From Trichosphaerium sp. ATCC 40318 (Eukaryota; Protista; Tubulinea), in NCBI GenBank assembly GCA_038496445.1, contig JALMLS010000455.1, positions 1 to 64,000 on the forward strand: a stretch of 64,000 bases of DNA. Direction: 5' to 3'. Each line of letters begins with the position of its first letter. Position 1 is the first letter of the stretch. The notes under the pieces are model-generated. The model had not been told where the DNA came from, searched no databases, and worked only from the letters and a program-made list of their open reading frames with translations. The position numbers were made by a program, and so were the translations under genes. This document shows, piece by piece, positions 1 through 64,000 of the stretch.

Positions 1-3000
1 TCATCATCATCACTTTCTTCTTCTTTACCTTTCTTATTATCTTCCTCCTCCTCTTCTTTGCTCTCTTCATCATCTTCACTCAACTGGGTCAAATCTATTT
101 TACCAGCTACAAAAAAAAACTCCAAGTAAGTCATGTGAAGTTTGCGTAAAAAATGCTATATTTCGAACAGGAAAAATACGTGTCGGCGACCGACCGCGAG
201 CTCGCGGTCACGTTCGAACACAGAAAATGTGTGTTAAAAAAATCGGCGAAAGGAAAAAATTAATATAAAACTTGCCTTTGATCAAGGTGTCACCAGACTT
301 TGATTCAGGATCAATAACCAAGGTGAGGTGCAATCTTCCATCCACTTTTTTAATCAAAGTAGGCATAGACAACAATTGGAGCATCTCTTCAGTCTTTGCC
401 TTGTAAAATTTTTGCAACAACCCCTTTCTCAAAGCCAAACTTCTTCTCCTCTTGGTTCTTGGAGTTAGAGGTTGAGTGGATTGAGAGCCATATTGAGAGG
501 AAGAGGCAGCAGGCTTCTCAGAAGAAGATTCACCATTGTTGGATGGTGCAAGTGCTAAGTAAGAACAACATGAGTACTGAGTTATGTCAAAAACAAAAAA
601 AAACAAAACTCCGAGCTATTTTTCAACAGATAAAACACGTGTCGGCAACCGACCGCGAGCTCGCGGTCTAATACGAACACGGAAAATATGTGTTTGCATT
701 TAACGTACCTCGTTTTAGTCTCTGACTGCTTCTTGTGGTCATCTTTGTTGGTCCTGACCTTTTATTTACATCATGTTTTGATGTAGAAGGCTGTGGTTTA
801 TCAGAATCTAAATAACATCAACTGGTACATTGGTTTATGAAGAAAAAAAAAAAAATGAAAAAAAAAAAGAAGGAAAAACCAACACATCGCGATCGTGTTC
901 GTACCGAGTACGATCGGTCTGTGAGTTACTACACTTTCAAACCAAGGCTCACTTGATTTTTTGAACAACCCATGTGCTCTGCTGCTTCTTCTTGGTCTTT
1001 TTTGCAGCTGGATTTCTTCTGAAACCTCATCCTCAACCTCATCCTCAACCTCATCCTCATCCTCATCTTCTTTTTTTCTCAAAATCTTCTTCTTCATCTG
1101 ATGTAGGAGGAGTTGTTTTAACCATAGGCTTCTTTTTCTTGCCTTTGCCTTTACCTTTTTTTTTATGCCTGTTTATGGCACTGCCTTCACTTGCCCTTGC
1201 ATTGGCAGTGTTCTTGGCCCTTGTATCTCTAAAAGGTAAGTAGGCATTCTCCAACATGGCTTCTAACTGAGGAGCTACAAAGGACATTAGTTTAAAAGTA
1301 AACTAGGGGAGAGAAAAAAAAAAAAAAAAGAGAAAAGAAAAGAGGTACGACCGCTACGTTCGACGAACAGGCGATTCGCGTGTAGCACCGAGCGCGACAT
1401 TGGATGTATAGTGTAAAAAAAAAAATGGCACTTACTTGCTTCTTCCACCTCAGGCAAATCCAAGCACTGCATAGACAACAGAGCAGTGTGAGAGAAGGAG
1501 AGCACATCTGCTGCTTGCTTGTACTTCATTTCTTCTATAACCATCTTGGGCAATTTTTGGCCATCTTCTGTGGTGCCGGTCCAAAGCAAGTGCAGGTCGT
1601 ACATCAAAAGCTGGCGAAATATACACGGACGCAGGCTGTTCGCGAAATTCACGTGCTCCTCCTCGGTGCTCGTGTCCCACGAGAGCTCGTACCAACCGAG
1701 CTCGTTCAGCTGTTTCAAGGCCTCGAGTTAAAGTTAGATGAGGGTGGAGGGAGAAGAAAAAAAAAAAACAACAAAAAAAAAAACTGACCGATTGGTTTTT
1801 TTTTTTTTTGTACCTGTGTGATATATTGGCTGCAGTTCTTGTACCTCTGCAAATAATAAGATTGATTGGTCTCATGATACACCCTGCAGGTCAGTGCCTT
1901 GACAAACTAAATGTACAAGTTAGGCACAAACCCTTTTTTCAAAAAAAAATATAAAAGGTACTTGACTTACTGCTATTCTGGCATGGAGAGGTAACTCTGC
2001 CCATGCAGCATGAGCCAATATTCTAGTCCTGTAGCCCACTGGATGTTTGGTGTGCTATGATGAGAGTGTGAGTGAACGGGCCGAAACTTTGTACGACACA
2101 CAAAATGCGTGTTCGAATCCGACCGCGAGCTCGCGGTCCGTACTTCGACACGTGAAATGCGTGTTCTAATAAAGACGAAAGCCTACGTACCACATTTTCA
2201 GCAGATGCAACCAATTCTGCTATCAGAGCACTGTCCAATGGCTCAAAAAACATGCCAGCCTTAACAAACTGCTTGCTTTCTTTCCAGTTGGTCACATATG
2301 GAAAGTATAGATTCATCTTAACCAAAAACTAAACAAAACAATCAGTTATAACATACAAATAAAAAAAAAATACAAACTAAAAATCGTCGGTTTTACAACA
2401 GAGTATTTTAGTGTTCGCACGTGACCGCGAGCTCGCGGTACGATATACGACACGCGAAACCTCTGTTTAAAAATACTTGCGAAAAAAAAAAAAAAAAAAA
2501 AGATTAAAATAAAAAAAAAAACAACCCTCACCTCTTTCCATTGAGCAGGACTGAGCTGAGGTTTGACTCTGCTGGCTCCCCATATCGCAAAATTCACCTT
2601 ACCTATATCTCCCGCCTCCGCTTGGTAATCGAAGACCTGGCCCGCGTCGTCGCACCACATCTTGAACAGGTGGCGGTAGCGATCCACCTTGGAGTCTGGA
2701 GTGGTCAGACTTTGCAGAAAGTTGATCTTGGTGCAGTAGATCGCTATCGCTTGCATCTTGGCGAAAGGATTTATCCACTCCACATTTTTGATTGCAAATT
2801 TGCAGGTTGTAGCTGCATTTTGTCTAAGGCAAACAAGTAAGAAACAATTGAACAATAAGGTAAGGAAAAGCAAAAAACCAGAAAAACAAAAAACAAAAAA
2901 AAGGTTCGTCGTTCGAGTTTTTTTTACGACAGGAAAATCTCGTGTTCGAACGTGACCGCGAGCTCGCGGTCGGTCGACCGACACGTAAAAAACGTGTTCG

Positions 3001-3384
3001 AAAATATTCGCGAACGTACGCCAACTCTGTCAAAAGACAGTGTGCTCCATCTCCAACTCCAAAGCCAACAATAGGGTCTGTATTGTACTCATCACACCAA
3101 ACAATAGGCATAGGGCAAAGCACAAACCTTTTGGTGAAGGTTTCATAAATAGGCATCTTTTGTATAATGTTCCTGGGGTTGACTCCTCTGACATTCAAAA
3201 AACAAGCTATGTGTGACATGTCCAAGGGGCCTTTGTAAAATGAGGGCTTCTTCACTCTCAGATACTTCTTGTTGATAGAGTTGGCAGCAATCCCTCTTAG
3301 CAGGCCCTTTTGTATTGATGGCTTTATGATGCAGCCATTCAATTTATTGGTGCCTGTCTTCATGTAGCTACATAAAAGTTAAAA

Positions 3385-3427
<43 letters not shown>

Positions 3428-4075
3428 GACGACGTTCGTTTTCGAACACGTAGAACGCGTGTTAAAAATATCGCGAAAATTGTTACTTACTCCACAAAGA
3501 GATGGAAATCTGAATCATTGCCAAAGCTCAAGGAATCTCTAAAATGGACCAAAAGAAGGGCAATGTAGTACCAAGAATCTGTGACATGAAGTCCCATGGC
3601 TGTGTAGAATATGCCAGTCCAGAGTAGCACCTGCCAATACAACTGTCTCCACTTGCAGCTTATAATCCATCCATTTTTTTCTTTCTCCTCTACCTCCGAT
3701 TCCTCATCTCCGTGTTCTCTCGGCATGGGTTCGTGCTCCTTGTAATCTCTGGTGTAGTTGCCTTCGAAGTGCATCGGCTTCCACCACTTTTCTTCGTCCG
3801 AGGAGTAGATTTTTCTGACGTCTTTGATAAACTTCTGCAGTTGGTCTACTCCTTCAACAAATGGAAATCTCTCCTAAAGAAACAAATTAATTTAAAAAAA
3901 AACAAAAAAAAAAAAACCAAAAAGCCAACGATTTTACAACAGGATATTTAAGTGTTCGTACACGACCGCGAGCTCGCGGTCACACGTTCGACACATGAAA
4001 ACTGTGTTATGAATACTTTAGGAAAAAAAATCAAAAAATAATCAAAAAAAAAAAAATCAGAAAAAAAAAAAAAAC

Positions 4076-4106
<31 letters not shown>

Positions 4107-5551
4107 AAACGAACACGGCCCGCGCGTGTATGTATCGGAAAACGTACCTTGAATGCTGCCTTCAGCTTGTTGTTAGGAGTTATTTGGGACTCCAACACAT
4201 TATCAAAGCTGGCAGCAAAAAACCCATTTAGGCATCTCTTCATCCTCTTGATGGGCATGGTTTTAGCATAAACCAACTGGTTGGCTATGATAACACCTCT
4301 ACATAGATAAATTAGTTGAAATGAATTAAAAATAAAAAAAAAAACAAAAAATAAAAAAAAATATAAATGACAGCTACGTTTACGAACATGCGCCGCGCGT
4401 GTTGCGTCGAACGCGAAATTAAATGGGTAAAAAAAAAAAAAAAAAAACCAACTTACTCAAAACCAAAGATAACATCTCTGTGTTCTCCAATGAGAGTACC
4501 CACAATTTTTGTTTCAGTGTTGTGGTTTCCATGGGTACTCACAATCATCCAACCAGGGCTTGTTGGAGCTAAAAAGAGTATTAGAAGATGGCACATTAAA
4601 TAAATATACAAACACGTTTTTTTCTGTGTGGAAAATATGACCTCGAGCTCGCGGTCGGAAACGAACACATTAAAAACGTGTTACGTACACAACGGCAAGC
4701 TTGCAGTCAGTTATAAAGCAAGACTTTCAAAAAAAAAAACGGTTTTTAAAAAAGTACACACTTTTTATGTGTACAAAAACCGACCGCGAGCTCGAGGTCA
4801 GGTACGAACACAATAAACATGTGTTGTATACCATATACCAAGCTTGCAGTCAGTTATAAAGCAAGACTTTCAAAAAAAAACGGTTTTTAAAAAAGTACAC
4901 ACTTTTTATGTGTACGAAAACCGACCGCGAGCTCGAGCCATGTACGAACACGTAAAAAGCGTGTTTATAATCGTACAGCGAGCTCGCAGTCTGTAAAAAA
5001 AGCAAAACAACAAAAAAATATTAAAAAAAAAAGTACACAATTAAATTGTGTACCAAAACCAACCGCCAACTAGCGCGACATGCGAACACGCAATATACGT
5101 GTTCTAATACCGCGACGAGCTCGCTGTTGAAAATTGAAGCAAAATAAAACAGTGTGAACCAAAACCAAACGAAAAAACAACGCACACGCGTTCTGCGTGT
5201 TACGAAACCCTCGTTTGGGTTTGGTTCTACCATGCAAAAAAACCGCATGGTAACGGAAAAATCGTACACATGAAAACCGTGTACAAAAACCGTCATTTTT
5301 TTTCGAAATTTATTTGAAAAATTAGGGGTTTTGAAAAAACCATTTAAAAGCAAAAAAACCCCCTTTATTAGTCTTTAAAAATTAAAATAAGACTAATAAA
5401 GGGGGTTTTAAAAAAAACAAAGAGTAAAAAAGAGGTTAGTACCTAGTACTCTCTTTCTCCTGAGCCTGGGCTTACCATCAGCTTCTTTGGAGGGCTCATC
5501 CTCATCAGAAAACTCAATGTTTATGAGAGAGAGGTCTTCATCTGAGCTCAT
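1..5551 (-). CDS. Large orphan multi-exon gene (at least 14 exons, >940 aa, 3' end outside the window) in an element-like region; no recognisable family
   Basis: Hand splicing gives one reading frame from MSSDEDLSLINIEF (ATG 5551). Approximate exons: 5551-5443, 4568-4457, 4298-4148, 3873-3491, 3367-3020, 2823-2532, 2328-2191, 2054-1971, 1906-1814, 1721-1440, 1302-953, 807-709, 554-276, 106-<1. Splice phases are compatible (GT-AG plus two GC-AG). One +1 shift in an A-run at ~1071-1077. Confidence 0.8.
192..4937. repeat. Dispersed intronic palindromic repeat, core GACCGCGAGCTCGCGGTC (9 copies)
   Basis: Exact copies at 192-209, 651-668, 2121-2138, 2954-2971 and 3964-3981. One-mismatch copies at 2423-2440, 4639-4656 and 4782-4799. 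A partial copy at 4923-4937. Confidence 0.95.
4698..4955. repeat. Tandem duplication of a ~142-bp unit containing the palindrome
   Basis: aagcttgcagtcagttataaagcaagactttcaaaa...gtacacactttttatgtgtac..aaccgaccgcgagctcgag occurs at ~4698 and ~4840. Confidence 0.9.
5355..5409. repeat. Perfect 21-bp inverted repeat (hairpin, 13-nt loop)
   Basis: aaaaccccctttattagtctt (5355-5375) pairs with aagactaataaagggggtttt (5389-5409). Confidence 0.95.
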
Positions 5552-5867
5552 CCTTGATTTATGAAAAGTCAAAAAAGTAAAATGAGGCTTTTTTTCCCCC
5601 AATAATTGCGTTGAGAAATAGACAGGAAAATTTCGTGTTTCGAAATGTGCACCGGAAATTTCGCCTGTTTTAAAAAAGTAAGAAAAAAATGAGAATTTGA
5701 CAGTTTGCAAGATTGTTGATGAGGTCTTGGGTTTGTAAAAAACCCTATCTTGCTGTAACCCTACAGGGAGATTGTATGTGCAAAAAACATAAAAAAAAGC
5801 CAAAAAAATCGAAAAAATTTTACAACAGGGTAGAGTAGTGTACAAAAAAATACGGTTGGTACATACT

Positions 5868-5950
5868 CCTAAACCCTAACCCTAGGCGATAATAAGCCAT
5901 AATATAAAACCTAAACCCTAATGTCAACTCAACCCTAGCCCTAACCCTAG
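5868..5950 (-). repeat. Interstitial telomere-like repeats (CCCTAA/CCCTAG on +)
   Basis: cctaaaccctaaccctag, ctaaacccta and ctcaaccctagccctaaccctag. Confidence 0.9.
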
Positions 5951-6199
5951 CTCAATAGTAGTCAATTGTAAACTTGTAAGGAAAAAAATACACAATGTCA
6001 ACACAACTCTAACATAATTTTATGTGTGTATTTAATGCAGCATAGTATAGGATGAAGCGCCATATTAATTCAAGTACAAAAATGCCTTCAGCATTTCTGC
6101 ACCTACCTGCGATGGCCTGTACAGGACAATATTCGGTGAATAAAAATCACATAGTCTCTAACCCTAATAAATATTGTGTTTGTATAAAATGTTTAATGA

Positions 6200-6292
6200 A
6201 ATTCACCACCAGAGATTTTTGAGAGAATTACACCAGAGATTTTTGTGAGAATTACACCGGAGATTTTTGTGATAATTCACCCTGTGATTTTT
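6200..6292 (+). repeat. Minisatellite, ~23-bp unit x4
   Basis: The unit (gag)aattacaccagagatttttg(t) is repeated. Confidence 0.85.
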
Positions 6293-6377
6293 GGATGAAA
6301 TTGGCCAATAATGAGGGTCTAAAATTCCTGAGATTTTTGAGAGTGATTATTGTTATTTTTACACTTTTCATTTTAGT

Positions 6378-6740
6378 ACTGTTTTATGAACCTGACATTA
6401 TATCAAATTCAAATGAAGAAAAATTTGATGACATTATGGAAATCCAATCCAACAATGCAAATTATGACAGCAATGATTATTTGAGTGTAGATCCAAACAT
6501 TGAATTGGATGTATATTTCAGTGATAAAGAATGTACAATTGAATTAAAACTTATTATTTAATAATTTCTTTTACAACCAAGTATGACTTGATCAATATGT
6601 ATGTGTCCAAGAAAAATAAAATTATTTGTGTTGTGCAAATATATGATGATCATGATGAAGAAAAGTGGACTTTACAACGAGCTTTAAAAAGAAATGTTGT
6701 GGTAGATAGTTTCTTGAAAACTATTTTACCAAAAGAATAA
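6378..6740 (+). CDS. Small spliced ORF or gene fragment between the telomere-like clusters
   Basis: ORF 6295-6561 (acidic ...MEIQSNNANYDSNDYLSVDPNIELD...) is followed by a second open segment YDLINMYVSKKNKIICVVQIYDDHDEEKWTLQRALKRNVVVDSFLKTILPKE*. Splicing is not resolved. Confidence 0.35.
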
Positions 6741-7106
6741 AAAATTATCTTAGTTACCAATAAAAGATTATCTTATATCTTATAGTCATTAATAGATATG
6801 AAAATAAATAATATCTCATTATGTTATCATATATATATAGATATGAATTTAAATTACAGTTTAACTATACATTATATACTAAGAATTTCGTGTATATGAG
6901 AAGTATATCAGTGGTAAAATGAAAACGGGATTTTGGATATAAATCCCACTAAATTCCTTTGTTTTAGGGATTTTTAAGGTAATTTGTGAAGAATTCTTTT
7001 TTTTTATTTTTTTTTATGGCAGGATTTTTGATAGAATTACCATAATATTCCCTTAAATACGGAATTTTCAGAATTATTGTACAAAATCCACCAAAAAATG
7101 TACTAA

Positions 7107-7179
7107 ATTAGTTAGGGTTAGGGTTAGGGCTAGGGTTGAGGTTTATGAAAGTACAAATTAAGTTAGGGTTAGGGTTTAG
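7107..7179 (+). repeat. Interstitial telomere-like repeats (TTAGGG/CTAGGG on +)
   Basis: gttagggttagggttagggctagggttgag and gttagggttagggtttag. Confidence 0.9.
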
Positions 7180-7729
7180 TTGTATATTTGCAAAAAACCA
7201 TCGACACCTTAGGTACATAGGTTTTTCTAGCGAACAATATCCACATGCTATTATTAGAGGTGAAAAAACCAATGGTACAGGTTAAAGTGGGTTAATCCAA
7301 AAAGTAACGGAGAACGCGTTTTAGGTGGTTTGGAAAATCACTTAAACATAAATATCTCTTACTTATCTGTTTTAGGATGATTAAAGCATTGCAACAGCGT
7401 TATTACACCATTAAAGAATGTATTTAAAGCATTAACTCCAAGTACGTTGTTTTTAAAGCTTATTTCCACTTAATTTATCAAAAAACCCTACACGTTCTTA
7501 ATTTAGCATTTACAAACACATTAATTATTGTTCAGGCTCTCAAAACCAAATGTGATCAAATTACTTCTTTCGTTTATGAAGACACGATGTATTTAACTTG
7601 TACGTGTTATTTAGGATGTTTGTATTTGTAATGATCAATAAATAAAATGACTTTGCACTAAATCTGAACCAAAGTATCGAATTAGTACAAATATTTTGTG
7701 TAATTTATAAAGTATTTTTTATTGAAATC

Positions 7730-7870
7730 TACAAAAAATACATTAAGAAATGCTATAAAGAATACATAAAGAATTCTATATAAAATACATACGCAATTCC
7801 AAAAGTAATACTTTAAGAATTCTATGGGTAATACTTATGGAATTTCATATAAATTCAATGGGAATTAAGG
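7730..7870 (+). repeat. Degenerate ~22-bp AT-rich tandem repeat
   Basis: About 5-6 aatacataaagaattctata-like units. Confidence 0.6.
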
Positions 7871-8354
7871 AAGAGTTTTTCCGTCTACTTTTCCCATAGG
7901 AAAACAGGGTGGATTACTTAAAAATTCCCATTTCTATTTTACTACTGATATATATATTTTTTTACCAAAAAAAAAGCCAATTTCAAACTCAAAATTGTTT
8001 ACATCTATGTAACTCATCACTATAAATACCTATAAATGAATTATTGCTTTTACCATGTTTACATGGCCTAATAACATATATGTACACACATAAAGTACTT
8101 AAAAATACATTTGTAAATGCAGCCTCCAAATGCAACTACATGGTAAAAATATCTCAAAATTTGCAAAAAAAAAAAGTTTGCATGTCACTCACAGGCCATG
8201 TAGTGCACAAATATCATTTTCAATGCTGCACACCATAATAATACATGCCTGTGCCTAGCGGCACAGCCATGAAAGTAGCAAAATCTAATAAAATCGAAAA
8301 AGTAGGCTAACAGCATAAATCATAGTTTTTAATCCTAATTGGCTTCTAGAGTAT

Positions 8355-8535
8355 AACCCTAATCATTATTTTACTCTATTAGGGCTAGGGTTAGGGCTGG
8401 TAATTGCAAATTTGATTTAGGGCTAGGGTTAGGGTTACAACCCTAATGATTATGAAACATCAGTTGCAGATTAGAGCTAGAGTTAGGTTTGGTATTTGCT
8501 ATACCATTTAGGGTTAGGGCTAGGGTTAACCCTAA
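8355..8535. repeat. Third cluster of telomere-like repeats in mixed orientation
   Basis: tagggctagggttaggg occurs several times, interleaved with aaccctaa. Confidence 0.9.
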
Positions 8536-8881
8536 ATATTTCACATTATTCCTTTTTTGCTATTAAAAGTTAAGAAGTATATGTTATGAAACTATAAAAT
8601 TAAAACTACTATAAAAATGGTTGAATTTGTATTGTATTCTACTTGTGGTTATGTTTACTGGATAGTGTTTGCAACATTTTTGTAAATAAACTATTGTCTG
8701 TATTGTATTGTTAACTTTTATTTTGGTACTTTTTTTGAGCCATTACCACATTACAAAGTTGTAGGGGTTTGGAAATGGCAAAAGTACACTATTGTACATA
8801 AACAAAATATGTGTTAACAAAGTAGTGGTTTATTTTTTATTTCCACACATACTTAACAACTCTTTACATTACACCACAAAC

Positions 8882-10069
8882 TTATTGGGCTGCTTGGAAC
8901 ACTGCAGGAGCTTGTGTTACATATGTTTGAATACTCCAGTCAGTTTCTAGTTCACGTGCAGGAGAAATTTGTACACCGTCACTTGTTACACGAGCAAATT
9001 GGACCTACTTTAGTCAGCAACAATAACAGCGATAATACGCACCTTATTGATGGTTCTGGCATCTCTGTAAAATAAAACCTTTAGCGCCTTTTCGAGTAAG
9101 GCTACCGCTTCTTGCTCTGTCAATGTCGGGTTACCAGCAGCATCACCCTTCCATCCACTGCGCAAAATCGGTCTAGCTAGATATGCGCCAAACCCAGTTG
9201 CGTTCTACACCACGTCAACAAAACAAAATTATGGGAAGATACAAAATATACCAAAAAAAAAAAAACAATAAATTAGACACAAAAAACATTTTACACGTGT
9301 CAACGTAATAAAGGCAATCGCTCCGTTTCAGTACCTCTGTGTCTTTGTACGCTGTACCATATAAGTCAACATAACCGAGATATGGCTTTCCTGATACAAG
9401 ACCGGCAATGAGCAATTGATTCCACAAAGGGTTGACTTCGCTTCTACGATTATACATTACACGCTCAAGGTAATTATGGATTTCTGATGGGCTGCGAGAC
9501 TATATATAAATGTCAACAAGTACAAGACCAATGAAATTGACGCGCACAGGAGCAAACGAAAAAAAAAAAAAAAAAACAAAACGACATGAGCTTTGCGTTG
9601 CGTTCGTTTGGAAATAGTTGGTAGGCTGTACAAGCGAATATAACGTACAGAACCGTCATCGATACAATAATCAGCCGTTTCAATCTCTTCCAAAGCATCC
9701 TTGATGTACTGGAAATCAGAGTATTCGCCTGAACCGCCTACAAGGGTTCTGTTGCCAACAGACATCAAACGTTCAAGGCTACGGAAGCGAGCCATTCTAC
9801 CGTATGAGCCCAGTGTATCAGCGGCCATCATAACGCCATCTTTGTAAGTTATAGCAACAACCGAGGTACCAGTAACGTAAGGTTGACTAAAATACAGGTG
9901 GTTAGGGTATTTGGTACTAATTACGTGCGCCAGCGCCAATTAAAGCCGCGGCGGTTGCGCTTTGCTCTTTTTTTTTTTGTAATGTTTGAAGCAAATTGCG
10001 CCCTAATCGTTTTTTAACACTAAAAACGTACGTGGTGTGCGACTTTCCAGGCAAATGGGACGTAGCCAT
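8882..10069 (-). CDS. PSMB4: 20S proteasome subunit beta-7 (PSMB4/Pre4), spliced
   Basis: QPYVTGTSVVAITYKDGVMMAADTLGSYG; MYNRRSEVNPLWNQLLIAG; ATGFGAYLARPILR; VLFYRDARTINK. Confidence 0.95.
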
Positions 10070-10260
10070 GTTGCGATTAATTTTTTGTTGGCTTGGGTTA
10101 TTTTTTTTTTCAGTGCGAAAACTCTTATTTTGTGGAAGTACACTGACTTTTCATAAAACGCGCTTGTAGCACAGTACAACAGTCCAGTATCATTGTCTCG
10201 CCATTTTTTTGGTACTTTGTGTGATTAACTTATTAAACACGCCTGTCTTTTAACTTGCGC

Positions 10261-11201
10261 ATGTCCACAAAGTTTCAAGATGCGCTAGACACACTGAAGG
10301 CGTTGTACGACTCGAAAACAAATGATGCGTTGCAACAACTAACAAAACAGAACAACAAGTACGTACGTATGTTTACCAGCTCATATTGATCGATGTTCTT
10401 CCCTTCTTTACCTGTAAAATAACTGACATAAGTTTAAAAAGGTTAAAACTCGAGCTAGCTCGAGCTTCAGACTTGCTTGAACGTTACCAAGCAGAATTAA
10501 AACAAGAACGTGCAGATAAGAAGATATTACTGGACAAGTTGAGCGAAATCAAGAAAAAGCACAGCGATGCGGCTTCCATACGCCCAGCGAAAAAATCCCC
10601 AACGCTTCACAAAACTAAAAAGCGCAAATTATCACGTTCTTCATATTTACCAACCGCAAGTACCGCGAAAAAGCCCAAAGTAGCGAAGCAACAACAAGAA
10701 ATAAGTACAACGGTTGATTTCGGCATTGACAGCTGTCCTGATGACGACGTGCCTTATACACAAACAAAGATAGAGTTGCCTACTACCGAAGATGGTAACC
10801 TCAGCCAGAACAAGGTCGCAGTTGATCTCACAAGTTCTGACGATGAAAGTGAGAGCAAACAAAAACCTATGCACGTTGCTCTTTTTTTACTTTTCTTTCA
10901 ACGAGCAAAATTATCTAGATCAATCAAGATCCCGTGGCTCACTTTGTCTTATAGCTCAAAGAAGAAATCGTTCGCCTATCTAGATGTAGTGCGCAAAAAG
11001 GCCGAACGAGAGACGCTCAAAGGCAGGGATTGCCTTCAATGTGCCGCTTTTTACAAAGCACTTGAAGGGCACGTGACATCTGAAGCAAGAGCCGCGATGA
11101 TACAGAAATGCAGCAAGCACAGGGATCGTTTTACACCGCCAAGCACGCCACCAGGATACTGGGATACTGGATTTCCAGACGAATCACAGAGCTTTGGATA
11201 G
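10261..11201 (+). CDS. RBBP8: CtIP/SAE2/COM1-like DNA end-resection protein
   Basis: N-terminal coiled coil; C-terminal VVRKKAERETLKGRDCLQC...CSKHRDRFTPPSTPPGYW (CxxC, RHR-like motif and CDK T-P site of the SAE2 domain). Confidence 0.85.
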
Positions 11202-11664
11202 ACTAATCAAATAGCGCAAACATTGTAAATTATTGTATTGTACATAAAAACCTGCACTCTACATATTGAGAACTGACAATTATTTGGATAAACGACGTAG
11301 TTTTTACATCACAACATAATCAGTTTTAGTGTTATGCATGATACAGTAAAAACAGGAAAACAAATAAGACGCAAAAGTTTTTTTTATTCAATCTCCAAAA
11401 TTTTGCAAGCACATCCATTAATAATTGCGATTTTGACTGATTTCCGAACAATGGCAGCGAGAAAAAATCCTAGTTATACGACAAATCGCCACGCATTTTT
11501 GTTGTTCGCAAGTCAATGTCAAAAGCACTATTCTTTCTTTCATGTGTTTTTTTTTTTTTTTTTTTTGGGAGCGATCATAGCAGGTTTCCTTGCCTGCACT
11601 ATTTGAAGAAACTGCAATGATCAACCGTTTGCAATGAAAGAAAGAATTGCATAGCACAGAGTGT

Positions 11665-12374
11665 TTACTCTTGCACTTCCACCAACTCGTACTCAACGCT
11701 TGATTTGTTTTGTGACAAGTTGACATCAAATGAAGCAGGCTCTTCCATTTTTGTAATTTTACCCCATTTGTCAACCCACAAGCGCATAAAGCCCTCATAC
11801 ATTTCGATCTTTGCGTTTCTGACCTCAATGGTGTTGCCAGGTACTACAGCGGTGATCTGTTCTGAAACTAAAAGTTAATACACAAAGTAACAAAGAAAAA
11901 AAAAATAAAAGAAAATACCATTTCTGGCGGTGAGGATGATGCTTGCGGTGTTATCACCGACTATGGCTTCAGCAATCTTTACCGTTGTTCCATCGCGACG
12001 TGTTTTATCGACTACAACTTCGCAGCTGTGTACCTTCAGTACAAGGTTTTCGCCTTTTGAACCTGGATTCAAATCGTTGCAAGTGATAACTGCGTTTTAG
12101 AATAAGTATAAACAAAATACGGCCGCTTTTTGAGGGTAAGGCGCTTTATCAAACGCCATTAGCGTATTACGTACATTCTGCCTCTTTCTTTTGATAATTT
12201 GTATTTCTTGAGCCCTTTTTTGAGCGTTTGTTTGTCTGACCCTCGTCTAATTAATGAAGTAAGCTCGTGTTGAAAATTATAACCAAATAACACTTCTTTC
12301 TCAAGTATTAGGCGGGTAGCTGTTTTTTTTTGTACGCAGAAAAAAGGTACTGTACCTGCTCTTGTTTCTGCCAT
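11665..12374 (-). CDS. Small OB-fold ssDNA/RNA-binding protein (At4g28440/SOSS-B-like)
   Basis: Spliced MAETRADEGQ...FITCNDLNPGSKGENLVLKV...KIAEAIVGDNTASIILTARNEQ...VRNAKIEMYEGFMRLWVDKWGKI...SSVEYELVEVQE*. Confidence 0.85.
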
Positions 12375-12639
12375 AGCTACTTGTGTATAATTACGTGATG
12401 CGTTTACTGATCAAGACTCAACCTAATCGCTATGAAGTCATGGCAACTGACGTATGGTTGTAGCTACACAAGTAACTTGCAGTAACTTCAACCAACCTAC
12501 GAGTATTTTTGAAAAGGCACAATACAGGTAAAGTGCCACTGTATGTTACAGGCGAAACGGAAAGAAGTGGTGGAGATAATATAGAGGTGACAGCGCTTTT
12601 ATGTGTTCGCAGATACATGTTTTTTATGTTGCTACAATT

Positions 12640-14641
12640 TTAAATCATTGAAAGACTTTGCAGCTAGTGTTCGCACTCTTCACATTTTGGACGTGAACTC
12701 GTACATTTTCATTGCTTGGCGCACTCCCAAGTCTAAAAAAACCCCGTGATTAACACGTGCTACACAAATACTTTTCATTATGTACCCAACATGATTTCTT
12801 CGGAGCCACCAGGAATTGCAAAACCTCTTACTTCTCTGTAAAGTCTTTCTACTCTGGATCCTTGGCCAGTTCTAGTATAGCCAAGTCCTTCAAGTAGTTA
12901 GTCGAAGACAACAATCTAACTCAACATACCGCCAAATATTTGCGTTGCTTCACGAGCGCAGAATTCAAATGTCTGCGTCGCCTGTGCTTTGAGCAGTGCT
13001 AGAGGTCCACCTAGTAGGAGACGTTGTTCTTTCGGAGACATGACCTCTAGTGATCGCGGTTAGAATGATTTTAATTCAAAGTAATACTAGCGCACTGCAT
13101 TGGTACACCAAATCATTCAACCACGATTGAGTGGCTTCAATTCTTCTTATCATATGACCCAACTTGTTTCTTATTACGCCATGATCAACAAGTCGCTTAC
13201 CAAATGTCTTACGCTTGTGGGCATACTTGAAGGCGTCTTCGTAGCATACTCTTGAAAATCTCACACATCCAACAATGATTCCTGATGGTCAAGTAATCAA
13301 TACCGCGCCATATAAATTCCATCCACTTACCCAATCGTTCTTGATTAAAGTTGTACATAATGCACTTAAATCCTTTGTTTTCTTCACCAATAATATGCTC
13401 GACAGGTACTTTCACATCTTCTAGAGTGACTAAAAAGAAAACGGAACAGTAAGCAATGGTGGAAATAGTTACAAATTCAATGCATACTGAAAGTAGTGCC
13501 AGAGCACCATAGACCTTGGCATGACATTTGGCGAGTAGATACGCCAGGCATAGTTCTTTCGATTAGAAGGAGCGAGATTCCACGCATGCCTTCTCCACCT
13601 GTGCGTACAGCAACAGTAAAATAATCACAAAATACTCCGTTGGTGATCCACTTCTTTGTGCCATTGACAATGTAATGCTTGCCCTACAAAAACCAATCAG
13701 ACAAAAAGCGCATGACATAAAAAATGGGATTATTGAAAATCCCACAAACTCACATCAGCAGTTTTCTTCGCAGTGGTTTGGATTTGAGCAACGTCTGAGC
13801 CAGCGCTAAATACACGTGGTAAGTTTATCTGCTTCGTTTCTTTAAATAAAACTATTGCCATTTAAAGGAAGTGCTTTACAAGCTATAACGCACGTTGGCT
13901 CAGTAATCGCTAGACATATAGCCTTGCGACCTTTCAAGCAGTCGGTGACCACTTTGTCCTTCAAAAATTTGCTACCGAAGTGCATGATTGGAGGGAGCGC
14001 AATAGCAAGCCCTGTCCTATTGGTGAAATGTAAATTAATTTGCTGACATTTTTGTTAAAATGAGAAACGCCCTACATAATACCAGCAGTGACGCCACCAG
14101 AGCCACATCGGCTCAACTCGTCCCCAATGATAACCATGTGAAAAATGTCCCACTCTTCTGGAGTGACACCACCAAAAATTTCTCTGCCTGCATACTCTGT
14201 AGGCCAAGGTGGGCCAACAACTCCTAACAAATTTTTTTTTTCAGAAATTTGGTTCACACTCAATTTTGACGCTACCTGCGAGCCAGTTTGCGTCTCCTGC
14301 CTTGCGTAGCATGGATATTGGCACAGGTTTACCGCTTTCTTCCCATTCTTGTATAAAAGGGTCAATGTGTTCGTCCATCCAAGCGCGCATCGCTTTGCTA
14401 GCGTCGTATTTGTTAGCGCAACGGTAAAATAGCAAGTTTAGTAAGTGTACCGAAAACGGCGATGAGATTCGGTGTAATCGCGAGTTTTGAATCCTTGGTA
14501 CCAACTAGGGTCTCCATAAGGTACCTTGGGGGTTTTGGGTTAATCTAAAATAAAGGGATTGACACGCGTCTACTGTGTCTTAGTATGGTAAATGTTACGC
14601 ACCAAGTCACCAAATACGTTAGGGTTCATCAGTGCTTCCAT
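12640..14641 (-). CDS. Acyl-CoA dehydrogenase
   Basis: LAITEP.AGSDV, YIVNGTKKWITNG, GEENKGFKCIMYNFNQERL, RKTFGKRLVDHGVIR, ATQIFGGLGY, IPGGSEEIM. Confidence 0.95.
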
Positions 14642-14720
14642 CGTTGGCCTCTGAGTGTGGTGTGAAACTTAAATATCCGCGAAATAATTTGACTGTCATT
14701 GTACAGAGTTTTATTGAGAG

Positions 14721-17704
14721 ATGAACATCTTAAACTCGCTCTCTACTTACATTTGGGGTGGTGAAGGGCAGGGCGGAGCTCCTCAGATTCTCGTTCAGCT
14801 ACAAGGGAAATTCTACGATAATAAAGGACCTAAAGGGAGTTGGAGATGCTTGTACGTACCTGTTGGTAGCCCAAACTTTGAATTTCCCTCTCTTTTTTTT
14901 TCTCTTTAACTGTTACGATTACTGAGCATTAAAGTGTATTGAATCTCACTGGCTTACTAGAGTAATGCACGCAACAGCGAGTGTTCATAGAACCTCACAA
15001 TTTGTCTGCACTTTACAAGTTGTTCCTAACGAGGCAGAAGAGGGTAGGGATCACACAAAAACATCCTCGTTTGTTAAAAATTGCGTAGGTGACGAAAGTG
15101 TTGATGTGAAAACAACAATTGAGCCATCGCTTTCTCTTGCAAGGGTTGATGGACCTTGCGGTCCTGGTATCGCGTTTAATACTCCTCAGGGTACACGTAT
15201 GATTGAGTACGAGGTACGTCACCAAAACAGTAAATAGGGTTTCTGGATTTCTTTTTTTGTATTGCTTTCTCATTTCAACTAATATTTTTTCTTTGATTGT
15301 GGTTGGTTTTCTTACTTTCTGATAGGAAAACAATAAACTTGGCGAGCTCTTTATCAATCTACTGTGTCGGTGCACATACGAATACGTGAATAAGAGACCA
15401 GCAGAAGATGCAGTAGCGGATGAAGACTTTGACGTATACTGCACAGATGGCATCGAAGGTACCACGGAAAACACAATAGAACCTGTAGATGAGGAGGACG
15501 TTGTTGCTCCAGCCCAAACAAAAGCTACATTTAGTGTACCAGGCTCGGTATGTGGAAAGAGCCAAATTGTTTTTATAATCTAGTTGACATTTGCGGTTAA
15601 CATCTAACTCATTTTATTAAAAGGTTGTTTTAAACACTCCTGGAGATCTCTACATCTATAATGAAGAGGCAGAACAATTCAATAGTGTTGAGACCCATGT
15701 TATCATCACTATAACGGATGTGTCAACTCCTGAGAGAAAGTACGACTGTACGGTACTCTGTTCCCTTTTTTGGGTTTTTTTTTTGTCATCTAGAACTGTT
15801 TGTTTTGACATTTTTACCAGATGCGCTTTATCTGCACAAGGCAGGGGAAGAAATTATCGGGCAAGAATTGGCAAATAACATGCATCCAAACTTTGCGGCT
15901 GATTCTTCAGCGTTTAATTGGATAACGCTGGGCGATGAGATGCTCACATGGCGGTTTGTATTTCCAAGCCAAAGGGATCAAATTGCATTTAAGGAAGTGT
16001 TCCTCGCAAAGCTGTGGGAGGCTGGAGCAAAGAAGGAGTTTGGCAAGATCAAAAAAGAAGATGCTGACTGGGTCCTTGGCGCATATGAGGATGATGTCGA
16101 TATGGGCGATGATGACGGTCTTACAGATGACGTATGTGCTACCTTATTTACACAAAGGTTTTTTTATGAACCACAATAAGCTCTAATAAGACACAGGATA
16201 TGATGGACTTTTCCGATGAAGAAGACGAAGATTTTGAGTACTCCATTTGTAACCAATCCTATATCGTCTTACACACGCAATAGCTATGATGAAAACACTG
16301 AAAAGAACACGTTGCTCGCAGTTGGACAAGCCTCTGATCGCGCTTTTGTTGCACGCGGTTCCAAACTCGGTGTGTTTTCAGTTGGTGACAGTCTCGATTA
16401 TAAAACAACCATAGAAAACGTAGTGACGCCACAAAAAGTAACCACAATCAAATTGGGTTTACATACTTATACTTTCTTGCTATAGGTTCAATTCAGGCCG
16501 AAGGATATGATGCTTCACAAACAAGACACTGATATGTTATTCCTGCATCCTACAGAACGCAAATCAGTCTTTAGAATGGATCTGACAAGAGGAGATGTGG
16601 TAGACGAGTGGAAAACAGATGGCCAAGTACGAATACACTAAAGATATCTTATTAAAGTAACGCCAACAAAAATAGGTGATATCCACAATTGTGCCGGAAT
16701 CCAAGTTTGCTCAAAGTTCAGATACGCAAACTCTAGTGGGTATAAACAACACTGGATTTTTTGTGCTTGATCCACGTGTTCCTGGCTCAAAGGTTGTAAA
16801 GTCCCGCAAGTACGTGCTATCTAACAAACATATTTATGAGCCTAATAATTATTGTATAGTTTCCAGTATGCCAGAAACCCCAAATTTGCTTGTGCTTCTA
16901 CTACTGAACAAGGACACTTGGCAGTTGGATCCTCTACAGGCGAAATTCGTCTCTTCAGCAATAAATCAATGCAAGGCGATTCATTCTCGAGACATGAAGC
17001 CCGCCTAGGTGGTGGCATAACTAAAGCACCAAGAGCAAAAACGAGTCTTCCAGGTTGTGGTGGTATGAGCGGTTGTAAAGGTTTATTTGATTTAATCCCA
17101 TTTGTAGATCCCATCGTTGGAATTGACGTTACTTCTGATGGCTCCTGGATACTTGCTACTTGCCAGACATATCTATTGATTGTACCAGCTGAACTCGCAA
17201 ACGGTCAATCAGGCTTCACTCGGGGAATGGGAAAAAACAAAGTAAGCAACTTTGTGGCTGTTAAAGGTTTTTACAAAACTAACTTGTTGTGGCGTAGCCA
17301 ATTCCAAGACGATTGCAGCTAAAGAGAGAACATATAGCCATGATGGGAGGACACGTATCATTTACCCCTGCAAAGTTTAACATTGGCCAAATGGGTGAAC
17401 GTTCTATAGTCACTTCTACAGGTTCGGTTAAGACCTTATTCTCCAACTTGTAAACTCACTGTGCATTCAACAGGAAAATTTGTAATCACTTGGAACTTTA
17501 GAAAAGTGAAACAAAACGTGCTGGACCAATATCAGGTACTGTACATATGCGCATGAACCAATAGCTTAACTTGTATCGTAGATTAAAAAATATCAACAGG
17601 AAGTTGTTGCAGATCACTTCAAATCTTGGCAAGATAGAGATGTTGTCGTCGCAATGCCAGACGATGTGAGACTTGCTAAACGCCACAAGGTACTAATCAA
17701 ATAA
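14721..17704 (+). CDS. VID27: VID27/CYPRO4-like vacuolar import and degradation protein
   Basis: C-terminal [15 protein letters not shown]...[32 protein letters not shown]...[10 protein letters not shown]...[12 protein letters not shown]; PH-like middle region. Confidence 0.88.
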
Positions 17705-18298
17705 TGGATAACAGTCTAACTCGTACAACAGGGCGTTGTAAAAAACTGGGATTAACCAGTGCGATCTATCTTGTTTTGTAGCATACCTTTCCCTCTTTTT
17801 TTCTTTTTTTTGTTGAATAAAAAAACCCTTGTAGATTGTATAACAGCATAATTTGAACAGTTTTGCCGCATTCTTATGTGCTCTCAATGCGTTTAAAACT
17901 ATTTGTAGTATGTCACATAACATTTATGGTATAGTAAAGTAGTGAATCCCTAGCGCGATCTGTTTGTTTTTGTCGCGCAATGGAATAACAGTTTTGAAAA
18001 AAAAACAAAAAAAACTACACAACGTATCATAGACAGAAAACTGCGCAACCGAAATTTTATGCCATGCGTGGAGCTGCAAAGTGTTCAGAAGAACTGAAAC
18101 GTGGATTCACCAAATAACAACACAGCATGGAAATCTAAGACGCTAATCACGTGTGCGCGCCATCAATACGTTTTTAACGCTTTTTGCGTTTCAGCTCGAA
18201 TCACAAACGTAACGTTATTTGCTGATGGACTTTGGGTAGCAAAACACAAAGCTAGATTAGTGCCCAAACTTTCAAATTCACCTACAAAGCACAACACA

Positions 18299-19830
18299 AT
18301 GGGTGGTTGCCATCCCAATGCCCAAACCAAGCGGTCACGCGAGATTACCAGAGAACAGGCAAAGGCAAAGCGTAAATTTGACAAGGAAGTGAGATTGCTT
18401 CTTCTCGGCACGTTTTTTAGTTCAAAAGTATACCCAAAAACAAAAAAAAACATTGTCTAACAGATATAAATGCAGGGCCAGGAGAGTCAGGTAAATCAAC
18501 TTTTTTTAAGCAGATGAAGATTATCCAAAACGCCGGAAAGTACCCTGAATCCGAACGCAAGCGATACGACAACGCAATATTCGCAAATTGTATAACAGAA
18601 ATGAGAGTTTTAGTACAAGAGTCAATACGACTCAAAATTGCTCTAGAGCCTAAAAATGAGGTAGGCGCACCTGTGGCTTCTAAACGAAACAAATTCGATC
18701 TTGCTTGTCTTTTTTTTTGGTTGTTTTTTTTTACTTTTTTGTTTACAAATATGTATCTGTAGGATAGCGCACGTGCCCTTCTTCGTATGCCAGCTGCATG
18801 CGACTCTTGGTCGGTACAAGTTGCGCAAATTATAAAAAGATTATGGGCCGACAAAGGGATAAAGAAGGTTTATGATAAACGAGATATAGAATTTCAATTG
18901 AACGACAGCGCTTCTTAGTGCGTTTTAATTTTTATCTTTCTGCTGAACTTCATAGCTCCAAAATTAACACAATTATGTAGCTTCTTTGACAATATTGATC
19001 GATACATGGCAGACGATTTTATTCCAACAATACACGATATTTTGAGGTACGTGACTTCCGAGATTTACAAACTTCAAAAAAAAAAATTTATCACGTGATT
19101 TATTTTCTAAACGTCTATCCAAAGGACGCGTGTTCGTACAACTGGTATAGAAGAGGCTCAATTTCAAATTGAAGATTTTAAATTCAGGCTTGTTGATGTT
19201 GGCGGCCAGAGATGCGAAAGGCGAAAGTGGATACATTGTTTTGAAGGCTCAGTGATAACAGCTATTATATTTTGCGCCGGCCTTAGCGAGTACGACCAGG
19301 TACACTTGATCTTATTAAAATAGATTTTGAATACTCACTTATTTCTTTTAAGTTTTTAAGAGAAAACACAACTGTTAATCGTATGCACGAATCCCTCAAG
19401 CTGTTCACCGAGTTATCCAACAGTGCTTGGTTCGCCAAGACGCCTTTTATCATCTTTCTAAACAAGTTGGATTTATTCAAAGAAAAGATAAAGAAGGTGG
19501 ACATGACAGGCTGCTTCCCTGGTTACACTGGTACGTGCAAAATTAAGCATGCACCATACACGTGCTAATATGTTCCCAAGGTGGAAAAAACTTTGAAAAG
19601 GCTGCTGCGTTCATAAAGGCGAGATTTATAGAGCGAAACCACTCGCCACATAATATCTACACCCATTTAACTTGTGCACTTGACACGCGAAATGTTAGAG
19701 TTATATTCTCGGTACGCACACTACTTAAAGTAAACAGCATCATGTTTACTTATCTTTTTTGCAATAGGTCGTAAAAGAAACCGTTATCAACAACATAATT
19801 AACTCTACGTTCGCTTGGGATGACCTATAA
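18299..19830 (+). CDS. Heterotrimeric G-protein alpha subunit
   Basis: MGGC lipidation start, [43 protein letters not shown]. Confidence 0.97.
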
Positions 19831-19904
19831 ATGTAGCATAAAAAAAAATTGTACTTTAAAAAAAATTATGCGGCTCCTGCTTTTGTATATTTACGTTATT
19901 GTTT

Positions 19905-20945
19905 TTAATTTGTATCTACAGCAAACCCAGTTATATCTGGAAATTCAGCACGCTTCAACACGATATCCAAGCATGCTTTTTCTGTTTTTTTGACGCTTGA
20001 AAGCATCACTGACATTTTCTTTTTCATCTCCTTCTCGTGCGTGTCGGGCAGCGCAAAAAACCCTAAAAACCAATGTTAGTTCAAGCAAGGATTCTACTAA
20101 TCACGTGCCGAAATACACCCTTTGTAAAAATTCCTTAATCTTCTTGCACTCATCGAAATGTCCCTTTGTTGTCCCATTGATACACATGCGCATCATTTCA
20201 CCTGTTAAATCTGTAATACCCAACAAGTAGTCTTCAATATTAATTGTAAATGTAAGCTACAACATCAATTCAATAAGTGCGGTTGGTCAATATTTTAGGC
20301 GTACTTTAGGAGGAGCATTTTCTTGCTTCTTTGCAAAGTGATCTGTCAAATTTTTATTGGCTTGTTCGAAAGAGAGCAATGTGCCAGTAGTGAGGAAGTG
20401 CAAATATGATACAGCCTCAACGTATTCCTGCAAGCCACCTGAAAAGTTGCGCCTGTACCTGTAGCATTTTGTTGAATGAGATGACAAGCTCTCCAATTTA
20501 GAACGTTACACCCGTACCGCCAATAAGGTTGTCCATGAAGCTCTACAGCCACTGAATGAATGAGATCATGAATACTGGATAATGAGCCACTAGATACTCG
20601 TTTTGATATCTCCTCTGGCGTCTTCCAACACACTCTATAATTGTCGAGGGTAAGTTGGTTGTGTAGCAAATAGCTTACAATAAATACCTGTGTAAATCGA
20701 AAATTAGCCGTTTACTGGCCTTGGTAATATCTCTACTGAGTTGTAATAGTCTGTCGCGCCTGTCATTCTAAAAACCGTTCAAATCCGCCTAATGTGACAT
20801 CATTCTGTACCTTATCATCGTAGGCTGCTGAAATTACTTGAAACAACTCTTTGACGGGGTTATCCTTCTCTTTGGTGCCATCAGGCTCTACCTTCTGCTT
20901 GGTGTTTCTACCGCCTGTGTCCATGGAATGTCCTTTCCTTTTCAT
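19905..20945 (-). CDS. TSNAX: Translin-associated factor X (TRAX)
   Basis: DRRDRLLQLSRDITKASKRLIFDLHR, FSGGLQEYVEAVSY, DYLLGITDLTGEMMR, SVKKTEKAC. Confidence 0.9.
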
Positions 20946-21050
20946 GAGCTTGCAGTGTATTTTGGCGACTTTAAGGCAACAACATCTAAATTTCAGTCGT
21001 TAACGAGTATTTCTACCCTACATCACCAAGGTGGGCGATCGAGTGCACTT

Positions 21051-21586
21051 ATGGAAGTATGTTCTCAAGACGAAGGGCAAACAATTGAGTATCTCAGAAA
21101 AAAAGCTGCTCAAGAACTCTCCGACGCAGATAAAAATGGATTCATGAGGTAAAAATCAGTTTTACGCATTACACTAGAAAAACGCCGCAAATTCGCTTTT
21201 AAGCAATATAATGTCTCTCCTCTTACTAATGCATATTGTAGAGAGCAAACCTTGCAGTTTTGGCGTGATTGTATAGGATGTCGTGTCAGTGTACAAATGC
21301 TACTTGGGTACGCCATTTCTAACCTAATTAGCAGTGTTACATCAGGTTGTAACATCTTGTCTAATCTCTTTGCTTTTTCACAGTTCTTACTTCAGCTAGC
21401 ACCGCAGTGTCGGGCGTACTGAAGGCCTGTGATGCCAAACAACAGTTTCTACTAGTAGAGGGCCTACAAACACCCATGTGGAAATACAAAAATGCTGTAT
21501 TGCGAATGGAAGACATTGTGTACTTGGAGGTACTACCAGAAGAGGACAAGTGTGAGGAATTGGAAGATGGTGAGATAAGCGAGTAA
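21051..21586 (+). CDS. GEMIN7: Gemin7-like SMN-complex Sm-fold protein
   Basis: Spliced ...FMREQTLQFW...GVLKACDAKQQFLLVEGLQTPMWKYKNAVLRMEDIV matches the Gemin7 signature (LQTP...A.LR..DI). Confidence 0.7.
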
Positions 21587-21656
21587 TTCTCAGTTATAGC
21601 ACCATGTACAGTAGTAAAGAATAAGAATGTCACAGTATTCAAGGAAATTGTTTTTT

Positions 21657-24130
21657 AGTGTTTTTTTTTTTCTTTTTTCCATTATCTGTTTCTTTGTCGT
21701 CTCTTTTTTCGGTTTCGCTTGGCTGTTGCCCGTTGATTCGATAAAGCATTGAACTCATCAGATGAAGAAGAGTCAAAATCAGCTTCTGACAAGGCTAAAA
21801 TAACACGTGAGATTTCAAAAAAAGGCGAAAAACCTGCAGTAATTACCTTGTGCAGTTGGAGCTTCTCTCAGCGTGTGATCATCATCTTCATCATCAGATT
21901 CTACTGGTTGTTTATCTTCTGTGCTTGTCTCTGCATCAACAATCTGGTCCATAGAGCCAATTGTTGCATCTGGTAAGAAATACAACACAACGCGTCCATT
22001 AACACAATCTTTGAGAATTTCAGTAGCTGCCCGATAAGACATTGGCCTTCCTGACCTAGGTGCCATGTATCCACTATTGATACATTAGAAAAATATAAAT
22101 CAGTAGGATCCAGGCGTTACCGTTTAATAGCATAGCCATCACAGACATCAAAGGCTGACCACTGTTTGGCATCATCACCATTTGGATGTTTTATGCCATA
22201 AATCTTTTGTACATTTACGCGTTCAGCAAGATATTGTATAGCTCTAAAGAGTGTCATTGAACATGTCTTTCAACAAATACGTACGTGTAGGGTTCTCGGA
22301 CTTGGGCAATTGGGAAAATGCCGAGCAATATTTGAAGAGCCTTTGGCATGTCAATAGCTGGGAACACAAGACCTGGACAATCACAAAGCTGTAGATTCTC
22401 ATCAAGGAATACTAAAAACAAGAATTAATAAAAACCAAGGGCATAGATCAACTAGCATACTCGTTTGCTTCCACTTTGTGTGACCTGGTGTATTCGATGT
22501 ACTCACAACTTTCCTTCCTTTCAGAGCGTTGATCTACACATGTGTCAAAATCATGTTATGCACGGAAGTCGCATTAATTTCATACGTACCAAAGTACTCT
22601 TTCCAACATTAGGGTGTCCAATCAATCCAACTGTAAGGAATTTATCTTCTTCCCTGTAGTTTGTAAATACAGTAATCCTTTAAAGTTACGCAGAATACGA
22701 GTTATACCTTATTGTGTAATGGTTTTCATTCTTTGCTTCATGCATAGCCTTCTTGTAGTTGCCCACTACTTTAGAATCTTCTTTTTCTTCGTCACTATCT
22801 TCGAGTCCTCCTTGAGGAGCTGGTGTATATGATTTCTCTTGGAATTTCTTCATTCTGACATTTCCAGGCACCTGATATGTTACGGGAACTACTCGTCCCC
22901 GTTTTTCCAACTTTAGAGATTCAATGATTTGGAGAAGTGCTTGCGCGCCAACAGGAGCGTAGTGGTGCCTCCTCACAGTACGCTTCTTATCAGCTTGAAA
23001 ACCTTGCTCTTGTTGGTATGATGCAAGCGGTACGACGTGTGTTTTGGGGAATTTCCGCTTGAAGTAATCTCTCCATAGTGGAATATTCTTTGGAGGTACA
23101 AGGTCCGCCTTTGTGAGAACAACAATCAACGGTTTTTTGTGATCTTCTGTAATGTAGTGATACAGCGCTGGTGGAAAGTGAAACGTCGGGTGACGCATGT
23201 CGCATAGAACAAGCAACACATCAGATATCTCGCACACGCGCCACAGTTGGCGCCAAACCTACAAAAACCAGGTTAAGTTGTACTCACCAAAGATAGCAAG
23301 CGATCAAGAAAAAAAAAACCCGAGAAAATAATGACACTTTTATCATAACCTCAACGGAGATTTCATTTTGCGAATATGCCTTGCGTTGGGCTCACTAGTT
23401 TAAAAATAATAAAACAAAACTATTTTTACGTTTTCTGAATTCTGTACCACAACAAAGCTACAATTTGAGAATATAATTGTAACATATACAGCCAAGATAC
23501 GTAATTTAATGCGAGAAAGCAATTTGTACGTACTTCAAGGTTATGTTCAAAAAAATTTGTCCTAGCGTCTCCATACTTCTCGTGTATATCGTTCAAGTAC
23601 TTATTGAAGTAGCGCTCTTCGTTTGATTCTAGCTGATGCTTTGACATTTCGCGCGTCCACGGCGGCCTTTTTGGTATGTCTATCAGCGTAGCGTAGTACT
23701 CTGTGTCCGCAGTTACGGTGCCATACTTGGGTTTAAATGGTTCGCGGGCTTTAGCCTTACGCCGATCAATTTCAGCTCTAGGCTCTACGTAGAGTAATTT
23801 AATACCTCGTACACAACGCAAATCGCTTTTTCATTAGCCTTACCTTTAGCAAAGACAGTTGTCAATCTACGCGTGTTGTTATCCTTAGCACTTCCGCCAA
23901 CCGTTTTCTTGGAGTATGTGGGTGTGTTATCAACTTCTACATCGTCACCTGTTTCAATAACAAAATTTTAAACGAAATACCAACCATCTAACCAATACTA
24001 CAAAAACCAAATTGTATGCGTGTAATGTACCATCGGCGGCAGCAGCGGCGTTTCTTTTGCGTTGCCTGCGCTCTTGAAGTTGTTTCTTCTTTTGCTTGTG
24101 AGAGAAAGGCTTTTTCCTGTGCCTACTCAT
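21657..24130 (-). CDS. GNL1: GNL1-like circularly permuted GTPase
   Basis: MSRHRKKPFSHKQKKKQLQ, FFEHNLEVWRQLWRVCEISD, TKAD, GHPNVGKS, TPGHTK, DCPGLVFP. The stop position is uncertain because of a homopolymer. Confidence 0.93.
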
Positions 24131-24634
24131 ATTACAAGGGTTCAATAGGTACGGAGAGCAATATTGAATGAAATAAAAGTCCAAGGAACGGTTTTTTTCT
24201 TCAAACGGGAGTTTGGCCGTCAATTTGCCGTGTTTTCATATGCAAAAACTTGTCGTTATATTAAGTTTATACCTCAAATTAAACCCAAAAGCCAACAGTA
24301 GCTCTCTCGCTCTGCGTAGTAATTCACCGACATTGGTTATAATTTGTTACGGTCTCTAAAGGCGACGGTAGGACTTCGGTATGTAGAACTCGCCCTTTTG
24401 TCGCTGAAATACGCTCGATCCCTTGCGAACGCAAGCGCTTTGCTTGTTTTCCTCGTTTTGCCGGCTTTTCCTTGGCGAAAAACGCCGTCGTTCAAATCTA
24501 CCGCCGGGCGAGCTAAAACAGGAGAACTAGTTCTTCCACAGCGTTTTGCTTCGTAACAGATGTATTCCCATGGCCGTTCCGAAACTTTGACATACCCATA
24601 GGACGATCTGGTGTAACTTAAAAATTGAAACAAA

Positions 24635-27600
24635 ATGCAGGCTACAAATCAAAGAGTTAAATTCGAGAACGCGTTGGAATTTTTGGACCGCGTAAAGACG
24701 GTATTCAAGGATAACGTTCGAGTGTACAATCAATTTCTTGATGTTATGAAAGATTTCAAGGCACAAACGTACGCACGCCCACCGTCTCTACACCTCAACC
24801 ACTGTGCAAACCACCTTTTTCGGATTAAGCTAAAAAAAAAAAAAGAGAAAATTTTCCTCCATTATTTTTTTTTCCCTTTTTATTGTTATTAACGGACACT
24901 AGCTTAACCACTCCTGGAGTTATCTCGCGTGTGAAATCTCTGTTCAAGGGTCATAACGACCTATTGTTGGGCTTCAACAGTTTTTTACCTGCGGGTTTTA
25001 AAATAACGTTGCAAGAGATACAAGCTGAAGAAGCGGCAGAGAAGGCGCAGTCCGGGCGTAATCAGATGGTAGTTGAGCGTCACCACGGCCGCGTACATGA
25101 TCCTCATCAGCCGCCAGTACACATCGCTCCTATACATACTGCCGCAGCGGACGAGCCTTTCTCTGTTCCAGCACGCAAACAACCAGAATTTGATCACGCG
25201 AGAAACTACGTTAAAAAGATTAAGGCACGCGTGCGTTAAAGTAGCCCACCTATAAGTTTTACTCTTTTTAAGTCGTCATTTGAAAAAAATAAAATCTGGA
25301 CGCTTTTGATTTTATCCGTCGAATTTTTCCGTCCCTTTTGCGCTCACCATATTCTGTCAGATGCGATTTGGCATGCAACCGCACATATATAAAGCGTTTC
25401 TCGATATTCTCCACACTTATCACAAAGATCAACACAGTATCCAAGATGTATACGATCAAGTCTCGCAACTATTCGGAGAGCACCCCGACCTTCTAGAGGA
25501 GTTTACACAATTTTTGCCTGATCCAGAACAACGAGCTCAAATGAAAACCCCTGACGAAGTGGCACGTGCGCGTCAAACTAACCAACGTGCTCAAGAACAA
25601 AATATGGCGTCACAAACTATGAACACACGTGTACGTAAAAAGTTACTCGCAAAAACCAAAAAAAACGTCCAAAAAAACCCCAAAAACGTTAACCGTTGAT
25701 TTAGTCCAAATTTTATGTTAAGCAAGACGACTTGTACGTTGAGCCCACAACAAGATCTCGATCGAAGAGGAAAGCAAAGGACAACCGCCGATCAAGACGT
25801 ACACCTGAGCAATCGAGAGGAAACTTTGATGAATCTTCAAATGGTTCATTTAAGGAGCTTGAAAAATTCTTTAATATCAAATTTGTGCTTCCAAAGGAGC
25901 GTTACAACGAGTTTGTCAAGTGCTTGTATCTTTTTAATCAAGACATCTTGACAAAGCAAGATTTGGTAGTATTGGTAAAGGGCGTACTTAAACCAGTTAG
26001 CAAGGAATTGTATGCTTGGTTTAGGGAGTTCATGGGTGTATTTGACGAAGGTACTTTTAGTGCACAAATGACATTTATAAAAACTTATGATTATTTAGAC
26101 TCTGATGAAGAGATGTCTGGTCCACTGTCTGAGTTTGATTTCACACAATCTGAAACTAGCGGTCCTAGCTACCGTGCTTTACCTGATAACATACCGGTAA
26201 TTTTATTTTTACTTTCATAAGATTGTTAAGCGTCGCTTTTCTAAACAACCATTAGGAACGGTTTACGAAATGTTCTGGTAGAACTGAACGAGAGGCTCAA
26301 TACCTCAATGACATTTGGATCTCTATACCAACAGGTTCTGAGGAAAGTGGTGGATTCAAGGCAGTGAATAAAAATGATTTTGAAGAGCAAATGTTCGTGT
26401 GTGAAGATAAGCGGTGCGTTCATTTTTTGAAGGAAATACGAAAAAAGAAACATTAACTGACATTTTTTGTATAGGTATCATTTGGATCTCGCCATGCAAC
26501 GTAACGAGAGTGCTCTTCTACTCATGATGAAGCTCTTAAACGAGATACAATTGTACAGAGAACAACACCCAGAAGCTCCTGCAAGCGTTGTGCCACCTGA
26601 TGTATCTGCGCAATTAAACGCAATGCTACCTTTCCAAAAGAACGCTATAAAGCAGCTCTATGGTAATACAAAGGGCGCAGCTGTTCTTAGGAAGCTCCAT
26701 AAATGTCCTATTGCTGTCATTCCTGTGTTGATACACAGACTTTCAGAAAAGGACGAACAATGGGAAGTACACAAGAGGAGATGCAATGAGGTATGTCCAC
26801 ATAAATACCGTCTTTGTTGTACCACATGAAGCTAAACCTTAATTTAGTATTGGCAAAGATTAAATGAAGACAACTATTTTGGAGCCTTGGACTACATGTC
26901 TGGTAAATTTAAACAAGAGGATAAGAAGGACCTGCAAACAAAATGTACTGTCACATTTTTTTTTCTTCTTCTTTGAAATTAGCTTATAAGATTTGTTAGC
27001 GTTGTTGTCATTTGGTAGATTACTGCAAAGCAAACAAGCCAAAAAGAGCATTGGCGAGTTCCTCATACCTGCAAAACCACAATTGACCTTTAAAGTCGAG
27101 CCAAAACGTTCCTATCGTTGGGTTTGCGAAATTGTAGATATTAACCCAGACAAGACCGCCTTGGAGGGACAAGAAACTGCCAAGGTAAATTACAAGAAAC
27201 TTTCGAACACAAACAATAAAACTATTCTGACTAACACTATTTTTAAAGGTCAAAGAGTTCTTGACAGCACTTATTGAACCCTTCTTCAATATTACGGAGA
27301 AAAAACCATCCACTGTCATTCAAGCAGCACAGCAAGAAGAAATTGAGGGTGGTCATTGCAAGCCTCTATCAACAATACGAGCTGATGACAATGAAAATAA
27401 GAACATTTTCTTTGGCAATGACGCATTTTACATCTTTTTCCGTTATTTCCATGTAAGTCTTATTATTCACTCTTGTTACCTTTTATTTGTGAACATATCA
27501 TTAACTTATAACTTGAAGATGCTCATGGATCGTTTGGCAAGGTTAATGGCTATGGCTGATGCAAACAAAGGGTTGCCACCACGAAGGAACAAGGACGACA

Positions 27601-29069
27601 TGACTGAGAGGCCTAATGACACAACTGATGATAAAATGCAGCGGTTGGTAGTTTCTGTTCAGCAATTAATCATGGGCGAGTTAACTCTTGGTAATTTTGA
27701 AGACTTGTTGCGCATTGATTTTGGTATTGACAGTTATATTCTCTTTACCATATCAGATCTACACACGCGCCTAAGAAGACAAGTACGCAGTCCCAAACTC
27801 TCTTTTGTTTTGGTTAAACGCTTTAATTTATCGATTATTATTTTGGTCTAATGTTATGTAGTTGTACAGTCTACTGGAAGATAATGCTGCAAAGCATCTC
27901 GTTGGATTGTACACTTACGAGCTTTCTAACACTAATGGTGTTGTAGAAGCAGTGTATTATAGCAATGTCATTAAACACCTTGGTGCGTCTCCTATTTCTC
28001 ATCAAAACAACCAAAAAACGAAGAGTTAATGTGTTGATTGTTGTTGACGTTTTTATTGTAGGTATGGGTGGAAAGTGTTACAAATTTGAGTTTGACAAGA
28101 AGGAGAGTACATTCGGTATTACGATTATCGATAACGCAAGTGCGCACTCTCCAAAGCACATGCACGTCAAAACTACTGGAAATTGGTCTAGTTATGTCAA
28201 CAGTTATGTACTTAATTCCGAGACTGGACAACTTCCAGACGCAGAACGCAAGGTTTATTTGCCAAGGTTCGTCATAGAGTTTTGACTCTGCAGAGTTACA
28301 TTTTTTTTGGATTCAAAACAGCAACCAACAAACAAAAACAAATTTTTTCCGGTGTCGAAAGGGCAATCTTGACTTTTCTTATATTTGCGTCTCGTTTTGT
28401 GATGGCTTATTCTCAACACGAGGCGCAACATTGGCCCAAGGGGCGTTGCGCCTCGGGTTCATACAAGCACACCATCATTTGTTTTTTCTTTTACTTTTCA
28501 TTTTTAAAGCGCAACAAAAACCCACCCCAGCAAAACATATTGCTTTGTTCAAAGTCTTGGTTGGTTCCTATCAATGACTAATTGCTAGGAACTATCGCCA
28601 AACTACAAGCAAGCTCAAAGACACCGAGGAATCAAAACTCGAAGTAGTTAACGATCTCGAAGCCAAAATTGATGTCAAGGATTACAAAACAAGATACATA
28701 GAGCATTCGGAGGTACGTCAATTCTGACTATTTTATTTTGGCCAAAACACACGTGATAAAAAAAAGAACTGCTACAACTTACTATTTTTACTTTCTGCCT
28801 TTTTTGGGAACTTCGTTTTATTTTGTTTTGTATTTTAAACTTACCACTATCATTTATAGGATTATCTCTACCGCCGTGGCACACGTACACAAGCTAAATT
28901 GACCAGCGTCCGCCGCAAATCGATGAAGCTTCTTGATTTTTTGAAAGTACCAGATCCACCTCAAGTCGTAGCGCCTACGGCACCAGCAGGCCCTGTTCCG
29001 CCTATTGTTCAACATCATGTAACTGCTGCGCAGTTGGTTGCGCAGCCACCACCCTTTGTAAATGTGTAA
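24635..29069 (+). CDS. SIN3: SIN3 paired amphipathic helix corepressor
   Basis: PAH1 (ALEFLDRVK...[12 protein letters not shown]), PAH2 ([13 protein letters not shown]...[13 protein letters not shown]), PAH3, HID (GPSYRALP...[13 protein letters not shown]) and the Sin3 C-terminal region. Confidence 0.97.
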
Positions 29070-29424
29070 AGTGTAGCAAGCTTATATAACTAAATTTTTT
29101 TTGTTACGAAATAACCATTGTTGTATTTGTTTGAGTTTTCTCACTTGATAATCTTCAAGCTTGCCGTTGCAGGCCTGAAACTGTTAAGTAGATGTCAAAT
29201 GTGGCGATAGTCTCTTCTAAAGCGACACTGGACATATTACTACACTAAGCAACTTCTTACACTCTCAAAGGCATTGGAATTCTCGGCATTGTTCGCAAGT
29301 GCCACGCACGAGGGTAGCTACACAAACAAGAAATAGTTTGTTTTTTTTGTAGTGGCTAACAGAGAAGGAGATCATTTGATAAAGAGAACAAAAGGCAATT
29401 TTTAAAAGTACAAGTATTTTTTAT

Positions 29425-29901
29425 TTACATCGTTATTAGTTTTTTTGTAGGTTTGGATAAATCTAGCCCTTGTTCAAGGGCCCACTCCTCAACCACTGCG
29501 CAAAACAGGTCTTCGACAATATCTTTGTAAGGATCACCTTTGAGAGGTTGCTGGTACACCGCCAAAATAAGTGCATCGCCTGCAACCAAAGGTGATGTGA
29601 CGGCTGGCTCCTTTGGTGAGGTTTTAAGCACCTTTGCTGGTTGCATTATGTTTTCACGCTGTATCTTGCTCTGGAGCTTCGCTTCGCGTGGGAGGTCCTC
29701 GTTGTGTAGTTTGACTTCAGTTTTGGGGAGGTCATCTCGAATTACATTCGTCGCCATGGCCTCTTGAGTGTGGACAATGCCAAAGGCGTCTTCTCCAAGC
29801 ATATTGTCTTTGTCCATAGCGTACTTTGCTTTAGATCGCTTGCCCTTCTTCTTGAAGATGTTGCAGAATGAGTTGAAACGTTGTTTGATAGAGTCGAACA
29901 T
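29425..29901 (-). CDS. Intronless hypothetical protein (158 aa)
   Basis: Clean ATG-to-stop ORF with coding-like composition; no recognised family. Confidence 0.6.
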   Translation of the reverse strand: MFDSIKQRFNSFCNIFKKKGKRSKAKYAMDKDNMLGEDAFGIVHTQEAMATNVIRDDLPKTEVKLHNEDLPREAKLQSKIQRENIMQPAKVLKTSPKEPAVTSPLVAGDALILAVYQQPLKGDPYKDIVEDLFCAVVEEWALEQGLDLSKPTKKLITM

Positions 29902-30399
29902 TGGAGGAGTAGTTTAATTGGTTCGAGTAGATGGTTTATGACTTTTGTAACTTATGTAGTTTTTGCTGCACGAGTTTCTCAGTTTTATTTTAAGTCACTC
30001 AAACGTGTGGTGCTAACGCAACTGACTGTAGCGATTTGGACAGTTCTTGAGACAGAATTTACAAAATCATCTTTTTCCAACTCCTGCCTTTTTTGCAGAC
30101 ACACCAGAAACTGGTGCAATCTGTTTGTTGAGTGTAATAGAGTACAGTAGTAATGGTTTTAGAGCCTCTATTCTACTGTTGAAAAAAACGAACGATTTAT
30201 AGCAGCTATGCTGCATATTTCAGAGAATAAACGAGTCTAAAAGACGAGTTTGTGAACGTGCAACGCATTCACTAATAATTATGAAGACGAGTGTATCTAA
30301 AACGCAAAGCGTTTTGGTAGATGTAATTAACTAATAGCAAATAACACAAGACGAGTTAAACAAAAAGCAACGCTTTTTGTAAACAAGTCACACTTTTTA

Positions 30400-31345
30400 T
30401 TCAGGTTGGTAGGAATTTACAAACACAGCTGGGCCGATAGGAGCAAGAGCGCTCGCACTAGCACTGAATAATAGTATTCAACGTACCACAGAAGCCACAG
30501 CAGACCCAATCTTAGACCGCGTAGCCATACTTAAGAGCAAAATAACTGAATTAAAGTTTAAGTTGTGCTTATTTATTTGATATACAGCTTCTGGTACGTC
30601 TACAAAAAAGGTACCACTCGTTCAAAAAAGCTCCATTCGCCACTCGTTGTGGCAAAAAGTAACATATTCTGACTAAACAGAATTCCAGATTGCTTTTTTT
30701 GCTTGTTTTATTAAACTTGATCAAGTCTTTCAATTTACGTACCAACAAAATATATCAACGCAATCAGTTGAAAGCTGGAAAAAAGTTGAAAATTCTACGA
30801 GTTTTCTTTGTAAATCACAGACAGGAAACGTTTACGTGTAGGCGAAAAGAGCAAGGGAAGTTAACAACAAGAACAACAGCATTTTCGGTGTTGGAATATA
30901 AAAAATAAGTTGTTTTTTGTCGGTCAGCGGTTTTAACTTCACGTGTATTTTTAGCGTGGTCGTTGAGTAGCGAAGATATATAAATAAAGTGGCGTACGCA
31001 GTGGTGGCGATGTATACAGCCCACCAACTGTTGTACAATCGATTTTATTGAGCAAAGAAAATAAAATGCTGTCTACAAACTTGAACCAGCACATACTTCA
31101 TGAATACTGTATAGCTACGTTAGCTCACTTTTTTGCGTGCAAATATATATTGAGCTGAACAGAGCAATAAATGAGCACACGCGCATGTGGACGCAGCAGA
31201 ACCTACTAAGTTGTTGAACTGTTTTGTTCGGCTGAAGCAAATACTCCGCGGCCGAGGATTATAGCCTGGATAGTTTCTAACAACATACTGTGGTTTTAGC
31301 TTGTTACTTGTACATCAATGGTTCGATGGTAGTTCGCCATTCATC
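30400..31345 (-). CDS. Probable multi-exon membrane protein, unknown function
   Basis: Hydrophobic exons (WWAVYIATTAYATLFIYL; KMLLFLLLTSLALFAYT; FQLIALIYFV) bounded by GT-AG sites. The model is not fully resolved. Confidence 0.45.
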
Positions 31346-31678
31346 TTTTTGTGCAACTTGCAATGATCATGTAAGGAAACGCTCGCCTACTGTGGTGGAT
31401 GTAGAGTGCCGGCTCAATATTAAATGGCAACCAATTCGCATTACAGCATACTGAGAGTAGGCAAATATCCAACTCACTGCGTGTGAAAAAATTAATAACA
31501 GTTCGTAAACCGTTGGGCGAGTAGAGCGCACGTAGTTAAAAAGCAAGTTTCCATTCAAAAACAACACAAAGGCGTGCATTTTAACTGATAAAAAAGCCAA
31601 AAACAAAGCCTTTATTTAAACTACAACCCCAAGCTCAACTCAACTCACCCACCCACTCACACGAAAAATAAAAAAGAT

Positions 31679-32480
31679 GCAAAAATTGTCTTTCGACCTT
31701 AGAGCTGCGGGCCACCACCAGCTCTAGACAAGACACCCATGGCCTTATTCACGCACTGTTTTCCAATCTAGCACGCGAGGTATCGTCAACCGGTCATTTG
31801 CAAGCAGATTGTTAATATACTTACGGGCGTTCGACGCGTGTATCCTGCTACCCCTGGTGAAACAGGGCACTCTTGAGAGGACGTATTTGTACCACTGCGA
31901 ACACCCAGTTTAACGCCCCCACTAACAGAATGGATTTAAAATCCTTTTATTGATCACTATTTTGATCAAAATTTAATTGTGGTATTTGCTCATTTCTTCT
32001 AAAACCCTCCCACACGATAGCCACAACCTATTTACGCATTGTTGGTGCTTTTTGGATTATATACCCGAATTTAGAGTCTGTTTCTTGTGCGTGAAGTAGT
32101 GTAGTAATGGAAAATAAAAAAAGGTAAATTTCATACTTTTCGAAAACGGTTGGTCAACGCTTTGTGAAACGTCATTTATTAGGGTTAGGTTTTACGCTAC
32201 CAAAAATAGCGACAGCGAAGGTAAAACGAACTCCAGCTCAATATTTTTACTCTTCGTTTCCGCCTTTATGGTATTATTAGATGGCAAGTTGCTTTGTGGA
32301 CAACGGCTTACGCTACTTCGTGATACACGAGCAGTTTCTGTTTCCCAGTGGAGGATATGTCATTCTTGATATTCCCTGTACCTGTCAAACATAACACTGG
32401 GACTTGCTAGAACTCACGCCTGTTAGCCTCTCATACCACACCAATGACAGCCGGTATTCCGTCGTTTCTTTGGTTCTATT
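31679..32480 (-). ncRNA. Candidate structured ncRNA, possibly telomerase RNA
   Basis: No ORF. Template-like CCUAACCCUAA at 32189-32179 lies 5 nt after a hairpin. Several helices contain G-U pairs that form only on the minus strand. Sm-site AAUUUUUG (31687-31680) follows a terminal stem. Confidence 0.4.
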
Positions 32481-32643
32481 CCATGGAGTTGAAATGAGAG
32501 CTCATTTAAAAAATGTAGTACTACGTTCTTTGAAAGTGTTCAGTGTCACAGTAACAAACTTGGACATAATTTTTTGTTCATTTAAGGGGGTACAAACAAT
32601 TTGGGGTGTTTTAAAGGATTTTTTTTCAATTGAATCTTGTCAT

Positions 32644-34833
32644 TTACTCTTCTTCGTCCTCCTGTTCTTGAATTTGTTGAACAATCTCTTGCTCCTCGCG
32701 TTCTCGTGCTTTACGTTCCTCATCAGTTTCAGCACTTTCAGGGTCCTTATTTTCAGGGTAACGCATAGCTTTAACTGCCTCATTATGGATACCAATACAA
32801 TAAGCAATGCGCTTGTGGTATTGGAATTGTGGCTCATTTGTAGAGTAGATATCAAGTGTCTCCATGGATTGTACAAACCCACCTTCATGGTCGATCTTAG
32901 CATCGATAATGCCTAATAACTATTGTTAAATAACCAATTCAAAATAAAAAAAAACCGAAATGTTTTCATACCATCACGAATAGCTTTAGCAGTAATAAAT
33001 TCAGCGTCTTCTTTAGAAGCGAGTTTGAGTTTTTCACAAATATCATCAAATGAAATACGAGAGTAGCTCATGTTGATTTTACGTAATCCAGTCTTAATAA
33101 CGTTGTGGTGCAGGCTAAATAGAGTATCAGCAAAAAAAACCTCAAATGAAAAGAGTTGAATTCAAAACAAAAAAAAAATCAGCATTTCCTTGAACAAGAA
33201 AACAAACGTTAAACGTGTTTACTTGTCAAACAATCAATGCAATCAAAAACGGTATTAAATAAAGAGTCAGCCTTTTTTATACGCACCGTTGGATCAATGT
33301 TAAATTTTTATCTTCAGCAAATACTGGTTCATAAGTGGCTACAACCTTTTGAAATGCGCTAAGGTTACCTGTTCTAAAAAAGAAAAATGTCAACAAAAAA
33401 AACTTCGACATGTTGCTTTTCTTCTTTGGACTACGCAAAGAATACCATCGTACCTGACAGCTTGTGTCAATTCAAAGTAAGGCACAAGAGCCTTTTTAAT
33501 GCCTGATTGTCGGAACATGCTTCGCTCTGGAACTTCTCCCATGAGCAATTGTACGATTGCTTGTAACTTTAATGCAGTAGCTCTGAATCCTTTGGCAGTA
33601 TATTGAGGGGCTTTCCTTACAGCCTGTACCAAGCATTGGTGTGCTCTTGTGTACTCCAATTGTACAGCCTTTATTCTGCCTTGATAGTAGTAGTATCGTG
33701 CGAGTTGGTGAGCACCAGCGGTTTCTTCCTTGAACTCAGTTTTTGCCAATAGCTTATCAGCTTGATCAATCAAATTGGCGGATAGATAATTGCGAAGCAA
33801 CAAGTTGAGTATAGCAGCTTGTCCTTTGAAATTATGACGAAGTGTAACAGTTCTTTGTAGAGCCAATAGACGTCTAAAACAATAATAAGTAAATAGATCA
33901 AGACAATCAAAAACAAGTGCCATAAAAAAACGTCACAGTGGTAACGAAACAATAAGCATAAAATACGTGTGAATTGGTGGTTTCGTACCCTCGAATATCG
34001 GATAGACGCCCGTTTAGTTCATAAACGCGTGCGTAATAAAAGAATACTCTTGGGGAGAGAGAATCAAGGTTACGACGGTGTGTATTTGCTGTGTAGAAGT
34101 CGATCAAATCATTTGCTGCTTTAAGAGCTTGGTCCATATCGCGGTGGTCAATCAAATGAACGAGGACGAGCAAGTGGAAATATACTCGAAGCTCAGTTGA
34201 TTCTTTGTACCCGCTCTTATCGACAGTATCTTTAGCGGATTCATCTACGCACAAGTGTGAGAAGGACGCAAATCGAGCAATTGTTTAGCAAATAAACGTC
34301 ATCAAAAAACTGATTTGACAGTGACAGCACCACGAGAAGGTAAAGTCAGCGAGGTAGACAAACCGTTGTATTTTTTTTGCTGTTCTAAGGCAAAAATAAT
34401 AAAAACGCACCAGAAATGTCAGGGATAGTATCAGAGCATCCAGGAAGCAAGTTCAATAAATCAGAAGTGTCGCCAAAGAAATATAAGATACCACCACGCA
34501 AAATGGCGTTGTTAAGTTTTTTGCGTAACCGGGCGAAGGTTGAACGAACCTAGCACTTAATTACGGAGGTTATAGATAGTTTAACGTTACCACGCGATTA
34601 ATCGTTCTTGTATCTACATTTGCCGCAGCTGAATAAATGCGTTTGCTATTGCTAACGAGTTCTAAGAGCAAAACCGGTGAGATAACAGCCGTTTTATAAA
34701 ATATCTAACCTCCAAGCGCCAATTCTTCTGCTGACTTCACCACAGGAGCCACGTCGTCCATTTCTGCGTCTGAGGTCTTGCTGGCATCTTTAGCGACCTC
34801 TGCGTCCTTCATCTCAACGTCCTTTGTTGCCAT
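32644..34833 (-). CDS. PSMD3: 26S proteasome regulatory subunit RPN3/PSMD3
   Basis: [68 protein letters not shown]. Confidence 0.97.
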
Positions 34834-35033
34834 TTTGTTGTTATACAGTGTTTATACTTGGTAAAGAGCGTGTATACAAATTATTACCAAGAGTGCAAAA
34901 AAAAAATTGCTTTATTGAAAATGTGGCTTAAAGTTTTGGGTGGCCATAAGCCACAGAAAAACCTACTTTACTACGTTGGTGTAAAATAAAAATGAACGTG
35001 GCCTTCTAACTAACGTACTACACGTCATCGGAA

Positions 35034-36854
35034 ATGCATCACGTACACGGAGATGACTCTAAAGGGACAAAGCGCTATGCAACGTGAGTCAAACGGTTTG
35101 TTATGCGCCTAATGGTGTTTTAGGACTACACAAGCTGCCATCAATTTAATAAAAGCATATTTGGGTGCCGGCGTACTTGGCATGCCTTTTGCATTTAGTA
35201 AAAGTGGTTTATTGGTGCGTATAATAATTTTCTACAACACCTGCGAATGGATGGGGAAATTCTCACCCCAATAAAGGGTGGTGGGCTCGTGTTGTTTATT
35301 GTTTCGTTCATTGCTACACATTGCATGCTTATTCTAGTACGATTAAAGCATTACTTACTCGCAAAAGGTACATGACACGTAGCCTTGTGTCATTCCAAAA
35401 AAAGTCTGACTTTCGCTACAGGTCATAAAGTAGAAACCTATGGTGACATCGCAGAAATGGCAGCTGGGCAATTTGGTTTGTCTGTAGTAAACTTTTTGAT
35501 TCTATTCACTCAGGCAAGATTGAGATTTTTTAATACCAACAAAAAAAAAGACGTCAACCACTATTACAACGTTTTAATCGGTTTTTTTAGTTTGGTTTCT
35601 GTTGTGTATATGTCGTGTTTATAGGACAAAATATAGCAAGTTTTATTGAAGGATCAGATTGGCGTGTTATATCAGCATTATTTTTGCCACTGTGGATTAT
35701 TTTTGCATGGATGAGAAAGTACGATACGACATTTTTTTTTGAAGTTATCTCTTTTCCTAACACTGAAATAAGTCTATCTGAAGTTGCTCGCGTATCAGGA
35801 GTATCAAATATACTCATGTACTTCGGTATTCTTGTGATTATTGCAGCGTCTTGCGCCAAGATTGCTGATCGTATAGATGATAAAAACGCATCATTTGATT
35901 TTGCTCCAGGCATAATATGGAGGTAAGATTTTATACTGATTAATGTCACTAAACATACAATAGTGGATTCCCTCTCATATTTGGTATTGCTGTCTACCAA
36001 TTTGAAGGCATTGGAGTGGTACATAATTTTCTTTAAATTTCGAAAAAATTATTATTGGCTTATTTTTTTAACGTGTTCCTACTAGGTGATGCCAGTAGAA
36101 GCAACTTATAAACATCCACAACATTTTTCTAGGCTTGTTATGATGTGTTTAGCACTTGCTACTGTCCAGAGTTGTGTTTTTGGTGTTATTAACTACGTGG
36201 GCTATGGTCCTGGTACTGACTCCATCATTACAAAGAATCTTGAGGAATTTGCGCAAAATAGCATAGTATGGGGTTATCTATCTGTTATAACCAAGCTATG
36301 GTACTTATTTCACCTTTTTTTGTTCGTTCTTTTGACACATTTGGGTAGTTTCATAGTGGCTATAGGATTAACATATCCAATTCAAATGTTCGTAGTTACT
36401 GACTTGGTTGAAGATCGATTTGAGTACTTTAAAGTACAGTCAGGTGCTTCACGTGATGATCTCGTAGTACGACAGAATGTATTCAGGTATGACTCTAATA
36501 CAATCCTCTCATTGTTATCACAATAATCAGAAATGATCTGATGTAATTAGAGCGATATTGGCTTCATTGACTGTACTTGTTGCTGTCACTGTACCTAATT
36601 TCGGCGTACTTGCTGGACTTGTGGGTGCTCTTGGAAGCGCTGCCTTGCAATTCATCTGCCCTGCATGGTTTGCTCTTAAACTTTATAATAACACTAGCGT
36701 ACTACCAGCTTTTTCTTATTGTTCAACAACAAACGTTTGACATATCTTTTAGATTGGTTACCGCGCACTATTGGTTTTGTACATATTATTTGGTGCCTGT
36801 GGCGCGGTTTTTAGTACGTTTCATATAATGTATGACATTTTCTACGGAGAATGA
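35034..36854 (+). CDS. Amino-acid transporter, AAAP (SLC36/AVT3-like) family
   Basis: AAINLIKAYLGAGVLGMPFAF, YQFEGIGVVMPVE, TYPIQMF, VPNFGVLAGLVGALG. Confidence 0.92.
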
Positions 36855-37023
36855 GTATTGGTGTACAAATAAACAAAAAATCAAAAGCACAACGCGACTG
36901 TTTCAATTTGGTGACGTTTAACGCCATAAAACTAGTTTGGCGTTAACCACTTGTAATTGGTCAAATGTATTTCAACGTGACATTTGTCGACGTTGCTATC
37001 AGAGTTGCAGTGGTATGTGCATT

Positions 37024-40000
37024 ATGCGTGTTTGGTTAACTATATTGATCATTTGTGGCTTACATACCACATATGCTCTACCAGCGCGTAGCGTGCCTCA
37101 TACAACCAATACCCCATCTGTCAGGTCATTTTAGTCTTAATACATCAATTAGTCGCTAAACGTATTTCAGTAGGCATACAAACGCTAGTTTAAGTCATAT
37201 AGGTACGTTGGCATTCTATTTCCATTGAATGGGCGGTTATGAACACCAACGTTAGGAAAATGCCACAATCATGACATAAGAGTTATGTGGGAGGCCCACA
37301 GCGAGTCTTTCATAATGTCTTCACCACGTATTGTTGATTTGTACAGGCACGTATCGGAAACTACAAACAGTACGCTTATAGCGAAAGGGATGGTAAAAAA
37401 GAAGTACTGGCATGTAGTAGGCACTATGTTGAAGCATTTGAAGGTGTATCAGGTGCTCACACACGTGGTGCGTTCATAATACAATCGTCACCTATTTACA
37501 CTTTAAGGTTGGCCTTTTGGCTTCCCTGAGTCGACCTTTATGGCAGATGCTCTGATGTGAGTGCGCACTGCAATGAAATTTCTATATCAATTTAATTTGA
37601 GTGTTGCATTACTTGTGGCTTATACATGCAGGTATGATATCGATGGTGACAATGTAGACGATATTTTGGTATCAACAGACAAAGGGGAGCTTGTGTGGTT
37701 GAGGTTTGATATAAATAGAAAAGCTTTAAATTGACAGTTTTTATTTTGATAGAGAAGACGGTATACCTCTTTTTTCAAACACTCTAAAGGTACCCAAATT
37801 ACGAGCCAGGGTTGATTGGTATGGTGGTGTTGATCCTGTGGTACGAACATAATATATGTGGTACACTAATATTGCGTGAGCCGGGACAACAAAAGGATAA
37901 CAGAAAAGACAATTCTCAAAAGCCAAATGAAGCAAGCAACTCAGGTGCTACTGCAACAAATTTAAGCGGTGGTGGACGTCACGTGCGAAAATTGTTGGCC
38001 GTTTCAACGAGTGATGAAGCTAAAGAAAAGGAAAGCTTGGAGAACATAAGAGGATGGCTTCCACAAGAAGCAATCGAAAGTCTTTCTGTAAGCTTTTTTT
38101 TTCTTTCTTTTTTGTTTGCTTACCAGATACTCTAGTTGTTTTTAAAACACATCCCAATAACTTCTCGAGGCGAAAAACACTTGCTTTATTCGTTTTCCTT
38201 CCAAGAGCACATTCGCTCTACACCACATTACGACGATAACCGCAATGGATTTATTTGGATAGGTCAATTCCATTTTTTTAAAGTTTGAAGCATCATTTGA
38301 ACTCTTAACATTTTTCTTTAGATCCCCATATAATCACCACACCTGTAATTGCTGATATTGATAATGATAGAATAGATGAACTTATAATATCGGTCAGCTA
38401 CTTCTTTGATGAGTAAGTATTGGTGCAAACACGTGATGCTTATTACCTCTTAAAGCTCTGCTTATGAACAAACTGAAAAGTATCCAACTGACATTAAGTT
38501 TGTACGTAACCTCTTAACGTATTAGTTGGATGATTCTAAATTCTTCTAAAAGGAGAATTATATTGGAGATGGTATATACGTTATCGACTTGAAAACTGGA
38601 CAAAAAAAATGGGCGACCCGTATCCTTTCATAGCAATTTGTTATTTTTTTGCAAACTAAACTTTATGCTTCCTTAATAACAAAGAACTTGATCTAACGAC
38701 ATCAAGCACGACACTATCTTAGCAAATGTTAAAGCTTACACTTGTATAGAGGCTGGCCACAGGGGTATAAGTTACTCCACACCAACAGTTGTGAGTTTTG
38801 TGTTGTTCAAAGAATTATTGTTTTGTGACATTTAATGTGTTAGGTTGACTTGGATGGCGATGGTTTTATGGAAATATTAGCAACATCAGCTGCTGGTTTC
38901 ATTCATGTACTTGACCATACTGGAAAAGCAAAGACATCAATAAAGGATATGTCAATGGACGCTCTCTATTCATCTGCTGCTGTAGCTGATGTTACAGGCG
39001 ATGGATCCCTTGATATAGTAGCTATAGACGGTAAGCAAATACTTGATAAGGGTTATAGTGCAATATTTTGCTTACTGCCTTGAAAGAAAGCGGAAACGTC
39101 GTTTGTTGGAATAATAAAGGATATGAAGAATGGGAACACCGTATTTCTGGGGTTGCCAATAAGTACGTGAAGTAAAAATGGAACTATTCACTCATATCAT
39201 TATCAGCAATCCTATTTTCGGAGACGTAAACAATGATGGTGTACTAGATGTTGTTTTTGCTACTGATAAAGGACACTTATGGGCATTGTAAGTTTGTTTT
39301 ATCTCAACTGCTTTTTCACGTGACCATTTGTTACTCATACCTTTGTAGACATGGTGATACTGGAAAACCTTTACCTTATTTTCCATTGCAACTAAAAGGA
39401 GAGGTTATTGGTATGATGCGTTAGACATCTAACCGAGCCTCGAAGTGTCAGGCTAATGTACTTTTTTTAGAGCAACCAATTTTGATAAACTTTGGTAATT
39501 CCTCTGTCCCTTTAATGTCAATTATTGCAGCCACAACGGCTGGTAAATTATACATTACAGATGCAACGTTACCATGTACACAGGAAATAGGTAAGATCTG
39601 TAATTGAAGTCCATTTTTCTCTTTTGACAAAATTACAAACACAAATTTCTTTTAGATATTGGAGAGCCAATTTACAGTACAGTGCTGGTAGATGACGTCA
39701 CTGGTAATGGGAAGTTAGATTTAATAATTAGCACTATGCATGGTAAAGTATTTGCTATGGGTACACAGATACCATTTGATGCATTGAACACGTGGTGAGA
39801 CTACAGAAAAAAATGAATCGTCCTTTGTACTGATCCTTTGTTTCACTTTTAGGTCATCCAGATGGCAAGGTGTTAACGGTTTTACATCAAAACAGTATGG
39901 CGGTATTCGTATATCTGATCACACAAGATCAATAACAGATTTGGGTGGACAATATACTGATATAGGCTTTGAGATAACAGACAAGAGAAAGAAAGTTGAA

Positions 40001-40406
40001 CCAAGATATTTTGTGCAGGTAAAAATTTTGACAGAAAAAACAAGTACATGACGACTTTCACTTTTAAACTTTGTCTAGGTTTTCCATGGGTCTTCACAGA
40101 TCGCCTCAGATGTTTATTATAAGACTGGCCATTATGTCATACGAGTTCCATCACCAAAGCATATTGTATCAGCTACACTGAATGTTCGTCTCACAAACGA
40201 AAAGGGACAGCGGTTTGAGGATTCTTATAGTGTAAAGTTTAACAACCATTTTTATCGAACAATAAAGGTACGCTCTCTGGTGAATCGTTCCAAATATATC
40301 TAACTAACTTTTCTTTCTTATCAAGTGGATCCTTGCTGGGCCTTTCATCGCTACTGCTGTGGCTATATTCTTTGTAAAAGAACTGGTTGACTTGTTACCA
40401 ACATAA
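37024..40406 (+). CDS. DEX1-like FG-GAP-repeat membrane protein
   Basis: Signal peptide; repeated DxDGD motifs (DIDGDNVDD, DLDGDGFME, DVTGDGSLD, DVNNDGVLD); DPHIITTPVIADIDND..ELIISVSYFFD; C-terminal FNNHFYRTIKWIL plus TM segment. Confidence 0.85.
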
Positions 40407-41516
40407 AAAAAAAGCTTGTAAATAAACCTTGTCAAACAAGATGTGAAAAGTGTCGTTTCAGGTCCCACCTAACTCCGACAGCGAGTGTTGATACACTTTT
40501 GGCGTAGCGTTCTATAATATGCGATAAAAGAGATATAGGGATAAGATACAAAAGTGAGATAAGAAGGGAGATTGTGTTTACTGAAAAAAAATGTACAACA
40601 TAAAAAAAACAAATAATACATAGCTTGATAGAAGTTGGCTAAATGAAAACATGTACTTTCTGGTGTTAGGGAACTGATCGCTTGTTACTATGCATAGAGG
40701 CTGCACAGTACGCCTAAACAACCTTATTTTGGCAATTGTTTGCATTTAGACGTAAAAGAACCAAATCGTCTAGCGTTCATTTTCCGGAGATGAGCATAAT
40801 ATCTAACCGAACTAAAGAGTAAACAATTGTACTCAGTCTTTGCTTTGATGACCGCGCATGACGTGGTTTTTACAGTTTTCTGTAATTGGTAAAACACACC
40901 GAACTACGATTTCCAGCTCTTGGTGCGGCAGTGGATTGTTTTCTTCTCTTTGTAATGGCTAAGAACGAGAATGCAAAAAGGTTCTACTGGCGTGCTATCG
41001 TAGCACAAGCAAGCTCCAGAAACAGGTATACCGATACGGGACTTCGCAAAGCCGAAAATGTGTCGAAGGTTAATCGTATAATTATTACGAAACGCAATAC
41101 AACAAGTAAGAGGTAACAAAACTTGCATCGCGTCTTGTTTATTAGTTTCTCCGTTTTACGTACTAAAATACGACTGTTATAATTGAGAAGTGTCAAAAGG
41201 GTGATGAAACGAGTAGCAACAATATACAACTACATACGCTCTTTCTCTACGCTAAAACCTGAATCTTGTGAAATGAATAAGGCAGTTGCAATTAAAACGC
41301 TGTAACGCTTTAGATAACACCCCACCGCGAGTAGAAAAGTAGAACCAAGAGAAAAGAATCGAGTTCTTTACGTCGTAATTTTGTTTTTAAAAACGACTTC
41401 GCGAGGCCTTTTATGGATGGAGGAGCCAAATGGACTTGGTTTGATCGAATATGTGCATTATTGTTTACAGTGAGTGGTTTTTGGAGTTTTTCGCGTTGTT
41501 GAAGCGAAGAAGTTCG

Positions 41517-42130
41517 TCAGTGTTCCTTTGTGCGTAGCAGAAGTGTGTCTTGCTCGCAGAAGCGTAAATACTTTGTGCGTAGCATTGTTTCTATATCTAC
41601 CTTCGCTGCATAAAACAATTCGGAAGTGACAGAGTTGTCATAAAGGTGGAACACTATCTCGCGTTTGTGGTCTGGTCTAACGTTGAGAATCTCTATTTTA
41701 CTCCCCGTGCCGAGAAAATCATCTGCTATACTTCGTGCCTCTTCGCTCATTTGTGTTTCGTTAGCGAATTGCGTGTGTTGGAACTTGTGAACCCGCATAT
41801 AAAAGAGTAGGTTCTCCTCAGCGAATTCTTTAAGCAAATACGATAAAAAGCACTGATATAGCTTGTCGTCCTCTGTTAGGTGCTCAAAACGCCCAAGTCG
41901 TTGAACTGAAGAAGAATCCCCTCTAAATTACATGAGTATAATTAAAAATACTGCCGATAAGTCGGTTGGCGACTTTGGGGGCATTTTGTGTTAAATAAAA
42001 TGCGCTGTATTAAAAAACCCCAACGCTGGAATAAATGTGTCCGGGCTTCCTTCCGCACGACGTACGACTGACTGGCATTCCAGGATGCTTGATAGTTTAA
42101 CTGGTTATCGCTACTAGTGCAACAACCCAT
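41517..42130 (-). CDS. Small RGS-domain protein with an MGCC lipidation start
   Basis: FLSYLLKEFAEENLLFYMRV...ARSIADDFL...ILNV...LFYAAKVDIETML..KYLRF. Confidence 0.85.
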
Positions 42131-42433
42131 AAATAACGCGATAAAAGCGTTATTGTTAACTTGAGTGCAAATTTTGGGTAGGTCGCCTTGTGTAGGCGGT
42201 TTTTGTGGTTAATCGTAAAATGTGAGACTTTATACGGGGGAGAAAACTCCGTTCTTTTCAATACAATTCAACAGTAAACCAATCACAATACACGTTACTA
42301 CGTGTAACGCTTTCTGTAGGCACATTTTTGTGTTACTTTTTTTTTATTACAAGTATACAATGCTCCTGACGTCTATATGGTGCAAAAATATCGATACAAA
42401 GGTTGTATTTTCTTGTGCGCGATCGATAGCGCT

Positions 42434-42904
42434 TTAAATTGAATTAGACCGTACGAAGCCTCGTTGGTGTCTATCAAGTATTGACTCTATATTGTTCTTC
42501 TTGTATTTGACAGGTTTTTTATCTTCATTGTGGACTACCAACGCGAGTATATTGGCTGTCCAGAGTGGGAAATGTTGCTCAACGCAACTGCCAGCTAAAG
42601 AAAAAAAAAAAGGTGAGTATTCAGCTCACTACATTCCAATCTTGATTTACAAGCGTACATAACCAACTTCTAACGCGAAAAGATGCGTTTGGAGCTTTGA
42701 GGCTCTTTCCTCGTGTTTGAGAGACTACACCAGAAAATTTTGATAAATTACCACAGTGCATCCAAAATACAGTAACATTATCCCCTGCCTACTTGTATAT
42801 GAGTATTTGCGCGTTACAGGTTGCTTAATAACCTTAAAGTGAGGAAAAATGCCATGAACCATTTTGCGCTTGGTGGTTTTCTTCGCTTTTACTGCGCCAG
42901 CCAT
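42434..42904 (-). CDS. Small spliced hypothetical protein
   Basis: Exons join to approximately MAGAVKAKKTTKRKMVHGIFPHFK-AGDNVTVFWMHC-GLKHEERASKLQTHLFALEVGY-GSCVEQHFPLWTANILALVVHNEDKK... Confidence 0.5.
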
Positions 42905-43166
42905 TGGCGATTTAGCGAGTGCGTGCATTTTTTCGACAAATACGCTTCGTTAGTTAGTATACGTGTAAATGGGAGCGTGGCAAGGGCAACTTACCTCCAA
43001 TTAGCTCAAAAATGTCTGGTGGCTTTAATTTACTGAGGATGGTACAAACAGTATTCTTGTAGGATCCCCGCCTATAAAATACACGCTATTATGAGTTTAA
43101 TGACGTTGTTTATTGTTGTTGACTTCAGTGTTTCTTCAGTTAAGAACCATTTAACAGCTAGTTAAA

Positions 43167-45364
43167 ATGCTGGAACTGATACCGTTTGGGGACTTTACGC
43201 TTGTTTGTGTAAACATAGGATACAGAGGGAAATGGTTTTTGCTTTGTCAAGTGTTGAACATTGCAGGAGTCAATGTACCAGATGTAGACGCGATTGCCAA
43301 ACGTAAGAAACATTTCGTGTAAATTGTTGATCATTTCGAGTTTTTACAACTGCCACAATGTAACCTTACGCGTTAATAGACCTCCAACAGAACGAATACC
43401 GTATCTCAAAGTTAAAAAATCCCGTTGAACTTTCACAGCTCGTAAAACTTGGTTTAATACAACAAAACGCTGCGTTTGCATATATTATAAGCATGGCAAG
43501 CCTTGGTGCATTTTTGCGTAGCCAAGGATCTGTTGAAGGCAGACTAACCCGGTTATACGATAAACTTGGAGAAATGCAGGTATGCAAAGAGGTGTAGGAG
43601 TACAAAAGCTTAACAGAAAGTTTGACTTGTGATATTTCGTGTTTTTAAAGAATATTGCAAATCACGTTTTTTGTTGTTGGCTAAACCATTTTTACAGAAT
43701 AAAAGAACCAACAATAGAAAACGTCGTAATGACGGGTTAACATCAGCACAGAAGAAAAGGGTTGCACATGGCCAAGGTTGGCGTTGTGCACGATGTAAAA
43801 ATATGTTACCATCACAGCACGTGTTTTTGCAAAATTTTCTTAGTTGTTTTTGAAAATTCAAACTTAAAATGTAGGTACCGTGTTAGCCCTCTCCTTACGT
43901 GGACAGACGAACAACAGAAAAAAGGCAACATACTGGATCAATATCAGGCATTCTGTCCATCATGTCATGCACATAAAATGGATGATGATATCATTGAAGA
44001 ACGCGAATGTCAAAATGTAGATGTTTCGAAGTGGCGTCCTTCTGGTGAACCAACCACAGTACTACAGAAAAAAAGAACCCAACCAGATGAACCCAATGCA
44101 TACTGGAGACCTCCCAAGAAGCGTAGAAGGGTAGCTAAGGACACAGAAGAAAGTGTGAGTGATAGTCTTGGCATTGGCGGTATTGATGATTTTTCGCGTA
44201 CTGCGACTCCTTCAGTATCTCAAAGTCGTTCACAGTCAGGCACCACTAGTAAAGAACAAAAAGAAGGTTCTTCAAAGTCGTTACTATCCCCTATGGATAG
44301 TAACAGCGGTGTATCTTTGTTTTCAGATCAAGACGATATTTTAATTGCGTGTACGTCTCGCTTGCTTTAAACCAACATCTGATGAATAGTAGCGCCTAAA
44401 CCAGTTGCAATGTCTTCTATAGATGCCGTTGATAATACTATGGCAACTCGTAGTAGGAGTGACTCTCAGAGCTTGAATTTTAAACAGCTGACACGTACTG
44501 GTAAGAATTATTGAACTTAGATCTCTTTTTGTATTAAATATTCGGTAGACACATCAAGCGCTCCAACGGCTTCACTTAGTATAGAACCAAGTGCTATGGA
44601 TATATCACAAGATAGTGCGCGAGATATTTGGGGAGGAGAAGGAGAAGACTCTGATAGTGAATCTATATCAGAGTTGTTCATAGATCCCCAGTATCAACAC
44701 TCAATGCAACTTATGGACACTTCACTTGATATTTCAGCTTCTTTAACTATTGAACCATCACCTCCACCCACTGTAACATATGACAATAACCCACTACCCA
44801 CAATAGCATCAACATTAGTAGAGGCCATCGAGTCTTCACCAACAAAGCCTTCAGTTTCGACACCAGAAGACACTCCATCAAGTGATATTTTGGCTTCAGT
44901 CTCGACACCTGAAGACACTCCTTCGAGTGATAGTGTGGCGAGTTCAATAGATAACACAGCATCTAACATGGTAAAACCCTCGGACTTTACAATGGCAAAC
45001 AGTAAAGCGAGTAATAAATTCTTCAAAGCTAATCCTGCAACAACTCCTAAAGTTGTAAAATCAAGACAACAATTGATACTTAACATGAGGTACATTGCTT
45101 CTCTTCTATTTTTTTGTTCTCCACCTCGAGGTGTTTACATTTCATGTCCACTAACGCTTTGTTCCAAGCAAGTACAAGCGCATATCCAGGATTCCAGGAG
45201 TTCGTATGCAAGTTGAAGATAAAGAAGCTAAATTGGAAGAAAAAGCTATCGAATCAATAAAATCTTATCCAAAGCGTAAGGTACCTTCAGTGGTCAAAGA
45301 TCTTGGTGGCACAAAAAGAAGTATGTCTGCTCAATTTGATATGATTAGCAGTTCTTCCTTGTAA
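43167..45364 (+). CDS. Protein with a degenerate HNH/zinc-binding domain and a long S/T/P-rich disordered tail
   Basis: QKKRVAHGQGWRCARCKNMLP...GNILDQYQAFCPSCHAHK resembles HNH endonucleases; SVSTPEDTPSSD is duplicated. Confidence 0.7.
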
Positions 45365-45580
45365 ATAAACAACTGTACTATACTTGTATTTTAAAAGTAA
45401 GAGCGTTAATTTAATTGTAAGTACAATATTTACATTTTTTTTAATTGATCACGTGTTCAACTCATAAGAAAGTTCTGAGAAATAAGTGTGAGTACTATAG
45501 CGTTTGAAGAATACAACAGCTTTGGCGAATCATACAGGTATACTGTTGTAAGTAGTCTGCAATGACGTTGTCGAGGTCTC

Positions 45581-47504
45581 TTACTTGATGTGCGCTGGGG
45601 TACTATTGAATTTTGGAAACATCATGTCAACGTCTGAGGATATCGATTTAGGTGGTTGTATGAGTGTATTATCTTCTGATAAGGTATGATTATGATCAAT
45701 ATTCACATGTGGAGCAAAGTGTTGTATTGCCTGCACAATAGGTCCTATTTCTCCATCCCACCAATATGGTATTGGCACCAAATATATACCTATTGAAATT
45801 AAGTTTTTACAGCTTTAGATGCCATTCTTGGAGTGTACCAATGTCGATGCAGTCTTGTTGTTTTTCCATATCACGTGTTCTTTGGATTGCTGAGTACTGG
45901 TCGGTAAAGAATATCCCATCTTCGTAATGATGTTCGCCTATGATTTACAAATGAGAAGGTATATACAACAAAATAGGAGGGTTTATATGAAAGGTTGATG
46001 AAATACCATTGTATTCAAAAGCAAGATTGACAGCAGGTACGTAGACATCAACAGATAATCTCATTTGATTAGACGCTCTTATTCCTACATAGTGTTCTTC
46101 TAGTACTTGGTATTGTGGGAATACACGTTGTACAGTACGCGCAAGTAATCTTGACAAAAAATGTAAGCGGGAGTTAGTAGATGTCTTAAGTGAGGTTACC
46201 TTTGTTTTGATAGTTTTCCTTGCCACATTGAGAACCTGTGCCATTCCCATGATATATTAGGTTCTATTAAGGACAAAGCACTTGGCCACTGTTTTAACAT
46301 GCCTCTACCACCAATTGCACGTAGTTGCTGTAGTGAAATATGGTACCTTAACAAATACTGTAAAACTTGTAAAATCATCAAATAAGAATTAATTCAATAC
46401 CATGCTTGGTTATCTTTTACGCCAAGCTTTGATTTAGCTTCATATAAGAAATCTCGCACGTGCTCCTTATTTGACCATAGTCTCCTCCAAATATGTCTCC
46501 TACCCAATAGTTTAATTTAATCAGTTTGTGGTGTCAAGCTCGTCGAAGAAATAGTAAAAGTATACCTCTCAAGACGAGATTTCCAGTTATGATTTGGATA
46601 CAATGTCGACAAGCATGCAGTCATTGATCCTTTGTAATAATGCCTATTCAATATTCCTGCTGCTCCGTGGTTTATAATATCTACGTTATCAACGTTATTC
46701 CAGTCATCAAGCTCTTTTACATCAAGTTGTTCACCAATGCGTTCAAATAATTCGCGTTGACGAGCAACACTTTGCCAATGTCGAAATCTCACAATTCTAC
46801 ATGTTACATCTCATGGTGCAATACTAAGCGTACTTGAATTGATCAGATATCCATGTATGAGAAGGATATAGTGTAGTTAAACAAGATTCCAAGGATCGAT
46901 TGTAATGTTCACTTTCATGAAAGATTAGTTTTACTCCAAATCGGGCAGTTGCCCAACGTACAGAATGTCTGCGTGATTGGTAACATCTTTGGCAGTAACG
47001 TCATACCATTCATCGAGTTCTTTGACTTGTAATTTCTGTGCAATATAGCTCAATACAAGCCGTTGATTGTCTAGACTTTGATGTTCTAGATTCGGTTGTT
47101 CTTTTCGCCTACAATACAGTCAGACACGTGGTGGCACGTGATAAGCAAAGAAAATGCAATACACGGTGTACTTTGAGTTAAACGCTGTGAGCTGCCATTG
47201 ATAGTTGGGATAGATGGTCGTTAAAGCCCTTTTAAGTGAGTTTTGATGCGCTCTACGGAAATTGGCTAAGCCAGCGTTTTTGTGACTGTTTATTACCGTA
47301 GAACTTGACTAGCTACCCTCTGTATACGAGATTTGGGTGTTTTGTACCAATCATCCAGAGTCTTTACATTTAAGCTTTCTGCAGCGTGATTTAGGCGTAG
47401 TTTGTACGAATTAGCACTAAGAGCTTATGAGAACACGAATACCAGTTACAGTAGATTAAGAATAGCGTAAATAAACGCACTTGCGCATTTGTCAGCGTTT
47501 TCAT
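45581..47504 (-). CDS. Tandem W-rich repeat protein with a C-terminal PD-(D/E)XK/RAP-like domain (paralogue 1); start uncertain
   Basis: Repeats such as LDVKELDDWNNV..DIINHGAAGIL..Y..S...L.TLYPNHNW; C-terminus LSVDVYVPAVNLAFEYNGEHHY...RDMEKQQDC..GI.LVPIPYWWD. Confidence 0.8.
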
Positions 47505-47892
47505 TTACAAAAAACGCTACAGAAGATGCAAATGACTCTATTTTGTATTAAATACGCTGTTGTTCATTCTTTTTGAACATCAGTGCATGTGAAGGCCATG
47601 CAATAAACCAAAGTAGCTTTGAAGCGTACTCCTGTACGTTAAAATGTCGCTCAAGCAAAGTCAAATCGATTTGTATAAAATGGACACGTGACAAAACCCA
47701 CTATTTGCAAAACATCAGAGCTGTCACTAACAAAATCAAACAATCCATATCCAGAAACTTTTCTGTTGTTTGATACACAATCGCCAGCACTCCATTGTAG
47801 CGATAGAGGTGACTATCGCTGTGCCTTGGCTTTACAAATTTTACATAATGTTTGATTTTTTTTTGTTTCGGTATGTAGCTTGTTGCCATTCT

Positions 47893-48433
47893 TTAAACAG
47901 CGATTCTGTGTCTGCCTTTTTGGCGGCGTCTGTTAATGACTTTTCTGCCGTTGCGAGTTTGCATCCGTTGCATGAATCCGTGCTTGTTTTTACGCTTTGA
48001 GTTGTTAGGTTGGTAAGTCTGCTTTGTCTTTCTAGCGAATTCTAGACCACCAATTTCCTCTACAGTACAAGTTGGTTATAAAACAACATTGAAGCGACTT
48101 TGTACCTGCTGGGTTGTAAACAATAGGTAATAGGGCTTCATCTGTTGGCGTAATAGCCTTTTCTTGTATGATTTGAGACATTGTTTGCTCAGGAAGCGAA
48201 GTTTGTGCTTGAAAGCATCTAATAGATGATTCTTGACGTGGTGGCACTTTAATTTGTGGTAAAACATTGGAAGTTGTCTAGGCAAATTAATTCGAAATTA
48301 TGCTTAATTTTTGCGTATGGTTTGCTCACGCAAGGTGTTTGGCTAACAAAGAAAAAAAGTTGCTACAGGTGATACGTACGCGTGAACTGAACCGCAATGC
48401 GAAGGTAGAACCTCTTAGCAACGCGCTTGACAT
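47893..48433 (-). CDS. MRPL34: Mitochondrial ribosomal protein bL34m
   Basis: The last exon reads [43 protein letters not shown]; N-terminal presequence [15 protein letters not shown]. Confidence 0.9.
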
Positions 48434-48528
48434 CGTTGGCGTTGATAAATACTGCTAATATGGCTTAAATGATTTTAAGCCTTTGATTGCAAACTCGGAG
48501 AAACTGGGGCTGTAGACAACGCGCTCCC

Positions 48529-51500
48529 ATGTTTCGTATTAGCTTCTTTGTGCTTACTTTAATATACTGTGTGATAACGGAACCGCTTGGCACTTCGTTC
48601 TCTTGTAGCACTCTTAACCAAGCAGCGCAACGCGTACGTGTTTTTATTATAAACCTCGCAGTTTAAATAAATACGCGCTGGTTGACGACATGCGCTCATA
48701 CGCGTTTAACGTTCTTTAGACGCAATTAGATTCAAGCGTTAGGCAAATTGAATACAGCACAGACAGCGAACACTCGGTACTAAAAATGCGGTTATACGCA
48801 TTGAATTAACAGTGTATAGTCAGTGTGGATAGTCACGACTCTTGGAACGTTGCTACACTCAACTGATCAAGGTGATTTGAAATAAAATACGTTGAGTGTC
48901 GCTTTCTAACAAGCATCAGGAAAGAACTGGAATACCTTAAATAGTACACACCTCATAGGTTCTGATGAGAGCTTCTTCTCTGTACCCTTCTTCAATAGTT
49001 GGGTTACTGCACTTGGACGATCAGGAAGTGGTGTTCGAGAGATTTTTACAACTGACACAGATCCAAATACTGTACGGCCTGTTCAATACGTGAAAGAGGG
49101 CTATTGCTGATAGTATTAAACAGGCTTATTTCTTGGGATTTGGTACAAATTTATGGACAACTCGTGATAACGGAGCTACATTTACACGTTACAACACTGG
49201 AGGTAATTTTTATTTTTTTTTGTTTCACATTCCATGTTGACACGATTTGATAAGAAACTCTTGTCTTCGACATTAAGATACACCCAAAGAACCCTGGGTA
49301 TCTTATCGCTTTTGGTGCTAGTAGAGAGTGTACAAGCGTATTTAATGCGAATGCTTGTAGTGCTACAGAATGCGTATTTAGTGTACGAGGAAACTTTTAA
49401 AGTGAAACTTTTTTGATATTTGTTTTTTGTAGTTACTCATGTCAAAAAACTTTGGTGCTAACTGGACAACTGTTGAAAACTGGGTATCAGAGTACAACGT
49501 ACCTCTAACTTACTCTTGGGGTACATATTTTGCGCTACACGCTGCGATGATTCATTCACATTTAATGTTTACTTACGTGTATCAGGACGTGTCAAAACAT
49601 CAACTGATGACTCAGTTTTCCTTATTTCATACAAAGGTTAGTTTATCTATTTCTTCACTTTTCACTGACTCTCTATTTATAGAGAGCGCAAGAAATATAA
49701 ACCAACAATGTAATGCTCTAAATAACATGGAATTCAGATCAATTGGTGGAGACGCAGATTTGTATTTTGACGAATCATATGCTTTCCTTTACCACGACCA
49801 CCTCGACAGTCTTCTTGTTGCTCAAGTGAATGCACGTGTATTCACAATCTTGCTTTTTTTTGTTTGTGATATTGACTTATTTATTATTTAGAATGATGTT
49901 GATCCTCCTGCTTCTGATATCATGTTGGTTCAAGAAAATCAGATACCACAGAAGATAAACTTTCCGACAAGACCTGAAAACAGAGATCTTGTTCACAGAG
50001 ATTTGGTAACAGTTTATTGAGGTTATGTCCAATATCTGATCGTTCTTAGGGAATAAGATTTTTTACCTCCGATGCTGGTACAATCTTTGTTTCCCTTGTT
50101 AGGAATGTAGAAAGCACTGGTGCACGTATGTATATTGTGGTGTTTTCTTTTTGTATTAATCCATCAAGGTTTCGAGGATCTGTTTGTGTCAGATATGTTT
50201 TCTTCTGGATTTAGCCTTTCTCTTCGTAACTTTTTAAGTTTCAGACATATCCAGGTGCGTGATTTTTTATCTTAGTTTATCGAAACACTAAGTTTCTATT
50301 TTGTAGGGCATAGAAGGTGTAGCTATTGCTCAAACTGATTTATCTGCCGGAACATGGAAAGCGAAAATCACGTTCGATAATGGTTGGTTACTATTTTGTT
50401 TGTGTGATTTGTAACTTTTTACAAGGTGGATTTTGGACTGATATCGCTCCTCCAACAGGAAGAGATAACGTTCACGTGTTTAATGTGTTATCCAAAGACA
50501 CAGCAACTGGTGTACTTGTCGCTCAAGGTATACTATTCTCAATATCTGCAGAGTACTAAAGATGAGTCTATAGGGCAGGTTGGCTACTCCTACGTTGTTG
50601 CTAATTCAGCGGATGATAAGACCCTACTATCTAGGGATGCTGGTCGAACATGGAAGGTATTGGGAGGAGTATCAGAGTACAATATGGCTAATCACGGAAA
50701 CTTAATTGTTATGTTAAACAAAACAGCACCAAAGCTTAGGTACGCTCTCAGCTTGAAACGATTTTGTAATGGCATGCTAGTTTTACAGTCGATGGTGGTG
50801 CCACAGTTTTAGAGTGTGACTACGAAAGTACGCAATGATATAAGTTGCCTAGTAATTTATTAATCAATGCTAGCGAGTACCAATACTTGGGCAGGTAACA
50901 ATGTTTACACTGACCCTGCTGGAAAATTCAGACACTTCCTTTTGGAGGCTACTGAAACGGATGAAAACGCTACATCCACTCATTATATTTATTATCAAGA
51001 CTTATCATTAGCTCATAACCGCGAATGTGAGGTACGTGTCTAATTCTGTTTTATTTTATTTCTGTAAAACGGTTAACCTCTCTGGTAGGGAGTAGATAAC
51101 CCTGACACAGCGGGAAGCGATTACGAGACGTGGACACCTCACAGTACGTCTTTTTTTTGTAATGTCATTGAATGTATCAAGTATTTTAAAGAGATTGTAA
51201 TCGGTAAAGGCTAAGCCACTTCGTAGGTCCAGAAAGTTCTTGTGTACTTGGTAAGAAACTCACGTACATTCGAAAGAAAGAAAGTGCAGAGTGTCATGTT
51301 CCAGACGATTTTGATCCTTCCACTATTATAAGTGTTGAAATATGCCCTTGTACCCGCGAGGATTACTCGTGGTACGTTCTATTTAATATTTATTTAAATC
51401 CTGTTTTTTTCCCTGTGAAAGTCTAACCGTTTGAACCAAGTCAACTGTGTTTTGGCACAGTGATATCTGATAGATGTCAACTCGTATGTGATGAACATCC

Positions 51501-52146
51501 AGATCCAGCACCGTCCGTACGTAGAATAAAATAAGATTTACAAAGCTGAGCTCTAACTTCGTTTTTGCTTTGTTTAGGGTTGTTTCTTTCCAAACAGATA
51601 TACAGGTATGTGGTGACATTTACCTTAGTTTTCTGAACCTAAATTAATCTCATATTAGTTTCTACCAATGGCTATCACAAGATAAATAGCTCTTCATGCG
51701 TAGGCGGTGTGCAGTTGAGGGATTTGGGAGCCTTTGAGTATTCTTGCCCTCCAGCTATACCTCCTGTAGTAGTACGCTTTTTTTATATTTGTTGCTGTAT
51801 CTAATGGTCTATTGCGTAGCCTATGACAGTGGCTGCACCAACAATTGTACAAACGCCGCCACCAACTGGGTCTGCTGGTGCAAGTGAGGAATCAGTAGCG
51901 TCCACATCAGCACTCAGTGTTGGTGCTGTTGTAGCGCTTGTAATATTGGTTGTTATACTTGTAGTTCTTGTAGTGCTCACAATCATAATGTATATTGCAA
52001 CAAAACACCAGTAGAAAACTGGTAAAACTAAAAATTATGTTGCTCAGTATGGTTTTGTTTTTCTTGGTTTCCATTTCAGAGAGAGCGTATCACAGCATGT
52101 TAATTCATTGTCGCGGAGTTTTCTTGGCGTATCTCAAAGTAGCTAG
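48529..52146 (+). CDS. VPS10/sortilin-domain type I membrane receptor
   Basis: Signal peptide, BNR repeats (STDQGKNW, TRDNGATF, SKNFGANW, SRDAGRTW), 10CC region (DYETWTP..CVLGKKLTYIRKKESAEC...CPCTREDYSC), then TM helix. Confidence 0.9.
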
Positions 52147-52314
52147 GTATTAAGGAGCTGTAATAGTATTAGATCAACGCGGTTTACGGTGTGACGTGTT
52201 TGCTTAACGATATTCAGTAAATCACGCGTTTTTAAAAATTTTCTTTGCTTTCTTCGTTATTTTCACTGACAAGAAAACTAGCAACTGCGTCATACAAATT
52301 ACACAATAACCAAC

Positions 52315-52908
52315 ATGACATCTCTTACGCAATTCGTAGATATAAGCAGCTCTCAACACAAAGAAATTAATATCAACAAAAAATCAGCCTCTCAGGAGCC
52401 ATACGTTACGGCGGTAAGCTCGGAGATTAACTACGCGAATACATTACATACGAGCACAGAACATATCAAATCGGACCTAATCGACCCAGACTACGTTCTA
52501 CAACAAAAATCAAGCCATTCGTATGCCACAACATCGTCTGGCGAAGAAGACGTTCAAGGAAAACGTATTAACCCGCCTCACATTCAACATACCCACGGCC
52601 AACCAGAATACTCTGTACAAGGAACAAGCCCTGATACGTATACTTCAACCAGCTACATAAGCGAACCAACCGACAAAATGGCGGGACAGCCTGCTTATGT
52701 AGGACAAACCGTAAACCCACAATCATACACATCTACAACCACTGTACCTGAACCATCAGACAAAATGGCAGGTAGACCAGGTTACTCAGTGCAAGGATCC
52801 AGCCCAGAATCCTACACCAACACGAGCTACAAAACTACTCCTAAGAAATACAAATCTCGCGGTCAACCTTACACTACGTCCTCCAACGGTGCCAACTATA
52901 CAAACTAG
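52315..52908 (+). CDS. Intronless S/T/Y/P-rich protein with 29-aa internal repeats
   Basis: Clean ORF; a GQPEYSVQGTSPDTYTSTSYISEPTDKMA-like unit occurs three times plus a partial copy. Confidence 0.75.
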   Translation: MTSLTQFVDISSSQHKEININKKSASQEPYVTAVSSEINYANTLHTSTEHIKSDLIDPDYVLQQKSSHSYATTSSGEEDVQGKRINPPHIQHTHGQPEYSVQGTSPDTYTSTSYISEPTDKMAGQPAYVGQTVNPQSYTSTTTVPEPSDKMAGRPGYSVQGSSPESYTNTSYKTTPKKYKSRGQPYTTSSNGANYTN

Positions 52909-53014
52909 AAGTGAAATTGTAAACTATTAACTGTACAAAGAATGTAATAAAAGCAACTTTTTGAAAATGTCGACCTGTTAAACTTCAAAACTTAATTCAA
53001 AATTCGTGACAGGA

Positions 53015-55238
53015 ATGAGTTGGCAAGGGTACGGCTACCCGCCGTATCCTCCTGGTGTACCTCCAAATCAATATTTCAATGGTCCTCCTCAACCGCCCAA
53101 TTATGGCGTACCACAGTTCCCACACGCGCCATATCCACCAGGTATCAGTTTACAGTTGTATTGTTAGTATTTACGTTAATTTCATTTTTTAGTGTACAAT
53201 AACCCACCACATGCATATCCACCACCTCCACCGCACGTTGGATACAATGGAAATGGTTATGGCCAATATCAGCCGCCAAACTTTCAGCACAACTACCCTT
53301 ACGCGCAATATGGCCAGCCACACGCGCCACCGCAACCCCAAGTACCTCCACCACCTCCTGTCAGACCTCCCGAGGTACGTTTTTTACCAATTATCTTTTC
53401 AACGCGCTAATATACCTACCAGCCACCTCCTCAAATTGATGCTGCGTCCCTCTTTAAAAAAGGAAAAAGCAGACCTGAAAAAATATGTATTATAATGCGT
53501 GGGTTACCAGGTACAGCTCAAAGAGCAGATATTGTGACAATGACATTTTATTTACCTGGTGTCAAAAGGTAGTGGAAAAACATATGTCACGAACGTGTTC
53601 CGTGATCTGGAATCAAAGGAGTTTGGCAACAAGCCTAGAATAATATCAATCGATGATTACTTTATGGAACACGTTGATGAGGATATAAAGGATCCATTGA
53701 CAGGCAAGATGATATCAAATACAAAGATGGTCTACAAATATGACCCAGAGATGTTAGACGTACGTATTTTGCGTAAACTAGGCGTATTCGCTACTCTACA
53801 AAAAAAATTTTCTGCTCATGAGGCATTAATTTTTTTTGCGTTCTAATTAGTATCTGTTGGTGCTACTAGGTGTGGTCTATATGTACTCATGGTATTTTTT
53901 TGTTTAGGCGTACACAAAAGGATGTTTAAAATCATTTGAAAAAACGATCGTACAAGGTTTCTTTTCATTTATAGTTGTCGATAACATTAATGCTAAAGTT
54001 TCCGATTTTGAACAATACTGGTTTATTGCACAAAACGCAGGTTTTGCTGTTTACATATTTTCAACAGAATGTGATATAGAGGTAGCCCTTGCAATCATTC
54101 ATTCCTTAACAGAACTAAACTATTATACAACAAACAAAAAAGAAACAAAAAAAAAACAAAACGAATCAAGCGCCTTTAGCACTGTGTCTTTCTTTTTCTT
54201 TGCTCTTTTGATCTAGAGTTGTTGTTTTTATTGATTACTTTTGTAGACTTGCGCTAAAAGAAATATACATGGAAAGCCTTTAGAGGAAATAAAAGAATTA
54301 AAGGTAAGTATAGAAAAAAAAAGAAGAAACTTTTTTTTTTGGATGCCTTGAAAAGGAAATTGTCGTTTCATTGAACCATAAACGTCGTTATTGGTTTTAC
54401 CATACTAATGACAAATACGCATAGGATAATTGGGAATTGACACCTCACCATTATATGAGGCTAAAGCTCGGTGACTTGTTAAAAAAGGATATATTCACTT
54501 TGTCTGAGATTGATGAAGTTGAAATGGAAGGTAACGAAGACGTTGATGCCGATGGAGTGAGCGAAGGTGAAGAAAAACCTATTGAGCCACAGGAAAGAGA
54601 AGTACGTATTTTTTGAAAAGAAAGAAACTTGAACAAGAAACCGTCTCGAAACTTATGTTTTTGTTGCGTGGAGAATTTTTTCTTCAATTCGGGTTTGCAG
54701 TATTGTGATGTCTTGTTTTTTGCTCAATGAATGACTGTGTACTTATGTTTGTTGAAGGTAAAATGGACCGATCCTGATTTTGATAAACAAAACGATGAGG
54801 ATGAGTTACTGGTATGTTCTATTGTGATCTTCAATATCTTTACAATTTTTTTCCAAATTAGGCATCACAAAACACAAAGAAAAGAAGACGTTGGGATATG
54901 ACTCAAGAATGGCGTACATCCAAGAAACGTAAGCCATTAAAATCTGTTCTCAGAGATACGGAAGGAGAAAGCAGTACAACTGGATTAATAGTGCGTGTTC
55001 TTTTAAAAACACCTTCCATACATCATGCAAAAGCCAGTTTTGATTTTTTCTTTAGGGTCTAATGGAAGCATACGCTTCTGAAAAGAGAGTGAGGTGGGCT
55101 GATCAACCACCGGCTGCTGTACCACCTCCTGAACATGTTGAGAAGAAAGTAGAGGTTACAGGTGTTTTTGGGAGCGCTCTTGTTAGCGGATATGATTCTG
55201 ATAGCGATGAAGCTGATAATACAGCGCCTGTGAAGTGA
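53015..55238 (+). CDS. YLPM1: YLPM1/ZAP3-like protein
   Basis: P/Y/Q-rich N-terminus; RPEKICIIMRGLPGSGKTY, RIISIDDYFM, FIVVDNIN, CAKRNIHG, WELTP; PP1-docking KRVRW motif. Confidence 0.85.
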
Positions 55239-56667
55239 CCTATTGAGAAATAAAAGCTTGTACATAATTATGATTTTATTGCCTACATTTATATTTCAGT
55301 CACTGCTAAGGTGCTCATTACACGTGACTCATTCCAAGGATTCATAACATCTACCCTTTGGCGCTAGTAAGTGCGTGAATGTCTTGATTTTTTAAATATT
55401 TGTAGCACAAAGGTAACAAAATCCCTTCCTGGGCACATGGCTTCTTTCGCATTTCTCTTATTTTATGGTACGTTGTGGGAAAACGTTTGGATCATTTGAA
55501 ACTATTGTGCTGAGATTCACGTAAAAAACTGACGAATGTTGTCGCCCTCGTCGTATAAAACACAATTACAAAATACAACCAAGCTTCATACAGTGTAAGA
55601 GTTCGGTCACCTTAAAAAATCAACATTTACCAATTGTTGATCACGTGACTTTGTAAAGGAAGTGTTAAGTTTTCGCAATCTATTCTACGAGCTGATTTTG
55701 CTTCATTAGCCTTTTACACAACTGTTAGTAGTGATTTGGAGCAGTTTGAGGTCAAAAAAGAAGGCACTCGCAGTGTAACAATAAAAATGTAGCTGTATTA
55801 CTTTTAAATGCTGTTTTTGGCGTTTTTGTACAGTAGAAAGCCATGTAAGAGTATTGTTACACCAAGTATTGCTTTTTCAGTTAAGTGGGGTTTAAAAAAA
55901 CCAAAACACACTCTAATAGCCCCTCATGGCATCAAATAACCACATATAAGCGTTTAACATACCTATTGCAACGATGAGACAATGTATTTCATGTAAAGCA
56001 GTAGGAGGATCAATTAAACACCTAAAACACCAAGTATTGCATTGTGTGGGCAAAAAAAAGGCAGCAGAGCTTTATTCTATGCACGACATTTTTACAAATT
56101 CAAAGAATCATAAGTTTGTATCACCTAACAAAAGAGGAGCTAAGCATAAAATGCAAAGTGTAACCTTAAGTATACAGACGGAGAAGAGGAAATTGTTAAT
56201 TTGCTGAAGGAACATTTGACTTTTATGCCAAGTGAGTTGCATCTGCTTGGGTTATGTGTAGGGCCTATTTACAGCTAAATAAAGTAGTTTAGTAACACGG
56301 AAGGGTTTTTAAAGTATTATTTTTAGACAATGATTGTTTATTGCTCAAATACTCCATTTACGCGTAGAAATCGCCATGTAATGTAGTTTAAGCAGTTTTT
56401 ATTGCTTTTATCCTTTTTTATATGAGTGCCGTATTTTGCAGCATTTTAATGGTACAGCACACCTTAGCACTACTGTTTACATCCGTCTAGTACAAAACTA
56501 GCTCGTAGAATAGATTGCATAAACTTAACATTTCCTTTATAAAAATCAGAATTCGCCTTACCTTGAACCGTTTACAACAACAGTCAGATAACCCTAGCTG
56601 ATTTATACGACATACATAAGTAGCGCACGTGTTCTCCGGACGAATACTAATTAACTTATTGTGTAGG

Positions 56668-58407
56668 ATGAAGCTCACGCAAATTATTCTTTTTTTCGTG
56701 TTTTTAGCTCCTGTACTTTCGTTTGGAGCGTTATCTCTATTTACAGTTGAAGATGCCCGCAAAGGTACTATTATGATAAGCCAGGGCCTTGCGTACGATG
56801 CTGTCAATGATAAGTACTTGTTCACATGGAAGCTGTTCGGAGAAGTGAACAGGTAAGCAAAAAAAGTTCGCCTGCGTTTTGTGTTACACAGCAGTAACTT
56901 TGTCTTAGCTACCAAGGAAGGTTTTTTGCAAGCAATAGTACTGCTTTATCTCCTATCTTTTCTCTTGATCTAACTGGACTCATTGCTTCTGGAACTATTA
57001 TCACCTCTGGTCTGGTTGGTGATGGCAAGGGATCTTACTTGTATTATTTTATTTTCAGACCTGCAACGAGTGGCGCTGTGGATTTATTACAAGCGATAGT
57101 GCTTGATAGTAATGGAGGCACAGTAAACAATGTATTTGGAATAGCCCAAGGAGATGTAAACTTCCCCACAGCAGCATACAATAGCAAAAGCAACAAGTAC
57201 ATGGTAATCTGGAGTACTATCAATGGCGTCTTATCGTCATTGATAGATGCTTCAACTAGTGCTGTTTCCATACCATTGTCCATAACATCAGCAACAATCA
57301 ATACACCAATTCCTCTTAGTATTGCTTACAATAGCATTGGCAATGTCTTTTTTGCAATGTGGCAAACAGAGTCATATAGCATTCAAGGAACGCTATTTAC
57401 GGATACAAGAAGCGAAACAATGACAGTGCTTGATATTGGCGTAGGTTCTGACCCAATAGCACTTTCTATAAACCCACACTTTAATGTTGCCGCCAATAGA
57501 GATAAAAACGAGTTTTTGATTATATACCGTTTGGGTGTCCGCAAAGTGAAAGGCACTGGCGGATTTGATGGCAACGAAGTTCCAATTCTTAAAACAGGTA
57601 TGACAGAAACTCTGGAAGTTCCTTTTAGTGCTTCGTACTATGAATATGAAGGCGTGTACTTGATTCAATACACCACCTATATTCAACCCGTTGCAAGCAG
57701 AGTTATAGCCAAGTTAAATTCAAGGTATGTTTGAAAAAACAAGTAGGTTGTTGTTGGTTATATTTCTTTAGTTCCCTAGAAACTATAGATACACTGCAAG
57801 TCTATGAAGATGTTTTTGATCAAGGAAATGGGTTTTTTGGTATTGAAGCAAGTGGTGTTATTGGTTTTGTGTGTGCTACAGAAACAGATGCTGATTTCAG
57901 TTGTTCTCTAAGAGGTTGGTACATCTCACGTGTAACGCCTCCGCCAACAAGCGCTCCAACAGTGGTACCCACAAACGCTCCAACATTGGCACCCACAAAC
58001 TCTCCAACAGTATTCCCAACTACAACTGCGCCCACTACCGAAGCACCAATCGCAAGTCCCACGACACCACCTGTAGTAGCCCTAACAGAAGCTCCTACGA
58101 ACACACCAACCAATGTACGTTTTATTTATTTTTATTTGGCTAAGGTATTTACTAGCACACAGCCGAATCACCGATAGTAACAGCAAGTAATACTAGCACA
58201 AGTGGTATATCAACTGGTCTTGTAGTTGGTATAGCTCTTGGTATCATTGTCTGTCTCATCATTGTTGCTACAATTGTTGCAATTGCATTCATTTGCAGAC
58301 CTAAAGGAGATAGTTCAGTAGTTGTTAATGTCAATACTCCTGTGGCAGCAGGAGTAAATAGAACAGAACTAATACCTGTTGGTACACCTTTAGGACAACC
58401 AGCATAA
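56668..58407 (+). CDS. Type I surface protein with a beta-rich ectodomain and PT-repeat stalk
   Basis: Signal peptide MKLTQIILFFVFLAP, repeated AYN/AYD..Y.V.W motifs, PTxAPT stalk, TM GLVVGIALGIIVCLIIVATIVAIAFIC. Confidence 0.8.
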
Positions 58408-59064
58408 GTATTCGCAAAAACATCTAGGATAGGGTAACACTTGCCTGCTATAAACTTAATGATTGGCAATTTGCCACTGTATAGAATTTGACATGTTTTG
58501 GTAGATTCCAGTTTGAAACTTTTCAGTCAAAAGAGTCAATAAAAGACGTAAACAATGGCAACAAGTACAGTTATTTTCTCGTTGGTACATATATTTGTTG
58601 CCTTCTTTCCCATCTAGTCATGCCACACATTGCATATTTGAGATTTCTTTTCCTTGAGGTACCACTTAGTATTCTAGAACGCCAACTAAAAACCTCCCTA
58701 ATACAACCAAATAACCACTCGTACAAATTTCAACCTTTTTCAACGGACTCGTACACACCTCAGACAACGTTTACTCTTCTAGTTGTTCTTTACAGATACA
58801 GGAGTGATTCCGGGAATCGTATATTGAGTACATTCTTTCACATTGCAGCATTCGGAGTACGAAAATATGGCGAACTTCTGTGTGTCCATAAATTTTTTAT
58901 CTTCAAGCAGTAATTTTAATCGTCTCGTAGCTTGCACAATGAATTGCAAAATCAATAATATTGGACGAGTTGTTAAAGAGGCGTGGTATGTCGATACAAA
59001 ACGCCTATTGTTACGCTATTTGACTAAAACACGTTGTTTCTAGCCGAAAAATTCCCATAATCTC

Positions 59065-59119
59065 CTCACCATAGCTCAGTTGGTAGAGCGGGAGACTGTA
59101 GATCTCTAGGTCACTGGTT
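59065..59119 (+). pseudogene. 3'-truncated tRNA-Tyr copy (identity starts in the 5' flank at 59043)
   Basis: Identical to tRNA nt 1-55; stops at GGTT of the T arm. Confidence 0.9.
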
Positions 59120-59418
59120 ACGCGTCGCATTGTGTTTACCATACTTTACCACGTGTTTTGTGAAAGAATTTGTTCTGACATTTTTTTGGTTTAAATACCG
59201 CATACCTAAGTCCACAGAAGGCGTTTTATAACATTTACGTTTATTTACAAGCCAATTCATTGAAATATTTTTTTTGACAAGCATTTATCTCGGCCAAAAT
59301 GGTGCCTAGAGAAAAACTTGAATTGTTTTTTGAGCGACAAAATATGCTTGCACAGCGTGAGTATGCAAAATGAAGTGTAGAGATGCTGTATGGAGCAAAA
59401 AAAGCGCAAAAGGCTACT

Positions 59419-59491
59419 TCTCACCAACCGGATTTGAACCAGTGACCTAGAGATCTACAGTCTCCCGCTCTACCAACTGAGCTATGGTGAG
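59419..59491 (-). tRNA. tRNA-Tyr(GTA), intronless
   Basis: CTCACCATAGCTCAGTTGGTAGAGCGGGAGACTGTAGATCTCTAGGTCACTGGTTCAAATCCGGTTGGTGAGA: 7-bp acceptor stem, GTA anticodon, A discriminator. Confidence 0.96.
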
Positions 59492-59763
59492 GAGATTATG
59501 GGAATTTTTCGGCCATGTTAGTTTGAGTTCAAAACAGCACTATACTATGTGTAACAAAAAATCTAACAATTGCTACGGCGTACAGGCCATTTCTGGATTA
59601 CTTTTCACATAACTCGTTACTTTAACAAATAGTAAGCTACATATTTTTAAATGTATTTTTTCAGCACCTTTCTGTCTTTGTGGTAACAAAGTGTTTTCGT
59701 CATTGTTAGGTGATTTAACCCAATCGCTTTTGTTGCTGTTAAGGAAAGTGACCCACCTCGTGT

Positions 59764-62210
59764 TTAAGTGGTTGTAGCGTTCATTAAAGGTATATTCTGT
59801 TGTATATGTGGTGTTGCGCCAATAAGGGGCTTGTCTTTGCTATCGCAGTTGTATGCAATTGGAACATGAGGTGCGTAATATTTAATAGTAGCAGCCAAAG
59901 AGCCAATATCGCCTTGTTTCCACCAATACGGAATATGTACTAGAATAATACCCGCTTCTTTACAATGTTGCTGTTTTTCGTAATCACGTGCTTCAAACAA
60001 AGTGGCTGGAACAGAGTACGGCACAATTCCATCATGATAATGGTGTTCGCCTAATTTTTGGAAGTATAAGTGTCGGCATAAGGAGTATAGAAGTTGGCTT
60101 GAAAAAGCGAGAATAACATACCTTGATATTCAAGCGCCAAATTTAGTGTTGATACAAATACGTCTACTGTTATAATCAAGCCAGAGCTACTACGTAAACC
60201 TATAGTATGTTCTTCTTGGACATGGTAATGAGGGAACAATACACTTGCACATTCACATAGATACCTACATAAATGTTACTCTACGATCACACTCGACAAC
60301 TAATAAAATGTTTGTAGATTATTTTTCAAAAAACCCTCGATAAATTTGTCAAAAAAAAGTGAGTCTAGAGATCAACAGTGTAAAGCATAAACGGTAAAAT
60401 TTGAAGTGTGATGAACGTTTTTTCCTCACCACACCATCAATAAATATCTTATCCTATCATCTCCCTTTCATCGACAGGGTGTTTTAGCCCATTTGGTGCT
60501 ACTAAGGACTCAACTTGTTGATGGTATTGGCGAGAAAAATATGTCATCATTATTCCAGATTTTTTGTTACACATAGTATAGTGCTGTTTTGAACTGAAAC
60601 TAACATGGCCGAAAAATTCCCATAATCTCCTCACCATAGCTCAGTTGGTAGAGCGGGAGACTGTAGATCTAGGTCACTGGTTCTGTAGAAAATAAAGAAA
60701 AGAAAAAAAATACTTTTAATCAAATATTTGTTTTGGTGAACAGCGTTGTTACCTTTGTGCTGATCTCTTAGAACTTGATGAAAATCGCTTCCAATCCCAC
60801 ATACGTGTTGGATCTAATGATTTGAGCGCTTTGGGATAATACCTTAGCAACCCTAGTCCACCAAATTTGGCAATCTGATCTGTTGATATGCGATACCATG
60901 TATCAAGGTTTGTTATCTTTAATGACTTTGATACCATTTGTAAAAAATGTCTTTGGTTTTTTTCATCGACCCAGTACCACTTGGGAGTGTTTTTACGAGT
61001 TTTTCTTGTCTTACGAAAGTCGTCTAAGAAATCTTGTTTGACTGTTTCCGGAGGGCTGTGTTCTTTCGCTTCTATTGCACGAGTGTGTTTACGGTTGTAT
61101 TCAAAGTTGTATATGGCATAAAGAGCGCTTGAAAACGAACCACCGTATCTACAACATGAAATTAAACAAAAAGGGAAAAAGAATCAAGAAGTGTGATAAA
61201 ACAGAGGGTTGGGAATAACTTTTTTATGAAGTTATTGAAAAAAACAACACGTACCTGTGTATTATGCTACCGCCTCCATGTTTGATGATTTTTGAATTTG
61301 ATACATTTGACCAATCTTCTTGGCATTTTATGTTTAATTCCTCGCCGATCAACTCCAGTTTTTGGTGTTGGTTTGATGTTTGTTCCCAGAAACTTTTTGC
61401 CATTTTTCTGCAAGAAAACCAAAATGTAAGAAATATGAACACGCGTTTTATGCATTATTTCACGTGCTTGAAGTTTAATGAATCCCAAGGATGATTCGGA
61501 AATACCTTGGTAAGTGCTGCAGGTAAGGAATCATACCTACAAGAAAAAAGATTAGAAAAGCATTATCATTGTAAAAGCACTTGCTTGTTCATGATGCTTG
61601 CTCCTCCAATGTTGATTATATCTGCTAGGCTTACGCTGTACCAACCGTCTAAATCCTTTACTAGTAGTTTCCGAGCTATCTCGTCAAACCGTGCACGTTG
61701 GTTACGCATTTTATTCCAGTAGCCTTGTGGTGTTTTTCTTTGATAAAGCTACAATCAGCGTGGACCAAAAAGTTGTCTGAACGTACTGAAAGCGTTCAGT
61801 ATTCCAGTTGTGATGTGGATAAGCAGTACGTAGAGTTTGCGCCATTGAATTATCGTGTAGGCTTTCGCAAAACGAGCCGTTAGGATTTGTTTTGTAGAAT
61901 GACTTTTGGGTACCCAATAACATTGTTTGCGCCGTTTTTAACCAACACTTTACGCCTTAGGTCGTACCATTGATCCAAATGTGTCACCTTGACACGTTCA
62001 GCAACCTTCTCTAATACACCACTTCGCACAGTGCTAGCTCATATGAGTATTTCGTAAAGCTGTAGGTTTTTGGTTCTCTTTGAATTGGATACTTATTAAA
62101 TGCCTTTATAATGGTCGCAACTATAACGTAATTGTTTTCACGTACCTTTGTAGTTCAGGCGTGAGGTAATTTACATAGTTCTTTGTGGCTCGAGTGGCAA
62201 TGCATGCCAT
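59764..62210 (-). CDS. Tandem W-rich repeat protein with a C-terminal PD-(D/E)XK/RAP-like domain (paralogue 2)
   Basis: Repeats (LKITNLDTWYRISTDQIAKFGGLGLL; LNIKCQEDWSNVSNSKIIKHGGGSII); C-terminus ITVDVFVSTLNLALEYQGEHHY...RDYEKQQHCKEAGIILVHIPYWW. Confidence 0.82.
60630..60683 (+). pseudogene. Second 3'-truncated tRNA-Tyr copy, inside an intron (identity starts in the 5' flank at ~60557)
   Basis: Inverted copy of ~59436-59563 with a 2-nt deletion; ends at GGTTC. Confidence 0.9.
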
Positions 62211-62455
62211 TGTACTGAAGGAAGGAGTAGGTTTTTACTGTGGTTTTGCTAACTGTAATGCAACATTTCCGTTTATATAAAGCTAATATCGCTCGTGCGC
62301 GTATCTTCTCGCGTGGGCAGTAGCGTAGATTTATTTTAACGGGCTAAGATATAGTTTGACTGATAGGTTCGTTTTTGGCTCCTAACGTTACTGTCACAAT
62401 TTAGCCACCTTCCACCAAGTCCCACAGTCCTATAAGTTGGTCAGACAATAAATAA

Positions 62456-64000
62456 ATGCGCAACGTGGCTGTTTGCGTGCTATGTTACGCACTAGTGTAC
62501 TTACTGGCACCTGCCATTGGTGTAGAAGATAAAGTTGATGAATTAATACTCACTTCAACAACGGATCCATTCTCAAGCCTTACATACTCAGAACTACGAT
62601 CACGGTGGTCTGAACCACCGCAAATTAATAAAGCTGCAATAGAAAAGGCATGGACACATCAAGTAGACATTGAAGTGGTTATAGTGCGTACTAACCAATC
62701 ATCGAGCCTCTCAAAGGTACTTGTAGTAGCTTTTATTATGACAAGTGTCACTTAAAAATATTTCTTACATTGTCGCTAGCGTGCTCTCTCTAAGCTCCTT
62801 TCGAGCCGCGGGTATAAATTAGCGCATAGTACAGCAGATGCAGTGCGCTGGGGCTTTAAGCCAGTTTACACCGTTACAGAGGTTGGCAAGGACTTTCTAT
62901 TCAGCGTACAAACAAGAGTAAGCGTTTTCTTTGCTCAGAATGACCACAAGTAACCATTTTCTCTCAAGCGTTCTTGGACAACTCAGGTGGATATGGCCAG
63001 GCCTATTTCTACTTCAGACATAAACCAGGAGCTAGCAAAGGAATACCAACGTAACAGATCAGGATACGTAATTTATGTTCTTGACATGCCTGGGTACATG
63101 CTCATTTTGTGATACTGAAGCTGTACTCATATTACAAGTAGATCAGAACCACATACATTTAGTATTACTGGAAGTGATTGCAAAACGGTACACAAGCGTG
63201 ATGAGTAAAAACAAATTAAACAAGAATGTCAAGTTTTTGTTTTTAAAACAACATGGTTTTCGATTTGAAAAGACTTTCTAAGATTGTATGGCTAGGGTAT
63301 GGATATTAACGATCAAGGAGATGAGCGGTTCATATGGTTTGATATTTCCACTAACAAGACAACTTATGGTCCAAGGAATTTTGGCACTGGAAGACAGGTA
63401 ATAATTTATTCTAACTGAGTTGTTTTCTTTTTGGTTGCATTATACCAATTGTGATTACACCATCACGTGATTTATTTTTTTTTCCTTTGTAGGGTCTGGC
63501 TACATTACCAGAAGGATTTGATTCGCGTACAGATGTAGAATTGGCCACTGTAGAGCTAGCCTCGTTTATAGAGCGTTCAACAGAACTAGTACTTTGGCAA
63601 GTTCTAAAAAGAACTCAACAACACCATGAGGATATTCACGTTTTCCATCTTCACTCTGAAAGATCCGTGATATCTCCATTTGATGTTGTCGTACAGAAAT
63701 TATTCAACAAACTAAAAGAAGTCATGCCACACATGAGTACGAACGAGAACTCTTATTTCTTCTTGTAGAAATGTTAACTTATTGAAAACAGAGGTTCCAA
63801 ATCTTAGTTCTTCGGATGTTGTACTTGATGAAGATACTTGGATTTCATCTGCTGTTGCTCATTCTATGCGTGGCGAAGGGGCTGCTTTCATACTTGGTAT
63901 TAAACGAAAAGTTTTACACTAGTACTAATACCTCCTCTAGAGTCTGGCATGCTACACAAACACATAAAAAAGTACCTTGAAAGAAAAGGTATTTCAGACG
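62456..64000 (+). CDS. Secreted or membrane hypothetical protein, runs off the window
   Basis: Signal peptide MRNVAVCVLCYALVYLLAPAIG; spliced exons including YVIYVLDMP and RFIWFDISTNKTTYGPRNFGTG. Confidence 0.7.

What the first reader, a model, noticed from the sequence alone, without database searches (positions are those of the whole stretch)
140..5130. 18-bp perfect palindrome repeated through the introns of one orphan gene
Seen: GACCGCGAGCTCGCGGTC occurs 9 times (exact, one-mismatch or partial), always in introns of the 1-5551 gene and never elsewhere in the window. Each core sits in a longer imperfect dyad (GTGTTCGAAC..core..CGACACGT), and many are flanked by poly(A) tracts. The copies at 192 and 2954 share ~45 bp in opposite orientation. 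The core is far better conserved than the arms, as expected for a selected binding site. Inference: either an operator array for a dimeric element-encoded protein, analogous to the VANC anti-silencing motifs in non-coding parts of Arabidopsis VANDAL transposons, or a palindromic MITE/introner-like unit that colonised the introns.
Basis: partly seen in the sequence, partly recalled or inferred. Interest (0 to 1): 0.8.

Follow-up and report, generated by a model that had tools for sequence, protein, structure and literature searches.

The report
Palindromic intron family filling one gene
Eleven of the thirteen introns of one gene with no known relatives are copies of the same small hairpin-forming element built around a perfectly kept 18-base palindrome, so this looks like a self-copying intron family that multiplied inside a single gene, a rare and testable case of how new introns arise.

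Summary
The 18-mer occurs 5 times exactly, 3 times with one mismatch and once with three. There are also 2-3 partial or CpG-decayed copies. All lie in introns of a minus-strand gene (ATG 5551, running off the window at 1), and none lies in the other 58 kb.

The 18-mer is the centre of a regular 68-69-nt module: a 17-nt hairpin (ACAC-N9-GTGT), 8-9 nt, the core, 8 nt, then a second hairpin. Homology extends to about 110 nt.

- Six introns hold one full module.
- Intron 1 holds a 143-nt tandem array of modules.
- Four more introns hold hairpin-only relatives.
- Only two short introns (64 and 92 nt) have no module.

Similarity between introns stops at the splice sites. A GTACGT donor belongs to the repeat. 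There are no target-site duplications and no exon duplication. The core is 98% identical between copies, against 40-54% for the flanks.

Best reading: a structured, symmetrical introner-like intron family (closest to fungal introner-like elements and Hypoxylaceae "sister introns") that multiplied within one orphan gene. The VANC-like operator idea is untested and less supported, and a classical MITE is contradicted. Whether the family exists elsewhere in the genome could not be tested.

The parts
1..5551 (-). Host gene. ATG at 5551, at least 14 exons, runs off the window at position 1. Introns (+ coordinates): I1 5475-4569, I2 4456-4299, I3 4147-3874, I4 3490-3368, I5 3019-2824, I6 2531-2329, I7 2190-2055, I8 1970-1907, I9 1813-1722, I10 1435-1275, I11 952-808, I12 708-555, I13 275-107 (or donor at 293).
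   Evidence: The reading frame is kept across all 13 introns with canonical splice sites. No Pfam family matches any exon except a sub-threshold AP3D1 match on exon 11 (16.3 bits against a cut-off of 28.2). There is no PDB relative. Exon 5 has 0 hits among 1.84 billion representatives. There are no viral relatives.
150..258 (-). Full unit in intron 13 (core 192-209, exact). Its centre is in the 'type 2' orientation.
609..712 (-). Full unit in intron 12 (core 651-668, exact). The GTACGT donor abuts the unit.
2080..2188 (-). Full unit in intron 7 (core 2121-2138, exact). The intron is only 136 nt, so it is almost entirely unit.
   Evidence: fold -34.4 kcal/mol, z -3.85
2381..2490 (-). Full unit in intron 6 (core 2423-2440, one mismatch). 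The whole intron is homologous to the 3' two-thirds of intron 3.
   Evidence: 2329-2518 vs 3874-4056, 75%
2912..3019 (-). Full unit in intron 5 (core 2954-2971, exact). Its centre is the exact inverse of that of intron 13.
   Evidence: (I9)
3922..4031 (-). Full unit in intron 3 (core 3964-3981, exact).
4602..5147 (-). Tandem array in intron 1. A 141-143-nt repeat occurs 2.3-2.7 times. Each repeat has one near-intact core (4639, 4782, 4923) and one CpG-decayed core (4691; also 4974). A degenerate core lies at 5115. The sub-period from core to core is 51-52 nt.
4386..4402 (-). Hairpin-only module in intron 2 (ACAC-N9-ATGT). It is homologous to the module at 4113-4129.
4113..4129 (-). Hairpin-only module in the 5' part of intron 3.
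3446..3462 (-). Hairpin-only module in intron 4. The intron reads like intron 5 without its centre and second hairpin.
   Evidence: 3434-3475, E 7.7e-5
1367..1383 (-). Degenerate hairpin module in intron 10.
882..898 (-). Hairpin module in intron 11.
5035..5282 (-). Four further 17-nt hairpin modules in the 5' half of intron 1 (5035-5051, 5086-5102, 5184-5200, 5266-5282).
5622..5841 (-). Two weak partial modules upstream of the ATG (5622-5638 and 5825-5841).
   Evidence: E 0.6-1.5, so only suggestive

Best explanation
The 18-mer is the centre of a small foldback module: hairpin, linker, 18-bp palindrome, linker, hairpin. The module is 68-69 nt, with about 110 nt of homology including its flanks. 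It forms the body of most introns of one lineage-specific gene.

I read these introns as paralogues of one another. They are a structured, internally symmetrical, introner-like intron family that multiplied within this gene. A canonical copy is about 150-200 nt:
- a GTACGT donor;
- the module;
- a T-rich tail of about 50 nt carrying the branch site and AG.

The family then evolved by processes typical of hairpin-prone DNA:
- 52-nt slippage and a 143-nt tandem duplication in intron 1;
- loss of the centre, giving hairpin-only introns;
- inversion of the roughly 35-nt centre between the flanking inverted hairpin stems.

Shown:
- the anatomy;
- confinement to the introns of this gene within the window;
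- homology ending at the splice sites;
- the lack of TSDs and of exon duplication;
- extreme conservation of the core relative to its flanks.

Inferred:
- that the copies arose by duplication of introns (an RNA-mediated or repair-mediated 'seamless' insertion, as proposed for fungal introner-like elements) rather than by DNA transposition;
- that the core and the ACAC/GTGT stems are kept because a hairpin or a sequence-specific factor is needed for copying, splicing or some host function.
For: Regular module in six stand-alone units and in intron 1: 17 + 8/9 + 18 + 8 + 17 nt.

11 of 13 introns carry the module or its hairpin. The two module-free introns are the shortest, at 64 and 92 nt.

All 30 intragenic repeat pairs lie in introns:
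- I6/I3 homology ends exactly at the 3' splice sites (2329/3874);
- I7/I5 homology ends at the 5' splice sites (2187/3020).

GTACGT lies 0-25 nt upstream of the module in I5, I7 and I12, and inside the intron-1 repeats.

Intron 7 (136 nt) is too short to have existed without the unit.

No junction repeats exceed chance. There is no exon-exon similarity.

Units fold at -23.5 to -34.4 kcal/mol, with z from -1.2 to -4.6.

The outer parts of the six stand-alone units align better in the gene's orientation in 7 of 8 cross-type comparisons. Leave-one-out profiles favour the gene's orientation by 11-26 bits for I3, I5, I6 and I7.

Neighbouring genes have ordinary introns with the same GTACGT/poly-T style but no module.

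Literature: fungal introner-like elements and Hypoxylaceae sister introns share the symmetry with a central palindrome, the seamless insertion without TSD, and the sense-only orientation (PMC8469720; PMC3609843).
Against: - Known introner-like families are spread over many unrelated genes. Here all copies sit in one gene, and none is found in about 30 or more neighbouring intron candidates.
- Same-gene intron duplications are known but rare (at most 16 per fungal species, half with exon duplication).
- The 3' tails of the introns are homologous only in some pairs.
- Orientation evidence is partly confounded by the T-richness of the sense strand. It is ambiguous for the intron-1 copies, and for I12/I13 when the centre is included.
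- Covariation support for a selected RNA or DNA structure is weak, and there is no G-U versus A-C strand asymmetry.
- There is no transcript evidence for the splicing model.
- The propagation mechanism is not shown.
Confidence: 0.6

Rival explanations
1. Cis-regulatory or operator array. The 18-bp palindrome is a binding site for a dimeric DNA-binding protein, possibly the gene's own product. It is kept by selection in each intron, as VANC motifs are in VANDAL transposons. This can coexist with an introner origin.
For: There is a sharp step from a 98%-identical core to linkers at about 45-55% identity. All 24 CpGs of the six stand-alone cores are intact, while cores in the intron-1 array have decayed by CpG transitions. 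The motif is confined to non-coding parts of one gene, including weak partial modules upstream of the ATG. The core contains everted CCG-N8-CGG half-sites; the link to binding sites is from my own knowledge and is only a lead.
Against: No DNA-binding or transposase domain is found on any exon, and there are no relatives at all. The site is embedded at fixed spacing between two hairpins that are themselves conserved and that make up the intron body. One site per intron at about 50 nt from the 3' splice site looks like intron paralogy, not site accumulation. No TE hallmarks surround the gene in the visible 5' flank.
Confidence: 0.15
2. A palindromic MITE (non-autonomous DNA transposon) hopped locally into pre-existing introns of this gene.
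For: The module is a foldback with inverted arms, as in many MITEs. Local reinsertion is typical of cut-and-paste elements (established knowledge). The centre occurs in both orientations (I9).
Against: There are no TSDs. The best-conserved part is the centre, not the termini. Homology reaches the splice sites and includes the donor. Intron 7 would be only about 26 nt without the unit. There are no copies in intergenic DNA or in neighbouring introns.
Confidence: 0.1
3. The core is identical between copies not because of function but because of concerted evolution. Short-tract gene conversion or hairpin-templated repair is nucleated at the perfect palindrome, which can pair in either orientation. 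This keeps homogenising the cores of copies lying within 5 kb.
For: Introns 13 and 5 share a 35-nt block at 100% in inverted orientation, while their outer hairpins are only 12/17 and 14/17 identical (I9). This pattern fits a recent exchange of the centre. The cores at 4639 and 4782 are mirror images of each other.
Against: In four other copies the conserved tract would have to be only about 18 bp with no flanking homology. That is shorter than the usual minimal substrates for conversion (established knowledge). The decayed cores in intron 1 were not corrected.
Confidence: 0.1
4. Each intron hosts a small structured RNA gene, as in a snoRNA or miRNA host gene with one RNA per intron.
For: There is one unit per intron in six introns, and it ends about 50 nt from the 3' splice site in four of them (my reading). 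The predicted hairpins are stable.
Against: No Rfam family matches at the gathering score or at E<=1. I saw no C/D or H/ACA boxes. The most conserved part would be the apical stem-loop, unlike in miRNA precursors. The copies are near-identical rather than diversified. Covariation is weak.
Confidence: 0.05

Closest known systems
Fungal introner-like elements (ILEs; Dothideomycetes) and the 'same-gene duplication' class of near-identical introns (PMC3609843)
   Same: These are multi-copy spliceosomal introns. They are longer than regular introns, have stable predicted secondary structure and canonical splice signals, and degenerate towards ordinary introns. Duplicates within one gene are a recognised class.
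   Different: ILEs occur in hundreds of copies across unrelated genes. Same-gene duplicates number at most 16 per species, and half include duplicated exons. Here 11 of 13 introns of one gene belong to one family without exon duplication. The host looks like a protist, not a fungus: best proteasome hits are 59-69% to Amoebozoa, Heterolobosea and Rhizaria.
Internally symmetrical 'sister' (stw)introns of Hypoxylaceae (PMC8469720)
   Same: They have terminal inverted repeats of 45-55 nt meeting at a central palindrome (10 nt there, 18 nt here). Integration is seamless without TSDs. The intron is functional only on the coding strand, and a hairpin or dsRNA is predicted.
   Different: There the palindrome is A/T-rich and not reported as the best-conserved part. 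Copies sit in different genes and some are nested stwintrons. Here each arm is itself a 17-nt hairpin, the GC-rich core is nearly invariant, and its roughly 35-nt centre is found in both orientations.
MITE-type Introners (Micromonas, Aureococcus, dinoflagellates and others; PMC9860276)
   Same: They are short non-autonomous repeats that supply splice signals and create introns. Many have TIRs.
   Different: Many of those families show TSDs of 3-9 bp and act genome-wide. Here no TSD is seen, and the copies are confined to one gene in the window.
Intron propagation by reverse splicing proposed for Oikopleura dioica (reviewed in PMC4122922)
   Same: Near-identical introns are explained by an RNA-mediated copy mechanism, which predicts sense orientation, no TSD and local spread.
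   Different: That mechanism has never been demonstrated. Here only parts of the introns are alike, and the organism is unrelated.
VANC-bound motif arrays in non-coding parts of Arabidopsis VANDAL transposons
   Same: A short motif is repeated in introns and other non-coding parts of the unit that would encode its binding protein.
   Different: The gene here shows no transposon context or domain. The motif is a long perfect palindrome held in a hairpin scaffold that constitutes the intron. Binding is untested.

Membership tests
Introner-like elements / proliferating symmetrical introns | Several spliceosomal introns share sequence, and the similarity is bounded by the splice sites | tested here: met
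   the repeat pairs lie wholly in introns. I6/I3 similarity ends at the acceptors and I7/I5 similarity ends at the donors.
Introner-like elements / proliferating symmetrical introns | Longer than regular introns, with a stable predicted secondary structure | tested here: met
   Unit-bearing introns are 136-274 nt (907 nt for I1), against 64 and 92 nt for unit-free ones. Folds are -23.5 to -34.4 kcal/mol; z is below -2.5 in 4 of 6.
Introner-like elements / proliferating symmetrical introns | Seamless insertion: no target-site duplication, functional in the sense orientation only | tested here: met
   No junction repeats exceed chance. The outer parts are co-oriented with the gene, with the caveat of T-rich bias.
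Introner-like elements / proliferating symmetrical introns | Many copies in unrelated genes across the genome | not testable with these tools
   Only the window is available. There are 0 copies in the other 58 kb. The genome is absent from the protein and contig collections.
Introner-like elements / proliferating symmetrical introns | Demonstrated recent gain (intron absent at the same position in relatives) | not testable with these tools
   No orthologue or paralogue of the gene was found.
MITE / DNA-transposon-derived Introner | Target-site duplications flanking the element | tested here: not met
   the longest shared junction strings are 3-6 nt, within the random distribution.
MITE / DNA-transposon-derived Introner | Terminal inverted repeats that are the best-conserved part | tested here: not met
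   Inverted arms exist, but conservation peaks at the centre, not the termini.
VANC-type operator array of a transposon | The host gene lies in a transposon (TIRs, transposase, multiple copies) | tested here: inconclusive
   No TE domain is found on any exon, and there is no second copy in the window. The 3' end of the gene is off the window, and the 5' flank is AT-rich with telomere-like repeats.
VANC-type operator array of a transposon | The encoded protein binds the repeated motif | not testable with these tools
   This needs EMSA, DAP-seq or ChIP.
Intronic snoRNA/miRNA host gene | The units match a known RNA family or carry C/D or H/ACA boxes | tested here: not met
   Rfam at the gathering score and at E<=1 gave no relevant match.
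Same-gene duplication through duplicated exon repeats (as in the Cryptococcus case cited in PMC3609843) | Exons flanking the similar introns are also similar | tested here: not met
   Repeat pairs contain 0-10 exon nt. Exon peptides share only acidic low-complexity matches.

The most novel reading that the evidence does not exclude
A gene-restricted, self-copying spliceosomal intron family carries its own recognition element. In this reading the invariant 18-bp palindrome, held between two hairpins, is bound or cut by a specific factor. That factor could conceivably be the orphan gene's own product or a hairpin-specific enzyme. It would drive both the copying of the intron into new sites of the same gene and the observed flipping of the centre. 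This would give a concrete molecular handle on how spliceosomal introns are gained.
Probability: 0.15. Interest if true: 0.85.

Novelty: new variant of a known kind. Interest (0 to 1): 0.55.

Why it matters
How new spliceosomal introns arise is still argued. Transposon-type Introners explain some cases. For the symmetrical, TSD-free introner-like elements no mechanism has been demonstrated.

This gene has no detectable relatives, and almost all of its introns are copies of one small module. It therefore looks like a compact natural experiment:
- it shows copies at several stages (full, tandem, hairpin-only, decayed);
- it shows inversion of the centre;
- it isolates an 18-bp element that is kept far better than everything around it, which can be mutated, pulled down or footprinted.

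If the family proves to be genome-wide, this is just a well-preserved example of a known kind.

Tried and rejected
Protein identity:
- Pfam on nine exon pieces gave no significant match, only a sub-threshold AP3D1 match on exon 11 (16.3 bits against a cut-off of 28.2).
- PDB sequence search on exons 4, 6 and 10 gave nothing meaningful.
- An exhaustive HMMER search of exon 5 against 1.84 billion representatives gave 0 hits.
- Back-translated scans of IMG/VR with exons 4 and 6 gave no relatives.

Other copies of the element:
- The flank-anchored pattern gave 0 hits in viral and metagenome contigs.
- The bare 18-mer gave 120 or more metagenome hits and 6 viral hits. All are single hits in contigs of 51-78% GC without flank similarity, so they are chance matches in bacterial DNA.
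- A literature search for the motif found nothing.

Organism: the neighbouring proteasome beta-7 gene has only 59-69% identity to any protein on record. The genome is therefore not in the collections, and genome-wide mapping was impossible. The window is not human-like.

RNA gene: Rfam gave nothing relevant.

RNA versus DNA level:
- G-U versus A-C mismatch counts in 28 hairpins are balanced, 12 to 10.
- Covariation is weak and does not discriminate the three-hairpin model from the long foldback.

Other ideas tested:
- That neighbouring introns are old members of the family: the profile search gave no hit better than E=1, and inspection of 30 intron candidates showed no module.
- TSDs: none.
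- Exon repeats: none.

My first orientation test was biased by training on the tested copies. The leave-one-out repeat had a grouping slip that in effect trained on type-1 units only. It revealed that orientation is ambiguous when the flipped centre is included. One search, using the outer parts only, settles it for the six stand-alone units but not for the intron-1 copies.

Full report
**1. Observation**

The 18-mer GACCGCGAGCTCGCGGTC is present as follows:
- exact at 192, 651, 2121, 2954 and 3964;
- one mismatch at 2423, 4639 and 4782;
- three mismatches at 4974.

Dinucleotide-preserving shuffles expect 0 matches. Looser searches add a partial core at 4927, a degenerate one at 5115, and a CpG-decayed one at 4691 (GCAAGCTTGC in place of GCGAGCTCGC).

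Nothing matches in 5552-64000. A self-BLAST of the window finds 34 repeat pairs. Thirty lie inside 1-5600, none links the gene to the rest, and the other four concern a tRNA region and one small inverted repeat.

**2. The gene**

The window is ordinary, gene-dense eukaryotic DNA of 39% GC. It holds a proteasome beta subunit, a CtIP-like gene, an LSG1-like GTPase, a Sin3-like gene, a PSMD3-like gene and a tRNA-Tyr. It is not human-like. The best matches of the proteasome subunit are only 59-69% identical and come from Amoebozoa, Heterolobosea, Foraminifera and unnamed environmental sequences. The organism is therefore an unplaced protist-like eukaryote that is absent from the collections.

The gene that holds the repeats is on the minus strand, starts at 5551 and runs off the window at 1. 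Reading the minus strand, I get 14 exons and 13 introns. All have canonical boundaries:
- donors are GTACGT or GTAAGT in nine introns, GTGAG in two and GTACAA in one;
- I13 uses either a GC donor at 275 or a GT donor at 293, both in frame.

The reading frame is kept across every junction. The one exception is a one-base shift inside exon 11, next to an A7 run.

No exon matches a Pfam family; the only listing is a sub-threshold AP3D1 match on exon 11. No exon matches a solved structure. Exon 5 (115 aa) has no hit at E<=0.001 among 1.84 billion cluster representatives. Exons 4 and 6 have no relatives in IMG/VR. 'Orphan' is a fair description as far as exon-wise searches go. The joined protein was not searched (see referred steps).

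**3. Anatomy of the repeat**

Seen on the sense strand, the core always sits in the same frame:
- a 17-nt hairpin ACAC-N9-GTGT with a T-rich loop;
- 8 or 9 nt;
- the 18-mer;
- 8 nt;
- a second 17-nt hairpin that usually ends CTGT.

The total is 68-69 nt. Homology continues about 20 nt upstream (TTTCGC..TATTTTT) and about 15 nt downstream (TGTAAAA..CG), giving about 110 nt.

The distribution over the introns is as follows.
- Six introns (I3, I5, I6, I7, I12, I13) hold exactly one full unit.
- Intron 1 (907 nt) holds a 141-143-nt tandem repeat (2.3-2.7 copies). In it, near-intact cores alternate with decayed cores at a 51-52-nt sub-period. It also holds four further hairpins.
- Introns 2, 4, 10 and 11, and the 5' part of intron 3, hold only the hairpin with its flanks. 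Intron 4 reads like intron 5 without the centre and second hairpin.
- Only introns 8 (64 nt) and 9 (92 nt) have no module.

The small hairpin pattern occurs 22 times in the gene and 11 times in the remaining 58 kb, where chance predicts about 14.

**4. Are these paralogous introns, or insertions into introns?**

Several results point to paralogous introns.
- All 30 repeat pairs fall in introns.
- The I6/I3 alignment (191 columns, 75%) ends exactly at the two 3' splice sites (2329 and 3874). The I7/I5 alignment ends at the two 5' splice sites (2187 and 3020).
- GTACGT lies 0-25 nt upstream of the module in I5, I7 and I12. It is also repeated, unused, inside the intron-1 array, so the donor belongs to the repeat.
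- The unit ends 48-57 nt from the acceptor in four of six introns.
- Intron 7 is 136 nt, of which about 110 nt is unit, so it could not have been an intron without it.
- Junction windows share only 3-6 nt, like random pairs, so there are no target-site duplications.
- Exon peptides are unrelated to each other apart from acidic runs. This excludes duplication of exon-intron blocks.

The introns themselves are therefore the duplicated entities.

**5. Orientation and the flipped centre**

Positions 187-221 and 2942-2976 are 100% complementary over 35 nt (I9).

The outer parts do not follow this inversion. With the centre excluded, the hairpins plus 22 nt of I12 and I13 align better with those of I3, I5, I6 and I7 in the direct orientation in 7 of 8 comparisons, with one tie. 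The asymmetric ACAC (left) against CTGT (right) signature is the same in both groups. Leave-one-out profiles favour the gene's orientation by 11-26 bits for I3, I5, I6 and I7.

With the centre included, I12, I13 and the intron-1 copies are ambiguous. The T-richness of the sense strand (44% T) inflates direct scores. I therefore rate 'outer parts co-oriented, roughly 35-nt centre inverted' as moderately supported for the six stand-alone units and open for intron 1. An inversion between the flanking inverted stems (GTGT...ACAC) is the simplest cause.

**6. Conservation**

Across the six stand-alone units:
- the core has 1 variant cell of 108, a mean pairwise identity of 98%;
- the adjoining 8-nt linkers have 42 of 96;
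- the 45-nt flanks have 196 of 540 (identity 40-54%, ungapped; Fisher p about 1e-15 to 1e-17).

All 24 core CpGs are intact, whereas cores in the intron-1 array show CpG-to-TpG/CpA decay. The conserved islands are the core, the ACAC/GTGT stems and little else.

Such a step is not expected from neutral decay of duplicated DNA. It needs one of three things:
- selection on the core, for copying, for splicing or RNA structure, or for binding of a factor;
- repeated homogenisation;
- very recent exchange of centres.

The 35-nt identity between I13 and I5, amid diverged hairpins, suggests the third occurred at least once.

**7. Structure**

The units fold either as three hairpins or as one long foldback, at -23.5 to -34.4 kcal/mol (z -1.2 to -4.6).

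Pair counts on eight units give 85% (three hairpins) and 88% (foldback) paired cells. A few double changes slightly favour the foldback. Numbers are small and the sequences are related. G-U and A-C mismatches are balanced. Nothing therefore tells RNA-level from DNA-level constraint. Rfam finds no known RNA family.

**8. Distribution**

A profile of nine units finds only the gene, plus two very weak partial matches just upstream of the ATG. Nothing elsewhere scores better than E=1.

About 30 strong donor-plus-poly-T intron candidates in the neighbouring genes have the same general style (GTACGT, T-runs) but no module.

Public collections gave no related copy. Because the genome is not in those collections, I could not test whether the family exists elsewhere in the genome. 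This is the main open point.

**9. Interpretation**

The features are:
- multi-copy introns bounded by splice sites;
- internal symmetry around a central palindrome;
- stable folds;
- no TSDs;
- sense orientation;
- degeneration towards ordinary introns.

These are the features of fungal introner-like elements and of the symmetrical 'sister' introns of Hypoxylaceae (PMC3609843; PMC8469720). They are not the features of TSD-bearing MITE-type Introners (PMC9860276).

Three things are unusual:
- 11 of 13 introns of a single orphan gene belong to the family, while same-gene duplicates are rare elsewhere;
- the GC-rich centre, not the termini, is nearly invariant;
- the centre occurs in both orientations.

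I therefore file it as a new variant of a known kind. It works like an introner-like element. Membership in the genome-wide sense is untested.

The VANC-like operator reading remains possible as an added layer, but it has no positive support beyond the conservation of the core.

**10. Confidence and scores**

| Explanation | Confidence |
|---|---|
| Introner-like intron family multiplied within the gene | 0.6 |
| Operator or binding-site array | 0.15 |
| Local MITE | 0.1 |
| Conservation by conversion only | 0.1 |
| Intronic RNA genes | 0.05 |

Interest is 0.55. It would be higher if genome-wide mapping shows the family is restricted to this gene, and lower if it is a common family.

Noticed in passing
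window 5874-8535: Telomere-like repeats occur almost only here. CCCTAA-type runs lie at 5874-6167 and TTAGGG/CTAGGG-type runs at 7112-8525. They point outward around an AT-rich (GC 28%), ORF-poor spacer between the orphan gene and the proteasome gene. This could be the scar of an inserted linear DNA or an old chromosome-end rearrangement.
   Followed up: partly
window ~1063-1080 (exon 11): The reading frame shifts by one base at or near an A7 run. A stop (TGA 1065-1063) closes the upstream frame, yet about 197 downstream codons stay open in the shifted frame through three more correctly phased introns. This is either a homopolymer assembly error or a very recent frameshift.
   Followed up: partly
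window 5355-5409 (intron 1): A 21-bp perfect inverted repeat is separated by 13 nt and is unrelated in sequence to the 18-mer family. It gives sub-threshold Rfam matches to PK-repZ and CopA simply because it is a long hairpin.
   Followed up: partly
window 59043-60683: tRNA-Tyr(GTA) at 59419-59491 lies within nested inverted duplications. 59043-59119 matches 59437-59513 at 100%, and 59451-59564 matches 60557-60670 at 99%. The first duplication produces a second, weak tRNA-like Rfam hit at 59065-59122.
   Followed up: partly
window 6207-6293: A 24-bp tandem repeat (3.6 copies, 89% matches) lies in the AT-rich spacer.
   Followed up: no
window 1560-1721 and 2600-2720 (exons 10 and 6): Patches of CpG- and GC-rich codons lie inside otherwise A/T-leaning exons of the orphan gene (reading), so codon usage is mosaic. 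The cause is unknown.
   Followed up: no
window 55650-55700 vs 56493-56543: A 51-nt inverted repeat (88%) is the only other repeat pair in the window outside the gene and the tRNA region.
   Followed up: no
window 9206-9335, 9497-9626 and other neighbour introns: Introns of neighbouring genes share the general style of the orphan gene's introns: a GTAC(G/T) donor, a CG-containing stretch, then a long T-run. They have no detectable homology to the module.
   Followed up: yes
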